Assembly (NCBI GenBank): GCA_963743915.1
Contig: CAVURN010000002.1
Location: forward strand, 160,001 to 224,000
DNA length: 64,000 nt
Direction of reading: 5' to 3'
From: an uncultured Actinomycetota bacterium
GTDB lineage: Bacteria; Actinomycetota; Actinomycetes; JAHEKZ01
Below, in pieces: positions 1 through 64,000 of the stretch. Under the pieces are notes generated by a model. That model was not told the origin of the DNA, did not search any database, and saw nothing but the letters and a program-made list of their open reading frames with translations. The translations under genes were made by a program, and so were the position numbers. Within the stretch, counting starts at the first letter, position 1. Every line of letters starts with the position of its first letter.

Positions 1-1167
1 ATCGCGATCGTCGAGGATGAGCTCGAGGCGGCCTTCCATGTGTTCCACGTCCGAGGGGGGCGAGTGCGCGGGCAGCGCGGCATCGTCTCGGAGAAGATCG
101 ACGACATCACCGGTGGTGAGGTGATGGAGCAGTTCCTCACGTACTTCTACGGCGAGATCGTCCCCGACGACGTGCCACGCGAGGTGCTGGTAGGGGTGAC
201 GCCACCGAGCCGCGAGGCCCTCAGCACCTGGCTCTCGGATCGACGGGGCTCCGCCGTCGACGTGCGACGGCCGGTCAGGGGCGACAAGCGACGGTTGATG
301 GAGACCGTCGCGCAGAACGCGTCGCACGCGCTCGCCCTGCACAAGGTCCGTCGTTCCGGCGACCTCACGGCTCGCGCTGTCGCCCTCGAAGAGCTGCAGG
401 AGGCCCTCGGCATGGCCGAGGCGCCGCTGCGCATCGAGTGCTTCGACATCTCCCACCTGTCCGGCACCGATCCCGTGGCGTCGATGGTCGTCTTCGAGGA
501 CGGTCTTCCCCGCACGAGCGACTACCGGCGGTTCGCGGTACGCAGTGACGGCGGCGACGACCCGGCGGCGATGGCCGAGGTCGTCGGACGGCGCTTCCGG
601 CGGCTGCTCGAGTCCGACGCTGCGCCGGACGGCGGGGAGCAGCCGGATGGTTCGGAGGAGGGCACCCGTCCCAGGCGCTTCGCCTACCGGCCGCAGCTGG
701 TCGTCGTCGACGGCGGCCCGGTGCAGGCCGCTGCCGCAGCCGACGCCGTGACCGAGCTCGGGATCACCGATGTCCTCGTCGTGGGTCTCGCCAAACGGCT
801 CGAGGAGGTCTGGATCGCCGGCGACGACAGCCCGGTGATCCTGCCTCGGGGGTCCCAGGGGCTCTTCCTGCTGCAGCGCGTGCGCGACGAGGCGCACCGG
901 TTCGCCCTCGCCTACCAGCGGCAGAAGCGCGGCAGGCGTACCACCGCCAGCGTGCTCGACGAGATCCCCGGCCTCGGAGCAGGCCGCAAGCGTGCCCTGC
1001 TGCGGCACTTCGGCTCGGTCCGCAAGATCCGTGCGGCTGACGCCGGTGCGCTCCAGCAGGTGCCCGGCATCGGACCGGCGCTCGCCCAGACCATCTCCGC
1101 CCACCTGCAGGACGCGGCGCCGGCGGAGCGGGTGGACACCGCGACCGGCGAGATCGTCGCTGAGTGA
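1..1167 (+). CDS. uvrC: Excinuclease ABC subunit C (5' truncated by window edge)
   Basis: Frame open from base 1; RIECFDISH, DYRRF, VVVDGG, GLAKRLEE, RDEAHRFA and C-terminal HhH (IPGLG, VPGIGP); precedes rapZ-yvcK-whiA. Confidence 0.97.
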   Translation: MAIVEDELEAAFHVFHVRGGRVRGQRGIVSEKIDDITGGEVMEQFLTYFYGEIVPDDVPREVLVGVTPPSREALSTWLSDRRGSAVDVRRPVRGDKRRLMETVAQNASHALALHKVRRSGDLTARAVALEELQEALGMAEAPLRIECFDISHLSGTDPVASMVVFEDGLPRTSDYRRFAVRSDGGDDPAAMAEVVGRRFRRLLESDAAPDGGEQPDGSEEGTRPRRFAYRPQLVVVDGGPVQAAAAADAVTELGITDVLVVGLAKRLEEVWIAGDDSPVILPRGSQGLFLLQRVRDEAHRFALAYQRQKRGRRTTASVLDEIPGLGAGRKRALLRHFGSVRKIRAADAGALQQVPGIGPALAQTISAHLQDAAPAERVDTATGEIVAE

Positions 1168-2081
1168 CGGTGGGAGAGGATGTCCCCGTGACCCCCGCGA
1201 AGGACGACCCCCACGGCGAGGTGCTGGTCGTCACGGGCATGTCCGGTGCCGGCCGCAGCACCGCCGCCAACGCGCTGGAGGACCTCGGCTGGTTCGTGGT
1301 CGACAACATGCCTCCGTCGTTGCTGCCGCGCATGGTCGAGCTGGCGCGCCAGGGACGCGAGGACCGCCCCGCCGACCTCCGGATCGCCGCCGTCGTCGAC
1401 GTTCGCGGGGGTGAGTACTTCGGCGACCTGAAGGAAGCGCTCGCGGCCGTGCAGCAGGTTCGGCATCCGCCCACGCGTGCTCTTCCTCGAGGCCGATGAC
1501 GACGCCATCGTCCGGCGATTCGAGGCGTCTCGTCGGCCCCATCCGCTGCAGGGTGACGGACGCCTGGTCGACGGCATCGCGGCCGAACGGACGCTGCTCG
1601 GTGACCTCCGGGAGTCGGCGGACCTGCTGATCGACACCTCTCAGCTCAACGTGCACCAGCTGCGGAGCCGCATCGAGACGGCGCTGGGTCACGGAGCGGC
1701 ACGTCCGGTGCAGGTGACCGTCATGTCGTTCGGCTTCAAGTACGGCCTTCCGGTGGACGCCGACTTCGTGGTCGACTGCCGGTTCCTTCCCAACCCGCAC
1801 TGGGACCCCGAGCTGCGCCCGCTCACCGGGCCAGGACGAGTCCGTCGCGCAGTTCGTGCTCCGCCAGCCGAGCGCCGAGCCGTTCCTGGACGTCGCTCGC
1901 GGCGACACTCCGCGTGGTGCTCGACGGCTACCGCGCCGAGAACAAGCGCTACGCGACGATCGCCCTCGGGTGCACGGGTGGCAAGCACCGCAGCGTCGCG
2001 CTCTCGGAGGAGCTGGCGCGCCGGATCGCCGGGGACGACATGTCGATCAAGGTTGCCCACCGGGACCTCGGTCGTGAGTGA
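1164..2081 (+). CDS. rapZ: RNase adapter RapZ/YvcJ P-loop protein (several indel frameshifts, ~1460, ~1830, ~1900)
   Basis: GMSGAGRS P-loop, [42 protein letters not shown]-stop spread over three frames. Confidence 0.93.
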
Positions 2082-3040
2082 GACCGCGCCCGCCGTCGTC
2101 GCCCTCGGGGGCGGCCATGGGCTCGCCGCGTCCCTGACCGCGCTGCGCCGGGTGACGTCGAACCTGACCGCTGTCGTCACGGTGGCGGACGACGGTGGCT
2201 CCAGCGGCCGGCTGCGGCGCGACCTGGGCGTCCTGCCGCCGGGGGACCTGCGGATGGCTCTGGCGGCCCTCTGCGAGGACGACGACTGGGGCCGGACCTG
2301 GAGCCGGGTGGTGCAGCACCGCTTCTCCGGACCGGGCGAGCTGGCCGGGCACAGCGTCGGCAACCTGCTGATCGTGGCGCTGTGGGAGCTCGGCGGCCGA
2401 CGACCCGGTGAACGGTCTGGACTGGGTGGGCCGGCTGCTGAAGGCGTCGGGGCGGGTGCTGCCCATGGCCACCGTCCCCCTCGACATCTCCGCCACGGTG
2501 TCCGACCGGGACGGCAGCACCCGCACCGTGCACGGTCAGGTCGCTGTCGCGACGACCACCGGTCGCATCCTCGATGTCACCCTGGCGCCGGAAGCCCCAC
2601 CCGCCTGTCCGGAGGCCGTCGCCGCGGTGGACGCGGCGGACTGGGTGGTCCTGGGCCCGGGGTCCTGGTTCACCAGCGTGATCCCGCACCTGCTCGTGCC
2701 CGCACTGTCAGCGGCGCTGCACCGTACGCCGGCGCGCCGGGTGGTGGTGCTGAACCTCGAGCCGCAGCCGGGGGAGACGAGTGGCTTCGCGCCGCACGCC
2801 TACCTGGAGGTGCTGGCCCGGCAGGCTCCCGAGCTGCGGATCGACGTCGTCGTGGCCGACGAGGGGAGCGTTGCCGACGTCAGCTCCCTGGAGGCCGCCG
2901 CTCACGCGCTCGGGGCCGAGGTCGTGTGCGCTCCGCTGCGGGGGACCGGCCCGCTGCCCCACCACGACCCCCAGCTGCTCGCCGAGGCCCTGACCTCGGT
3001 CCTGTCCGCCCCGCAGACGCCACGGACCACGCCGGAGTGA
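2074..3040 (+). CDS. yvcK: YvcK/CuvA/GlmR (CofD-related) gluconeogenesis and cell-shape factor (frameshift ~2400)
   Basis: [48 protein letters not shown] motifs; synteny. Confidence 0.93.
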
Positions 3041-3053
3041 GAGGATGCCGCGC

Positions 3054-4034
3054 ATGGCCATGACCGCCCAGGTGAAGGACGAGCTCGCCCGGCTCACCAT
3101 CACCAAGCCCTGCTGCCGCAAGGCGGAGGTGTCAGCTCTCCTGCGCTTCGCGGGGGGTCTCCACCTCGTCAGCGGCCACATCGTGCTCGAGGCCGAGCTC
3201 GACACCGGAGTCGCGGCACGGCGGCTGCGCAAGGACATCGCGGAGATCTACGGCCACTCCAGTGAGCTGGCCGTCCTCGCCGCCGGAGGCCTGCGCAAGG
3301 GCACCCGCTATGTGGTGCGGGTGGTGCGCGACGGCGACTCCCTGGCCCGGCAGACCGGCCTGGTCGACGGGAGGGGTCGCCCCGTGCGCGGACTTCCGCC
3401 GCCCGTGGTCTCCGGTGCCCTGTGCGACGCCGAGTCGGCCTGGCGGGGAGCCTTCCTGGCGCACGGGTCGCTCACCGAGCCGGGACGTTCGTCCGCCCTG
3501 GAGATCACCTGTCCCGGGCCGGAGGCGGCTCTGGCCCTGGTGGGAGCCGCCCGACGTCTGGGCATCGCGGCCAAGGCTCGCGAGGTCCGTGGGGTCGACC
3601 GCGTGGTGATCCGTGACGGGGACGCCATCAGCGCCATGCTCACCCGGCTCGGGGCCCACGACAGCGTGCTCGCCTGGGAGGACCGCAGGATGCGCCGCGA
3701 GGTGCGGGCGACCGCCAACCGGCTGGCCAACTTCGACGACGCCAACCTGCGCCGCTCGGCCCGCGCGGCCGTCGCGGCGGGGGCACGGGTGGAGCGGGCC
3801 CTGGAGATCCTGGGCGACGAGGTCCCCGAGCACCTGGCCGTCGCGGGGCGCCTTCGCCTCGACCACAAGCAGGCCAGCCTGGAGGAGCTCGGGGCGCTGG
3901 CCGACCCACCGCTGACCAAGGACGCCATCGCCGGCCGGATCCGCCGGCTGCTGGCGATGGCGGACAAACGAGCCGCGGAGCAGGGCATCGAGGGCACCGA
4001 GGCGAACGTCACCGCCGACATGCTCCGGCTGTAG
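3054..4034 (+). CDS. whiA: DNA-binding protein WhiA
   Basis: [11 protein letters not shown] start, [46 protein letters not shown]. Confidence 0.97.
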
Positions 4035-5165
<1,131 letters not shown>

Positions 5166-5179
5166 AGGTTCTCGGCCCC

Positions 5180-6409
5180 ATGCGCTCTCTCGACGCGTTC
5201 TTGTCCTCGGAGGGTGCCGTCTCAGGTCGCCGCGTCCTCGTCCGCTCCGACCTCAACGTCCCCATGGCCGACGGCGCCATCACCGACGACGGACGGATCC
5301 GCGCGAGTCTGCCCACCCTGCAGCGACTCGTCGACGCCGGTGCCCGAGTCGTGGTGGTGGCACATCTCGGCCGTCCGAAGGGCCAGGTGGTCCCGGAGCT
5401 GTCGTTGGCGCCCGTCGCCGAACGGCTCGGGGAGCTGCTGGGCCGCGCGGTGCGGTTCGTCGATGCGTCCTCGGGGGAGCGGGCAGAGCACGCGGTCGAC
5501 GCGCTGGACGACGGCGAGATCGCGCTCCTGGAGAACGTCCGGTTCGACGCACGCGAGACCAGCAAGGTGGACGCCGAGCGGGCGGAGCTGGCCGAGCAGT
5601 ACGCCCGGCTGTGCGACCTGTTCGTCAGCGACGGCTTCGGGGTCGTGCACCGCAAGCAGGCGAGCGTCTACGACATCGCCCAACGGCGTCCGGCGCTCGC
5701 GGGTGGCCTGGTCGCCGGCGAGATGCAGGTGCTCACCCGGCTGATGTCACCGGAGCGCCCCTATGTCGTGGTGCTGGGGGGCTCGAAGGTGAGCGACAAG
5801 CTCGGCGTGATCGAACACCTGCTGGAACGGGTCGACCGGATGCTCATCGGCGGGGGCATGGTCTTCACGTTCCTCGCCGCCCAGGGGCATCCCACCGGCG
5901 ACTCGCTGCTCGAGGCCGACCAGGTCGACACCGTCCGCGGGCTGCTTGCGGACGCCGAGCGCCGTGGCGTCCGGATCGTGCTGCCCAGCGACATCGTCGT
6001 GGCCGACCGCTTCGCCGCGGACGCCGCTGCGGACGTGGTCGACGCCGCAGCGATTCCGGCGGGGACCATGGGTCTGGACATCGGTCCGCGCTCTCGGGAG
6101 GCGTTCGCCGCCGAGCTTGCCGACGCCCGCACGGTGTTCTGGAACGGTCCGATGGGCGTTTTCGAGTTCCCGGCGTTCGCGGCGGGCACCCGGGCGCTCG
6201 CCCAGGCGTTGGTCGACTGCCCCGGGTTCACCGTCGTCGGTGGTGGCGACTCGGCCGCCGCGGTGCGGACCCTCGGCTTCGACGAGTCCGCCTTCGGCCA
6301 CATCTCTACCGGAGGCGGGGCGTCCCTCGAGTACCTCGAGGGACGCGAGCTCCCCGGCATCGCGGTGCTCGACACCGCGGAGACACCCCCGAAGGACGGA
6401 GTCCGCTGA
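5180..6409 (+). CDS. pgk: Phosphoglycerate kinase
   Basis: [51 protein letters not shown]. Confidence 0.99.
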
Positions 6410-7185
6410 TGGCAGGCCGCAAGCCCCTGATGGCCGGCAACTGGAAGATGAACCTCAACCACTTCGAGGCCATGCACCTGGTGCAGGACCTCGCGTTCCG
6501 GTTGGGAGAGGCCGACCTCGAGGCGGTCGAGGTGGTGGTGCTGCCTCCGTTCACCGACATCCGGTCGGTCCAGACGCTGATCGACGCCGACCACCTGGCG
6601 ATCGGCTTCGGGGCACAGGACGTCTCGGTCCACGAGTCGGGGGCGTTCACCGGCGAGATCTCGGCGTCCATGCTGGCCAAGCTGGGGTGCGGCTACGTCG
6701 TGGTCGGTCACTCTGAGCGCCGTCAGTACCACGGCGAGGACGACTCCACGGTGGCGGCGAAGGCCAAGGCCACCCAGCGGCACGGCATGACCCCCATCGT
6801 GTGCGTGGGCGAGAACCTCGAGGTCCGGCAGGCGGGAAGCCACGTCGCGCATGTGCTCGAGCAGGTGCGCGGGTCGCTGGCCGACCTCGACCTCTCCTCG
6901 GTCGTGGTGGCGTACGAACCGGTGTGGGCGATCGGCACCGGTGAGGTGGCGACCCCCGACGACGCCCAGGAGGTGTGCCACGCGATCCGGTCACTGGTGG
7001 CCGACGATCACGGCGACGGCATCGCCGACGCCCTGCGGATCCTCTACGGCGGATCGGTGAAGGGGGACAACGCGCCCGGCATCATGGCGCAGCCGGATGT
7101 CGACGGTGCTCTGGTCGGCGGTGCGAGCCTGGTCGCCGAGCAGTTCGTGGCCATCGCCCGCTACCGCGTCGGGGCCGACGCCTGA
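6409..7185 (+). CDS. tpiA: Triosephosphate isomerase
   Basis: [40 protein letters not shown]; TGATG overlap with pgk. Confidence 0.99.
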
Positions 7186-7310
7186 CCCACCCACCCACCC
7201 CCGCGGGGGCGCGCGGAGGGGATTTCGGGGTGGGGCGGCCCGCTGACCAGGGTCTCCGCCTATCCTGGGGAGACCCCGGACAGGGGATCCCACTGCGAGG
7301 AGTCACCGAA

Positions 7311-7550
7311 GTGTCTGCCATCGAGATCGGCCTGCTGGTCGTCGTGAACATCACCAGCCTGATCCTGATCGCGCTCGTCCTGCTCCACAAGGGCAAGGGC
7401 GGCGGTCTCTCGGACATGTTCGGTGGCGGCTTCACCTCCTCGGTGGGGGGCTCGAACGTGGTCGAGCGCAACCTCGACCGCATGACCATCGCCACAGGCA
7501 TGATCTGGTTCGCGTGCATCGTGGGTCTCGGACTGCTGCTGGCCCAGTAG
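7311..7550 (+). CDS. secG: Preprotein translocase subunit SecG
   Basis: Two TM helices flanking VLLHKGKGGGLSDMFGGG...ERNLDR; GAGGAG RBS; follows tpiA. Confidence 0.96.
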   Translation: MSAIEIGLLVVVNITSLILIALVLLHKGKGGGLSDMFGGGFTSSVGGSNVVERNLDRMTIATGMIWFACIVGLGLLLAQ

Positions 7551-7628
7551 TGGCACAGTAAGGTTCGCGAGGGTACGCGGGGGTTCGGCAGTGCGAGGAC
7601 GACGACTTGACGTGAAGGCGAGGAACTG

Positions 7629-7964
7629 ATGGCCGGTGGCAGTGCCATTCGTGGCAGTCGGGTGGGCGCAGGCCCGATGGGAGAGGCCGAGCGGGGAGAG
7701 CCGGCTCCGCGACGGCGCATCAGCTACTGGTGTGCCAACAGCCACGAGTCCCGTCCGAGCTTCGCCGACGAGGCCGAGATCCCCGAGACCTGGGACTGCC
7801 CGCGGTGCGGGCTCCCCGCCGGCCGCGACCGGGAGACGCCGCCGTCGGCGCCCAAGAACGAGCCGTACAAGACGCACCTGGCCTACGTGAAGGAGCGACG
7901 CTCCGACGCCGACGGCGAGGCGATCCTCGCCGAGGCGCTCGCCAAGCTGCGCGGCGAGGTCTAG
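7629..7964 (+). CDS. rbpA: RNA polymerase-binding protein RbpA
   Basis: AIRGSRVG, YWCANSHE, PETWDCPRCG, YKTHLAYVKERRSDADGEAIL. Confidence 0.96.
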   Translation: MAGGSAIRGSRVGAGPMGEAERGEPAPRRRISYWCANSHESRPSFADEAEIPETWDCPRCGLPAGRDRETPPSAPKNEPYKTHLAYVKERRSDADGEAILAEALAKLRGEV

Positions 7965-7986
7965 CCCGGCACCAGGGTCCGGGGGC

Positions 7987-9123
7987 TCAGACTGCTGCCT
8001 GCGCGGTCGCGACCAGCGTCAGCAGCTCATCCCAGGCGTCGCTGAAGGACGCCACCCCCGCCTGCTCGAGCTCGCCCACCACGTCGTCGTACTCGATCCC
8101 CACCGCGCGCAGGTCGTCGAAGAGCTGGTCGTCCGCATCCGCGTCCGCGGGCGCGAGGCCGATGGCCGGTGGCCGCTCTGTCGTCCTCTGCTGGGCCGGC
8201 TCCTGCTGGATCGCGGACAGCGTGGCGGCGGGCATGGTGTTGACCGTGGAGGGGGCCACCAGCTCGTCGACGTAGCGAGTGGGCGGGAACGTCGGGTCCT
8301 TGGTGCTCGTGGACGCCCAGAGCGGCCGCTGGGGCAGGCTGCCGCGCTCGGCGAGGCTCTGCCACCGCGAACCGGCCATCAGCCCGGTGAACGAGCGGTA
8401 GGCGACGCGAGCGTTGGCGACCGCCGCTCGGCCGCGAAGGCGGCGGTGCGTCTCGTCGGCGATGTCCCCGGAGGCCACCAGCCGGTCGAGCCGTCCGTCG
8501 ACGGCGGTGTCGAGGCGGCTGACGAAGAAGGAGGCGACCGAGGCCAGCCGGCGCAGGTCGTGCCCGGCGATGTCGGCGGCCTCGAGTCCGGCCAGCCACG
8601 CCTGCTGCACCTCCGCGTACCGCTCGACGCTGAAGATGAGGGTCACGTTGACGCTGATCCCTGCTCCCAGGGCCGCGGTGATGGCGGGCAGCCCTTCCTT
8701 GGTCGCCGGGATCTTGACCATCAGGTTGGGACGGTCGACGTCCGACCACGCCCGCCGGGCCGCGGCCACGGTTCCCTCGGTGTCGAAGGCGAGCCGCGGG
8801 TCGACCTCGAGGGAGACCCGACCGTCGAGGCCGGACGACTCCTCGAACACGCCAGTGAAGGCGTCGCACGCGTCACGCACGTCGTCGACCATCAGCTGTC
8901 GGAGAGCCTCGTCAGGTGAGACCGGACCGAGCGACGCCAGTCGGTCGGCATAGGTGCTCCCCTGACGGACGGCAGCGGCGAAGATCGAGGGGTTGGTGGT
9001 GACGCCCCGGATGCCGACGTCGTCGATGAGGTGCCGCAGCTCGCCCGAGTCGATCCGGTCGCGGCCGAGGTCGTCGAGCCAGACCGAGACGCCGTGGCGT
9101 GCGAGGTCGCGGACGGCGTTCAC
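7987..9123 (-). CDS. tal: Transaldolase (actinobacterial long type)
   Basis: VSVWLDDL, GVTTNPSIF, VSLEVDP, NLMVKIPAT, ASFFVSRLD, PLWASTSTKDP; GTGA overlap with tkt. Confidence 0.97.
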   Translation of the reverse strand: MNAVRDLARHGVSVWLDDLGRDRIDSGELRHLIDDVGIRGVTTNPSIFAAAVRQGSTYADRLASLGPVSPDEALRQLMVDDVRDACDAFTGVFEESSGLDGRVSLEVDPRLAFDTEGTVAAARRAWSDVDRPNLMVKIPATKEGLPAITAALGAGISVNVTLIFSVERYAEVQQAWLAGLEAADIAGHDLRRLASVASFFVSRLDTAVDGRLDRLVASGDIADETHRRLRGRAAVANARVAYRSFTGLMAGSRWQSLAERGSLPQRPLWASTSTKDPTFPPTRYVDELVAPSTVNTMPAATLSAIQQEPAQQRTTERPPAIGLAPADADADDQLFDDLRAVGIEYDDVVGELEQAGVASFSDAWDELLTLVATAQAAV

Positions 9124-11216
9124 GACGCATCCCGCACGGTGGCCAGGCTGATCCGAGCTGCCTCGGCCACCGCCTCGCCCGTCAGGCCGAACTCCCGGAA
9201 GAGCGTGGCCTGGTCGGCGGAGGCGCCGAAGTGGTCCAGACCGACGACTCGCCCGGCGTCGCCGACCCAGCGCCACCACGACAACGGCGAACCGGCCTCG
9301 ACGGCGACCCGTGCCCTCACCGTCGGGGGAAGGACGGTGTCGCGGTACTCGACGGGTTGCTGTGCGAACCACTCCAGGCACGGCATCGAGACGACCCGCG
9401 CCGCCACGGACTCGGTGGCCAGTGCCTGGGCTGCGGACACGGCGAGCTGCACCTCCGATCCGGTCGCGATCAGGACGACGTCGGGCTCGCCGTCGCTGTC
9501 CACCAGCACATACCCACCGCGGGCGACCGCCTCACGTGCGGACGCCGTGCCGGGCAGCACCGGGACGTTCTGACGGGTGAGCGCGAGGGCCACCGGGCCG
9601 GTTCCGTGCTCGAGGGCCGCAGCCCACGCCGCGACGGTCTCGTTGCCGTCGGCCGGGCGGACCACCGACAGGTTCGGGATGGCCCGCAGGGCCGCGAGGT
9701 GCTCGATCGGCTGGTGCGTCGGCCCGTCCTCGCCCACCCCGATGGAGTCGTGCGTCCAGACGTAGATCGTGGGAAGTCCCATGATCGCGGCCATCCGCAC
9801 CGAGGGCCGCATGTAGTCGCTGAAGACGAGGAACGTACCGACGTACGGGCGGGTGTGGCCCTCGAGCGCGATGCCGTTGGCGATGCCGCCCATCGCGTGC
9901 TCGCGGACCCCGAAGTGGAGGGTGCGGCCGTAGGGGTCCCCTGCCCACTTGGCCGACTGTCGGTCGAGCGGAAGCGCGGACGGCTGCCCGGGCATGCTGG
10001 TGTTGTTGGAGCCCGCGAGGTCCGCCGACCCGCCCCACAGCTCGGGCAGGACGTCGGCGAGCGCGGCCAGCGTCTTGCCGGAGGCGGAGCGCGTCGCGAC
10101 GGCGGTTCCCTCGTCGAAGGTCGGCAGGTGCAGACGCCAGCCGTCGGGCAGCTGCCCCTTGGCCAGTCGCTCCTGCAGGGCCACCCGCTCGGGGTTGGCG
10201 GCCGACCACGCGGCCGCGCGCTCCTGCCACTGGTGGTGCAGCTGCTTCCCGCGGTCGGCCACGGAGCGCGCGTGTGCGAGCACCTCGTCGTCGACCGCGA
10301 ACGACTCGTCCGGGTCGAACCCGAGCACCCGCTTGGTGGCGGCGACCTCGTCCGCACCCAGGGCTGTCCCATGGGCACCACCGGTGTTGGTGGCCTGCGG
10401 TGCCGGCCAGGCGATCTGCGAGCGCAGCCTGATGAAGGTGGGCGCCTCGTGCTGGTCACGAGCCGCGCGCAGGGCGGTGTCGAGCGCTGCCACGTCGACG
10501 TCGCCGTCAGGAGCGAGCTCGATCTCGTGGACGTCCCAGCCGTACGCCCGGTACCGGGCGGCGACGTCCTCGGTGAAGGCGATGGTGGTGTCGTCCTCGA
10601 TCGAGATGCGGTTGTCGTCCCAGATGAGCACCAGGTTGCCCAGGCGCTGGGTACCTGCGAGCGAGGAAGCCTCGGCCGAGATGCCTTCCTGCATGTCGCC
10701 GTCGCTGGCCATCACCCACACGGTCCAGTCGAACGGGCTGGTGCCCGGTGCGGCTTCCGGGTCCAGCAGACCGCGGACCCGGCGCTGGGCGAGGGCCAGG
10801 CCGACCCCGTTGGCAACCCCCTGGCCGAGGGGGCCCGTGGTGGTCTCCACGCCGGGGGTGTGACCCCACTCGGGGTGTCCGGGGGTGCGGCTGCCCCAGG
10901 TGCGCAGCGCCTGCAGGTCGGCCAGCTCCAGGCCGTACCCGGAGAGGTAGAGCTGCAGGTACAGCGTCAGGCTCGAGTGCCCCATCGAGAGCACGAAGCG
11001 GTCGCGACCGCTCCACGTCGGGTCATGGGGGTCATGACGGAGGTGCCGCTGGAAGAGCAGGTATGCGGCGGGCGCCAGGCTCATCGCCGTGCCGGGGTGG
11101 CCGTTCCCCACCTTCTGGACGGCGTCCATGGCGAGCACCCGGCAGGTGTCGACGGCCCGACGGTCCAGGTCGGTCCACGTGAGAGCGGTCGGTGCTGGGG
11201 TGGGGCGCTGGGTCAC
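9120..11216 (-). CDS. tkt: Transketolase
   Basis: GHPGTAMSLAP, DRFVLSMGHSS, TTGPLGQG, SDGDMQEG, HFGVREHAM, THDSIGVGEDGPTHQP. Confidence 0.98.
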   Translation of the reverse strand: MTQRPTPAPTALTWTDLDRRAVDTCRVLAMDAVQKVGNGHPGTAMSLAPAAYLLFQRHLRHDPHDPTWSGRDRFVLSMGHSSLTLYLQLYLSGYGLELADLQALRTWGSRTPGHPEWGHTPGVETTTGPLGQGVANGVGLALAQRRVRGLLDPEAAPGTSPFDWTVWVMASDGDMQEGISAEASSLAGTQRLGNLVLIWDDNRISIEDDTTIAFTEDVAARYRAYGWDVHEIELAPDGDVDVAALDTALRAARDQHEAPTFIRLRSQIAWPAPQATNTGGAHGTALGADEVAATKRVLGFDPDESFAVDDEVLAHARSVADRGKQLHHQWQERAAAWSAANPERVALQERLAKGQLPDGWRLHLPTFDEGTAVATRSASGKTLAALADVLPELWGGSADLAGSNNTSMPGQPSALPLDRQSAKWAGDPYGRTLHFGVREHAMGGIANGIALEGHTRPYVGTFLVFSDYMRPSVRMAAIMGLPTIYVWTHDSIGVGEDGPTHQPIEHLAALRAIPNLSVVRPADGNETVAAWAAALEHGTGPVALALTRQNVPVLPGTASAREAVARGGYVLVDSDGEPDVVLIATGSEVQLAVSAAQALATESVAARVVSMPCLEWFAQQPVEYRDTVLPPTVRARVAVEAGSPLSWWRWVGDAGRVVGLDHFGASADQATLFREFGLTGEAVAEAARISLATVRDAS

Positions 11217-11386
11217 AGGTGTCCTTCGCTGCGGCCGCGGGGCCGCGAGTCGTCGGCATGATCGGGCGGTGCTGCGACGGGGAAGTGTGGGCGGTGCTTG
11301 TGTGATGCGCTGCCCGCTCGGCCAGCCTAGCGGGATACAGTGAGCGGCAGATCTGGGACCTGGCGGCCTGAGTGAACGAGGTGGAT

Positions 11387-12343
11387 GTGACCGTCGTCGA
11401 TGACGGCCTGGAGGCGGGGCGGACCCGCGCCCCCGTCCGCGTTCCCCGTGCTCCCACTGCATGGGCCACCGTGCGGGCCTACATCGCTCTCACCAAGCCG
11501 CGCATCATCGAGCTGCTGCTCGTCACGACGGTGCCCACGATGTTCCTGGCTGCAGACGGCGTCCCCTCGCTGCGCCTGGTGGCCGCCACCCTGCTCGGCG
11601 GCACGTTGGCCGCCGGGTCGGCAAACAGCCTCAACTGCTTCGTGGACCGCGACATCGACGGCGTGATGAGCCGCACGGGCCATCGGCCCCTGGCCACGCA
11701 TGCGGTCAGCCCGCGGGCGGCGCTCGTCTTCGGGCTGGTGCTCGGCGTGCTGTCGGTCGTCACGATGGCCCTGCTCGTCGGCGCGCTGGCCACGGGCCTG
11801 ACGGTGTTCGCCATCGCCTTCTACGTCCTCGTGTACACGATGGGCCTGAAGCGCCGGACGGCGTCCAACATCGTGTGGGGCGGCATCGCCGGCTGCATGC
11901 CGGTGCTGATCGGATGGGCAGCGGTCACCGGGTCACTGGCCGCCCCGGCGTGGGTGCTCTTCGCGGTGGTGTTCTGGTGGACGCCGCCGCACTTCTGGGC
12001 CCTGGCCCTGCGGTTCCGCGACGACTACGCCGCTGCCGGCGTGCCCATGCTGCCGGTGGTGGCCGAGCCGCGCGTCGTCGTCCGTCGCATGGTGGGCCAC
12101 TCGCTGGCCATGGTGGGAGCGTCGTTGGTGCTGTGGCCGGTGGCCGGGCTGTCGTGGCTCTACCTCGGGGTCGCCATCGCGCTCGGCGCCGTGTTCCTGG
12201 CCTCGATGTTCGCGCTCCGACGCCGCGTGCTCTCCGGCCTGCCCGAGGACCAGTGGCGCCCGATGGGGCTCTTCCACTGGTCGATCACGTACCTCACACT
12301 GCTCTTCGCCATGGTGGGTCTCGACCCCTTGCTGCCGTTCTAG
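11387..12343 (+). CDS. ctaB: Heme o synthase (protoheme IX farnesyltransferase)
   Basis: [46 protein letters not shown]; alternative start 11372. Confidence 0.96.
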
Positions 12344-12372
12344 CGGCGGCACCGGACGGCCGGGGACTCCTC

Positions 12373-13653
12373 TCAGCCGTCGTGCGCGCGGCCCAGATGG
12401 ACGGTCACGACTGCTCCACCCTTGGGCCCCTGCTCCCGCTCCAACGACCCGCCGGACGCCGCTGCGGTGCGGCGGGCGATGTCGAGTCCGAGACCGGTGG
12501 AGCCGGCGCCTGACCGTCCGCGGGTCTCCGCGTGCGCGAGCCGCCAACCCGGACCCTCGTCGGACACGGTCAGCACGACCTGCGCGCCCCCTGCGTCGAG
12601 ACTGATGGCGAAGGCGCAGCCGGACGGGGTGTGGGCGAAGACATTGCCGAGCAGGGCGTCGACCGTGGCCGCGAGGTCCGTGGCCGTGCAGGCGACGACC
12701 ACGGGGTGACCGGGGAGGGTCACGTCGACCCTCCGCTCCTCGTCCTCCGCCAGAGCCGACCAGAAGGCGATCCGGCCGCTGATGACGGCGTTGGCGTCGC
12801 ACCGAGCCTCCACGCCCTCGCGGATCGGTCGTCGTGCCTCGGTGATCACCGCGTCCACCGTGCGGGTGAGGGCCCCGATGTCGTCGACCAGGCGCTCCCG
12901 CTCCGGTCCGGCGGGCAGGCTCTCGGCGTCCAGGCGAAGCGCGGTGACCGGCGTGCGCAGCCGGTGGCTGAGGTCGGCCACGGCTTCGCGCTCCGCATGG
13001 AGGAGCTCGACGATGCGGCTGCCGAGACGGTTGAGCGCCACCGCCACCGACCGGGTCTCCGGCGGCCCTCGCGGTTCGGCACGGGCGTCGAGGTCTCCCG
13101 TGGCGAGCCGGTCGGCGGTCTGGGCGACCTCCTCGATCGGGGCGATGAACGACCGGGCCAGGCCGTCGGCCACCGCCAGGGCGAGGAGGAGCAGCACGAA
13201 GGCCAGGCCCAGCAGCGCCAGGCGTGCCTTGAGCACGCCCTCGCTCAGCTGGTCCTGTCCCACCAGGACCCGGATGACGGCGGTCCCCTCGGGCAGCCCC
13301 AGGATGGGCACGGCGACCTCGCGTCCGGCCTCGGTGTCGACCACCACCGTGCGCCCGGTCTTGGCCAGGCGCACAGCGTCCGAGACCGGGGCGGCGGCCC
13401 CGAGCTGGCCGGCACCCGGCAGGTACACGGTCACCGGCGGACCCTCGTCGGCGTTGATCTGGTCGACGGCCAGCCCCACCGCCCGCGGGGGGGCCTGACC
13501 GATCACCGGAACCAGGGACTGCACGCGCAGCACGGCGGTGGAGGTGGCACGGGTCTCGGCCACCGACTTCACCAGCACGGCGAGCGGGACGAGGAAGGCC
13601 AGCAGGATGAGCACGGACGTCGCGGTGACGGTGAGCAGCAGACGGCGGCGCAC
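12373..13653 (-). CDS. Two-component sensor histidine kinase (2 TM, HAMP, HisKA, HATPase)
   Basis: DLSHRLRTPVTAL H-box, LLGNVFAHT N-box, DEGPG, GSTGLGLDI. Confidence 0.93.
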   Translation of the reverse strand: MRRRLLLTVTATSVLILLAFLVPLAVLVKSVAETRATSTAVLRVQSLVPVIGQAPPRAVGLAVDQINADEGPPVTVYLPGAGQLGAAAPVSDAVRLAKTGRTVVVDTEAGREVAVPILGLPEGTAVIRVLVGQDQLSEGVLKARLALLGLAFVLLLLALAVADGLARSFIAPIEEVAQTADRLATGDLDARAEPRGPPETRSVAVALNRLGSRIVELLHAEREAVADLSHRLRTPVTALRLDAESLPAGPERERLVDDIGALTRTVDAVITEARRPIREGVEARCDANAVISGRIAFWSALAEDEERRVDVTLPGHPVVVACTATDLAATVDALLGNVFAHTPSGCAFAISLDAGGAQVVLTVSDEGPGWRLAHAETRGRSGAGSTGLGLDIARRTAAASGGSLEREQGPKGGAVVTVHLGRAHDG

Positions 13654-13655
13654 GG

Positions 13656-14342
13656 TCAGCTCCCCGGGGGGGCGAGCTTGACCCCGACCCCGCGCACCGT
13701 GTGCAGGTAGCGGGGGGCGGCCGCGGACTCACCCAGCTTGCGGCGCAGCCAGGAGAGATGGACGTCGACGGTCTTGTCGGCGCCCGACGGAGGCTGACGC
13801 CAGACCTCGGTGAGCAGCTCGCGCTTGCTGACCACCACCCCAGGACGCTCCATCAGGTACTGGAGGAGGTCGAACTCACGGGGCGTCAGGTCGAGCGGCT
13901 CCCCGTCGAGGGACGCCGTACGGGCACTGGCCGACACCGCCAGGCCCGCCACCTCGAGGACCTCGGGGGCAGCCGCACCGCCGCGGGTACGCCGCAGCAC
14001 GGCGCGGATCCGGGCATCCAGCTGGGCCGCGCTGAAGGGCTTGGCCAGGAAGTCGTCCGCCCCGGAGTTCAGGGCCCGCACCGCCGTCGGGTCGTCGTCC
14101 CGGGCGGTCGCGACGATGACGGGCACCTCACTGACGGCGCGGAGCATCCGGAGCGCCTCGGACCCGTCGAGGTCGGGGAGACCGAGGTCCAGCACCACCA
14201 GGTCGGGCTGCTCGTCCACCGCGGCGCGCAACCCGCTGAGCGCGTCGGGAGCCGAGCTCACGGCGTGACCGAGGTCGGCCAAGGCGCGCAGGAGGGCACT
14301 GCGGATCGAGGGGTCGTCCTCCACCACGAGCACCTGGGCCAC
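13656..14342 (-). CDS. OmpR-family response regulator
   Basis: VLVVEDD, LVVLDLGLPDLDG, GADDFLAKPF, LTPREFDLL, VDVHLSWLRRKL, TVRGVG. Confidence 0.95.
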   Translation of the reverse strand: MAQVLVVEDDPSIRSALLRALADLGHAVSSAPDALSGLRAAVDEQPDLVVLDLGLPDLDGSEALRMLRAVSEVPVIVATARDDDPTAVRALNSGADDFLAKPFSAAQLDARIRAVLRRTRGGAAAPEVLEVAGLAVSASARTASLDGEPLDLTPREFDLLQYLMERPGVVVSKRELLTEVWRQPPSGADKTVDVHLSWLRRKLGESAAAPRYLHTVRGVGVKLAPPGS

Positions 14343-14362
14343 ATGCGGAGGGTAACGGCCCA

Positions 14363-14953
14363 GTGGTCCCGGTCGGTGCACCGATGAGGCACCCTGGGAG
14401 GGTGCGCGGTGGTCGAGGAGTCCCGACGGTGCTGTGGGTCGTCTTCGTCGCGGTGGCCGTCGTCAGCGGGTGGGTGGCCGTGCAGATGGTGGGTGCCGCG
14501 ATCGCCCCGGCCTCGGTGGCGGTCCTCAGCGCCGGTGAGGTCAGCTCGCGCCTGGCGACGAGCACCCCGGTCCCGCAGAGCTCGGCCACCCACCGGCCGT
14601 CCGACCGGCCGTCGGACAAGCCCAGCAACCCGGCGCCGAGTGGCACCGACCGTCCGGGGTCCAGTCCTGCTCCCTCCGGCTCCACGCAGGCTCCCAGCAG
14701 CACGGTCGTCCGCACGCTCGTCTCGCGCGGTGGCAGCGTCGTCGCCTCGTGCAGCGGCTCCACCGTCTATCTGCGATCGGCCAGTCCTGCCGTCGGCTAC
14801 GACTTCGACGAGTGGGACCGCGGCCCAGCCGCGGAGGCCGAGGTGCGCTTCAGCGGTGACTCGGGCGAGGTGAAGATGCAGGTCACCTGCCGCGCGGACG
14901 GGGTCCCGACGGCCAGGGTCGAGTCGGATGCCGAGTCAGGCGAGGACGGCTGA
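14363..14953 (+). CDS. Membrane-anchored exported protein with Pro/Ser linker and small Cys-pair C-terminal domain
   Basis: N-terminal TM helix, low-complexity linker, GGSVVASC...SPAVGY...EVRF...C; divergent from the TCS; start uncertain. Confidence 0.7.
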   Translation: MVPVGAPMRHPGRVRGGRGVPTVLWVVFVAVAVVSGWVAVQMVGAAIAPASVAVLSAGEVSSRLATSTPVPQSSATHRPSDRPSDKPSNPAPSGTDRPGSSPAPSGSTQAPSSTVVRTLVSRGGSVVASCSGSTVYLRSASPAVGYDFDEWDRGPAAEAEVRFSGDSGEVKMQVTCRADGVPTARVESDAESGEDG

Positions 14954-15964
14954 ACGGTCCGACGGCCACGGTCCGCGCCGCCGGGTGCTGAGGAGCACCT
15001 CGAGGGTCGCGATCCACACCAGGCAGGCGCCGAGCATGTGCAGTGACACCAAGGTGACCGGCACACCGGTGAAGTACTGGGTGTAGCCGATGAGCGCCTG
15101 GACGCCGCACGCCGCGAGCAGCGCCGCGCCGGCTCTCGCGGCCGCCGGCGGCGCATCGCTGAGCCGGGCTCCCAGCGTGAAGGCGACGGCGAGCCCGAGG
15201 AACAGCAGCACGACGTCGGCGTGCAGCCAGCTCATCATCCGTACGTCGAGGTCGAACCGGGCCAGGGCCTCGGCGTCGCCCGAGTGCGGCCCGGAGCCGG
15301 TGACCACGGTGCCGAGAACCAGGACGGCGACGCCCAGCACGAGCAGCGCCACGGCCACCCAGCGGAGCTCCCGCCGCACCACGACCGTCACGGGCCGGTC
15401 GTCGACGTCGGTGGCCCGTCGGTAGAGCAGGTAGGAGAGGGCGATCATCACCATCGACAGCAGGAAGTGGGCAGCGACGGTGGCAGGGTGCAGGTCGAGC
15501 AGCACGGTGATGCCGCCGAGCACCGCCTGCCCGAAGATCCCCACGATGACGCCGAGTGCGAGCCACACCAGGGGAGGACGGACGCGTCCCGGGGCTCCGA
15601 GCCGGGCCACGGTGGGAAAGCGACGCGCCAACCAGGGACGCAGGACCACCACCAACGCGGCGACCGCGGCCACCAGCACCGCGAAGGTCAGCAGTCGGTT
15701 GCCGAACTCGATGAAGCGGTGGAAGCCCTCCGACTGCGTCGCGACCGGCACGATGCTGCCGTCGGTGCACTCCGGCCAGGTGGGGCACCCGAGGCCTGAC
15801 CCGGTGAGGCGCACGAGGCCACCGGTGACGACGATGCCCACCTCGGCCACCACGCTCGCGAGCAGGATCCGACGTCCGACGAGGCCGACCGCACCCTGGG
15901 TGAGCGGGCTGCTCAGAGAGGGGAGGGAGGTTTCGCTCACTGCCTCAGGCGGATGCGCGGACAC
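14936..15964 (-). CDS. ctaA: Heme A synthase COX15/CtaA family
   Basis: TGGLVRLTGSGLGCPTWPEC, IEFGNRLL, QAVLGGITV, AAHFLLS, GTVVTGSGPHSGD, VSLHMLG. Confidence 0.93.
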   Translation of the reverse strand: MSAHPPEAVSETSLPSLSSPLTQGAVGLVGRRILLASVVAEVGIVVTGGLVRLTGSGLGCPTWPECTDGSIVPVATQSEGFHRFIEFGNRLLTFAVLVAAVAALVVVLRPWLARRFPTVARLGAPGRVRPPLVWLALGVIVGIFGQAVLGGITVLLDLHPATVAAHFLLSMVMIALSYLLYRRATDVDDRPVTVVVRRELRWVAVALLVLGVAVLVLGTVVTGSGPHSGDAEALARFDLDVRMMSWLHADVVLLFLGLAVAFTLGARLSDAPPAAARAGAALLAACGVQALIGYTQYFTGVPVTLVSLHMLGACLVWIATLEVLLSTRRRGPWPSDRSAVLA

Positions 15965-15982
15965 CTCACGAGCGTAACGTCG

Positions 15983-16744
15983 TCAGGTGGAGAGCTCTCC
16001 CCGGACCACCGAGTCGCGGGAGTGCACCGGATCACCGTCGAACGGCTCGAGCGAGACGTCGACGACGCGGTACTGGGACAGGTCCAGGCCGTCGGGGACA
16101 GGGAACCGTCCCGACTCCGCGGTGAGTGCGCCAAGACCGACCATCGCGAAGGTGTCGGGGTCGATCAGCCACACCTCGTAGAAGCCCTCGCCGCCGCTCA
16201 GCCCGGACACGTCCACGACGAGCTCGGTGCCGTCGGCCGTCTCGACGATCTCGGCCGCCCCTTGTCCCTGGTGCTCGGGCAGGGCCGCCAGCTGCGTCTC
16301 CGCCACGAGGGACGGCGGGGGTGCTGCGACGGGGGCGGGTTCGGAGCTCACGAACGTGTCGGCCCCGACGGCCACCGCCGCGCCCACCAGAAGGCCGGCC
16401 ACCGATGCGGCCACGAGGAACGAGGTCGGCCAACGTCGGCTGCGCACCAAGGGCACCACGACTCCTGACGGCGCCTCGGAGGGTGGCGAGGCGTCATCGG
16501 CAGTCTCGGTGGTCGTGAGCCCGAGTTCGCGACTGATGCCGTCCCACACGTGAGAGGGAGGCGGCTGCGGAGCGTCGAGCCGGGTGGTCGACCGACCGGC
16601 CGCCAGCAGGCTGTGCCACTGCGCCAGCTCCGCCCGGCACTGCGGGCAGCCCTCGACATGCCGGGCCATGGCGCCGGGCAGGGGTTCGCCCGTCGCGTGC
16701 AGCGCCAGGAGGTCGTCGGGCGCGTGGAGGTCAGACTGCGACAC
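15983..16744 (-). CDS. RskA-like anti-sigma factor (ZAS motif, TM helix, RskA C-terminal domain)
   Basis: HVEGCPQC (HxxxCxxC), PPPSHVWDGI, TM, YEVWLI...VDVSLEP. Confidence 0.88.
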   Translation of the reverse strand: MSQSDLHAPDDLLALHATGEPLPGAMARHVEGCPQCRAELAQWHSLLAAGRSTTRLDAPQPPPSHVWDGISRELGLTTTETADDASPPSEAPSGVVVPLVRSRRWPTSFLVAASVAGLLVGAAVAVGADTFVSSEPAPVAAPPPSLVAETQLAALPEHQGQGAAEIVETADGTELVVDVSGLSGGEGFYEVWLIDPDTFAMVGLGALTAESGRFPVPDGLDLSQYRVVDVSLEPFDGDPVHSRDSVVRGELST

Positions 16745-17360
16745 CGTCGACCTCCAATCTGCTGCGCAGTCTCAGCAGACTGCGTCGGATGTGGCTCTTG
16801 ACCGTCCCCAGGGGCAGGGACAGCCGTTCGGCGATCTGCTGGTGGGTCAGGTCGTCGTAGAAGGCCAGCTCCATGATCTGGCGCTGGGGCTGGTCGAGAC
16901 GTGCGAGCTCATCGGCGATGAGCACGCGGTCTGCGACCCGCTCCACTGGCTCTTCGGTCGCAGGCTCGCTCTCGGATGCACGTCCGGCGGCGTCGACACG
17001 TCGCTGCTCGCGGGTGCGTGACTCCCAGTGGTCGGCGATCCGGCGTCGGGTGATCCCGAGCAGCCAGGCGGGCAGGGCGGCCTGCGCGGGGGAGTAGCGG
17101 TGCCGCCCGCGCCAGGCGGAGACGAAGACTGCCTGGGCGACGTCGTCCGCGTCGTGGCTGCTGCCGGTGGAGCGGAGCGCGACCGTGTGGATCAGGCCAC
17201 CCCAGCGTCGGTAGGCCTCCTCCAGTGCCCACTCGTGGCCGTCGGCGAACGCGCGGCCGACGTCGGCGTCGGTGACCGAGGCGTCGGCCGGCACAGGCGT
17301 GAGGTCCACGGGGAAGACGCTAGCGCGACCCGGGAGCAGCGTGAGGGTCGGTGACGTCAT
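16731..17360 (-). CDS. ECF sigma-70 factor (SigK-like)
   Basis: DADDVAQAVFVSAW, WLLGITRRR, LAFYDDLTHQQIA, PLGTVKSHIRRSL; coupled to anti-sigma. Confidence 0.93.
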   Translation of the reverse strand: MTSPTLTLLPGRASVFPVDLTPVPADASVTDADVGRAFADGHEWALEEAYRRWGGLIHTVALRSTGSSHDADDVAQAVFVSAWRGRHRYSPAQAALPAWLLGITRRRIADHWESRTREQRRVDAAGRASESEPATEEPVERVADRVLIADELARLDQPQRQIMELAFYDDLTHQQIAERLSLPLGTVKSHIRRSLLRLRSRLEVDGVAV

Positions 17361-18046
17361 CGCTCGGCCCCCGCGCTCTTCGAGTCGAGGGGCCGCGCCA
17401 CCACGACCACGTTCTCCTGGTAGCCACCCGCCTCCGGGAGGTACGGGACCACCGCAGGTGATGAGGACCAGACGGGGCTGGCCGGTCCGGCGGAAGAGCG
17501 CGTCCGGAAGTGCTCGCCTTGTCGATGCTGCGCAGGGCCACCACCTCGTAGCGCAGGGACCGAGTCCCCGCCCTGACCACGCACCGGGTCACCGGCCCGC
17601 AGCTCGTCGAGGTCGAAGAGGGCACCGGGGCCCTCGGCGTCGGTGTCACGGTGGCCGATGAGCACCGACGAGCCGGACGAGTCGCCGGGGCGGGACCCGA
17701 ACTGGTACCAGCCCACGAGGTCACCGTCGCGGGGGATCTCTGCGTCGCCACGGGGGGTCACCCCGGTCGCCACGACGGCGGCGTCGACGCCCAATGAGGG
17801 GACCAGGACCCGCTCCGGACGAGGCACGGGTGGCTGCGCACTGCTGCGCCCTGCGCCTCCCGTCGCGGTGTCCGACGGCCGGGGCACCTCCCGGGCCGCC
17901 TGATCATCGGTGGTGCGCGAGAAGCTGTCGACCGGGTCGGCGGGTGCCTCCTGCTGCGCCGCCAGTGACACCGACGCCCAGACGGCCGTCACCGCAGCGA
18001 CCGCCAGGACGGTCGCTGCGGTGACGGTGGATCGGGTCCGTGTCAT
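17357..18046 (-). CDS. Class F sortase (frameshifts ~17440-17560)
   Basis: N-terminal TM, VGWY...PG..GSSVLIGHRD, RLVLITCGG (alternate frame ~17450), YQENVVVVA. Confidence 0.88.
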   Translation of the reverse strand: MTRTRSTVTAATVLAVAAVTAVWASVSLAAQQEAPADPVDSFSRTTDDQAAREVPRPSDTATGGAGRSSAQPPVPRPERVLVPSLGVDAAVVATGVTPRGDAEIPRDGDLVGWYQFGSRPGDSSGSSVLIGHRDTDAEGPGALFDLDELRAGDPVRGQGGDSVPALRGGGPAQHRQGEHFRTRSSAGPASPVWSSSPAVVPYLPEAGGYQENVVVVARPLDSKSAGAER

Positions 18047-18060
18047 GCGGCTTGATCGCT

Positions 18061-18864
18061 CTAGCGGCGCGCAGCCACGAGGCGGACCGACGCTGCCGAG
18101 CCGATCAGCAGCGAGCCGACGAGAGCGGCGACGAGCCACCCGTTGGTCGAGCCGGAGGTGCTGGCCAGGCCAGCCTCACCGGCGTTGACGGCGCCCGGTG
18201 CCGAGTGCAGCCCGTCGATCGTCTGGACAGCGACCGCGAACGATCCGTCCTCGACCGAGCCCCAGGCGTAGGCAATGGTGTTGACGCCCTCGGCCAGGTC
18301 GACGTCCTCGCTCCAGACCGCCTTGCCGCCACCTGCGGGGACGATCCCGACGCGGTAGCTGTCGGCCGGGACGTCGGCGACAGCCTCGTCGCCGTTGACG
18401 AGTCCGGATGCCAGCACGTCGCCATTGGCCTCGATGTCGACCTCGGGGGCGGCGGCGGTGTGCCGGACGGTCACGCGGGCCTCGCCGGCGGCCACCGACG
18501 AGATGTCGTTCTCGAACGGGGTCACCGTGGGCTCACCCTTGGCGTCGAGGTGGGCGACGATCGTGTAGCTTCCCCCGGCTGCGACCGGAACGTCGGCCGG
18601 CCCGAGGAGCACGGTCTGCTTGTCGTCCTTGTCGGTGATCTCCACCGAGTAGGTGTCGGCGGGCAGCTCCAACGGCCCCGCCAGGTCGCCAGGCTTGAAG
18701 TTGTCCAGCGTGAGGTCGCCGTTCACGTAGACGTCGACCGTGAGGTCCGGGATGCCGTGCAGGACCGACACCGAGGCGTCGTCAGCGGCCTGCGCTGCTC
18801 CGGCTGGGAACAGGGCGAGCGGGACAGCGACGCCGATCAGTGCGGCGGCTCGTGAGAGGCGCAT
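18061..18864 (-). CDS. DUF4397 secreted protein with C-terminal sortase sorting signal
   Basis: Signal peptide (AQA), VSVLHGIPDLTVDVYVNG, TVRHTAAAPEVDI, C-terminal PGAVNAG + hydrophobic helix + RR. Confidence 0.88.
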   Translation of the reverse strand: MRLSRAAALIGVAVPLALFPAGAAQAADDASVSVLHGIPDLTVDVYVNGDLTLDNFKPGDLAGPLELPADTYSVEITDKDDKQTVLLGPADVPVAAGGSYTIVAHLDAKGEPTVTPFENDISSVAAGEARVTVRHTAAAPEVDIEANGDVLASGLVNGDEAVADVPADSYRVGIVPAGGGKAVWSEDVDLAEGVNTIAYAWGSVEDGSFAVAVQTIDGLHSAPGAVNAGEAGLASTSGSTNGWLVAALVGSLLIGSAASVRLVAARR

Positions 18865-18918
18865 GAAGGTACTCCCTCGTCAGGGCGGCGCCGGTGCGAC
18901 CGCCAGGTGTACCCGTGC

Positions 18919-18945
18919 TTCTGTCGCGGCTGCTCAGATGGATGC
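18919..18945 (-). promoter_or_regulatory. Putative SigK-type ECF promoter of the DUF4397 operon
   Basis: Minus strand GCATCC-N16-CAGAA, 55 bp upstream of the DUF4397 ATG; resembles mycobacterial SigK consensus CCATCC-N15/16-CCGAA. Confidence 0.7.
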
Positions 18946-18977
18946 ACAACGTGTGAACAACTTTGCTCGCGGCTCGG

Positions 18978-19754
18978 TCACTCCCAGCGGAACCAGCGGC
19001 TCACCGCCGCGGCCGCGACGACGCACCACACGACGAGCACGGCGACCAGGGACCAGACCAGCGTCCCGTCCGCGCAGGCCCGCCGGAGGGCCTCGGCGAG
19101 GGCCGCTGACGGCAGCAGCTGGACGAACGGCTGGACGCCCTCCGGGAGCTGATCGAGCGGGACCACGACGCCCGCACCCGCGAGCAGCAGGTAGGCCAGG
19201 TTGGCGACGGCCAGCGTCGCCTCGGCCCTGACGACGCCCGCGAGCAGGAGCGCGAGAGCGGCCAGGGCGGCGCTGCCGAGCAGCGTCAACGGCACCAGGA
19301 GCAGGAGTCCGACGGCCTCCGGCCGCCAGCCGAGAGCGCCGCCGATCGCGCCCAGCAGGAGGATCTGTGCGACCTCCACCACGAGCACCGCGACGGCTTT
19401 GCCCCCGAGGACGTCCGACCGGCTGAGCGGGGTGGTCCCCACCCGGCGGAGCACGCCGTAGCGACGCTCGAACCCGGTCTGGATGGCGAGGGCGGTGAAG
19501 GACGTGGAGAGGATGGCCAGCGCGACCATGCTGGGCACCACCACGTCGAGACGTTCGGTGCGGGTCCCGCCGCCGATGTCGATGACGTCGGTGAGGGTCA
19601 GCACCAGCAACAGGCCCACGGGCAGGACGACCGTCAGGAGCAGCTGCTCGCCGTTGCGCAGGAGCATGGTCAGCTCGAGCCGGCCGTGCGCGAGCACCCG
19701 CCGGCTGCGGGCGGCTGCGGCCGGGGCCGGCGTGAGGTCGAGGGTGTGCGTCAC
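18978..19754 (-). CDS. ABC-2 type exporter permease
   Basis: LRNGEQLLL, TGFERRYGVLRR, six hydrophobic segments; typical neighbour of ctaA/sufR. Confidence 0.92.
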   Translation of the reverse strand: MTHTLDLTPAPAAAARSRRVLAHGRLELTMLLRNGEQLLLTVVLPVGLLLVLTLTDVIDIGGGTRTERLDVVVPSMVALAILSTSFTALAIQTGFERRYGVLRRVGTTPLSRSDVLGGKAVAVLVVEVAQILLLGAIGGALGWRPEAVGLLLLVPLTLLGSAALAALALLLAGVVRAEATLAVANLAYLLLAGAGVVVPLDQLPEGVQPFVQLLPSAALAEALRRACADGTLVWSLVAVLVVWCVVAAAAVSRWFRWE

Positions 19755-20668
19755 GGGCGCAGCTCCTCACCGGTGAGGGCGAGGAACACGTCCTCGAGGC
19801 TCCGCCGCTCGGTGCTGATGCTGCTGGGGTCGGCACCGACGGTGGTGAACCACCGGGTCAGCAGCGGCAGGACGGCGGCGGCGGTGGGAGCGGTGACCAC
19901 GTAGCTGCCCGGTTCGGGCTCGACGACGGTCGCGTGGGTCGGCAGGGCTCGGCGCAGCGCCGTCAGGTCCAGTCCCGGCGTGGCGGTGAAACGCACGGCC
20001 TCGCCGGCCCGCTGGGCCACGAGCTCGTCGGGGCGCCCGGCGGCGATGCTGTGTCCCCGGTCGATGATCACCACGTGGTCGGCCAGCTGTTCGGCCTCGT
20101 CGAGGTAGTGCGTGGTGAGCACCACGGCGACGCCGGCGTTCCGCAGGCTGCGCACCAGGTCCCACACGGCGAGGCGGGACTGCGGGTCGAGGCCGGCGGT
20201 CGGCTCGTCCAGGAAGACCAGCTCGGGTCGTCCGACCAGGGCCAGGGCGACCCCGAGCCGCTGCCGCTGGCCGCCGGAGAGGCGTCGGGCGGGGGTGCCG
20301 GCCACGTCCTCGAGGCCCAGGACCGCGAGCAGGTCGCCGACCGGGTGGGGGTGGGCGTAGAGCGCGGAGGCGTGCCGCAGCGCCTCGCGCGTGGACACCG
20401 AGCCGTAGACCCCGCCCTCCTGGAGCATGACGCCGACCCTGGGTCGCAGATCCGGGTCGCGGGGAGCCAGTCCCAGGACCTCCACCGAGCCCGCGTCAGC
20501 CGTCCGCAGGCCCTCGCAGACCTCCAGCGTGGTGGTCTTTCCGGCGCCGTTGGGGCCCAGGACGGCGGTCACGGCACCGGCAGCGGCGGTGAGGTCGAGC
20601 GAGTCGACGACCGGCCGACCCCCGTAGCGCTTCACGAGGCCACGGAGGCGCAGGGCGGGGGTCGACAC
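19751..20668 (-). CDS. ABC exporter ATP-binding subunit
   Basis: GPNGAGKTT, LSGGQRQR, VFLDEPTAGLD, LTTHYLDEA. Confidence 0.95.
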   Translation of the reverse strand: MSTPALRLRGLVKRYGGRPVVDSLDLTAAAGAVTAVLGPNGAGKTTTLEVCEGLRTADAGSVEVLGLAPRDPDLRPRVGVMLQEGGVYGSVSTREALRHASALYAHPHPVGDLLAVLGLEDVAGTPARRLSGGQRQRLGVALALVGRPELVFLDEPTAGLDPQSRLAVWDLVRSLRNAGVAVVLTTHYLDEAEQLADHVVIIDRGHSIAAGRPDELVAQRAGEAVRFTATPGLDLTALRRALPTHATVVEPEPGSYVVTAPTAAAVLPLLTRWFTTVGADPSSISTERRSLEDVFLALTGEELRP

Positions 20669-20719
20669 GCCTCCGAGGGTAGAGAGGGACCCTGAGGGTG
20701 CACTCCCGGGGCTTTTACG

Positions 20720-20733
20720 CAACAATGACGTTG
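20720..20733. promoter_or_regulatory. SufR operator
   Basis: CAAC-AATGAC-GTTG matches the SufR consensus CAAC-N6-GTTG, inside a TTTT...AAAA-flanked inverted repeat overlapping the sufR GTG. Confidence 0.8.
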
Positions 20734-21461
20734 TGAAAATCGCCGCAGTCCTGCCGGACGGATCTGCGACCGACCTCCAGCACGAGGGGGCCGGTCGCGA
20801 CCGGGTCGCCGCCTCGCTGCTCACCGAGGGGCCGGCCACCGCGTCCCAGCTCGCCGAGCGGCTCGGGATCAGCGCCACGGCCGTTCGCCGGCACCTCGAG
20901 TCGCTGGTCGCCGCCGGAGCCGTCGAGGCCTCCGAGCGTCCGCCCTACGGTCCCGCTCCGGCGCGAGGTCGCGGACGGCCCGCGCGCACCTTTGCGCTCA
21001 CCGCCGAGGGCCGCGCGCAGTTCCCTGCCGAGTACGACGCACTGGCGCTCGACGCCCTCGGGTTCGTCGCCGCTGTCGGGGGAGACGACGCCGTCCACGC
21101 ATTCGCCGAGCACCGCGCCGCCGAGCTCGAGACCAGGCTGGTGTCGATCCTCGGCGACGACTGGCGCACGACCACCCCTGAGCGCCAGGTGCAGGCCTTT
21201 GCCGCGGCCCTCTCCGAGCTCGGCTACGCGGCCAGCACGGACCCGGCCCCCGGCGGCGTCCAGGTCTGCCAGCACCACTGCCCCGTGGCGCACGTCGCCA
21301 CCCGGTACCCCCAGCTGTGCGAGGCCGAGACCGAGGCCTTCGCCCGGTTGCTCGGGCGTCACGTGCAGCGGCTCGCCACGATCGCCCACGGCGACGGCGT
21401 GTGCACCACCGTCATCCCGCTCACCCCCACCTCCCACCCGACGGAGAGGACTTCCGCATGA
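20733..21461 (+). CDS. sufR: Fe-S cluster regulator SufR
   Basis: N-terminal HTH (AVRRHL), GRGRP, CQHHCPV...QLCEAE...GDGVCTT; first gene of suf operon. Confidence 0.93.
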
Positions 21462-22870
21462 GCACCACCGCACACCCCGATCTCGAGGGCCTCGGCACCT
21501 ACGAGTACGGCTGGCACGACGCGGACACGGCGGGCAGCTCGGCCCAGCGTGGGCTGTCCGAGGCGGTCGTCCGGGACATCTCCGCGAAGAAGGACGAGCC
21601 GGAGTGGATGCTGGAGATGCGCCTGAAGTCGCTCCGGCTGTTCGGCAAGAAGCCGATGCCGACGTGGGGATCGGACCTGTCGGGCATCGACTTCGACAAC
21701 ATCAAGTACTTCGTGCGCTCCACCGAGAAGCAGGCGACGTCGTGGGAAGAGCTGCCCGACGACATCAAGAACACGTACGACCGTCTCGGCATCCCCGAGG
21801 CCGAGAAGCAGCGGTTGGTCGCCGGAGTCGCCGCGCAGTACGAGTCCGAGGTCGTGTACCACCGGATCCGTGAGGACCTCGAGGAGCAGGGCGTGCTGTT
21901 CCTCGACACCGACACCGCGCTGCGCGAGCACCCGGAGATCTTCCGAGAGTACTTCGGCACGGTGATCCCGCCAGGCGACAACAAGTTCGCCGCGCTGAAC
22001 AGCGCCGTGTGGTCCGGTGGGTCCTTCATCTACGTCCCCAAGGGCGTGCAGGTCGAGATCCCGCTGCAGGCCTACTTCCGGATCAACACCGAGAACATGG
22101 GGCAGTTCGAGCGCACGCTGATCATCGTCGACGAGGGTGCGTACGTGCACTACGTCGAGGGGTGCACCGCCCCCATCTACTCCAGCGACTCGTTGCACTC
22201 TGCTGTCGTCGAGATCATCGTCAAGAAGGACGCGCGCTGCCGGTACACGACCATCCAGAACTGGTCGAACAACGTCTACAACCTCGTCACCAAGCGTGCG
22301 GTCGCCCACGAGGGCGCGACGATGGAGTGGGTCGACGGCAACATCGGTTCGAAGGTGACGATGAAGTACCCGGCCGTCTGGCTGGTCGGCGAGCACGCCA
22401 AGGGCGAGACGCTCTCGGTGGCCTTCGCCGGTGAGGGACAGCACCAGGACGCCGGCTCCAAGATGGTCCACGCCGCGCCGAACACCTCCTCGAGCGTGGT
22501 CTCGAAGTCGGTCGCGCGCGGTGGTGGGCGCACCTCGTACCGCGGGCTGGTCCAGATCAAGGAGGGGTGTCACGGAGCCAAGTCGACGGTGAAGTGCGAT
22601 GCGCTGCTGGTCGACGACATCAGTCGCTCCGACACCTACCCGTACGCCGACATCCGTGAGGATGACGTGTCGATGGGGCACGAGGCGACCGTCACCAAGC
22701 TCTCCGAGGACCAGCTCTTCTACCTGATGAGCCGGGGCATGACCGAGGACGAGGCGATGGCCATGATCGTGCGCGGGTTCGTCGAGCCCATCGCCCGTGA
22801 GCTGCCCATGGAGTACGCGCTCGAGCTCAACCGCCTGATCGAGCTGCAGATGGAAGGAGCGGTGGGCTGA
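21458..22870 (+). CDS. sufB: Fe-S cluster assembly protein SufB
   Basis: [54 protein letters not shown]; no intein. Confidence 0.98.
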
Positions 22871-22872
22871 CC

Positions 22873-24030
22873 GTGTCCGCAGCACCACAGACGACCACGC
22901 CCGCCGCCGACCGCGGTGAGCGCCTTCGCTCCTACGACCCGGCCGACTTCGCGGTGCCGTCCGGACGTGAGGAGGAGTGGCGCTTCACGCCGCTCCGCCA
23001 GCTGCGCGACGTCCTCGAGGCCGACCACGCCTCGGGGTCGGTCACGATCGACGTGCAGGCGCCCAGCGACGCCAAGGTCGAGCGGGTCTCCGCGCTCGGG
23101 GGAGACCGCGACCCCAGGATCGGGTCGGTCGGGGTGCCCGCCGAGCGGGGTGCCGCACAGGCCTTCGCCCACGCGCGCGAAGCCACCGTCATCACCGTGC
23201 CGCACGACACCAAGCTCACCGAGCCGGTCGTCGTCCGCGCCCACGGGAGCAGTGCCGCCTCGGCCGACTACGGTCACCTGTTCCTCGACGTCGAGCCGTT
23301 CGCCTCGGCGGTGGTCGTGCTCGACCACGTCGGCTCGGCCACCTATGCCGACAACCTCGAGATCCGGGTGGGTGACCAGGGGCACCTCACGGTGGTCTCC
23401 CTGCTCGACTGGGACCTCGACACCGTGCACGTGTCGGCCCACCACCTCCAGGTCGGACGCGACGCGCGCGTCCTGCACGTCGTCGTCTCCCTGGGCGGTG
23501 AGGTGCTGCGCATCTCTCCGGAGGTCACCTACGCCGGCCCCGGGGGTGACGTCGAGCTGCTCGGCCTCTTCTTCACCGACCCCGACCAGCACCACGAGCA
23601 CCGGATCTTCGTCGACCACAGCGAGCCCCACTGCCGCAGCAACGTCAACTACAAGGGCGCCTTGATCGGCGAACACGCGCACTCGGTCTGGATCGGTGAC
23701 GTGCTCATCCGGGCCGCCGCCACCGGTACCGAGACATACGAGATCAACCGCAACCTGCTGCTCAGCGACGGACCGCGGGCCGACTCCGTGCCCAACCTCG
23801 AGATCGAGACGGGTGACGTCACCAGCGCGGGCCACGCCAGCGTCACCGGACGACTCGATGACGACCAGCTCTTCTACCTGATGTCCCGCGGCGTGCCTGA
23901 GCTCGAGGCGCGCCGGCTCGTGGTCAACGGGTTCTTCGCCGAGCTCCGCGACCGGATCGGGGTCGCGTTCGTCACCGAGCGACTCGCGTCCGCTCTGGAG
24001 TCCGAGCTGGAAAGGGCCACCGCATCGTGA
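22873..24030 (+). CDS. sufD: Fe-S cluster assembly protein SufD
   Basis: [45 protein letters not shown]. Confidence 0.96.
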   Translation: MSAAPQTTTPAADRGERLRSYDPADFAVPSGREEEWRFTPLRQLRDVLEADHASGSVTIDVQAPSDAKVERVSALGGDRDPRIGSVGVPAERGAAQAFAHAREATVITVPHDTKLTEPVVVRAHGSSAASADYGHLFLDVEPFASAVVVLDHVGSATYADNLEIRVGDQGHLTVVSLLDWDLDTVHVSAHHLQVGRDARVLHVVVSLGGEVLRISPEVTYAGPGGDVELLGLFFTDPDQHHEHRIFVDHSEPHCRSNVNYKGALIGEHAHSVWIGDVLIRAAATGTETYEINRNLLLSDGPRADSVPNLEIETGDVTSAGHASVTGRLDDDQLFYLMSRGVPELEARRLVVNGFFAELRDRIGVAFVTERLASALESELERATAS

Positions 24031-24350
24031 CCACCCCCCACTTCGTCCCCGTCTGCCAGCTGAGCGAGCTGACCGAGACCGAGCCCCGCAAGGCCGTGGT
24101 CGACGGCACGACCATCGCCGTCGTCCTCACCGAAGGCGAGGTCTTCGCGATCGACGACACCTGCTCCCACGGGGCGGTGTCACTCGCCGAGGGTGAGGTC
24201 GAGGGCTGCGCCCTCGAGTGCTGGTTGCACGGGTCGAAGTTCGACCTGCGCACCGGCGCCCCGCTCTCCCTTCCCGCCACCGACCCGGTGCCCGTCTACC
24301 CCGTCAAGGTCGAGGACGGCACCGTCCTCGTCGCAACCCAGGAGCAGTGA
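24027..24350 (+). CDS. Rieske (2Fe-2S) ferredoxin of suf operon
   Basis: CSH...CWLHGSKFDLRTG Rieske motif. Confidence 0.94.
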   Translation: MTTPHFVPVCQLSELTETEPRKAVVDGTTIAVVLTEGEVFAIDDTCSHGAVSLAEGEVEGCALECWLHGSKFDLRTGAPLSLPATDPVPVYPVKVEDGTVLVATQEQ

Positions 24351-24355
24351 TCCGC

Positions 24356-25132
24356 ATGAGCGTCCTCGAGGTCAGTGACCTGCACGTCTCGGTCGAGGCC
24401 GACGACGGTGCCCGCCCCATCCTCAAGGGGGTCGACCTGACCATCCGCAGCGGTGAGACCCACGCCCTGATGGGGCCGAACGGCTCGGGCAAGTCGACAT
24501 TGGCCTACGCCATCGCCGGTCATCCTCGCTACGCGGTAACGGCTGGGTCCATCACGCTCGACGGCGACGACCTGCTCACGATGAGCGTCGACGAGCGCGC
24601 GCGGGCCGGGATCTTCCTGGCCATGCAGTACCCGGTCGAGGTCCCCGGCGTCTCGGTGACGAACTTCCTGCGCACCGCGGCCACGGCGGTACGGGGCGAG
24701 GCGCCGAAGGTCAGGCACTGGGTCAAGGAGGTCCGCGAGACCATGGACCGCCTCTCGATGGACCCCGCGTTCGCCGAGCGCAACGTGAACGAGGGCTTCT
24801 CCGGCGGCGAGAAGAAGCGCTCCGAGCTGCTTCAGCTGGAGCTGCTGCGTCCCTCCATCGCCGTGCTCGACGAGATCGACTCGGGCCTCGACGTCGACGC
24901 GTTGAAGGTGGTCTCCGAAGGCATCAACCGGATGCGCGCCACCGGTGAGACCGGCCTGATGCTCATCACGCACTACACGCGCATCCTGCGGTACGTCGTC
25001 CCCGACCACGTCCACGTCTTCGCGGGTGGTCGCATCGTCGAGCGCGGGGGACCCGAGCTCGCGGAGACGCTCGAGGCGGAGGGCTACGAGCGCTACACGG
25101 GGCGTGACCTCGCCGACGTCGGAGCGGGCTGA
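24356..25132 (+). CDS. sufC: Fe-S cluster assembly ATPase SufC
   Basis: MGPNGSGKST, FLAMQYPVEVPGV, NEGFSGGEKKR, LDEIDSGLDVDA, ITHYTR. Confidence 0.97.
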   Translation: MSVLEVSDLHVSVEADDGARPILKGVDLTIRSGETHALMGPNGSGKSTLAYAIAGHPRYAVTAGSITLDGDDLLTMSVDERARAGIFLAMQYPVEVPGVSVTNFLRTAATAVRGEAPKVRHWVKEVRETMDRLSMDPAFAERNVNEGFSGGEKKRSELLQLELLRPSIAVLDEIDSGLDVDALKVVSEGINRMRATGETGLMLITHYTRILRYVVPDHVHVFAGGRIVERGGPELAETLEAEGYERYTGRDLADVGAG

Positions 25133-26864
<1,732 letters not shown>

Positions 26865-26868
<4 letters not shown>

Positions 26869-27185
26869 GCGAGACCACCGTCAGCACCGACGACCTCACC
26901 GAGGCCATGCGCGACGTGGTCGACCCCGAGCTCGGGATCAACGTGGTCGACCTCGGCCTGGTCTACGGCATCACCGTCGACGACACGAACACCGCTGTCA
27001 TCGACATGACGCTGACCAGCGCGGCGTGCCCGTTGACCGACGTCATCGAGGACCAGACTCAGGTGGCCCTGGGCGCCCTGGTCGACGGCGTGCGGATCAA
27101 CTGGGTGTGGATGCCGCCCTGGGGGCCGGACAAGATCACCGATGACGGTCGCGAGCAGCTGCGCGCCCTGGGCTTCAACGTCTGA
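26865..27185 (+). CDS. sufT: Metal-sulfur cluster assembly factor (DUF59)
   Basis: VVDPELGINVVDLGLVY, MTLTSAACPL, WMPPW. Confidence 0.94.
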
Positions 27186-27247
27186 CGCCGCCCGCGCAGG
27201 CAGAAATGCCCGGGCCGTCGACACCGGTCTGACGGAATACTGACGCC

Positions 27248-28846
27248 GTGATCACTGCCACCGAGATCGAGCTCCGCGCGGGATCCCGCCTCCTGCTCGA
27301 CCACGCGAGCTTCCGCGTGGCGGCCGGTGAGAAGGTCGGACTCGTCGGGCGCAACGGTGCCGGCAAGACCACGCTGACCAAGGTGCTCGCCGGGGAGGGA
27401 ACACCGGCGTCGGGGACCGTGACGCGTTCGGGCGGCATCGGCTACCTGCCGCAGGATCCACGGACCGGCGACCTCGGACAGCTGGCCACCGCCCGGATCC
27501 TCTCCGTCCGTGGCCTGGACCAGATCACCGTGGACCTGCGAGCCGCCGAGGCAGCCATGGCCAGCGCCGACCCCGACAGCCGTGACCGCGCCATGCGGCG
27601 CTACAGCCGGCTCGACGCGGAGTTCACGGCGGCGGGCGGCTATGCCGCCGAGTCCGCCGCCGCCCGCATCGCGGCCAGCCTCGGACTCCCCGAACGCGTG
27701 CTCGTCCAGCCGTTGAGCACGCTCTCCGGCGGCCAGCGTCGGCGGGTCGAGCTGGCCCGCATCCTGTTCAGCGACGCCGAGACGCTGCTGCTCGACGAGC
27801 CGACCAACCATCTCGACGCCGACTCGATCGGGTGGCTGCGGGACTTCCTGCGCACCTTCGCCGGAGGGGTCGTGGTGATCTCGCACGACGTCGACCTGCT
27901 GGAGAACACGGTCAACCGGGTGTTCCACCTCGACGCCAACCGCGCGGTGCTCGACGTCTACAACGTGGGGTGGCGGGCCTACCTGCAGCAACGTGAGACC
28001 GACGAACGCCGCCGGCGCCGGGAGCGCTCCAACGCCGAGAAGCAGGCGACGGCCCTCCGCGACCAGGCCGAACGCATGCGGGCCAAGGCCACCAAGGCGA
28101 AGGCGGCCCAGAACATGGTGCGGCGGGCCGACCGGCTCACCTCCGGGCTGGAGGGCGAGCGGCGGGCCGACCGGGTGGCCCGGATCCGCTTCCCCGACCC
28201 CGCGCCGTGCGGCAGGACCCCCCTCACCGCGCAGTCGCTGTCGAAGTCCTACGGCTCTCTGGAGGTCTTCACCGACGTCGACCTGGCGGTCGACCGCGGG
28301 TCGAGGGTGGTCGTGCTGGGGCTCAACGGAGCCGGCAAGACCACCCTGCTGCGCCTTCTGGCGGGCGTGGAGACCCCTGACACGGGGAGCGTGGACGCGG
28401 GGCACGGGCTCCGCCTGGGGTACTACGCCCAGGAGCACGAGACGCTCGACGCGGACCGCTCGGTGATCGAGAACCTGCTGTCAGCGAGCCCGTCACTGTC
28501 GGAGACCGAGGGGCGCACCCTGCTCGGCAGCTTCCTCTTCACCGGTGACACCGTCTACCAGCCGGCGGGGACCCTGTCCGGCGGTGAGAAGACCCGGCTT
28601 GCCCTCGCCTGCCTGGTGGCCTCGAGCGCCAACGTCCTGCTGCTCGACGAGCCCACCAACAACCTCGACCCGGCGAGCCGCGAGGAGATCCTGGGGGCGC
28701 TTCGCGGATTCGGTGGCGCGATCGTGCTCGTGACGCACGACGAGGGAGCGGTGGACGCGCTGCAGCCCGAGCGACTGATCCTGCTCCCGGACGGCGTCGA
28801 GGACCTCTGGTCGGCTGACTACGCCGACCTCATCGCGCTGGCCTGA
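27248..28846 (+). CDS. ABC-F family ATPase (two ABC domains, no TM)
   Basis: GRNGAGKTT, LSGGQRRR, LLDEPTNHLD; GLNGAGKTT, LSGGEKTR, LLDEPTNNLD. Confidence 0.94.
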   Translation: MITATEIELRAGSRLLLDHASFRVAAGEKVGLVGRNGAGKTTLTKVLAGEGTPASGTVTRSGGIGYLPQDPRTGDLGQLATARILSVRGLDQITVDLRAAEAAMASADPDSRDRAMRRYSRLDAEFTAAGGYAAESAAARIAASLGLPERVLVQPLSTLSGGQRRRVELARILFSDAETLLLDEPTNHLDADSIGWLRDFLRTFAGGVVVISHDVDLLENTVNRVFHLDANRAVLDVYNVGWRAYLQQRETDERRRRRERSNAEKQATALRDQAERMRAKATKAKAAQNMVRRADRLTSGLEGERRADRVARIRFPDPAPCGRTPLTAQSLSKSYGSLEVFTDVDLAVDRGSRVVVLGLNGAGKTTLLRLLAGVETPDTGSVDAGHGLRLGYYAQEHETLDADRSVIENLLSASPSLSETEGRTLLGSFLFTGDTVYQPAGTLSGGEKTRLALACLVASSANVLLLDEPTNNLDPASREEILGALRGFGGAIVLVTHDEGAVDALQPERLILLPDGVEDLWSADYADLIALA

Positions 28847-28908
28847 CTCAATTGGCCTGATGGTCGGGATCGGCGCATGATGGGACGAGTCACGATCAGG
28901 AGGCGGCT

Positions 28909-29127
28909 GTGAGCGATCTGGGCAAGGGACGACGCATCACCGGCGACGAGCGCGGCACGCTCTCGAGCACGCTGCGCCAGCGCTACGAAGGTGGAGCCAG
29001 CATCCGTACCCTGGCCGCCGAGACCGGGCGGTCCTACGGGTTCGTCCACCGTGTGCTGCTCGAGTCCGGTGCCACGCTCCGTGGTCGGGGCGGGGCAACC
29101 CGCGGCAAGAAGCGCGCCACCCACTGA
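28909..29127 (+). CDS. Small HTH DNA-binding protein, Gbn/SCO1839-like nucleoid-associated protein
   Basis: KGRRITG...YEGGASIRTLAAETGRSYGFVHRVL.ESG..LRGRGGATR; AGGAGG RBS; directly after ABC-F as in Streptomyces. Confidence 0.85.
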   Translation: MSDLGKGRRITGDERGTLSSTLRQRYEGGASIRTLAAETGRSYGFVHRVLLESGATLRGRGGATRGKKRATH

Positions 29128-29259
29128 CGTCCGGCGCCCTCCGCCACGCCTGGGCGACGTTCGCTGCACGCGTAGCAGCAGGCCGTCCGGAATGCGCGAA
29201 CCCGCGGCGGTCGTTGCCCTCAGGGTGACCAAAGGGGTCACCGACTCTCCGGAGGCGCC

Positions 29260-31122
29260 GTGAGCATGCAGGGGTGGTCGACCCTCCGTTCGTTCGCGCG
29301 CGACGGGAGTGTGGCCGACAAGCACCTCGCCCCGGGCACCGTGCGTCGGGTGGGCGGATACGCCAGGCCCTACCGGCGTCCGATCGGGTTCTTCCTCGGG
29401 CTCACCGTGGTCGACGCGCTGCTCGTGGTCGCCAGCCCGCTGCTGCTGCAGCGGCTGCTCGACGACGGGGTCACACCGGGTGACAAGCAGGTCGTCGTCA
29501 CGCTGGCACTCATCGTCGCAGGGCTCGCCGTCTTCGAAGCAGTGCTGTCCCTGGTCATGCGCTGGTACTCGGCCCGGATCGGTGAGGGCCTGATCTACGA
29601 CCTCCGTCGGCAGGTCTTCGACCACGTGCAGCGGATGCCGCTGGCATTCTTCGTCCGGACGCAGACCGGTGCCTTGATCTCCCGGTTGAACAGCGACGTC
29701 ATCGGCGCGCAGCAGGCGTTCACCACCACGCTGTCCAGCGTGGTCTCGAACGGCATCAGCGTGGTGGTGGTCACCATCGCGATGCTCGCGCTCTCGTGGC
29801 AGATCACCCTTGCCGCCCTTGCGCTGCTTCCCGTCTTCTTGATCCCCGCTCGCTACGTCGGTCGCCGCCTCGCCCAGATGACGCGAGAGTCCATGCAGCT
29901 CAACGCCAGCATGAGCACCACCATGACCGAGCGCTTCAACGTCTCGGGAGCACTGCTGGTCAAGCTCTTCGGACGTCCGGACGAGGAGCGTGACTCGTTC
30001 AGTGCGCGCGCCCGCGAGGTGGCCGACATCGGCATCAGGATCGCCATGGCCAACCGGGCCTTCTTCACGGCGCTCACCCTGATCGCCTCCCTGGCCATCG
30101 CGCTCGTCTACGGGATCGGCGGGGTGCTGGCGATCGACGGAGCACTGACCGTGGGAACCCTGGTCGCGCTCGCTGCGCTGCTGGGCCGGCTCTACGGACC
30201 CCTCACGGCGCTGTCGAACGTCCGCGTGGACATCATGACCGCCCTGGTCAGCTTCGAGCGGGTGTTCGAGGTGCTCGACCTCGTCCCGATGGTGCGCGAC
30301 CGAGAGGACGCGGTGGCCCTTCCGGCCGGCCCCAAGTCCGTGCAGTTCGACCACGTCTCCTTCGCGTACCCCACGCCAGAAGAGGTCTCGCTCGCCTCAC
30401 TCGAGGCGGTGGCGCGCACTGAGACCGCACCCAGCGGTCCGGTGCTGCACGACCTGTCCTTCGAGGTGGCACCGGGCCAGATGGTGGCGCTCGTCGGCCC
30501 GTCCGGTGCGGGCAAGACCACGTTGACCTCGCTCGTCACCCGTCTGTACGACGTGACGTCGGGGCATGTGCGGGTCGGGGGGTACGACGTCCGCGATGTG
30601 ACGCTCCGCTCGCTGCAGGACGCCGTCGGCGTCGTGACCCAGGACGCCCACCTGTTCCACGACACGATCGAGGCGAACCTCCGCTATGCAGCACCGCACG
30701 CGACGGAAGCGCAGATCTGGCAGGCCCTGGGCGCAGCGCGCATCGACCACCTCGTGCGCTCGCTGCCCGAGGGGCTGGGGACCGTCGTCGGCGACCGTGG
30801 CCACCGCCTCTCCGGTGGCGAGAAGCAACGTCTCGCGATCGCGCGTCTGCTCCTGAAATCACCCGACGTGGTGATCCTCGACGAGGCGACGGCACACCTC
30901 GACAGCGAGTCCGAACGCTTTGTGCAGGAGGCGCTGGAGACCGCACTCGTCGGCCGGACCTCACTGGTCATCGCGCACCGACTCTCCACCGTACGGGCCG
31001 CGAACATCATCGTGGTCGTCGAGGACGGACGCATCGTCGAGCGGGGCGACCACCAGACCTTGCTCGCGCAGAACGGTCTCTACGCGGACCTGTACCGCAC
31101 CCAGCTCGCCCCTCAGGGATAG
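29260..31122 (+). CDS. ABC transporter, fused permease + ATPase (exporter)
   Basis: ABC membrane domain then GPSGAGKTT, LSGGEKQRLAIAR, LDEATAHLD, IAHRLST. Confidence 0.95.
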   Translation: MSMQGWSTLRSFARDGSVADKHLAPGTVRRVGGYARPYRRPIGFFLGLTVVDALLVVASPLLLQRLLDDGVTPGDKQVVVTLALIVAGLAVFEAVLSLVMRWYSARIGEGLIYDLRRQVFDHVQRMPLAFFVRTQTGALISRLNSDVIGAQQAFTTTLSSVVSNGISVVVVTIAMLALSWQITLAALALLPVFLIPARYVGRRLAQMTRESMQLNASMSTTMTERFNVSGALLVKLFGRPDEERDSFSARAREVADIGIRIAMANRAFFTALTLIASLAIALVYGIGGVLAIDGALTVGTLVALAALLGRLYGPLTALSNVRVDIMTALVSFERVFEVLDLVPMVRDREDAVALPAGPKSVQFDHVSFAYPTPEEVSLASLEAVARTETAPSGPVLHDLSFEVAPGQMVALVGPSGAGKTTLTSLVTRLYDVTSGHVRVGGYDVRDVTLRSLQDAVGVVTQDAHLFHDTIEANLRYAAPHATEAQIWQALGAARIDHLVRSLPEGLGTVVGDRGHRLSGGEKQRLAIARLLLKSPDVVILDEATAHLDSESERFVQEALETALVGRTSLVIAHRLSTVRAANIIVVVEDGRIVERGDHQTLLAQNGLYADLYRTQLAPQG

Positions 31123-31128
31123 CTGTAC

Positions 31129-31890
31129 TCAGAGGGAGCGGCGGGCTCCGCCGTCGACCGGGATGAGTGCGCCGGTCAGGTAGGACGCGGCGGCGGACAG
31201 CACGAACGCGGCGACGGTCCCGAACTCCACCGGGTCGCCGTACCGGCCCAGGGGGATGGCGGCCTCGTGACGCCGGCGCGCGGAGTCACCTCGTCCTGCC
31301 TTGGCGTCGAGCTCACGGGTGCGGTCGGTGTTGACCCGGCCCGGCATCAGCCCGTTGACCCTGATGCCGCGAGGACCGAGCTCGTCGGCGAGGTCCTTGA
31401 CGACTCCCGCCACCCCTGGGCGCAGGCCGTTCGAGACCGCGAGCCCCGGGATGGGTTCGCGCGCCGACGAGCTGAGGACGAAGGCCAGTGCTCCGCCGGC
31501 CTCCATGGCCTCGACCACGGCCCGGGCCACGCGCACCGGGCCAAGGAAGACCGACTCGAAGCCGGCCCGCCAGGCGTCGTCGCCCGTCTCCATGACCGAT
31601 CCCGGCGGTGGTCCGCCGCACGAGAGCAGGGCACCGTCGAGCCGGCCGAAGCGGGCGACCGCGGCAGCGATGAGCCGCTCCTCGGCACCGGCGTCGGTGA
31701 GGTCGGTGGGGACGCCGAGCGCGTGCTCGGAGCCACCCAGGTCGGCTACAGCGAGACCGAGCTGGTGGGAGTCGCGTGCGGCCAGCACCACGCGCGCACC
31801 CTCCTCCACCAGCGTGCGTGCGGTGGCGTGACCGAGCCCGCGGCTGCCACCGGTGATGACGAACACTCGATCGGCGAGTCCGAGATCCAT
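31129..31890 (-). CDS. SDR family oxidoreductase
   Basis: MDLGLADR..ITGGSRGLG, SNGLRPG, GIRVNGLMPG, PVDGG. Confidence 0.92.
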   Translation of the reverse strand: MDLGLADRVFVITGGSRGLGHATARTLVEEGARVVLAARDSHQLGLAVADLGGSEHALGVPTDLTDAGAEERLIAAAVARFGRLDGALLSCGGPPPGSVMETGDDAWRAGFESVFLGPVRVARAVVEAMEAGGALAFVLSSSAREPIPGLAVSNGLRPGVAGVVKDLADELGPRGIRVNGLMPGRVNTDRTRELDAKAGRGDSARRRHEAAIPLGRYGDPVEFGTVAAFVLSAAASYLTGALIPVDGGARRSL

Positions 31891-31926
31891 GAGTGCCCCT
31901 TCTGCGGTCGACCCGCCTGAGCGTAG

Positions 31927-32679
31927 TCAGTCAGCGGGCAGCGACACCGGCGTCGAGGCCGGGCGCGGCGTGCTGCTTTCGCGACGCAGCAGCACGATGT
32001 ACCCGACGAGGGCGATGACGATGAAGAGCCACCACTGGATGGCGTAGAACAGGTTCGGACCCCAGCCGCTCGAAGGTGGCTCGGGGAGCTCGAGCGCCGG
32101 ATCGGGCGTCGGCTGCTGGTCGACGAGCTCGCCGTACGCGTCGTACACCGGCGCGGGCAGGCCCACAGCGATCGACGAGGGGGTCACCTCGTACACCTGC
32201 CCCTCGGGCGCGGTCCGGTCCGAGGCCTCGTCGGGGGCCCGTAGCCGGGCTGTCACGGTGACCGGGCCCGTCGGCGGGGTCACGTCCTCGGCGGGACGCG
32301 TGGCGTCGACCGGGTTGGCGGGGACGAACCCGCGCTCCACCAGGAAGGTCCCCCCCTCGTCGAGAACCAAGGGGGTCAGGATCGCGTAGCCGGACCGGCC
32401 GTCCGGGTTGCGCTGCAGCACCTGGCCCTCGGCGCTGTACCTGCCGGAGGCGGTGACGGTGCGGTACTCCGCGCCGGGAGGGAGCCTTGCCGGGTCGGTC
32501 ACCAGCGACGGCAGTGGTGTGGCGGCAGCAGCCAGCGCGGCGTCCATGGCCTCGTTCCGGGCCGTGCGCTCCTCCCACCGCCCCCACTGCCAGGTGCCCA
32601 ACCACCAGAAGAGCACCGACATCAGGACCGTCACGGCGGCGAGCGCGAGCCAACGGGGCTGCCGGAGCGTCGCGATCAC
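31927..32679 (-). CDS. SURF1 family cytochrome oxidase assembly protein
   Basis: LGTWQWGR, ILTPL, LVERGFVP, NLFYAIQWWLF; two TM. Confidence 0.9.
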   Translation of the reverse strand: MIATLRQPRWLALAAVTVLMSVLFWWLGTWQWGRWEERTARNEAMDAALAAAATPLPSLVTDPARLPPGAEYRTVTASGRYSAEGQVLQRNPDGRSGYAILTPLVLDEGGTFLVERGFVPANPVDATRPAEDVTPPTGPVTVTARLRAPDEASDRTAPEGQVYEVTPSSIAVGLPAPVYDAYGELVDQQPTPDPALELPEPPSSGWGPNLFYAIQWWLFIVIALVGYIVLLRRESSTPRPASTPVSLPAD

Positions 32680-32701
32680 CTCACGACGGTAGCCTGAGGA
32701 C
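32680..32701. promoter_or_regulatory. Bidirectional leaderless promoter (SURF1/moaA)
   Basis: TACCGT (minus, 32686-32691) and TAGCCT (plus, 32690-32695) share TA; each lies 6 nt before a start codon. Confidence 0.7.
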
Positions 32702-33697
32702 ATGTTGGCGGACTCGTTCGGTCGGGTGGCCACCGACCTGCGGGTGTCGGTGACCGACAAGTGCAACCTGCGCTGCACCTACTGCATGCCTCCCGAAGGC
32801 CTCGACTGGATCCCCAACGACGAGCTGCTGTCCGCTGACGAGATCGTCCGGCTGGTCCGGATCGCGGTCGACCAGGGCGTCCAGGAGGTGCGGTTCACGG
32901 GCGGTGAGCCCCTCGTGCGCAAGGACCTCGAGCAGATCATCGCGGGTGTCGCGGGCCTGCCCGACCCACCCTCGCTCTCGCTCACCACGAACGGAATCGG
33001 GCTCGACGCCCGCGCGGTCAGCCTGAAGGAGGCCGGACTCACCCGGATCAACGTCTCTCTCGACACCCTGGACCGGGAGCGGTTCATCACCCTCACCCGG
33101 CGGGACCGGCTGGACGCGGTGCTCGCGGGGATCCAGGCGGCGAAAGAGGCGGGTCTGCACCCCGTCAAGGTGAACACCGTGCTGATGCGCGACGTCAATG
33201 ACGACGAGGCGGTCGACCTGGTCACCTGGGCTCTCGACCACGGGCTGATGCTCCGCTTCATCGAGCAGATGCCCCTCGACGCTCAGCACGCGTGGAGCCG
33301 CACGGAGATGATCGCGGCCGACGAGATCCTCACCCAGCTGCGCGCGCACTTCACGCTGCAACCCGCTCCGGCACCGCGGGGGAGCGAACCCGCCGAGACC
33401 TGGGAGGTGCTCGACGAAGCCGGCCGGCCGCGCGGCACGGTGGGCGTGATCGGTTCGGTCACCCGACCCTTCTGTGCCGCCTGCGACCGGGTCCGGCTGA
33501 CGAGCGACGGCCAGCTGCGCAACTGCCTGTTCGCCAGCACCGAGACCGATCTGCGCGGACCGATGCGCTCGGGCGCCGACGACGCCACGCTGGTCGGACT
33601 GATGCAGACCTGCCTGGCCGCGAAGAAGGCCGGCCACGGGATCGACGAGCCGACATTCCTGCCGCCGCCCCGACCGATGTCAGCGATCGGTGGCTGA
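32702..33697 (+). CDS. moaA: GTP 3',8-cyclase MoaA (radical SAM)
   Basis: LRVSVTDKCNLRCTYCMP, FTGGEPL, RINVSLDTL, FCAACDRVRLTSDG..RNCLF, MSAIGG end. Confidence 0.98.
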   Translation: MLADSFGRVATDLRVSVTDKCNLRCTYCMPPEGLDWIPNDELLSADEIVRLVRIAVDQGVQEVRFTGGEPLVRKDLEQIIAGVAGLPDPPSLSLTTNGIGLDARAVSLKEAGLTRINVSLDTLDRERFITLTRRDRLDAVLAGIQAAKEAGLHPVKVNTVLMRDVNDDEAVDLVTWALDHGLMLRFIEQMPLDAQHAWSRTEMIAADEILTQLRAHFTLQPAPAPRGSEPAETWEVLDEAGRPRGTVGVIGSVTRPFCAACDRVRLTSDGQLRNCLFASTETDLRGPMRSGADDATLVGLMQTCLAAKKAGHGIDEPTFLPPPRPMSAIGG

Positions 33698-34024
33698 CGG
33701 TCCCTGGGACGGTGGCGCCGGCAGCTCACGCTCGCCGAAGGGCCTGAGCGCATCCGGCATCTCGGGGGCCGGCTCCCTTCCTCCGTTGGCGAACACGACT
33801 GCGACGTACGGGATGAGGAGCGCACCCGCGACGAAGAGCCAGCGCCACACACCGTCGGTCACCACGGCCAAAGCGAAGCAGACGATCCGGATGCTCATGG
33901 AGACCACGTAGCCCCGCACGCGCGCGGCCTGGTCGTCGGCGATGCTCTTGCGTGCGGTCGTGATGCGGTAGGCGGGGCTGCTGGCGGTCCGGCTGCCGGG
34001 GCGCGCCCCCTTGATGAGACTCAT
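33680..34024 (-). CDS. DUF3099 family membrane protein
   Basis: ITTA...R..Y..SM.IRIVCF...LIPYVAVVFAN. Confidence 0.85.
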   Translation of the reverse strand: MSLIKGARPGSRTASSPAYRITTARKSIADDQAARVRGYVVSMSIRIVCFALAVVTDGVWRWLFVAGALLIPYVAVVFANGGREPAPEMPDALRPFGERELPAPPSQGPSATDR

Positions 34025-34150
34025 CGGGGGTCCTCCTCGCTGCCACGGTACGCCCCGCCCACCCCGCCCGCCATTCCGAGCGTTCGGTCGACCCTCGCGC
34101 TTGCCTGACCAGGGTGAAGTGCTGAAGGTTGGGCACGGAGGAGCACTCTC

Positions 34151-34552
34151 ATGGACAAGTCACGCAAGCCGATGTCCAGCAAGAGGCCGCCGGTGGCGGC
34201 GGACACGCACGCCGACATCGACGCCTGGATCCGGCGGGTGATGCCGGACCTGCATCCTCTCGTGACGCAGCTGGACGAAGCGATCCGCGAGGCAATTCCG
34301 GGACTCCACTACGCCGTCAAGTGGAAGAAGGCGTACTACGGCCTGCCCGAGCTCGGATGGATCATCGAGATGGTCGCCTACGACGTCTCCGTCAATGTCG
34401 TGTTCCTCGGCGGCGCGGCCTTCAAACCTCCACCGCCCTTGGGGGAGGCGGAGCAGGCCCGCTACGTCAAGATCAGGACTCTGGAGGAGGCACAGAGACC
34501 GGAGATCCGCACCTGGATCGAGCAGGCGGGACGTGTGCCGGGGTGGAGGTAG
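34151..34552 (+). CDS. DUF1801 (YdhG-like) protein
   Basis: IDAWI...LDEAIREAIPGL.YAVKWKKAYY...W IEQA; GGAGGAG RBS. Confidence 0.8.
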   Translation: MDKSRKPMSSKRPPVAADTHADIDAWIRRVMPDLHPLVTQLDEAIREAIPGLHYAVKWKKAYYGLPELGWIIEMVAYDVSVNVVFLGGAAFKPPPPLGEAEQARYVKIRTLEEAQRPEIRTWIEQAGRVPGWR

Positions 34553-34631
34553 GACCGCTCGCGAGAAGTTGGCAAGATCACAGTGCCCAGACCGCGACCT
34601 GTGCGCGGGCACACCGACCCGAGGAGGCCTC

Positions 34632-34844
34632 GTGGCCAACCGCACGTACCGGATGACCGAGATCGTGGGAACGTCGACCGAGAGCATGGAGGACGCCGTC
34701 CGTAACGGCGTCTCCCGGGCCTCACAGACCCTGCGGCACCTGGACTGGTTCGAGATCACCGAGGTCCGAGGGCAGATCGACGGGGGTGACGTCCGCCACT
34801 GGCAGGTGGGGATGAAGATCGGCTTCCGGCTCGAGGACTCCTGA
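34632..34844 (+). CDS. Dodecin (flavin-binding)
   Basis: TYRMTEIVGTS...A..RASQTLRHLDWFEITEVRG...WQVGMKIGFRL; GAGGAGG RBS. Confidence 0.95.
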   Translation: MANRTYRMTEIVGTSTESMEDAVRNGVSRASQTLRHLDWFEITEVRGQIDGGDVRHWQVGMKIGFRLEDS

Positions 34845-34852
34845 GCCTGTGG

Positions 34853-36232
34853 TCACGACGCCTGGCTGACCGTCGACATGTTGAAGTCGTGGATCCGCAA
34901 GGGGGGCATGGCGACCCTGGTGAAGAAGTCGCTCCACTCGCGGGGGAGTGACACCTCGGTGGCCCCGGCCCCCGTGACGCGCGACAGCAGGTCGACCGGG
35001 CTCTCGTTGAACCGGAAGTTGTTCACCGCACCGACGACCTCTCCGCCCTCGACGAGATAGACACCGTCGCGGGTGAGACCGGTCAGCAGCAGCGTCTGCG
35101 GATCGACCTCGCGGATGTACCACAGTGTGGTCAGCAGAAGTCCGCGCTCGGTGCCCCCGACGAGGTCGTCGAGCGAACCGGTGCCGCCGTCGACCTCGAG
35201 TGCGAGGTTGTCGACCATCGGGGTCATCGGTCCACCGGCGAGCGTGACGCTGTGCCGGGTCTGGCCGAGCGAGGTGAGGACACCGTGGTCCACCCACGCG
35301 GTGCGCTGCAGGGCCAGACCGTTGTCGAACACCGACTGCTCAGAGCTGGACGCGTGGGCGACGACGAACGGTGCGCACTCCATGCCGGGGTAGGCGGGGT
35401 CGCTGAGCAGCGTGAGCGGCACCTCGGTGAGGCGCTCACCGATCCTCGTCCCACCACCCGGTCTGGAGAAGACGGTGCGCCCCTCGGCGGCGTCACGCGC
35501 GGCGCCCGACCAGTACTGGTAGACGAGCAGGTCGGCGACCGCCGAGGGGGGCAGGACGACGTCGTAGCGTCCCGGGTCGAGAGCGAGCGTGCGCCTCGAC
35601 CACCCCAGTCGAGTGCGCACGTCGGCGTCGAGCCGGTCGACGTCGACGTCGGTGAAGTCGCGGGTGGAGAGCCCGACCCAGGTCGAGGACGTGCGCTGGT
35701 CCGCCTTGCCGGTGATCTCGACCCGACCCGTGGGTTGAACGTGTCGGAGCCGCAGTCCCGCGGAGTTGCCGAGGTACGTGGTGGTGACGTCGTGCTCGGC
35801 GAAGCCGAACAGCTCGATCTCCTGGGACCTGGCCCGTCCGAACCACTCGCCCAACGCGGGGGCGAACGCATCGAACACCGTCGGAGACGTCTCGTCCGGT
35901 GCCAGCTCGAACGCGTCGACGGCACCGCCGGGCACCAGGTCGTTCGCGTCCGGGGCCGGGGCGCTCGCGCGTGCTGACGACTCGGCTCGTGCCACCAGCG
36001 CGAGGACGTCGGCCGCGTCGGTCACGCTCGCGCTGGCCACCCCAGCAGCCTGGCCGTCCGGACGTGCGTCCACGGCGATCACGGTGAGGTCGCGGCTGTG
36101 CATGACACCGTTGGTCGTGAGCGTGTTGGCCGCCCATCGGAGGTTGGTCTGCGAGTGCTCCTGGCAGATGACCGTCATGGCGTCGACGGTCCTGGCCGCG
36201 AGGGCCGACTCGACGATCTCGTGAGCTCTCAT
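34853..36232 (-). CDS. TldE/PmbA family metalloprotease subunit
   Basis: [55 protein letters not shown]. Confidence 0.9.
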
Positions 36233-37734
36233 CGGGCGCCCTCGTCTGCGGTGTTCAGGATGTTGACGGAGGTGAATCGCGCACTGGGCGCGCCGTGGCT
36301 CACCGGCGCCACCTGTCCTGGCTGCGCCTTGCCGCAGTTGAACGCTCCCGCCAGCAGGTAGGTCTGAGGGCCGCCGACGGCAGCCATCGAGCCCCAGAAG
36401 TCAGTCGTGGTCGCCTGGTACGCGACGTCCTTGACCTGTCCGGCAAGTCGGCCGGACTTGATCCGGAAGAAGCGCTGCCCCGTGAACTGGAAGTTGTAGC
36501 GCTGCATGTCGATCGACCAGCTCTTGTCGCCCACGACGTAGAGGCCGTCCTCGACTCCGGAGATGAGCTCGTCGGTCGACGGCCCTCCTGCAGCCGGCTG
36601 CAGGCTGACGTTGGCCATCCGTTGGATGGGCACGTGGCCAGGGGAGTCGGCGAAGGCGCAGCCGTTGGAGCGGTCGTAGCCGACCCGTGAGGCGATCCGA
36701 CGGTCGAGCTGGTACCCGACCAGGACGCCGTCCCGGATGATGTCGAACTGTTGCGCCGCCACACCCTCGTCGTCGTACCCCACGCTGGAGAGCCCGTGCT
36801 CGGCGGTGCGGTCACCGGTGACGTGCATGTGCTCGGAGCCGTACCGCAGGGTGCCGAGCTTGTCGGGTGTGGCGAAGGACATCCCCGCGTAGTTGGCCTC
36901 GTACCCGAGTGCTCGGTCCAGCTCGGTGGCGTGACCGATCGACTCGTGGATCGTCAGCCACAGGTTGGTCGGGTCGATCACCAGGTCGTAGCTCCCTGGT
37001 TCCACGCTGGGGGACCGGAGCTTCTCGACCAGCCACCCCGGCAGCTGGGCGAGCTCGGTGTCCCAGTCCCACCCGGTTCCCCCGAGGTACTCCCATCCCC
37101 GTCCGACCGGCGGTGCGACGGTGCTCATCGTCTCGAAGGCACCACTGGCCGCGTCGATGGCAACGGCAGTGAGCTCGGGGTGCAGTCGGACGCGCTGCTG
37201 CGTCGTCACGGTACCCGCGAGGTCGGCGTAGTACTTGTTCTCCTTGACAGCGAGCAGTGAGGCGTCCACGTGGTCGACACCGTCGGCATCGAGGAGGCGC
37301 CGGCTCCAGTCCTGGAGCACCGCCACCTTCGACTCGACGGGCACCGTCCACGGATCGATCTCGTACGCGGAGACCCAGGTGGCCGCGGCGTGCACGGGCT
37401 CGGGCGACAGGTCGACCGGCTCGGTGTTCACCGGCGCACTGACCCGGGCGAGGTCGATCGCCTTCCGAGCGGTGCGGGCCGCCGCATCGGGGGTGCGCTC
37501 GAGGTCAGCGGCGAAGCCCCAGGTGCCGTCCACGACGACGCGCACCGAGTAGCCGACGTCCTCGCTGTCGTTGGTCCCCTCGACCTCAGCGTCGCGGAGC
37601 CTGATCGAGGAGCCGAGGATCCGTTCCATGCGGAAGGCCGCGTAGGACGCGCCTCCGTCGCGGGCCGCCTGGAGCGCGGCATCGGCGAGAGCTGCGAGGG
37701 GCAGGGTCAAGAACTCGTCGTCGATCCCGGTCAC
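36229..37734 (-). CDS. tldD: TldD family metalloprotease
   Basis: LTIHESIGHATELDR (HExxGH), IQRMAN, FNCGKAQPGQ. Confidence 0.93.
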   Translation of the reverse strand: MTGIDDEFLTLPLAALADAALQAARDGGASYAAFRMERILGSSIRLRDAEVEGTNDSEDVGYSVRVVVDGTWGFAADLERTPDAAARTARKAIDLARVSAPVNTEPVDLSPEPVHAAATWVSAYEIDPWTVPVESKVAVLQDWSRRLLDADGVDHVDASLLAVKENKYYADLAGTVTTQQRVRLHPELTAVAIDAASGAFETMSTVAPPVGRGWEYLGGTGWDWDTELAQLPGWLVEKLRSPSVEPGSYDLVIDPTNLWLTIHESIGHATELDRALGYEANYAGMSFATPDKLGTLRYGSEHMHVTGDRTAEHGLSSVGYDDEGVAAQQFDIIRDGVLVGYQLDRRIASRVGYDRSNGCAFADSPGHVPIQRMANVSLQPAAGGPSTDELISGVEDGLYVVGDKSWSIDMQRYNFQFTGQRFFRIKSGRLAGQVKDVAYQATTTDFWGSMAAVGGPQTYLLAGAFNCGKAQPGQVAPVSHGAPSARFTSVNILNTADEGAR

Positions 37735-37907
37735 CAGGCCTCCTGTCGGTGGGCCGGAGGGGCCGGCCACGGCCTTCTGAACCTACCTGCCCGGGTCGCC
37801 GTTGTCGGTAGCCCGATAGCGTTTCGTCGGCCGTTCCGGCGGCTGTCGTCGACGCAGGGTCGGCGGCCCGATCCCGGAGGATGCACGCCGGGCCACGGAC
37901 GGGAGTG

Positions 37908-38616
37908 ATGGTGGCGCGATCGGTGCTCATCACAGGCGGCAACCGAGGGATCGGCTGGGAGATCGCCCAGGCCTTCGCTCGAGCTCGGTGACCACGTGGC
38001 CATCACCTACCGGTCGGGGGAGCCGCCGGCCGGTGTCTTCGCGGTGCAGGCGGATGTCACCGACCCGGAGTCCCTCGATGCGGCGTTCGCCGCGGTCGAG
38101 GAGCACCAAGGCCCGGTCGAGGTGCTGGTGGCCAACGCCGGCATCACCCGCGACACCCTGCTGCTGCGGATGACCGACGAGGACTTCGACGCCGTGCTCC
38201 AGACGAACCTGGTCGGTGCCTATCGCGTGGCGCGACGCGCGAGCAAGGGCATGCTGCGTCTGCGGCGCGGACGCCTGATCTTCATCTCGTCGGTGGTCGC
38301 GACCCTGGGCTCCGCCGGGCAGACCAACTACGCGGCCGCGAAGGCCGGTCTGATCGGCTTCGCCCGCTCGACGGCGCGTGAGCTCGGTTCGCGGGGGATC
38401 ACCGCCAACGTCGTGGCGCCGGGGTTCGTCGAGACGGACATGACCAACGAGCTCGCCGAGACCCGCAAGGACCAGATCCTCGGTCAGATCCCGCTGGGCC
38501 GGTTCGCCTCCCCCCGCGAGGTGGCGGAGGTGGTCACGTTCCTGGCCGGGGACGGCGGCGCGTACATCACCGGTGCGGTGGTCCCGGTCGACGGCGGCCT
38601 GGGCATGGGCCACTGA
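37908..38616 (+). CDS. fabG: 3-oxoacyl-ACP reductase FabG (frameshift ~37985)
   Basis: SVLITGGNRGIG, VANAGITRD, NYAAAKAG, PGFVETDMT, VDGGLGMGH; upstream of fabI. Confidence 0.95.
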
Positions 38617-38686
38617 TCCGGGAGCCGCGGCCCCCTAGGCTGCGGCCCTACGATCACTCCACCCCTCTACCGCTCAGGAGTTCGAC

Positions 38687-39454
38687 ATGACGTTGCTCGC
38701 GGGCAAGCGGGTGCTGGTCACGGGCGTGCTCACCGAGGCCTCGATCGCCTTCCACGTCGCCCGGCTGGCCCAGGAGCAGGGAGCCACGGTGGTGCTCAGC
38801 TCGCAGGCGCGCACCCTGCGACTTGTGGAGCGGATCGCCAGGCGGCTGCCGACCGAGGCGCCCGTCGTGGAGCTCGATGTGACCTCCGAGGACGACCTCG
38901 CCGCGTTGTCCTCCCGGGTCGGGGCCCACGTCGATGCCCTCGACGGCGTGCTGCACTCGATCGGCTTCGCGCCCGAGAGCGCACTGGGGGGCAACTTCCT
39001 GCACACCGACTGGCCGGACGTCGCCGTCGCACTGCAGATCTCGGCGTTCTCGCTGAAGTCGCTGACCGTGGCCTGCCGTCCCCTGATGGCGCCGAAGGCC
39101 GCCGTCGTGGGGCTGACGTTCGACGCCACCGTCGCCTGGCCGACCTACGACTGGATGGGCGTGGCCAAGGCGGCTTTCGAGTCCACCGCGCGCTACCTCG
39201 CCCGTGACCTCGGCAGCTCGGGAGTGCGGGTCAACCTGGTCGCCGCGGGACCGATCCGCACCATGGCCGCCAAGAGCATCCCGGGGTTCGAGCAGTTCGA
39301 GGCGATGTGGCAGAACCGGGCACCGCTGGGCTGGGACGTCAACGACCCGGTGCCGGCAGCGCAGGCCGCCGTGGCGCTGCTCTCCGACTGGTTCCCCGCC
39401 ACCAGCGGCGAGATCGTGCACGTCGACGGTGGTGTCCACGCGATCGGTGGCTGA
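38687..39454 (+). CDS. fabI: Enoyl-ACP reductase FabI (InhA-type)
   Basis: GKRVLVTGVLTEASIAF, LHSIGFAP, YDWMGVAK, AGPIRTMAA, HVDGGVH. Confidence 0.97.
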   Translation: MTLLAGKRVLVTGVLTEASIAFHVARLAQEQGATVVLSSQARTLRLVERIARRLPTEAPVVELDVTSEDDLAALSSRVGAHVDALDGVLHSIGFAPESALGGNFLHTDWPDVAVALQISAFSLKSLTVACRPLMAPKAAVVGLTFDATVAWPTYDWMGVAKAAFESTARYLARDLGSSGVRVNLVAAGPIRTMAAKSIPGFEQFEAMWQNRAPLGWDVNDPVPAAQAAVALLSDWFPATSGEIVHVDGGVHAIGG

Positions 39455-39457
39455 CCG

Positions 39458-39928
39458 GTGCCGACCCTCGTGATGCTGCGGCACGCCAAGTCCGCCTACC
39501 CGGAGGGTGTCGATGACCACGACCGACCGCTGAACGCCAGAGGCGAGCGCGACGCCCGACGCGCGGGGGAGCTGCTCGCCGAGTCGTACTCCTTCGACCG
39601 CGTCCTGGTCTCGACGGCGGTGCGGGCGCAGCAGACGTGGCAGCTGGTGGGCCGAGCGTTCTCGGTGACGACGGCAGAGAGCCTGCCGGCGTTGTACCTG
39701 GCGACCCGCGGCGAGCTGCTCGACATCGTCAGGCAGCTGCCCACTGACTGTGGCACCGCCCTGCTGGTGGGCCACAACGAGGGCATGGAGGAGTGCGTCT
39801 CCGCGCTCTGCGGTGAGCGGACGGTGCTCAAGACCGCCACCTTCGCGGCGCTGGCCGGCCCACTGGCCTGGAGGCAGTGGGACTGGGGCAACGCCCGCCT
39901 GGAGGTCACGGTGGTCGCCCGCGGGTGA
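39458..39928 (+). CDS. SixA-like histidine phosphatase
   Basis: LRHAKS..DHDRPLNARG, STAVRAQQT, LVGHNEG. Confidence 0.9.
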   Translation: MPTLVMLRHAKSAYPEGVDDHDRPLNARGERDARRAGELLAESYSFDRVLVSTAVRAQQTWQLVGRAFSVTTAESLPALYLATRGELLDIVRQLPTDCGTALLVGHNEGMEECVSALCGERTVLKTATFAALAGPLAWRQWDWGNARLEVTVVARG

Positions 39929-39934
39929 CGCCGC

Positions 39935-41206
39935 TCAGTCGTCGGCGTGCTCGACCTCCGCGCGGCTGATGCCGAGCAGGAACAGGATGCTGTCGAGGTA
40001 GGGCACGTTCACCGCGGTGTCGGCGGCCTGGCGGACCATCGGCTTGGCGTTGAACGCGATCCCCAGCCCTGCCGTCTCGAGCATGTCGAGGTCGTTGGCC
40101 CCGTCACCGATGGCCACGGTCTGCGCGAGCGGCACCCCGGAGCTGCGAGCGAAGAAGCGCAGGGCGTGCGCCTTGGCCGCACGATCGACGATCGGGTCGA
40201 CGACCTCGCCGGTGAGGCGTCCGTCGCGCACCTGGAGTGTGTTGGCGAGGCTGAAGTCGAGCTCGAGCTCGTGGGCGAGTCGGTCGGTCACCACGTCGAA
40301 GCCACCGCTGACGATGCCGCACTGGTAACCCAGCCGCTTCAGCGTGCGGATGAGTGTCCGGGCCCCGGGTGTGAGCTCGACGTCGTCGGCGACCTGGTGG
40401 AGAGCGGCGGCGTCAAGGCCGGCCATCAGTCTGACCCGGCGCCGCAGTGACTCGGCGAAGTCGATCTCCCCGCGCATGGCAGCGCGGGTGATCTCGGCAA
40501 CCTCCTGCTCGCAGCCTGCATGCGCCGCCAGCATCTCGATCACCTCGCCCTGGATCAGGGTCGAGTCGACGTCCATGACGACCAGGCGCTTGGCCCGGCG
40601 GTGCAGCCCGGCAGGCTGCACGGCCACGTCGACACCGGCGGTAGCAGCCTCGGTCGTGAGCTGGGAGCGGAGCACCTGCTGCTCGGCGCCGGACACCTGC
40701 AGCTCCAGGGCGGTCACGGGGTACGCCGCCAGCCGCTGGATGGTGTCGATGTTGCCCCCACAGGCGGCAATGGTGCGGGCCACGGTGGCGACGGCGTCCG
40801 GGCGCAGGGGGGACCCGAGCACCGTCACATGGGTGCGCTCGGAAGGGGGAGCGGAGTCCTGCGCCGGTCGTCGCTCGTAGGCAAGGGTGAGCCCCCCACC
40901 GAGCTGTTCGACCACCTGCGTCGCCGTCGACTCGATCGCGTGCAAGGTCGCCTCGACGTCCGTGGTGACGTCGTGGTGCTGGTGCGGGTCGGGGAAGACC
41001 AGCGAGGCGAGGATCAGCTGCCCGCTCGTGACCACCTGCTCGACGTCCAGGACCAGGATCGGAAGGGTGGCCAGGCCCGAGAAGAAGGCTCGGCTGACGC
41101 CGGGCCGGTCCGGTCCGGAGATCGTGAGCAGGACCGCGGTGCCGGAGACCGTGACGTCAGTGGGGACCGGCGGGGCGTGCGGAGACGTCAGGTGCAGGTC
41201 ACTCAT
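39935..41206 (-). CDS. serB: Phosphoserine phosphatase SerB (two ACT domains + HAD)
   Basis: ISGPDRPGV, MDVDSTLIQGEVIE, VSGGF, GDGANDLDM, FNAKP. Confidence 0.96.
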   Translation of the reverse strand: MSDLHLTSPHAPPVPTDVTVSGTAVLLTISGPDRPGVSRAFFSGLATLPILVLDVEQVVTSGQLILASLVFPDPHQHHDVTTDVEATLHAIESTATQVVEQLGGGLTLAYERRPAQDSAPPSERTHVTVLGSPLRPDAVATVARTIAACGGNIDTIQRLAAYPVTALELQVSGAEQQVLRSQLTTEAATAGVDVAVQPAGLHRRAKRLVVMDVDSTLIQGEVIEMLAAHAGCEQEVAEITRAAMRGEIDFAESLRRRVRLMAGLDAAALHQVADDVELTPGARTLIRTLKRLGYQCGIVSGGFDVVTDRLAHELELDFSLANTLQVRDGRLTGEVVDPIVDRAAKAHALRFFARSSGVPLAQTVAIGDGANDLDMLETAGLGIAFNAKPMVRQAADTAVNVPYLDSILFLLGISRAEVEHADD

Positions 41207-41234
41207 GGCCCGTCCACGCTACCGAGCGGGAGCA

Positions 41235-41990
41235 TCACCGCCATGGTCGGGCGGCTGCTCCACCGCGCAGCCCCTCGTTCCAGGCCACGGCGTGCGCGGC
41301 ACGGGCGGCGCGGACGAGCTCCCGGAGGACCGTGGCACGGGCGACAGTCTCCGCAGACGTACGACTGCCTCCGGCGTCCTGCAGGGCGAGCTCGGCCAGC
41401 TGGAGCAGACGCAGGCTGCGCGTGGCCAAGCGGTCCGCGCGCTCGGGCCAGCCCGGCGGTGTCGGATCGGCTCCGTGCCACGAGGTCAGCAGGCCTTCGA
41501 CCTCGCTCCGCCAGTCGGCGACCTCCAGCGCACCCAGCTGCTCGATGCTCGTGGTGACCGCCTCGAGGAGCAGGCGCTCGGCCTCCGACACGGTGTCCGC
41601 CGGAGCGGAACCGGTCCCGTCGGTGTCGAGGGTGATCCAGGTCAGCGTGTCCTCACCCCGCAGGGGCACCATGCCGACCCTCGGGCCGGCGGTGGCCACG
41701 AGCGCCACCCCTGCCTCCAGGGCGCGTGCGGCGAACCGGGAGGGCCCGGGCAGCGAAGGTCCGTCGCCGGGAGCCACGGGGACGTAGCGCCAGCCAGGGA
41801 TCCCGGACGAGCGCCAGCGCCCGAGGGCGGTGAGAAAGGGAGAGGGGTCGGACTCCTCGTCGAGGAACACGACGCGCAGGCGGTCGGATTCCAGGACGTC
41901 CATCGCACGTTCCGCCGACACCTCACCGCGCAGGGCAGCCGAGGACCAGGCGGCCAGCATCGCAGCGTGACGGAGGGTGGGGATGTGCAC
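41235..41990 (-). CDS. Conserved actinobacterial hypothetical protein
   Basis: LAAWSSAALRGEVS, PVAPGDGPSLPGP, EAERLLLEAV, LVRAARAA; TACCGT-N6-GTG; usual position between serB and ABC ATPase. Confidence 0.75.
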   Translation of the reverse strand: MHIPTLRHAAMLAAWSSAALRGEVSAERAMDVLESDRLRVVFLDEESDPSPFLTALGRWRSSGIPGWRYVPVAPGDGPSLPGPSRFAARALEAGVALVATAGPRVGMVPLRGEDTLTWITLDTDGTGSAPADTVSEAERLLLEAVTTSIEQLGALEVADWRSEVEGLLTSWHGADPTPPGWPERADRLATRSLRLLQLAELALQDAGGSRTSAETVARATVLRELVRAARAAHAVAWNEGLRGGAAARPWR

Positions 41991-42053
41991 GACGCCACGG
42001 TACGACGGGCCGCGCGTCCGCCCTCCCGGCGGAGGTCGGCATAGGTTGGACCC

Positions 42054-42848
42054 GTGCCGGTGCTGCAGCTCTCCGACGTGACCGTGGTGCGGAGCGGGGC
42101 CCGGATCCTGGACGGCGTCAGCTGGACGGTGGCGGAGGACGAGCGCTGGGTCGTGCTGGGTCCGAACGGTGCCGGCAAGACCACCCTGCTGCAGATCGCG
42201 GCTGCGCGGATGCACCCGACCTCGGGCACCGCTGAGGTGCTGGGCGAACGCCTCGGCGCCGTGGACGTCTTCGAGCTGCGACCCCGGATCGGACTGACGA
42301 GCTCGGCGTTCGCCGAGACGATCCCGGCCGGGGAGCGCGTGCTCGACCTGGTGATGTCGGCGGGTTACGCGGTGACGGGACGCTGGCACGAGGAGTACGC
42401 CTCTCTCGACGAGCGACGTGCGGCCGACCTGCTGGCCGCGATGGGAGCCGGGCAGCTGCACGACCGCCGGTTCGGGACGCTCAGCGAAGGTGAGCGGAAG
42501 CGGGTGCAGATCGCGCGCGCCCTGATGACCGACCCCGAGCTGGTGATCCTCGACGAACCCGCAGCTGGCCTCGACCTCGGTTCCCGCGAGGACCTGCTCA
42601 CCCGGCTGTCCGACCTCGCCGCACAGCCAGAAGGACCGGTCGTCGTGCTCGTGACGCACCACGTGGAGGAGATCCCTCGGGACTTCACGCATGCGCTGTT
42701 GATGCGCGCAGGTCGAGTCGTCGCCGCCGGCCCTGTCGCAGAGGTGCTCACGACGCCCTGGCTCACCGCGACCTTCGGGCTGCCGCTGCTGCTGACCGAG
42801 CACGCCGGTCGCTACTTCGCGCAGGCGCTGCTCCCGCCCTCGTCGTAG
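42054..42848 (+). CDS. ABC ATP-binding protein (ModF/YlmA-like, orphan)
   Basis: GPNGAGKTT, TLSEGERKR, LDEPAAGLD, VTHHVEE. Confidence 0.93.
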   Translation: MPVLQLSDVTVVRSGARILDGVSWTVAEDERWVVLGPNGAGKTTLLQIAAARMHPTSGTAEVLGERLGAVDVFELRPRIGLTSSAFAETIPAGERVLDLVMSAGYAVTGRWHEEYASLDERRAADLLAAMGAGQLHDRRFGTLSEGERKRVQIARALMTDPELVILDEPAAGLDLGSREDLLTRLSDLAAQPEGPVVVLVTHHVEEIPRDFTHALLMRAGRVVAAGPVAEVLTTPWLTATFGLPLLLTEHAGRYFAQALLPPSS

Positions 42849-42856
42849 GCGACCGT

Positions 42857-44032
42857 TCAGCGACCGGGCGGTGACGTCCACGGCAGGGCCATGACCTCGA
42901 CCTCGTTGCCCGGCTGCAGGGTGCCGGTGCCGGGAGGGACCACGACCATCAGGTCGGCGGTCGAGACACCGGTGAGCATCGCCGGACCGCGACGCGTCGA
43001 AGGTTCGACACCTTCGGCGTGCCACCGGCCGGGGATCAGCCGGTGCGAGGTGGGGTGAGCATCGACGGCGGTGGACAGCCGAACCCGCCGCAGGACGGGC
43101 AAGGTCCGACCCTCCAGGGCCCCGAGCGCAGGAGCGGCCAGCGTCAGCAGCCCCGAGACCGCCGCGAGGGGATTTCCGGGCAGGGCGACGAGGAGACGGC
43201 CGCCGGGCAGGCGGCCGAGCTTCATCGGGTGGCCGGGACGGACCTGGACCCCGTCCACGTGCCAGGTGCCCCCGAGATCGGCCACCGCAGCGCGGACGTG
43301 GTCGGCCGGCCCGCGTGCGGTACCGCCGGTCGTGAGGACGAGATCGGCATCGACGTCCAGTGCCTCGCGGGTCGCGTCGAGCCGGTCCGGGACGTGCCGC
43401 AGGTCGACGGGGAGACCTCCCATCGCCGACACCCACGCCGGCAGCTGCGGGGCGAGGGCATCGCGGACCGCGCCTCCCGTCGGCACCCCCGTGGTGTTCA
43501 GCTCGTCCCCCAGGACAGCGACGGCGACGCGCGGGGGAGGGACGACAGCGAGCTGGTCGTGACCGGCGGCGGCGGCCAGACCGACGGCGGGCGGCGTCAG
43601 GACCGTGCCGGCCACCAGGACGGTCTCGTGGGTCCGGATCTCCTCACCGCGGCGGCGGACGTCGTGACCGGGCGGCAGCGGGGGACCGTCGTACCGCAGG
43701 ACGCCGTCGACCTCACTGCCGTGCTCGGTGCGCAGCACGGCCGCCCCGACCGGGACCACCGCCCCGGTGCTGATGCGCACCGACTGGCCGTCGGCGAGCC
43801 CCAGGGGGTTCTGGCCCGCCCGCGACTCTCCGACCACCGTCCACGGCCCGGACCCGAGGACCGCCCACCCGTCCATGGCGGCGGTGTCGAACGGCGGCAG
43901 GTCGACGCGCGACGCGACCGTCTCGGCCAGCACCGATCCGACCGCCTCGGGCAGGGGGACGAGGTGGGGTGGGAGGGCGTCGGCGACCGCCGCTGCCGTC
44001 GTCCGCGCCTCGGGCCAGCTCATCTCGCTCAC
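42857..44032 (-). CDS. moeA: Molybdopterin molybdotransferase MoeA
   Basis: LPPFDTAAMDGWAV, ISTGA, LGDEL, TTGGTARGPAD, RPGHP, LPGNPLAA. Confidence 0.93.
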   Translation of the reverse strand: MSEMSWPEARTTAAAVADALPPHLVPLPEAVGSVLAETVASRVDLPPFDTAAMDGWAVLGSGPWTVVGESRAGQNPLGLADGQSVRISTGAVVPVGAAVLRTEHGSEVDGVLRYDGPPLPPGHDVRRRGEEIRTHETVLVAGTVLTPPAVGLAAAAGHDQLAVVPPPRVAVAVLGDELNTTGVPTGGAVRDALAPQLPAWVSAMGGLPVDLRHVPDRLDATREALDVDADLVLTTGGTARGPADHVRAAVADLGGTWHVDGVQVRPGHPMKLGRLPGGRLLVALPGNPLAAVSGLLTLAAPALGALEGRTLPVLRRVRLSTAVDAHPTSHRLIPGRWHAEGVEPSTRRGPAMLTGVSTADLMVVVPPGTGTLQPGNEVEVMALPWTSPPGR

Positions 44033-44101
44033 GCGGTGACGGTACCTGTCTGCGGCGCGCAATCCGGCCCGGGTCGGCCGGCTGCCCACTAGGCTCACCG
44101 C

Positions 44102-44563
44102 ATGCCGGAATGGGGATGGTGGGTGCTCGGAGCCTTCGTGCTGCTCGGCATCGAGACGCTCTCCCTCGACCTGGTCTTCGCGAGCCTCGCCGTCGGTGCA
44201 GTGGCCGGTGCGGTGGCTGCGGCACTGGGGGCACCGCTGATCGGACAGGTCCTGGCCGCAGGAGCCGTGGCGCTCCTGTCCCTGCTCCTGCTGCGACCGC
44301 TCGGGCTCCGCCTGCTCAAGACCGAGGGCACCAAGACGAATGTCCATGCGCTGATCGGCAGCTCCGCCTTGGTGGTCGAGCGGGTGGACGCCCGCAGTGG
44401 CCGCGTGAAGATCGGTGGAGAGGTGTGGTCGGCGCGCACGACGCGACCGGGCACCGCCTTCGGGGCGGGTGAGGACCTCGAGGTCATCGCCATCGAGGGA
44501 GCGACCGCAGTCGTCGACCGTCCAAGCGGCCAGACATCCGAGACCACCGAGGGGAACAGCTGA
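44102..44563 (+). CDS. NfeD family membrane protein
   Basis: Three TM helices then ALIG...GRVKIGGEVWSAR OB-fold; upstream of SPFH. Confidence 0.92.
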   Translation: MPEWGWWVLGAFVLLGIETLSLDLVFASLAVGAVAGAVAAALGAPLIGQVLAAGAVALLSLLLLRPLGLRLLKTEGTKTNVHALIGSSALVVERVDARSGRVKIGGEVWSARTTRPGTAFGAGEDLEVIAIEGATAVVDRPSGQTSETTEGNS

Positions 44564-45448
44564 TGGAGGACTACGCGGTCTGGATCGTCGTGGCGATCAT
44601 CGGGCTCTTCGTCCTGATCGTCATCGCGCGTTCGATCCGCATCATCCCGCAGGCCAGCGCCGGCATCGTCGAGCGGCTGGGCCGCTACCACCGGACCCTC
44701 GAGGCCGGGCTGGCGCTCATCGTCCCCTTCGTGGACCACGTCCGGCCGCTCATCGACCTGCGCGAGCAGGTGGTCTCGTTCCCGCCGCAGCCGGTCATCA
44801 CGGCGGACAACCTCGTCGTCAGCATCGACTCGGTCATCTACTTCCAGGTCACCGACGCCAAGGCCGCCACCTACGAGATCGCCAACTACATCCAGGCCAT
44901 CGAGCAGCTCACCGTCACGACCCTGCGTAACGTCGCCGGAGGCATGGACCTCGAGCGCACCCTGACCTCCCGCGAGGAGATCAACCTGCAGCTCCGCGGT
45001 GTGCTCGACGAGGCCACCGGCAAGTGGGGCATCCGCGTCAACCGCGTGGAGATCAAGGCGATCGACCCACCCGCCTCGGTGCAGCAGGCGATGGAGATGC
45101 AGATGCGCGCCGAGCGCGAGAAGCGCGCGGCCATCCTCAACGCCGAAGGCGTGCGTCAGTCGGCGATCCTGACGGCCGAGGGCGCCAAGCAGGCAGCGAT
45201 CCTGCACGGCCGAGGGTGACGCCCGTGCCGCCATTGTGCGCGCGGAAGGTGAGGCGACCGCCATCCAGACGGTCTTCGACGCGATCCACCGCGCGGACCC
45301 CGACCCGAAGCTGCTCGCGTACCAGTACCTGCAGGTGCTTCCGCAGATCGCCAACAGCCCGTCCAACAAGCTGTGGATCCTGCCTGCGGAGCTGTCCAGC
45401 GCGGTGGCCCAGCTCGGACAGGCGTTCCGCGGCCCGGACGCCGGCTAG
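44563..45448 (+). CDS. SPFH/Band-7 (QmcA-like) membrane protein (frameshift ~45205)
   Basis: IVERLGRY, IDLREQV, WGIRVNRVEIK, QMRAEREKRAAILNAEG, LAYQYLQVLP. Confidence 0.93.
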
Positions 45449-45463
45449 CTCGGGCGTGCCGTC

Positions 45464-46597
45464 CTACCGGGTGGCGACGGGAACCGGCTGGCCGAATCGC
45501 TGCGCGATCTGGCCGGCGACCTCGACGACCATGAGCACGTACCAGTCGGCGTGGTTGTAGCGCCACAACGCGTTGTACAGGCCCTGCGGACCGTTGCCGC
45601 CCCCGTTGGCGCAGAGGTACCGGGCGGCGCTGTAGATGGCGTCCGCCGGGTTCCAGATGTCGGCGACACCGTCGCGGTCCCCGTCGACGGCGTAGCCGGC
45701 GAAGGTGCTGGGCAGGAACTGCATGGGGCCCATGGCGCCCGCTGACGACGGACCCATGTTGCTGCCGTGGCCGCTCTCGACCTGACCCACCGCGGCCAGG
45801 ACCGGCCACGGCAGTCCGGCACATGTCGTCGCCGCTGCCTGGTAGAGGGCCAGGAAGTTCGTGGGGATGCCACCGGCGGTCGCCGTGCTCGCCACGTCCG
45901 TGGCGGCAGCCGTGGCTGCCGCGCGCTCCGCCGCTATCCGGGCCTCGGTGCGCTCGGCCTGGACCAGCTCGCGGGCTCGGGCGTCGAGCGTGTCGAGCAC
46001 CTCTTGCTGCTCGGCCAACGCGGCGTCGAGCCGGGCGAGGGCGGACTCCACGTCGGACACCGTCACCATGACCCGGTCGGTCCTACGCTCGGAGACCGCT
46101 GCCTTGCGGGCCAGCAGGTCGGCCCGTACCCGTTCGCCGTCAGCGGCCGTGGCGAGCAGGTCTACCACCTCGGTCGACTGCTTCCAACGCGCCGCCAGCT
46201 CCGAGGGACTCGCCGCCGTGAGGACGCCCTCGAGCATCCCGAAAGAGCCGCCGGACTGCTCCAGGGCGCGGACGGCCGCCGCACGGTCCTGTCGCGCGTT
46301 GAGGGCGGCCAGGCCGGCGAGGGCTGCCTGCTCATCCGCGTCCACCTCACGGCTCACCGCACCGGCGACACCGTGCAGGGCGCGCTCGTAGTCCGCTCGG
46401 GCCCGATCCACCTGCTGCTGCAGGCTGTCCAGGCGATCGGCGGCTGCGTCGGCGCGTGCCTGCGCCTCGTCGGCCGACTCGGCCCGCGCTGCACCCGGCA
46501 CGACGGCGATCACCGCACCCATGACGAGACAGGCGAGCGTCACGCGTCCTCGGGCAGCAAGTGCTGCCCGGCGCCGCATCGGCTGCGTCGGGCTCAT
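45464..46597 (-). CDS. Secreted coiled-coil + lytic transglycosylase (SLT) domain protein
   Basis: Signal peptide (ARA), Ala-rich coiled coil, LAAVGQVESGHG, GAMGPMQFLPSTF, AIYSAARYL, YNHADWYV. Confidence 0.9.
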   Translation of the reverse strand: MSPTQPMRRRAALAARGRVTLACLVMGAVIAVVPGAARAESADEAQARADAAADRLDSLQQQVDRARADYERALHGVAGAVSREVDADEQAALAGLAALNARQDRAAAVRALEQSGGSFGMLEGVLTAASPSELAARWKQSTEVVDLLATAADGERVRADLLARKAAVSERRTDRVMVTVSDVESALARLDAALAEQQEVLDTLDARARELVQAERTEARIAAERAAATAAATDVASTATAGGIPTNFLALYQAAATTCAGLPWPVLAAVGQVESGHGSNMGPSSAGAMGPMQFLPSTFAGYAVDGDRDGVADIWNPADAIYSAARYLCANGGGNGPQGLYNALWRYNHADWYVLMVVEVAGQIAQRFGQPVPVATR

Positions 46598-46682
46598 GTC
46601 CTCTGCATCGGCGCCCGCGCGGTCGGTCTTGACGGTCACCGAAGGCGCGGGGGCGCCGGCTGCTGGGGGGCTCCCGCCTAGC

Positions 46683-47456
46683 ATGGGCGGCCATGAGGCG
46701 GTGGCCGTGACGGCAGTCGAGTGGCTGGCGATCCTGGCCGCGGGGGTCGCTGCGGGTGGCATCAACGCGCTGGTGGGTTCCGGAACGCTGGTGACGTTCT
46801 CGACCCTGGTCACGCTCGGCGTCCCGCCGCTGACGGCGAACGTGTCCAACACCGTGGGGCTCGTGGCGGGATCGGTGGCCGGGAGCCTGGGCTACCGCAG
46901 TGAGCTCGCGCAGCAGCGCGACCGCCTGGTGCGCTACGTGCCGGCCTCACTGGCGGGTGGTCTCGCCGGTGCAGCCCTGCTGCTCGTTCTTCCGTCTTCC
47001 GCCTTCGACGCGGTGGTCCCGGTGCTCGTGGCCCTGGGGGTGCTGCTGGTGGCTCTTCAGCCGTACCTGTCCCGAAGGCTCGCGGTGTCGCACGACGCCC
47101 ACCCGGTGGGCGGTCCGGTGGCGTGGGTCGCAGTGTTCGCGGTGGGCGTCTACGGCGGGTACTTCGGCGCCGCGCAAGGGATCCTGCTCATCGCGGTGCT
47201 CGGCATCTTCGTCGACGCCCATCTGCACCGGATGAATGCCGTGAAGAACGTGCTCGTCGCCCTCGTGAACGGCATCGCCGCCGCGGTGTTCATCGTCCTG
47301 GCGCCGGTCGACTGGGGCATTGCGCTCGTGCTGCTGGTCGGGTCCTCCGTCGGCGGGTACCTCGGAGGTCGCCACGGCCGGAAGGTGTCACCATCGTTGC
47401 TGCGGACGTTCATCATCGTGGTCGGGGTCATCGCCCTCGTGGTGATGCTCACATGA
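46683..47456 (+). CDS. TSUP/TauE sulfite exporter family permease
   Basis: AGGINALVGSG, YGGYFGAAQG, NAVKN; ~8 TM; start may be 46707. Confidence 0.9.
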   Translation: MGGHEAVAVTAVEWLAILAAGVAAGGINALVGSGTLVTFSTLVTLGVPPLTANVSNTVGLVAGSVAGSLGYRSELAQQRDRLVRYVPASLAGGLAGAALLLVLPSSAFDAVVPVLVALGVLLVALQPYLSRRLAVSHDAHPVGGPVAWVAVFAVGVYGGYFGAAQGILLIAVLGIFVDAHLHRMNAVKNVLVALVNGIAAAVFIVLAPVDWGIALVLLVGSSVGGYLGGRHGRKVSPSLLRTFIIVVGVIALVVMLT

Positions 47457-48277
47457 CGGTCATCGACATCGGATCGGCCGATGACGAACGGGTGGACGAC
47501 TACCGAGACCTCACCGACGTCGGGCTGCGCAAGCGGCGCGAGCCCGCGCAAGGGCTGTTCATGGCCGAGAGCCACCCGGTGATCGAACGCGCGATCACGG
47601 CCGGCTATCCGGTCCGGTCCGTGCTGACGACGCCCCGATGGCTCGGCGACGTCGAGATCCTCCTCGCGACGGTCGACGCACGGGACACACCGGTCCTGGT
47701 GGCCGATGACGACGTGGTGCGGGAGATCACCGGGTACCGCGTGCACCGTGGGGCGCTGGCTGCGATGGCGAGGCTGCCCCTGCCTGCTGTGGACGACGTG
47801 GTCGCCGGTGCAGGTCGGGTGCTCGTGCTCGAGGGCATCGTCGACCACACCAACGTGGGCGCCGTCTTCCGGTCCGCCGCCGGACTCGGCTTCGACGCCG
47901 TCCTCATCGACCCGACGTGCGCCGACCCCCTGTACCGGCGGTCGGTGCGGGTGTCCATGGGTGCGGTGTTCTCGATCCCCTGGACACGGTGCGCCCCCTG
48001 GCCGGCCACGCTGACCTCGATGGGTGCCGACGGCTGGCAGGTGCTGGCCCTCACCCCACGACCTGAGGCACAGGAGCTGGGCGAGGCGGCGGCCGCCGCT
48101 CCCGAGCGGATCGCCCTCGTGCTGGGCACCGAGGGGCACGGTCTCACCGACGGTGCCCTCGCCGCGGTCACCGGCCACGTCCGGATCCCGATGGCGACCG
48201 GTGTGGACTCGCTCAACATCGCCGCAGCGGCAGCGGTCGCCTGCTACGCCTTCGGACCGGGAACGGCTCGCGAGTAG
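47453..48277 (+). CDS. TrmH/SpoU family RNA methyltransferase
   Basis: DHTNVGAVFRSAA, DPLYRRSVRVSMG, LGTEGHGL, IPM..GVDSLN. Confidence 0.93.
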   Translation: MTVIDIGSADDERVDDYRDLTDVGLRKRREPAQGLFMAESHPVIERAITAGYPVRSVLTTPRWLGDVEILLATVDARDTPVLVADDDVVREITGYRVHRGALAAMARLPLPAVDDVVAGAGRVLVLEGIVDHTNVGAVFRSAAGLGFDAVLIDPTCADPLYRRSVRVSMGAVFSIPWTRCAPWPATLTSMGADGWQVLALTPRPEAQELGEAAAAAPERIALVLGTEGHGLTDGALAAVTGHVRIPMATGVDSLNIAAAAAVACYAFGPGTARE

Positions 48278-48330
48278 CGCCGCCCGTGCGGCGCGGTGCC
48301 GGCCCGTGCGTGAGGTGACAGGATGACGGC

Positions 48331-48720
48331 ATGAGCGGAGCCCTCGAACGGGACGAGGCGGGCACGCCACGGACCCGGTTGCTGCCCGACCGTCACGGCA
48401 TGGTGGTCCGGCTGCAGGCCGTCTCCGGTGGTCGAGCGGCACTGCTGGACGCGCTCCACCGGTACGTGGACAGCCTGACCGACGAGCCGGCCACCGAGTT
48501 CTTCTGCGTCTCCCTCGACCCCGACGACACCGAGACGGTGTGGCTGCACGAGTGGTTCCACGGCGAGGACGGCATCAACGCGCACCGTGCGGCTCCGGCC
48601 TTCGCCGAGCTCATGGGCGAGCTGGACGGCGTGCTGAGCGCACCTCCGGGCGTGATGCGCTTCGTCCCACTCCGGCTGCACCTGGCCGAGGGCCTCTGGC
48701 AGGACGAACCGCTCGGCTAG
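48331..48720 (+). CDS. Antibiotic biosynthesis monooxygenase (ABM) family protein
   Basis: EPATEFF.V..D..D..TVWLHEWF......AHR..PAF pattern. Confidence 0.78.
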   Translation: MSGALERDEAGTPRTRLLPDRHGMVVRLQAVSGGRAALLDALHRYVDSLTDEPATEFFCVSLDPDDTETVWLHEWFHGEDGINAHRAAPAFAELMGELDGVLSAPPGVMRFVPLRLHLAEGLWQDEPLG

Positions 48721-48722
48721 CG

Positions 48723-49526
48723 TCACCGATGTCCGAAGGGACGGACCACCTTCGGCTTCAGCGGGACCGAGTGCCCCCACATCGAGGACACCCGCACCTG
48801 CGGACGCACGGCCTCGATGATCCGGTCGTGACCGAGGTAGAGCGCCATGTGGCTCATCGCCCCGGCCGGACCGTAGAACACCAGGTCCCCTCGCTTGCGC
48901 TCGGACAGGGGCACGCGGCGGAGCCCGGACTCGTAGATCGCCGTGGCGGTCCCGAAGTCCTGCCGCTGGTGCAGGTACGTGGTGACGGTGGGCAGGACGC
49001 GTCCACCGGCGTGCATCGCCTGCAGGACCAGACCGGAGCAGTCGTAGCCGATCGGGCCAGCGCCGCCCCACACGTAGCGGCGTCCGACCTGTTCGCGCGC
49101 CCAGCCGATCATGGCGTCGATGCGGTCATCTACGCCCGCAACGGCGTCCACGGTCGGTTGCACGGTGAAGCGGTCCATGCAGAACCTGCGGGTCATCCCG
49201 AGCTGCCTCCAGGTGCGCGCGTCGACCCGCCCCGTCACCTTCAGGCCTCGGTTCCGCTGGAATCGCTCGACAGCCGCAGCCGTGTCGGGCCCGTAGCGGT
49301 CCAGCTCGTGGGTCGTCCCCAGCCGACGCTGGACGAGAGCCACCTTCACACCCGCCCAGGCCCGGTTGAGCACGATGCAGCCCTTCGCCACCGGCACGGA
49401 GTCGGCCAGGTACGGGTCCTCGGCGGCCGCGTGGGCGCGGGGTCCCGGCGCTGCGAGCAGCCCCACGACGATGGCCAGCACACCGACCAGCAGGACGAGC
49501 AGACGGAACGGGCGGACGACGGTCAT
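48723..49526 (-). CDS. Secreted NlpC/P60 peptidoglycan endopeptidase with PG-binding domain
   Basis: Signal peptide, TAAAVERFQRNRGLKVTGRVD, YVWGGAGP.GYDCSGLV, GDLVFY, HMALYLG. Confidence 0.92.
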   Translation of the reverse strand: MTVVRPFRLLVLLVGVLAIVVGLLAAPGPRAHAAAEDPYLADSVPVAKGCIVLNRAWAGVKVALVQRRLGTTHELDRYGPDTAAAVERFQRNRGLKVTGRVDARTWRQLGMTRRFCMDRFTVQPTVDAVAGVDDRIDAMIGWAREQVGRRYVWGGAGPIGYDCSGLVLQAMHAGGRVLPTVTTYLHQRQDFGTATAIYESGLRRVPLSERKRGDLVFYGPAGAMSHMALYLGHDRIIEAVRPQVRVSSMWGHSVPLKPKVVRPFGHR

Positions 49527-49605
49527 TCCCTCATCATCGGTCATCGACGCGGAGAGGTGGAGTGCCGAGATCCGTCCGGTGGGTGGGGCATGGCACGCTG
49601 AGGAC

Positions 49606-51121
49606 GTGCCGGATCCCCTCTCCGCTACCGCGCCCGCAGTCTCGGCGGAGGCCGTCGCGGCGCTCACGGACCCGATCTTCGCGCAGGCGCTCGAGCGCGA
49701 GGCAGCGCCGGGACTGGCCTTCGGGGTGGTCTCCCACGGAGAACTGGTGCACGCCCGCGGGATGGGCGTGGCGGCGCTCGACGGACCGGGTGCCGACCAG
49801 CGACACCACCTTCCGGATCGCCTCGATGACCAAGAGCGTCACGGCCGCCGTGCTCCTCAGCCTCCGCGACGACGGGTTCCTGTCGCTCGACCTGCCGGCG
49901 GTCGAGCTGGTTCCCGAGCTGCTGGCTGGCGGTGCGGAAGCCCGGCTCATCACCCTCCGCCACCTGCTCACGATGACGGCGGGTCTTCCCACCGACGACC
50001 CGTGGGGTGACCGGCAGCAGGACCTTCCGCATGCCGCACTCCGCTCCCTGCTCGCCTCCGGGCTCACACCGGCATGGCGACCGGGTGAGCGGTTCGAGTA
50101 CTCCAACCTTGGCTACGCGATCCTCGGCCTGGCGATCGAGGCGGTCACGCGTCTGCCGTACGCCGAGGCCGCCGCCATGCGCGTGCTGCGACCGGTGGGG
50201 ATGGGCTCGACCGGCTACCACCTCGACAGCCTCGACGAGAGCCACCGCGCACATGGCTATGTGCGCCGCTCCACCGGCTGGGCCGAGGAGCCCTGGGCGG
50301 GGTACGGCGCGTTCGCCCCGATGGGCGGCCTGTTCAGCACCGTCACCGACCTCACGCGATGGGTCGGGGTGATGCAGGGCGCTCACGGGTCCGATGCCGG
50401 GTCGGACGCCGGTGCAGTCTTGAGGCCCGCCTCCCTGCGCGAGATGCAGACCACCCAGCGCCTCGTGGCGGCAGTGAACATCGAACGCGCTCCCGATGTC
50501 GTGGGTTACGGGTTCGGTCTGTTCGAGGAGTTCCGCAGCTGGGGGCGGACGGTCCACCACTCGGGCGGCTACCCCGGCTTCGGCTCCCACATGAGATGGC
50601 ACCCGGCCTCCGGGCTCGGCATCGTGGTGCTGGCCAACGGCAGCTATGCGCCGGTCTACGCCCCGGCCCGGGACGCCCTCCAGCGGCTGGTCACCACGCT
50701 CGACGTGCCGCAGCGGCGTCCGCTGCCCGACTTCCCGGCGTTGGACGCCGCCGTGGCCGCGGTCACGGCGTGGTTGTCGGCGGAGACCGCTGACGGCGAC
50801 GAGGCCGACACCTTGCGCGCGATGTTCGCCGACAACGTCGAGCGGGACGTGCCGTGGCCGGAGCGCGTCGTGCAGTGGCAGGCGCTTCGCGTGCGGGGAG
50901 GTGCGCCCCCTGTGGAGGTCGCCGGAACCCGCCGAAGTCCGGCACCGGCCACGAGGACCTGGCAGGTCGACGGCCCCGCCGGGCGGGCGACGGTCACCGT
51001 GATGCTGGCCCCGCACGATCTGCATCTGGTGCAGTCGGTGACCGTCCGACCGGGCACCGGCCCTGGGTCGGACGACGAGGGAGCGGGCGCCGACCCCGAC
51101 GCGTCCACCGACTGGTCGTGA
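49606..51121 (+). CDS. Serine hydrolase, beta-lactamase/PBP fold (frameshift ~49790)
   Basis: FRIASMTKS (SxxK), LLTMTAGL, FEYSNLGY (YxN), HSGGYPG. Confidence 0.9.
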
Positions 51122-51150
51122 CGGACCGCAGCTTCTGATCACCTGCGTGG

Positions 51151-51289
51151 TAACGTCGTTCTCGGTTGCAGTTGTTTTCCGTCGAATCGTTTCTCCGAAA
51201 CGCCCGCGGAAAGACTCGCGGGCACCTTGGTGCCCAGCCCCGAACCGCCGCACCGCGCGGTCCGGAAGCATCAAGAGTTGGAGAGTTTC
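51151..51289 (+). promoter_or_regulatory. Promoter and long 5' UTR of cold-shock gene
   Basis: TG-G-TAACGT extended -10 at 51151, then ~130 nt comparatively A/T-rich leader and GGAGAG RBS. Confidence 0.55.
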
Positions 51290-51493
51290 ATGGCAGTAGG
51301 CAGCGTTAAGTGGTTCAACGCTGAAAAGGGTTATGGCTTCATCGAGCAGGATGGCGGCGGCGCTGACGTCTTCGTCCACTTCTCGGCCATCACCATGGAC
51401 GGTTACCGCACCCTCGAAGAGGGCCAGCGAGTGGAGTTCGAGATCACCCAGGGGCCGAAGGGCCCCCAGGCGGAGAACGTCAAGACCGCCTGA
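51290..51493 (+). CDS. cspA: Cold-shock protein
   Basis: [34 protein letters not shown]. Confidence 0.97.
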
Positions 51494-51527
51494 TCAACGG
51501 CTGATCCCGAGGTCTGCCCACAGACCT

Positions 51528-51581
51528 GACGAAGGCCCGATGTCGCGCCCCTCACAGGGTGGCGGTGTCGGGCCTTTCGTC
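51528..51581. terminator. Stem-loop, probable bidirectional terminator between convergent cspA and S51-like gene
   Basis: GACGAAGGCCCGA...TCGGGCCTTTCGTC inverted repeat. Confidence 0.7.
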
Positions 51582-52831
51582 GTCCGCCAGGCTCCACCCG
51601 ACGCCGTCCGGCGTGTCGTTGACCGTCACCCCGGCGCCGGTGAGCACGTCGCGCAGCAGGTCGCTGGTCGCGAAGTCACGTTCACGACGGGCCGTGGCGC
51701 GCGCGGACAGGACCGCCTCGACCACCGGCGCCACGATCTGCCGAGGGTCATGGACGCCGGCCAACGCGAGGTCGCCGAGCCGCACCACCATGGCCCGCAG
51801 CTGGCGCCGCGCCTGGTCGAGCGCGTCACTCTGCAAGGTGTCGGAGGACCAGGCGACCATGGCGTCATCCAGCGCCAGGATCGCCGCGACGGCGCCGTCG
51901 ACGTCCTGCTGCTCGACAGCCTCGTCGAAGCGCCGGCGGAGGGCGTCGGTCTCGTCGGCCAGCGACGGCGGTGAGTCTGCGCCGGCCGAAGCCGGGCTCG
52001 CCTGGGTCGCGGTGCCGCGGCTGGGGTCGCCGGCGCGTGGGCGCTGCCTCGCACCATCGCGCGGAGCTCGTCCACCGAGACCGTGCTGCCGGAGGGAATG
52101 ACCTCGTCACCGCCCGGCCGGGCGACCGTGAGCCGCCCCACCCCGCGCACGTCGACCGTGCCGGTGCTGTCGTCGAGGACGACCGCGGTGTGCTCGTCGA
52201 CCCCGAGCACGGCGGCGTCCGGGGGAAGCTCGCGCTGCAGGAGCTCGAGCCGCTCCTGGCCGAGGTAGCAGAAGCGGGTGTCGTAGGTTCCCCCCTCGTT
52301 GTTGTCGAAGTGCGGGACCACGGCGACCGTCACGCCGAAGGCGCGTCCGAGCAGGTCGAGTCCCTCCGCCCAGAACGGGGGAGCGCCGACCTTGTAGATC
52401 TCGTAGACCGGCAGCGCCCAGCGTCCGGCAGTGACGGCCGCGGCGCTGCCGAGAACGACAGTCCCGCCACGCACCAGGACGTCGTCGACAGCGCCGGCCA
52501 CCGGAGTGTCGCGCCACTGGTCGAGCGCGTAGGTGGGGCTGCCCGGGCCCGCGAAGAGCCAGCTCGCGCTGCTGATCAGGGTGAGTGCGCGTTCGGCGTC
52601 ACGCGAAGGCAGATCGCGACGCCGCCACGACGCCGGGACGACCTCACGGCCGACCGAGTCGTCGAAGTAGCGCGTCGTGCGAGCGGTGAGGTCGTCGGCA
52701 TTGACCTGGAACCCGTACGGCGTGTCGAGCATCACGGCCGCACCGGGCGGGCAGGACTCCAGCACTGCACGGTGCGTCTTGACCATGGCGGGCGCGGTCT
52801 CGCCCGATCCCATCAGCACGACGCGGCTCAC
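51552..52831 (-). CDS. Peptidase S51/cyanophycinase-like hydrolase fused to CysRS-like C-terminal domains (frameshift ~52000-52045)
   Basis: LMGSGE, FAGPGSPTYAL, LGSAAA (Ser), VPHFDN (His), GVDEHTA (Glu); after linker RRRFDEAVEQQDVDGAVAAIL and ARRERDFATSDLLRDVLTGAGVTVNDTPDGVGW. Confidence 0.8.
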
Positions 52832-53694
52832 GCGGACGATCCTTCCACCCGGCCGACCATCGCGAGCAGCTGGTCGGACACCACGGTCGGTTGCTGCAGA
52901 TGGAGGTCGTGATGCGCGTCCGGGTGCCAGCTCACGGTGACCCGCGGAAGAGCACGTTGGGCGGCATCGACCTCATCGGACGTCACGGCACCGGCGACCA
53001 TGAGGTGGACGGGGACACTGATCCGTGGGTAGAGGTCGGCTGGGTCGTCCTCCCACATGGATCGCAGGATCTGCCGGTGGTGGTCCCGGGCGAGACGGTT
53101 CCGCACCCGACCGTCCACCACCTCGAGATTGCCCGCGATGGCAGCCATAGCGTCGCCCGGCCAGTCGGCGACCATCGTCCCGATGCGCGCCAGGACGGCC
53201 TCCGGTGAGCCGTCGCCGAAGTCGGGAGGGGCGAGCCGACTCCAGCAGTCGTCGAAGCTCGGGAACCGCGGCCGCAGGTGGATCCAGCCGCCGTCGACCG
53301 CCACGACGCCGCCCCACCGGTCGTCGTCGTGGGCAGCCCGCAGCACCACGTTGCCTCCCCACGACTGGCCCGCGAGGACCGGACGTCGGTCCTGCCAGCC
53401 CAGGGCTGCCTGCACCGTCACGAGGTCGTGAGCGGCCGACGCCGTCGTGTGGCCGTGCGCGGGACGGTCGGAGCGCCCGTGCCCCCGTAGGTCGACGACG
53501 GCGACCGCGTGCCCACGCTCGTGGAGCTCGTGCGCCACGGTGCGCCACAGGAGGGCGTTCGACGCCAGCCCGTGCACCAGCAGGAAGGGGCGCCCAGACG
53601 CAGGGAGCACGCGAACCGCCAGAGCAGTGCCGTCGTCGAGGGTCACCCGGTCCGGTTCGACCCAGGTGTCCGGGGGCCAGCCGCTGACAGTCAT
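52828..53694 (-). CDS. Alpha/beta fold hydrolase
   Basis: LLVHGLASN, VDLRGHGRS, AGQSWGG nucleophile elbow, AHHDLH. Confidence 0.92.
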   Translation of the reverse strand: MTVSGWPPDTWVEPDRVTLDDGTALAVRVLPASGRPFLLVHGLASNALLWRTVAHELHERGHAVAVVDLRGHGRSDRPAHGHTTASAAHDLVTVQAALGWQDRRPVLAGQSWGGNVVLRAAHDDDRWGGVVAVDGGWIHLRPRFPSFDDCWSRLAPPDFGDGSPEAVLARIGTMVADWPGDAMAAIAGNLEVVDGRVRNRLARDHHRQILRSMWEDDPADLYPRISVPVHLMVAGAVTSDEVDAAQRALPRVTVSWHPDAHHDLHLQQPTVVSDQLLAMVGRVEGSSA

Positions 53695-54668
53695 GGTTCG
53701 TCCTTCATCGCTGCGACGGCGTCGAGCAGCTCGGCGCATCGCACGGACTCTGCCTCCTCGACCACGTACGCGTCCACCTCGCCGCGGATCCGTCGGGACA
53801 CCGAGCTCACCATGAGCGCGTAGGCATCGCACGCGGGGAAGGACTCCTGCCAGTGCGTGGCACCGTCGGTCAGGTCGAGCTCGGAAGCCGTACCCCAACT
53901 GGTGAACGCGGGCGACCCCCAGGTGAGGGCGAGCTGGTCGCCGGTCAGGTGAAGAGCCTGGTGCTCAGGCTCGAGGAAGGACATGTGCGCCTGCGCCGAT
54001 GCGCCGTCCGACGTGCAGAGCCGCGCGGCCGTGCTCAGGTCGACCCCGGCCGCCGACCGCTCCCGCACCACGCTCTCGACCCGCCAGTCAGCCGAGATCC
54101 AGGTCGTGGCCGGCCGGAGCACGTAGGGCCCGACGTCCAGCAGGGAGCCGCCACCGCGGGTCGGGTCGAGGCGGTAGTTGTCCTGAGGTACGCCGTCGAA
54201 GGTGAAGGACGCCGCGATCGAGCGCACCCGTCCGACATCTCCCTGCCGCACCATCGCGTCGACGCGTCGGGTGCGGGGATGCCACTGCGTCCATGCGGCC
54301 TCGACGAGCAGGCGGTCCACCCCACGGGCGGTGTCGAACGCCGCGCGAGCCTGGGCAGCGTCGAGCGTGAGGGGCTTCTCGCAGAGCACGTGCTTGCCGG
54401 CCCGCAAGGCCTTGACGATCCAGGGCAGGTGCGCCTCGTTGGTGAGCGAGATGTAGACGGCCTCCACCCGGTCGTCGTCGAGCACGGCGCCGTACTCGTC
54501 GCCGACCGCCCGCGGCTCGAGAGCCTCGGCGCGCCGACGGTCGCGTGCCGCGACCGACTGCAGCGACGCCTCGGGGGTGGCATGGACCGCGGGGGCCATG
54601 GCCCGCGACGCGACGAACCCAGCGCCGAGGAACCCCCACCGGACGGGGTCGGACGCAGCTGCGCTCAC
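53691..54668 (-). CDS. Gfo/Idh/MocA family oxidoreductase
   Basis: WGFLGAGFVA, AGKHVLCEKP, GGGSLLDVGPY. Confidence 0.93.
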   Translation of the reverse strand: MSAAASDPVRWGFLGAGFVASRAMAPAVHATPEASLQSVAARDRRRAEALEPRAVGDEYGAVLDDDRVEAVYISLTNEAHLPWIVKALRAGKHVLCEKPLTLDAAQARAAFDTARGVDRLLVEAAWTQWHPRTRRVDAMVRQGDVGRVRSIAASFTFDGVPQDNYRLDPTRGGGSLLDVGPYVLRPATTWISADWRVESVVRERSAAGVDLSTAARLCTSDGASAQAHMSFLEPEHQALHLTGDQLALTWGSPAFTSWGTASELDLTDGATHWQESFPACDAYALMVSSVSRRIRGEVDAYVVEEAESVRCAELLDAVAAMKDEP

Positions 54669-56329
54669 GACTCGCCGTCGACGCGCACCGGCTGACCCCC
54701 CGCCCTGGCGGATGCGCGGGCGGCCTCCATGACGGCGACCACCCGACGCGACTGCTCCGCGCGGACCTGCATCGGCCAGCCGGTGCAGAGCTCATCGACG
54801 AGCTCTGCGTGGAAGGCATGCGGGGGAGCGGGCATCAACGCGAGGGTCGTCTCCGACCCGTCAGGAGCGAACCGCAGGACCTGGGGTGGCGCGTCGGTGA
54901 CGGCGAGGACGTCCTCGTCCAACGTGCCGATGGCGCTGCGACGGGTGACGGTGGTCCGTCGCCAGGTGCTCGACAGCGCGCCCTCCGTACCCAGGAGGTA
55001 CCAGCGTGGTTTGAGTGCCGCCGCGAGGTCGGAGTGCACGAACGACGCCTCCACCCCGTCGGTGAACCGGAGAGTGAGGCTGGTGTGGTCGGCATTGGTC
55101 ACGTCATGCCACCGGCGCTTGTGCTCGAGGGCCGTCACGTGGTCGATCCGCTGCGGGTGGAGGGCCAGCAGCTGGTCGATGACGTGCGAGCCCCAGTCGT
55201 ACACGGCGCCGCCTGACACCGCCTCGTCGGAGTGCCAGTAGTTGCAGGGATGGCCGTAGCCACCGATGAAGGTCTCGATGTGGAAGACCTCACCGATCGC
55301 CCCGGAGCGGACCACGTCGAGCACGGTGCGGAAGTCGGGGTCGAACCGGCGGTTCTGGTACACGACCGCGGTGCGTCCGGTGCGCCGCGCTGCTTCGAGA
55401 ACCCGGTCCGCCTCTTCACCGGTGAGGGCAAAGGGCTTCTCGACGACGACGTGCTTGCCGGCCTCCAGGCAGCGGACCGCCCAGTCGGCGTGCGTGTCCG
55501 GCGGCGTCGAGACCACCACCACGTCGACCGTGGGATCGTCGAGCAACGCCTGGGCGTCCGTGCTGGTCCGGACCTTCGGAAAGTCCCGGCTCGCGGCGTC
55601 CAGCCGGCTCTCGGCGCGGTCACACACGAGCCGCAGGTCGAGCTGCGGCAGTGCGGCCACGGCACGGGCGTGCTCGGCGCCGATCGCGCCGAAGGCCAGC
55701 AGGCCGACCCCGAAGGGGGTGGTGTGGAGCACGGACGACGAGCCGGTGGCCCGGAGCAGCAGCAGGTGCAGCAGTCGGGCGGCGGTTCGCGCGTCGTCGG
55801 GGGTGCCGGGGATCACGCTGAACGAACCCACCGAGGTCTCGGGGTTCCACGTGGCGACGGGATGGGAGGTGAGACCGATCTGGGCGGTGAGCCACACCTC
55901 GACGACTTCACCGATCTTCTCGGTCGTCAGGATCGGTGTCTCGATCTCCGCAGACGCCCGCAGTGGGTCAACGGCGTCGCACCAGCCCTCAGGGGCGGTG
56001 GGGGAGAGCCGCGAGGGGTGACGTGGAGCCCAGGGACCGGTGACGATGCCGAGGGCGTCGTCGAGGGGCGCGAGCTCGACCCCCGCCGTCGGACCGAGCA
56101 GGAGCAGGGGCTGACCGGTAGCGGCGGCATCTCGGACCGCGCCTTCGGCGAGCGCGGGGAGCGGACCACGGCTCCAGACGAGGACCACGTCAACGGGGGA
56201 CTGGTCCTGCCGCCCCGCCTCCTGCCATCCAGCGGCCCGCAGGGCGTCGCGCCACTGCTCGAGCACCCAACGGTCGTCGGCACCGGCCTCACCGACCACC
56301 CACTGCACGCGTCCTGGCGCGTCCTTCAT
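54665..56329 (-). CDS. Gfo/Idh/MocA oxidoreductase with ~200-aa N-terminal extra domain
   Basis: VGLLAFGAIG, AGKHVVVEKP, YQNRRFDPDF, SGGAVYDWGSH; GGGAGG RBS; alternative start 56341. Confidence 0.88.
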   Translation of the reverse strand: MKDAPGRVQWVVGEAGADDRWVLEQWRDALRAAGWQEAGRQDQSPVDVVLVWSRGPLPALAEGAVRDAAATGQPLLLLGPTAGVELAPLDDALGIVTGPWAPRHPSRLSPTAPEGWCDAVDPLRASAEIETPILTTEKIGEVVEVWLTAQIGLTSHPVATWNPETSVGSFSVIPGTPDDARTAARLLHLLLLRATGSSSVLHTTPFGVGLLAFGAIGAEHARAVAALPQLDLRLVCDRAESRLDAASRDFPKVRTSTDAQALLDDPTVDVVVVSTPPDTHADWAVRCLEAGKHVVVEKPFALTGEEADRVLEAARRTGRTAVVYQNRRFDPDFRTVLDVVRSGAIGEVFHIETFIGGYGHPCNYWHSDEAVSGGAVYDWGSHVIDQLLALHPQRIDHVTALEHKRRWHDVTNADHTSLTLRFTDGVEASFVHSDLAAALKPRWYLLGTEGALSSTWRRTTVTRRSAIGTLDEDVLAVTDAPPQVLRFAPDGSETTLALMPAPPHAFHAELVDELCTGWPMQVRAEQSRRVVAVMEAARASARAGGQPVRVDGES

Positions 56330-56468
56330 CCGACCTCCCATCGACGCAATGACCCTAGGCGACTGGTCGGACAGCGCCAACCGCAAAGGAGATGCCTTCT
56401 TGCCGGCGGGTCTTACGGCCCTGACCTGCGACGACGGCACTGGTTACCGTGAAGTGGGGGTGAGGACA

Positions 56469-57530
56469 ATGCTGACCAAGACACTCACCGCACCACTCGA
56501 CCCGTACCCCGACTCCTTCCCCGAGCCGTTCGAGCGGCTCGTCTCCGAGCACGTGCTCACACCGGAGCAAGCCCGCCTGGTGCTGGACGCGCTGAAGCAG
56601 GAGAGTCCGCCACCGCCTGTACCTGCGCGCACGACACCTGCGCGCACACCGTGGGCAGCCCGGTTCGCTGAGATCGGCGCGTACCTCGGCGCCGCCCTCG
56701 TGGCCGCAGCAGGCGGGGTCGTCGTCGCCCAGCAATGGGGCGACATGACGTACGCCCTGCGCGTGGGCGTCCTCGGCGTCACGACTCTGGTCCTCGTCCT
56801 CGCGGCGATGGGCGTCGTGATGTTCCGTGGCTCTCGGGCGTGGGACGACCTTCCCAACGGCGACACGCTGCGCAGGCTCGCCGGCACCCTCTTCACGCTC
56901 GGTGCAGGGACCGCATTCGGCACCGTGATGGTCGCGATGCTCAGCGAGCAGGAGGCCGTCAGCGAGTTCGAAGCCGGACGCGCCACTCTCATCGCGGCCG
57001 GAACGGCGTTCGCGATCCTGGTCGCCACCCGATTGCTCGCAGTCTCGGCTCTGGCCGAGCTGGCGCTGTTCGGCGCGATGGTGGGCATGGTGGCCGGCGT
57101 TCTCGCCATGACGACGCAGGACGACGAGTACTCCGCATACGCCATGCAGTGGACCCTGCTGGTGACCGGGCTGACCTGGGCTCTGATGGCGACCTACACC
57201 CGGCTGCTGAAGAACCGCACCTTGGGGACGGCGCTCGGTCTGGCTCTGGCGCTGTTCGGGGCCGCATCGATCGCGGACCACCCGTGGTCGCACCGGATCG
57301 CCCTGCTGACGCTCGTGGCCGTCACGCTCGCCGTGTACCTGACCCGCCCCAGCTGGCCCTACATCGCCACAGCCATCGTCGCCGCGGTCATCCTCACCGT
57401 CACTTGGGTGGGAGAGGCCGTCGGTGCGGCGCTCGCCCTCCTGTCGGCAGGCGTAGTGGTGCTGGTCCTCGCAGGTGGGGCGCTCTCCTGCACCTGCACC
57501 GGGGCTCCACGACGAGGTCGGCGCATGTGG
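56469..57530 (+). CDS. DUF2157-like polytopic membrane protein (3' end uncertain, indels ~57485)
   Basis: LVSEHVLTPEQA..., AEIGAYLGAAL, QQWGDM, ~10 TM helices. Confidence 0.72.
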
Positions 57531-57814
57531 ATCCTCTTTGGGCACCTTGTCCGACGCCGACGGGCGAGCGCCCGCGAGCTCTACGAGCGACGGCTCACCT
57601 GGATCACCGACGACATGCGAGCTCGGCCCGCCAGCACGGCTGCCGCTTCCATCGAGCCTGGTACTCCGAGGATGACAACACCTTCTATGCACTGGCGCTC
57701 TGGGACTCGCGCGAAGGTGCACGTGCGTTCTTCGCCGAGTGGCAGATAGCAGATGAGCCCGGTGAGACGGCCATCGAGCTGTTGGGCGATGTGGGTCTGG
57801 TCCCGCTGCCCTGA
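57525..57814 (+). CDS. Small alpha+beta barrel-like hypothetical protein (indels)
   Basis: GAGG RBS, MWILF...ELYERRLTWITDDMR then HGCRFHRAWYSEDDNTFYALALWDSREGARAFFAEW in the adjacent frame. Confidence 0.6.
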
Positions 57815-57905
57815 CGCTCACCATCCGACGTGCGTTGATCCCCACCTGGCGAGTCGGTAGCGTCCGACATGACAAGCGGCTCAGGGGGGCTTTGGGGGCT
57901 CCACC

Positions 57906-59311
57906 ATGAGCATCGCTTCACGTGTACCCCTGGTCTCACTCACCGTCGGAGGACTCCTCGCTGCGGGGCTGGCGGCAGGGTTGTCGGCCCCGGCCGAGGC
58001 CGTGCCCCCCGCCACGGTGGAGATTGCCCCGACGGCTCCCAACATCCTCATCATCAACACTGACGACCAGCGCTACACCGAAAGCCTCGCAGGTCCAGCC
58101 CTTCGTCCGGTCGTACTTCGGCGGCGGGGGAACCGAGTACGTCAACGGAATGGTCAGCACCACCCTCTGCTGTCCGTCGCGGACCTCGCTGTTCTCGGGC
58201 CGGTACTCGCACAACACCGGAATCACCGGGAACGGGCTCACCGAGCTCGTGGCTGCCTTCGACCAGGACGCCACGATCCAGGGATACCTCCAGGACGCCG
58301 GCTACAACACCGCCCTCGTCGGCAAGTTCCTGAACACGGTGCCGCTTGTCACGCTCGCCGCTGAACTGGAACCGCTGGGCCTGGTTCCCTGGCGGCTACG
58401 TCGACCGCTCCTTCAACGTGGACGGGACGGTGCGGAGGACGACCGGGTACTACACAGGTCCGATGGGCAACTACGCCACCTCGTTCCTGCAGTCGTTCGA
58501 GGCCCAGGACGACAAGCCGTGGCTGCTCTACCTCGCGCCGCAGGCGCCGCACAGCGGATGGGTGCCTGAGTCCAAGTACGCGTCGGCCCCGGTTCCACCG
58601 GCCGTCCACCCGCCCAACTGGAACGAGCAGGACGTCAGCGACAAGCCGCCGCCTGTGCGTACTCGCTCGGTGGTCAGCGACAGCTCGTACAACACCGTGC
58701 GAACACAGATGCTCCGTACGCTGATGTCGGTCGACGACCTGGTGCAACGGGTCACCACCGAGATGACTGCGCTCGGTGAGGACGAGAACACGCTCGCCAT
58801 CTACATGTCCGACAACGGCTACATGTGGGCCGAGCACCGGCTCACCGCCAAACGTTTCCCCTACATGGAGTCGGTCGAGGTGCCCTTCCTGGTCCGATGG
58901 CCAGGGCACATCCCCGAGGGGGTGACCTCCGACCGACTGGTGCTCCAGATCGACGTGCTGCCGACCCTGCTCGAGGCTGCAGGCGTGCAGCCGAACCTCA
59001 CCTATCCGTTGGACGGCCAGTCACTCCTGAGCCCGGATGAACGCGACGAGGTGTATCTGGAGTACTTCAAGAGTCCCGACGCCGCGCTGGGTCCATGGGC
59101 CAGTGTGCGCAGCAAGACGTTCCAGTACACGGAGTGGTACTACGTCACGACGGGGGAGCTCAAGTTCCGGGAGTACTACGACCTGACCAACGACCCCTAC
59201 CAGCTGGTCAACCTGCTGCGGAACGGGACGACCGCAGACGACCCGGATGTGTCGGAGCTGCACGACCGACTCACCGCCTACCGCACCTGCACCGGATCCA
59301 GCTGCCCGTGA
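57906..59311 (+). CDS. Secreted Cys-type sulfatase (frameshifts ~58085, ~58350)
   Basis: Signal peptide, PNILIINTDDQ, LCCPSRTSLFSGRYSHNTG (CxPxR), GKFLN, APQAPH, YMSDNG, EYYDLTNDPYQLVN. Confidence 0.92.
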
Positions 59312-59326
59312 GCCCGCTCCTGATGA

Positions 59327-61806
59327 CTACGCCGTGACACGTTCACCCGTGGGGTCGTACCACGGTCGTAGCGATGCCTGCGCGGGGATGCGTTCGCAGG
59401 CGACTTCCACCTCGAAGGTGCCTGAGCCGACGAAGTCTGCGTCGACTCCACCGTCGGCGTTCTCGACGTAGCCCATGGCCAGCGGGGCAGCGAGGGTGTG
59501 CCCGTACATGCCGGACGTGACGCGTCCGACCAGTGTCCCGTCCCTCCAGATGGGCTCGTTGTGATACGCGAACGCGTCATCGTCTCCCAGTTTGAGCTGC
59601 ACCAGTCGTCGCGCAGGCGCTTTGCCGCGCACCGCTGCCAACGCCTCGAGTCCGACGAACCCTCCGGGCTTGTCCCAGGCGACCGCGAACCCGAGCCCTG
59701 CCTCCAGCGGGTTGTCGTCGGGGGAGATGTCGTGCCCCCAGTGCCGGTAGCCCTTCTCCATCCGGAGCGAGTTGAGGGCGTGGTAGCCGCACAGTGTGAG
59801 CCCGTGGTCGGCGACCCGCAGACTCCAGCGCGTCGAAGACACCGGCGGCGAACTCCGTCGGCACGTAGAGCTCCCAGCCGAGCTCCCCGACGTAGGTGAT
59901 CCGGCTCGCGCGTACGCGCGCGTACCCGACGTCGACGACGCGTGAGCTGCGGAAGGGGAACGCGTCGTTGCTGAGGTCGATGTCGGTGAGTGGCTGGAGC
60001 AGAGCGCGGGAGTGCGGCCCCATGACGCTCAGCACGGCCATCGCAGAGGTGACGTCGGTGACCCAGCACCGGTCGGACGCCGCGACGCTGCGGCGCAGCC
60101 AGGCAAGGTCACGCACCTGGGTGGCAGCGGCAGAGACCACCAGGAACTGGTCCGGCGCCTCTCGGGTCACCGTGACGTCGGCCTCGATCGTGCCCTGCTC
60201 GTTCAACCACTGGGTGTAGACGATCGTGCCCACCGGCACCGCGACGTCGTTGGCGCAGATCCGGTTCAAGACCGCCTCGGCGTCCGGCCCCTGCACCAGG
60301 AACTTGCCGAAGGACGAAAGGTCGAACAGACCGACCGACTCCCGAACGGCCTGGTGCTCGGCAGCCGAGTGCGCGAACCAGTTCTGGCGGCCGTAGCTGT
60401 ACGCGTAGACAGGTTCGACGCCGGCCGGCGCGTACCAGTTGGCACGCTCCCAGCCGGCGGTCTCGCCGAAGCAGGCCCCCCGGGCGGCGAGGCGATCGTG
60501 GAGCACGGACCGGCGGACACCCCGTGCCGTCTCCGGCTGCCGGAACGGCCAGTGCATGGCGTAGAGCAGCCCGAGCGTCTCCACGGTGCGGTCGTGCAGG
60601 TACGAGGCGTTGCCCTGAAAGGGCATCATCCGGCGGACATCGACGTCCCACAGATCCATCGGAGGGCGACCGTCGACGATCCAGTCCGCCAGCACCTTGC
60701 CGGCGCCACCCGAGGACTGGATTCCGATCGAGTTGAAGCCGCACGCCAGGAACAGGCCGGCGACGTCGGGGGACTCGCCCAGCAGGTAGCGGTCGTCCGG
60801 CGTGAACGACTCCGGACCGTTGAAGAAGAGCTGGATGCCCGTCTCGGCCAGAAGCGGCATCCGGTGCGCGGCAGCCTCGAGCAGCGGCGCGACGTGGTCG
60901 ATGTCCGCCGGCAGGGTGCCGAACGCGAAGCCCTCGGGGATCCCGCCTGATCCGTCGGAAGCCGTCATGCCCCAGGGTTTGGCCACCGGCTCGAACCAGC
61001 CGACCAGCAGCTTGCCCGCTTCTTCCTTGAAGTACCCGTGCCCGTCCTGGTCGCGGAGCACCGGCATCGTCGGAGAGAGGCCATCGACGGGCTCGGTGAC
61101 GATGTAGAAGTGTTCAGCCGCGTGCAGGGGAACCACGGCGCCGACCTGCTTGCCGAGGTCCCGGCCCCACATGCCGGCGGCGTTGACGACGACATCGGCG
61201 GTCAGCCGGTGCGCACGGCCTTCAGTGGAGTACTCGACCCCCACGGCACGACCGTCACGCGTGAGGATGCGGTCGACCTTGGTGTTCTCGGCGATGGTGA
61301 CGCCGCGTGCCTGCGCTCCCTTGGCGAAGGCCCGGGTGGTGTCGACGGGGTTCGTCACTCCGTCACCGGGCAGGTACACCCCACCGACGAGGTCGTCGAC
61401 CCTCGCTGCGGGGACCAGGTCCGCCACGTCCGTCGGGGTGATCACCTCGACAGGGAGCCCGAAGACTCTGGCCATGGACGCCTGACGCTTGAGCTCCTCG
61501 AACCGCTCGGCGTTGTCCGCGATGCTCACCGAGCCCCTTTGCTGGAACCCCGTCGCCTGGCCGGTCTCGTCCTCGAGTGTCCGGAAGAGCTCCGTGGTGT
61601 ACTGCGCCAGGCGCGTCATGTTGTGGGATGGCGCGCAGCTGGCCGACCAGCCCAGCGGCGTGCCACGTGGTGCCACTGGTGAGTTCTTTCCGCTCGAGAA
61701 GGACTACGTCCGTCACGCCGCGCAGCGCCAGGTGGTAGGCGACGCTGCAGCCGACGATGCCGCCTCCGACAATCACGACCCGGGTGTGTTCTGGGAGCTG
61801 TGTCAC
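59327..61806 (-). CDS. GcvT-family FAD oxidoreductase, dimethylglycine/sarcosine dehydrogenase-like (frameshifts ~61630, ~59815)
   Basis: VIVGGGIVG, SGTTWHAAG, NGPESFTPD, GWERANWY, TYVGELGWELY, SLRMEKGYRHWG, PWYDPTGER. Confidence 0.92.
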
Positions 61807-61831
61807 GGAACCTGAGGGTAGACAGTGCCTG

Positions 61832-62254
61832 TCAGTCACTGATCGGGCGCGCCATGCCGATCGAGTCCGGGGCGGTGGGCCTGAACCCATGGCGCTCGTA
61901 CAGTCGCCGGCCCGGCGGGTCTGCCAGAAGCGTGATCCAGGCACCCGGCGGGGCGGCCTCATCGATGCGCGCGAGCAGCGCCGTCATGATCGCGCCCCCG
62001 AGCCCACGCCGTTGGTGGGCCGGGTCGACCGCGATGTCGACGAGGTGGAAGTACCAACCGCCGTCGCCCAGGATCCGGCCCATCCCGACCACCGTGCCGG
62101 AGGCTTGATGGACGACCTGGCAGGCCCACCAGCTGCCGGGGAGTCCCGCTTCGGCCTGGTCGGGTCGCTTCGGGGTCAGCCCCGAGTCGGCCCGGAGCCT
62201 CAGGTAGTCGCTGACGGTGGGAACCTCAGCGCGCAGTTCATATCCTTCGACCAT
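61832..62254 (-). CDS. GNAT family N-acetyltransferase
   Basis: VGMGRILGDGG, VDIAVDPAHQRRGLG, LYERHGF. Confidence 0.92.
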   Translation of the reverse strand: MVEGYELRAEVPTVSDYLRLRADSGLTPKRPDQAEAGLPGSWWACQVVHQASGTVVGMGRILGDGGWYFHLVDIAVDPAHQRRGLGGAIMTALLARIDEAAPPGAWITLLADPPGRRLYERHGFRPTAPDSIGMARPISD

Positions 62255-63302
62255 GCGCCCATACTCCGGCACCGCTTCATCGCTCTGGGACCCGGTGCTG
62301 ACCGGCCGACTCGACGAGCACCGGTTCGAGAGCCGCCTGCTCGAGGGCAACCCGCTCCAGGACCCGTCCGAGCGGCCGCTGCTGGTCTACCTGCCGCCCG
62401 GCTACGAGGAGGACGACTCGCGCCGGTACCCGTCCATCTATGTGATCCAGGGCTACACCGGCCAGGTCCTCATGTGGCGCAACCGCGAACCCTTCCGGCG
62501 GACCTTCATCGAGACCGTCGACGAGGTGTTCGCCGACGGTGCGCCCCCGTGCATCGTCGTCTTCGTCGACGCCTGGACGTCCTACGGCGGGAGCCAGTTC
62601 GTCGACTCTCCCGGCACCGGCCGCTACCACTCGTACCTGTGCGACGAGGTGGTCCCGTGGATCGACAGCCACTACCGCACGATCGACGCTCCCGGATCTC
62701 GCGCCATCACCGGCAAGTCGAGTGGAGGCTTCGGCGCGATGATCACGCCGATGCTTCGCCCCGACCTGTTCGGCGCGCTCGCGACCCATGCTGGAGATGC
62801 GCTCTACGAGTACTGCTACATCCCGGAGTTCCCGCAGGTCGTGCGCGCCCTCCGTCACTACGACGGCGACATCCAACGGTGGTGGGCGGAGTTCGGTTCC
62901 CGCCCACCGCTCGCCGATCCGAGCGACGCCGCCGTCCTCACCGCCCTCGGGGTCGCCGCATGCTTCTCCGCCGACGTGGACGGGACCCCGCAGCTCCCGT
63001 TCGACCCGGTGACCGGCACCCTGATCCCGGAGATCTGGGAGCGCTGGCTGGCATGGGACCCGGTACGGATGGTGCCGCAGCACCTGGACGCGGTGCGGTC
63101 ACTGTCTGCGGTGTGGATCGACGCGGGGACCCGCGATGACTACTCCCTTGACGTCGGGGCTCAGGCCTTCCACCAGGCCCTGCTCGACGCCGATGTGGAT
63201 CCCGGTCTGATCGCGTTCGAGCTCTTCGACGCCACGCACGCGGGGATCGGCTATCGCTATCCGATGGCGGTCGACTGGCTGGCACGGCGTCTCACGCGCT
63301 GA
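62253..63302 (+). CDS. Putative esterase (Fes/enterochelin esterase-like alpha/beta hydrolase)
   Basis: GNPLQDP, VYLPPGY, RYPSIY, ITGKSSGG nucleophile motif, IDAGTRDD, ATHAGI. Confidence 0.9.
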   Translation: MRPYSGTASSLWDPVLTGRLDEHRFESRLLEGNPLQDPSERPLLVYLPPGYEEDDSRRYPSIYVIQGYTGQVLMWRNREPFRRTFIETVDEVFADGAPPCIVVFVDAWTSYGGSQFVDSPGTGRYHSYLCDEVVPWIDSHYRTIDAPGSRAITGKSSGGFGAMITPMLRPDLFGALATHAGDALYEYCYIPEFPQVVRALRHYDGDIQRWWAEFGSRPPLADPSDAAVLTALGVAACFSADVDGTPQLPFDPVTGTLIPEIWERWLAWDPVRMVPQHLDAVRSLSAVWIDAGTRDDYSLDVGAQAFHQALLDADVDPGLIAFELFDATHAGIGYRYPMAVDWLARRLTR

Positions 63303-63385
63303 GCGGCCGCGACGTCGCCGTCGATCTCGCGTAAGGACCTCATACTGGGCGGGTGGAATCGACCACCGAGGAACGACCGACGCTC

Positions 63386-63529
63386 ATGAATCGGCTGCTG
63401 CGCGCCACTGGCCGGGCGCTGCGGGCTGTGTGCGTTCCACTGGCCGCTTTGTTGATCTTCGCAGTGCTCGCCTCCATCACGGTGTTCGCGCTGTGGGTGC
63501 TCGTGGCGCTCAGCGAGGGCTTCAGCTGA
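63386..63529 (+). CDS. 47-aa single-pass membrane peptide
   Basis: MNRLLRATGRALRAVCVPLAALLIFAVLASITVFALWVLVALSEGFS; GAGGAA upstream; below the ORF-track cutoff. Confidence 0.5.
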   Translation: MNRLLRATGRALRAVCVPLAALLIFAVLASITVFALWVLVALSEGFS

Positions 63530-63560
63530 CTGCGAGCGAGCACCGGTGACTTGACCTGCG

Positions 63561-63587
63561 TGGGGTACGAGGGGGACTCGAACCTCC
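63561..63587 (-). other. Degenerate tRNA 3' fragment (T-arm + 3' acceptor strand + CCA), possible att site
   Basis: Minus strand GGAGG-TTCGAGT-CCCCC-TCGTACC-CCA; no matching 5' half. Confidence 0.55.
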
Positions 63588-64000
63588 AGGCTTGCCGGGC
63601 GCACGAGGCGAGCTGGCCCATGACCTTGTCGCAGTCGACCGTGAACCATCGAGTCCGGGGGCGGCAGTCTTGCGCAGTGGTGCCTCGTCCCGGCCCGGTG
63701 CTTCAGACGGCGCAGTCCACGGACCGATGTCAGTCCAGACAGCACAGGGGGTCGGCAGGAATGGTGCGACAGTTGCGCACTTCAAAGCTCGCAGGAGGCG
63801 GCTCAGCGAGGCTGGTTGTCACTCGGCGGGGACGCATCGTGTGGGCCAATGGTTCGGCCCGGCGCTGTTTCGAGTCACGTGTTCTGCGTGGAGCGTTCGT
63901 TCTCGACTTCATGAGACTCGGTGAAGCGGTAGACGGTGTCGTCGACGGATGGGCGAAGGCTCAGGAACAGGCTTCATGGCGGCCGCTCCGCATAGAGGCC

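Follow-up and report, generated by a model that had tools for sequence, protein, structure and literature searches.

A minus-strand gene (51552-52831) in the 64-kb stretch of DNA analysed here, hereafter the window, most likely encodes a single protein of ~426 aa in which, judging from its sequence, an S51-fold serine hydrolase is connected by a disordered tether to the helices and the anticodon-binding domain of cysteinyl-tRNA synthetase (CysRS). An S51-like hydrolase fused to a CysRS C-terminus had been proposed in an initial annotation of this DNA, and the profile, fold and residue evidence presented below bears this out. The fusion is conserved and real, and the family that it represents is large, mainly actinobacterial and uncharacterised, not a one-off. 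The protein may be an enzyme of a new kind working on tRNA-Cys, and we tentatively propose, at somewhat less than even confidence, that it is a deacylase or quality-control hydrolase docked on this tRNA.

The fusion gene, its frame break and its family

The gene comprises ~426 codons when a one-base frame break is allowed for, and runs on the minus strand from a GTG start (52831-52829) to a TGA stop (51554-51552). Translation from the GTG at 52831 gives MSRVVLMGSGETAP..., which includes FAGPGSPTYAL, LGSAAAV, VPHFDNNEGG and GVDEHTA. This first frame is legible up to an Ala/Pro stretch; a second frame, displaced by what looks like a single missing base, reads ...ASPASAGADSPPSLADETDALRRRFDEAVEQQDVDGAVAAILAL...ARATARRERDFATSDLLRDVLTGAGVTVNDTPDGVGW up to the stop at 51552-51554. 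Translation of both frames thus recovered all the motifs and the single indel that the initial annotation had described. Fold matches and residue conservation delimit an N-terminal S51-fold domain (residues 1-261, 52049-52831, minus strand). It is followed by a flexible linker rich in Ala, Gly, Pro, Ser and Thr (residues ~262-290, 51963-52048, minus strand), assigned from the AF2 model of the fusion protein, in which it has a pLDDT of 49-60. The linker contains the frame break, and its length varies from 18 to 48 aa (median 29) among 63 homologs. The remaining residues, 291-426 (51555-51962, minus strand), form the CysRS-derived module, with three long helices and an alpha/beta anticodon-binding domain.

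The frame break was placed at about 52007-52012 (no strand assigned) on the basis of indels in related contigs and frame logic, and corresponds to residues 269-277 of P0001, an intact homolog of 426 aa that is 97% identical to the fusion protein. It is probably an assembly indel rather than biology, because contigs from four public runs of three studies (X1-X4) carry frame-restoring indels at this very spot: related contigs of runs X3 and X4 have one additional G, contigs of runs X1 and X2 lack two bases, and a single frame is regained in each case. The X1 and X2 contigs are near-identical to the window, with 5 differences over a 493-base piece. In addition, the MshC gene is split into two frames and the MshA gene into three in the same assembly, which suggests a systematic indel error. 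A real frameshift, which would make the gene a true pseudogene or the source of two split products, is highly improbable in our view, although the two parts do lie in different frames in the window sequence as given and the MAG loci L009 and L018 also have a frame break within this linker. Besides the restored frames and the broken MshC and MshA genes, it is contradicted by the state of the two halves, which are 94-96% identical to those of P0001 and show no further defect, and by the 80 metagenome loci examined, all of which were either continuous or interrupted by a contig end.

Homologs could also have revealed two separate genes, an outcome that the initial annotation had named as fatal to its proposal. 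Instead, of 113 related loci, 104 have both parts within one uninterrupted ORF, 2 are frame-broken and 7 contain one part only. The family comprises 468 clusters at 50% identity (E<=1e-30), and among the best 120 of 7802 matches (E<=0.001) nearly all are 400-450 aa long and most contain PF23493. Overall identity between members is 33-65% (63 sequences). Members also occur in Chloroflexota. The distribution is patchy: of 300 Actinomycetota genomes sampled, 23 gave strong matches, and the 24 that belong to the window's own class gave none. Such a scatter would suit an accessory role more than one in core quality control. Literature searches, which included cyanophycinase combined with tRNA or anticodon and Cys-tRNA trans-editing, retrieved no paper on a hydrolase/CysRS C-terminal architecture.

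A hydrolase domain and a CysRS-derived module

The N-terminal part matched the S51-fold peptidase 6NQC in profile searches (E 4e-12). In agreement with this, fold comparison of the AF2 model (pLDDT 91.2) gave Foldseek E values of 2e-14 to 6e-7. The VIA Z scores were 26.1 (6NQC), 25.8 (7UQV), 24.7 (cyanophycinase 3EN0) and 20-22 (PepE), within an overall range of 17-26 against 6NQC, CphB and PepE, which places the domain in the S51 alpha/beta fold. The putative nucleophile Ser129 (52445-52447) and His174 (52310-52312) are, like the N-terminal GSGE, invariant in 63 family sequences, and the segment D212-E213-H214-T215, which includes Glu213 (52193-52195, all minus strand), is retained in at least 90% of them. 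The serine aligned with the CSAGA motif of 6NQC, and GxDE with GIDE of cyanophycinase 7UQW, a motif whose glutamate we take to be the catalytic Glu201. A Ser-His-Glu catalytic set is therefore predicted in S51 motifs, and the hydrolase looks competent.

The domain shares its fold with the S51 peptidases (the aspartyl dipeptidase PepE, cyanophycinase CphB, pseudo-CphB and the acI-B1 peptidase 6NQC), and it resembles them in having the serine in a G/A-S-A-A-A elbow, the histidine in P-H-x-D/N and the glutamate in G-x-D-E-x-T. It differs from them in that identity is only 15-22%, in that the matched solved S51 chains all lack a C-terminal tRNA-synthetase module, and in that the family has invariant insertions of its own, PVYEIYKVG and, after the histidine, DNAEGGxHDT, both absent from 6NQC. 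The N-terminal part of the window protein gave no Pfam S51 match at E<=1; among the 63 family members, 25 match Peptidase_S51 (PF03575) at E<=0.01, with 2e-7 as the best value. Against the cyanophycinase equivalog TIGR02069 the window protein scored 12.1 bits (E 0.098), far below the cut-off of 126.6.

The C-terminal part matched Pfam CysS_C (PF23493) at ~51594-51725 (minus strand) with an E value of 1.9e-7 and 31.5 bits, above the cut-off of 23; the genome search gave 34.1 bits at this locus, and 57 of 63 family members have the match. The family profile detected CysRS structures at E values of 6e-14 to 3e-12, with residues 329-460 of E. coli CysRS matched at E 2.9e-12. A structural likeness of this part to CysRS had been set beforehand as a test, and it was found: VIA comparison with 1U0B_B, from the CysRS-tRNA-Cys complex, gave a Z of 8.0 over 115 residues, with residues 292-416 of the model superposed on CysRS 332-461. 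None of the 63 members matched Pfam DALR_2 (E<=0.01), even though the helices ahead of CysS_C are included in the profile alignment to CysRS. The module is thus homologous to the C-terminal region of CysRS (E. coli 329-461), namely its last helices and the CysS_C anticodon-binding domain, but unlike CysRS the fusion protein has no Rossmann catalytic domain. Also in line with the initial annotation, the protein is not a synthetase: the HIGH and KMSKS motifs are both absent, and the match to cysS TIGR00435 is partial, covering model positions 342-463 only and scoring 26.7 bits where the cut-off is 340.

Residues R427, W432, D436 and R439 of E. coli CysRS were targeted as contacts to the GCA anticodon, as described in PMC13449415. 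The equivalent positions in the fusion protein are R382 (51687-51689), F387 (51672-51674), D391 (51660-51662) and R394 (51651-51653, all minus strand), and in the family alignment the first of the corresponding columns contains R in 62 of 63 sequences, while the other three contain an aromatic residue (W, F or Y), D and R, respectively, in all 63. The tRNA reader hence looks competent, and docking of the fusion protein on tRNA-Cys is plausible.

A split CysRS, for which the fusion protein would supply the anticodon domain in trans, was considered and rejected. All five carriers tested keep a separate full-length CysRS, with a cysS match over positions 1-465, and so does the genome of the window, in which the CysRS has a CysS_C domain of its own. 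No tRNA genes are present within the 64-kb window.

Neighbouring genes and the relation to mycothiol synthesis

Directly upstream of the fusion gene lies a gene for an alpha/beta hydrolase of 289 aa (52828-53697, minus strand; Pfam Abhydrolase_1/6), whose nucleophile lies in the motif GQSWGG. The two genes overlap in the sequence GTGA, which contains the TGA stop of the hydrolase gene and the GTG start of the fusion gene. Residues H42-G43, S112 and H263-D264 of the hydrolase are invariant; as predicted from sequence, this partner is catalytically intact and translationally coupled to the fusion gene. Among 61 metagenome loci with sufficient flanking DNA, 41 have the partner gene in this position and orientation. 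By-eye inspection of the 20 loci without it revealed mixed neighbours and no recurring gene. Complex prediction for the fusion protein and the partner hydrolase gave a score of 0.01, a value that weighs neither for nor against binding.

Two genes for Gfo/Idh/MocA oxidoreductases (53691-54668 and 54665-56440, minus strand) overlap in series with those of the hydrolase and the fusion protein, resulting in a string of four genes. This string is kept in close relatives (L001-L009, L019 and L022), but it is specific to some lineages, since of 46 metagenome loci with flanks longer than 2 kb only 4 have a Gfo gene upstream. Many genes nearby in the window encode hydrolases of the cell wall or of peptides, among them a beta-lactamase-like protein and NlpC/P60.

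MshC, the cysteine ligase of mycothiol synthesis, is itself a CysRS paralog. Like MshC, the fusion protein is CysRS-derived, mainly actinobacterial and potentially tied to cysteine handling; unlike it, it contains the C-terminal half of CysRS, while MshC retains the catalytic half, so that the two share no domain. Replacement of MshC by the fusion protein was rejected for the genome of the window, a conclusion limited to this phylum. The MshC pieces in this genome score 309 and 324 bits, 633 together against a cut-off of 485.1, and the MshA pieces sum to 622 bits, also above the cut-off. With canonical MshC and MshA present, the fusion enzyme is not needed for mycothiol here. Linkage of the fusion gene to mshC was likewise rejected: the two genes are far apart in five genomes (G062, G105, G145, G162 and G216), and in the genome of the window they are separated by ~18 kb. 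An MshC-like paralog was present in 15 of the 23 carrier genomes with strong matches, versus 40 of ~276 genomes from other classes overall, an association that is confounded by phylogeny. It is also broken in both directions: the MshC-like paralog is present in 12/13 and the fusion in 0/13 genomes of family f15, and the fusion is present in 5/14 and the MshC-like paralog in 0/14 genomes of family f16.

Possible functions of the fusion protein

The domain identities, the conservation of the catalytic and anticodon-contact residues, the conserved fusion and the gene pairing are results of the analysis, and the tRNA binding, substrate and chemistry that we propose for the protein are inferred. 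The C-terminal module would dock on the GCA anticodon of tRNA-Cys, as CysRS does, and the tether of 18-48 aa would bring the hydrolase domain to the acceptor end. There, the ester that links an aminoacyl or acyl-aminoacyl group to tRNA-Cys would be attacked at its carbonyl by Ser129. Water would then resolve the acyl-enzyme, so that the protein would act in deacylation or quality control specific to tRNA-Cys, probably in concert with the coupled alpha/beta hydrolase. S51 peptidases cut after an N-terminal residue that bears a free amine, and the geometry of the acyl group is the same as in an aminoacyl ester. In broader terms, the reading that we favour is that the docked hydrolase may detach an acyl group from the 3' end of the tRNA or pass it on.

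To our knowledge, no enzyme directed at aminoacyl-tRNA has an S51 peptidase fold, and tRNA-Cys has no dedicated factor that edits it in trans. If the deacylase reading is right, the fusion protein would be comparable to other aminoacyl-tRNA deacylases (YbaK, ProXp-ala, AlaX, DTD and CtdA). It would be comparable as well to crenarchaeal ThrRS-ed, described in PMC11295145 as a free-standing hydrolytic editing domain with an anticodon-binding domain; both would combine a hydrolytic domain with an anticodon reader derived from an aminoacyl-tRNA synthetase for tRNA-specific deacylation in trans. The fusion protein differs from those editing factors in its predicted target, which would be tRNA-Cys, and in its fold, which is S51, class I glutamine-amidotransferase-like and unrelated to known editing folds. 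Several observations count against a deacylase. The flexible tether fixes no geometry, and the recurring alpha/beta hydrolase gene, together with the Gfo/Idh/MocA genes of some lineages, hints at small-molecule metabolism. CysRS itself is highly accurate and is not known to have an editing domain, and it is not evident why tRNA-Cys should require a proofreader. A more specific form of the proposal is that the protein is the first S51-fold tRNA-specific repair or proofreading enzyme, stripping damaged cysteine from tRNA-Cys before it enters protein, which we regard as very unlikely. Candidates for the damaged residue would be cysteine sulfinate or sulfonate, which would mimic aspartate, the residue preferred by S51 enzymes, and S-thiolated or persulfidated cysteine; the coupled alpha/beta hydrolase would then handle a second acyl or thioester bond.

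The domain and residue evidence for a deacylase applies equally to an aminoacyl transferase that would load cysteine from Cys-tRNA-Cys onto Ser129 and pass it to an amine or hydroxyl acceptor, generating a cysteine-containing metabolite. The acceptor could be a sugar, inositol or another small molecule, and the alpha/beta hydrolase and Gfo/Idh/MocA proteins would be pathway partners. The tight coupling to the alpha/beta hydrolase in 41/61 loci is consistent with such a pathway, as are the position of the fusion gene downstream of two oxidoreductase genes of the sugar/inositol dehydrogenase type, here and in some distant lineages, and the phylogeny-confounded co-occurrence with an MshC-like paralog. 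We nevertheless consider transfer unlikely: the genome of the window already has canonical MshC and MshA, families f15 and f16 break the MshC-like association both ways, Gfo genes are adjacent in only 4/46 metagenome loci, and the operon in the window shows no gene for an aminotransferase or for making an acceptor. We know of no S51 enzyme that acts as a transferase. An ordinary S51 peptidase of the Asp-dipeptidase or cyanophycin-fragment type would instead not have tRNA-Cys as its substrate, and its CysRS tail would have another purpose, for example in oligomerisation or localisation, or in letting uncharged tRNA or some other RNA regulate the enzyme. The closest solved structures (6NQC, cyanophycinase and PepE) are all peptidases, with Z scores of 20-26, which makes an ordinary peptide substrate possible; JGI labels members of the family 'cyanophycinase-like exopeptidase', Peptidase_S51 is detected in 25/63 of them, and cell-wall and peptide hydrolases abound nearby. 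Against these stand the low TIGR02069 score, the invariant insertions missing in 6NQC, and the anticodon-contact residues, which are 98-100% conserved at 33-65% overall identity. Such conservation suggests selection for recognition of a GCA-type RNA and would otherwise be hard to explain, and we assign the peptidase reading a low probability.

The family also illustrates how pieces of aminoacyl-tRNA synthetases are re-used as targeting modules, MshC having the catalytic half of CysRS and the fusion family the reader half. The combination of a conserved serine-hydrolase site with the exact anticodon residues of CysRS makes the fusion protein a directly testable candidate, and one that occurs in Actinomycetota abundant in soil and freshwater: it may represent a new branch of tRNA quality control or else carry out cysteine chemistry that depends on tRNA.

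Domain composition and conservation of the fusion protein

The fusion gene (51552-52831, minus strand) begins with a GTG start at 52831. The N-terminal part opens MSRVVLMGSGETAP and its frame contains, in this order, FAGPGSPTYAL, LGSAAAV, VPHFDNNEGG and GVDEHTA, followed by an Ala/Pro-rich stretch. The frame of the C-terminal part, read from about 52010 downwards, contains ...ASPASAGADSPPSLADETDALRRRFDEAVEQQDVDG...ARATARRERDFATSDLLRDVLTGAGVTVNDTPDGVGW and stops at 51554-51552; it is offset from the N-terminal frame by the equivalent of one base missing or two added. All motifs quoted in the initial annotation are present in the translation, and the single indel that it described is found in the window sequence between the two frames.

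The C-terminal part scored 31.5 bits against Pfam CysS_C (cut-off 23) and matched positions 342-463 of the cysS model TIGR00435. A profile built from 63 family sequences detected the CysRS structures 8QHP (6e-14) and 3TQO (2e-12), residues 329-460 of E. coli CysRS (1LI5/1U0B, 2.9e-12) and the acI-B1 peptidase 6NQC (4.4e-12), in agreement with the two domains initially proposed. The AF2 model had a mean pLDDT of 91.2 and was disordered at approximately residues 262-290. Superposition of its N-terminal domain gave Z scores of 26.1 for 6NQC, 25.8 for pseudo-CphB, 24.7 for cyanophycinase and 20-22 for PepE, and Foldseek matches to S51 structures had E values of 2e-14 to 6e-7. Residues 292-416 superposed on residues 332-461 of CysRS in 1U0B, its complex with tRNA-Cys, at Z 8.0 and 24% identity; a hinge accounts for the large rmsd. 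Neither HIGH nor KMSKS was found in the protein, which rules out a synthetase, as the initial annotation had concluded. A cyanophycinase was also rejected, since the equivalog model gave 12.1 bits (cut-off 126.6).

When the N-terminal part alone was used, 7802 of the 8000 scored candidates matched at E<=0.001; the best 120 of these were nearly all 400-450 aa long and most contained PF23493. Searched exhaustively, the 50%-identity representatives gave 2151 matches with E<=1e-3, of which 1038 had E<=1e-10 and 468 had E<=1e-30; most of the top ones were a single unbroken alignment from residue 4 to about 415. Conservation of the fusion was also evident from 113 loci, of which genomes supplied 22, the phylum sample 11 and metagenomes 80: a continuous ORF covered both parts in 104, two were frame-broken, and in seven a single part was found because the contig ended or the match fell under the threshold.

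Among the 63 sequences, which are 33-65% identical to P0001 (an intact homolog of 426 aa, itself 97% identical to the window's protein), a linker is found in every member (18-48 aa, median 29; 63% A/G/P/S/T). Invariant positions include G8-S9-G10-E11, G95-P99, S129-A130, P141/Y143/E144/Y146/K147/G149, H174, N177, G180, D184 and T185, and D212-E213-H214-T215 is retained in at least 90%. Ser129 aligns with the Ser of the 6NQC CSAGA motif. The family GxDE aligns with cyanophycinase GIDE, a position that we take to be the catalytic Glu201. As to the C-terminal module, the residues targeted in the anticodon domain in a re-engineering study of E. coli CysRS were R427, W432, D436 and R439, the first of which reads G34 (PMC13449415). 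In the profile alignment to E. coli CysRS, the counterparts of these residues are family positions 382 (R in 62/63, K in one), 387 (W/F/Y in 63/63), 391 (D in 63/63) and 394 (R in 63/63). Judged by this conservation, both halves of the protein are predicted to be functional.

Origin of the frame break

Aligned to P0001, the N-terminal half of the window gene covers residues 2-277 (96% identity) and the C-terminal half residues 269-424 (94% identity); both are otherwise free of defects. In an alignment of the region with Logan contigs of four public metagenome runs, the contigs of two runs had one additional G at 52007/52008 and those of the other two had two bases fewer at 52011; by frame arithmetic, either change shifts the downstream frame as required to rejoin the halves. 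The break is therefore probably not biological, the contig evidence being strong but not final because the contigs come from near-identical or related strains and not from reads of the window's own sample. A true pseudogene in this genome is accordingly very unlikely.

The same five-contig assembly has MshC, the CysRS-derived mycothiol Cys ligase, in two reading frames (G000:C2:230615-231833, ~6.6 kb past the window end) and MshA in three (G000:C5:567390-568612); for both, the summed scores of the pieces exceed the curated cut-off. Indel errors thus seem frequent in this assembly, which calls for caution with other "frameshifted" genes in the window. Among the 113 loci, the only other relatives with halves in different frames are L009 (8001-9250) and L018 (8001-9225), both from MAGs with the isolate name prefix "MFD" and both broken in the GC-rich linker. 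This pattern fits a systematic indel error within GC-rich runs.

Gene neighborhood and distribution

The start of the fusion gene overlaps the stop of an upstream alpha/beta hydrolase gene (GTGA). Further overlaps join the latter to a Gfo/Idh/MocA gene and this, by 4 bases, to a second gene of that type. Of the 61 metagenome loci whose upstream flank exceeds 900 bp, 41 have an alpha/beta hydrolase gene directly upstream of the fusion gene and in the same orientation, in most cases ending at, or no more than ~10 bases from, the inferred fusion-gene start; the pairing also occurs in the Acidimicrobiaceae MAG of L018 and in several sampled genomes. The hydrolase motifs H-G, G-Q-S-W-G and H-D did not vary in 49 sequences, and the relatives of this protein with solved structures are esterases, haloperoxidases and dehalogenases of a generic kind. 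The 20 loci lacking this partner have heterogeneous neighbors; in one, the start of the product of L126:5338-6129, downstream of the fusion, presumably resembles the DinB/mycothiol-dependent-enzyme N-terminal family. The two Gfo/Idh/MocA genes are kept in close relatives, and adjacent genes of this type were also seen in several sampled genomes; of the 46 metagenome loci whose flank exceeds 2 kb, only 4 have them. In the upstream one (54665-56440, minus strand, 591 aa) the oxidoreductase domains do not begin until residue ~245, and the ~240 residues before them had no Pfam match.

A cold-shock protein gene (51290-51493, plus strand) lies downstream of the fusion gene in convergent orientation; its product is 96% identical in relatives with a fusion protein of only 62-68% identity. 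For the long candidate ORFs at 47150-48442 (minus) and at 56355-57875 (minus) or 56349-57749 (plus), Pfam matches were absent or weak (DUF2157, below the gathering score).

A strong fusion match (E<1e-60) was obtained in 23 of 300 evenly sampled Actinomycetota genomes and in none of the 24 from the window's own class, which belong to large-genome families with canonical MshC. Atlas clusters, named only "hypothetical" or "CysRS-like", are mostly from Actinomycetota, with one from Chloroflexota. A split CysRS was ruled out by full-length CysRS in all five carriers tested and in the window's genome; a substitute for MshC is unsupported in that genome, where MshC and MshA are both present. A short CysRS/MshC-like paralog (frames of ~380-460 aa, 360-432 bits against the MshC model, cut-off 485.1) occurs in 40 genomes of Actinomycetota classes other than the window's. 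It lacks the C-terminal anticodon domain, accompanies full-length CysRS and could represent either a divergent MshC or some other Cys ligase. Fifteen of the 23 fusion carriers have it, the two genes not being adjacent, and the association fails in opposite directions in two families (f15 and f16).

Possible function

From its sequence and model, the protein combines a predicted serine hydrolase and a predicted tRNA-Cys anticodon reader, both competent-looking and joined by a flexible tether, and the alpha/beta hydrolase encoded upstream is a conserved partner. The reader module would dock on tRNA-Cys in the manner of CysRS, and the tethered S51 domain would attack an acyl ester at the tRNA 3' end. 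Cleavage by S51 enzymes takes place after an N-terminal residue bearing a free amine; as aminoacyl-tRNA offers the same geometry, deacylation would be chemically natural. The nearest architectural precedent is crenarchaeal ThrRS-ed, with an editing domain and an anticodon-binding domain (PMC11295145).

We tentatively favor a tRNA-Cys-directed hydrolase, at somewhat less than even confidence. A protein with the same anticodon-reading positions could instead be a Cys-tRNA-dependent transferase, which appears unlikely, and a peptidase with an RNA-binding tail whose RNA is not the substrate, as might be imagined from the superposition on 6NQC, is likewise doubtful. No publication on the S51-hydrolase/CysRS-C architecture was found in openly accessible article text. 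The tRNA-Cys-directed reading would make this family a new, putative tRNA-targeted hydrolase, of which both the catalytic fold and the target tRNA would be unseen before in such a role.
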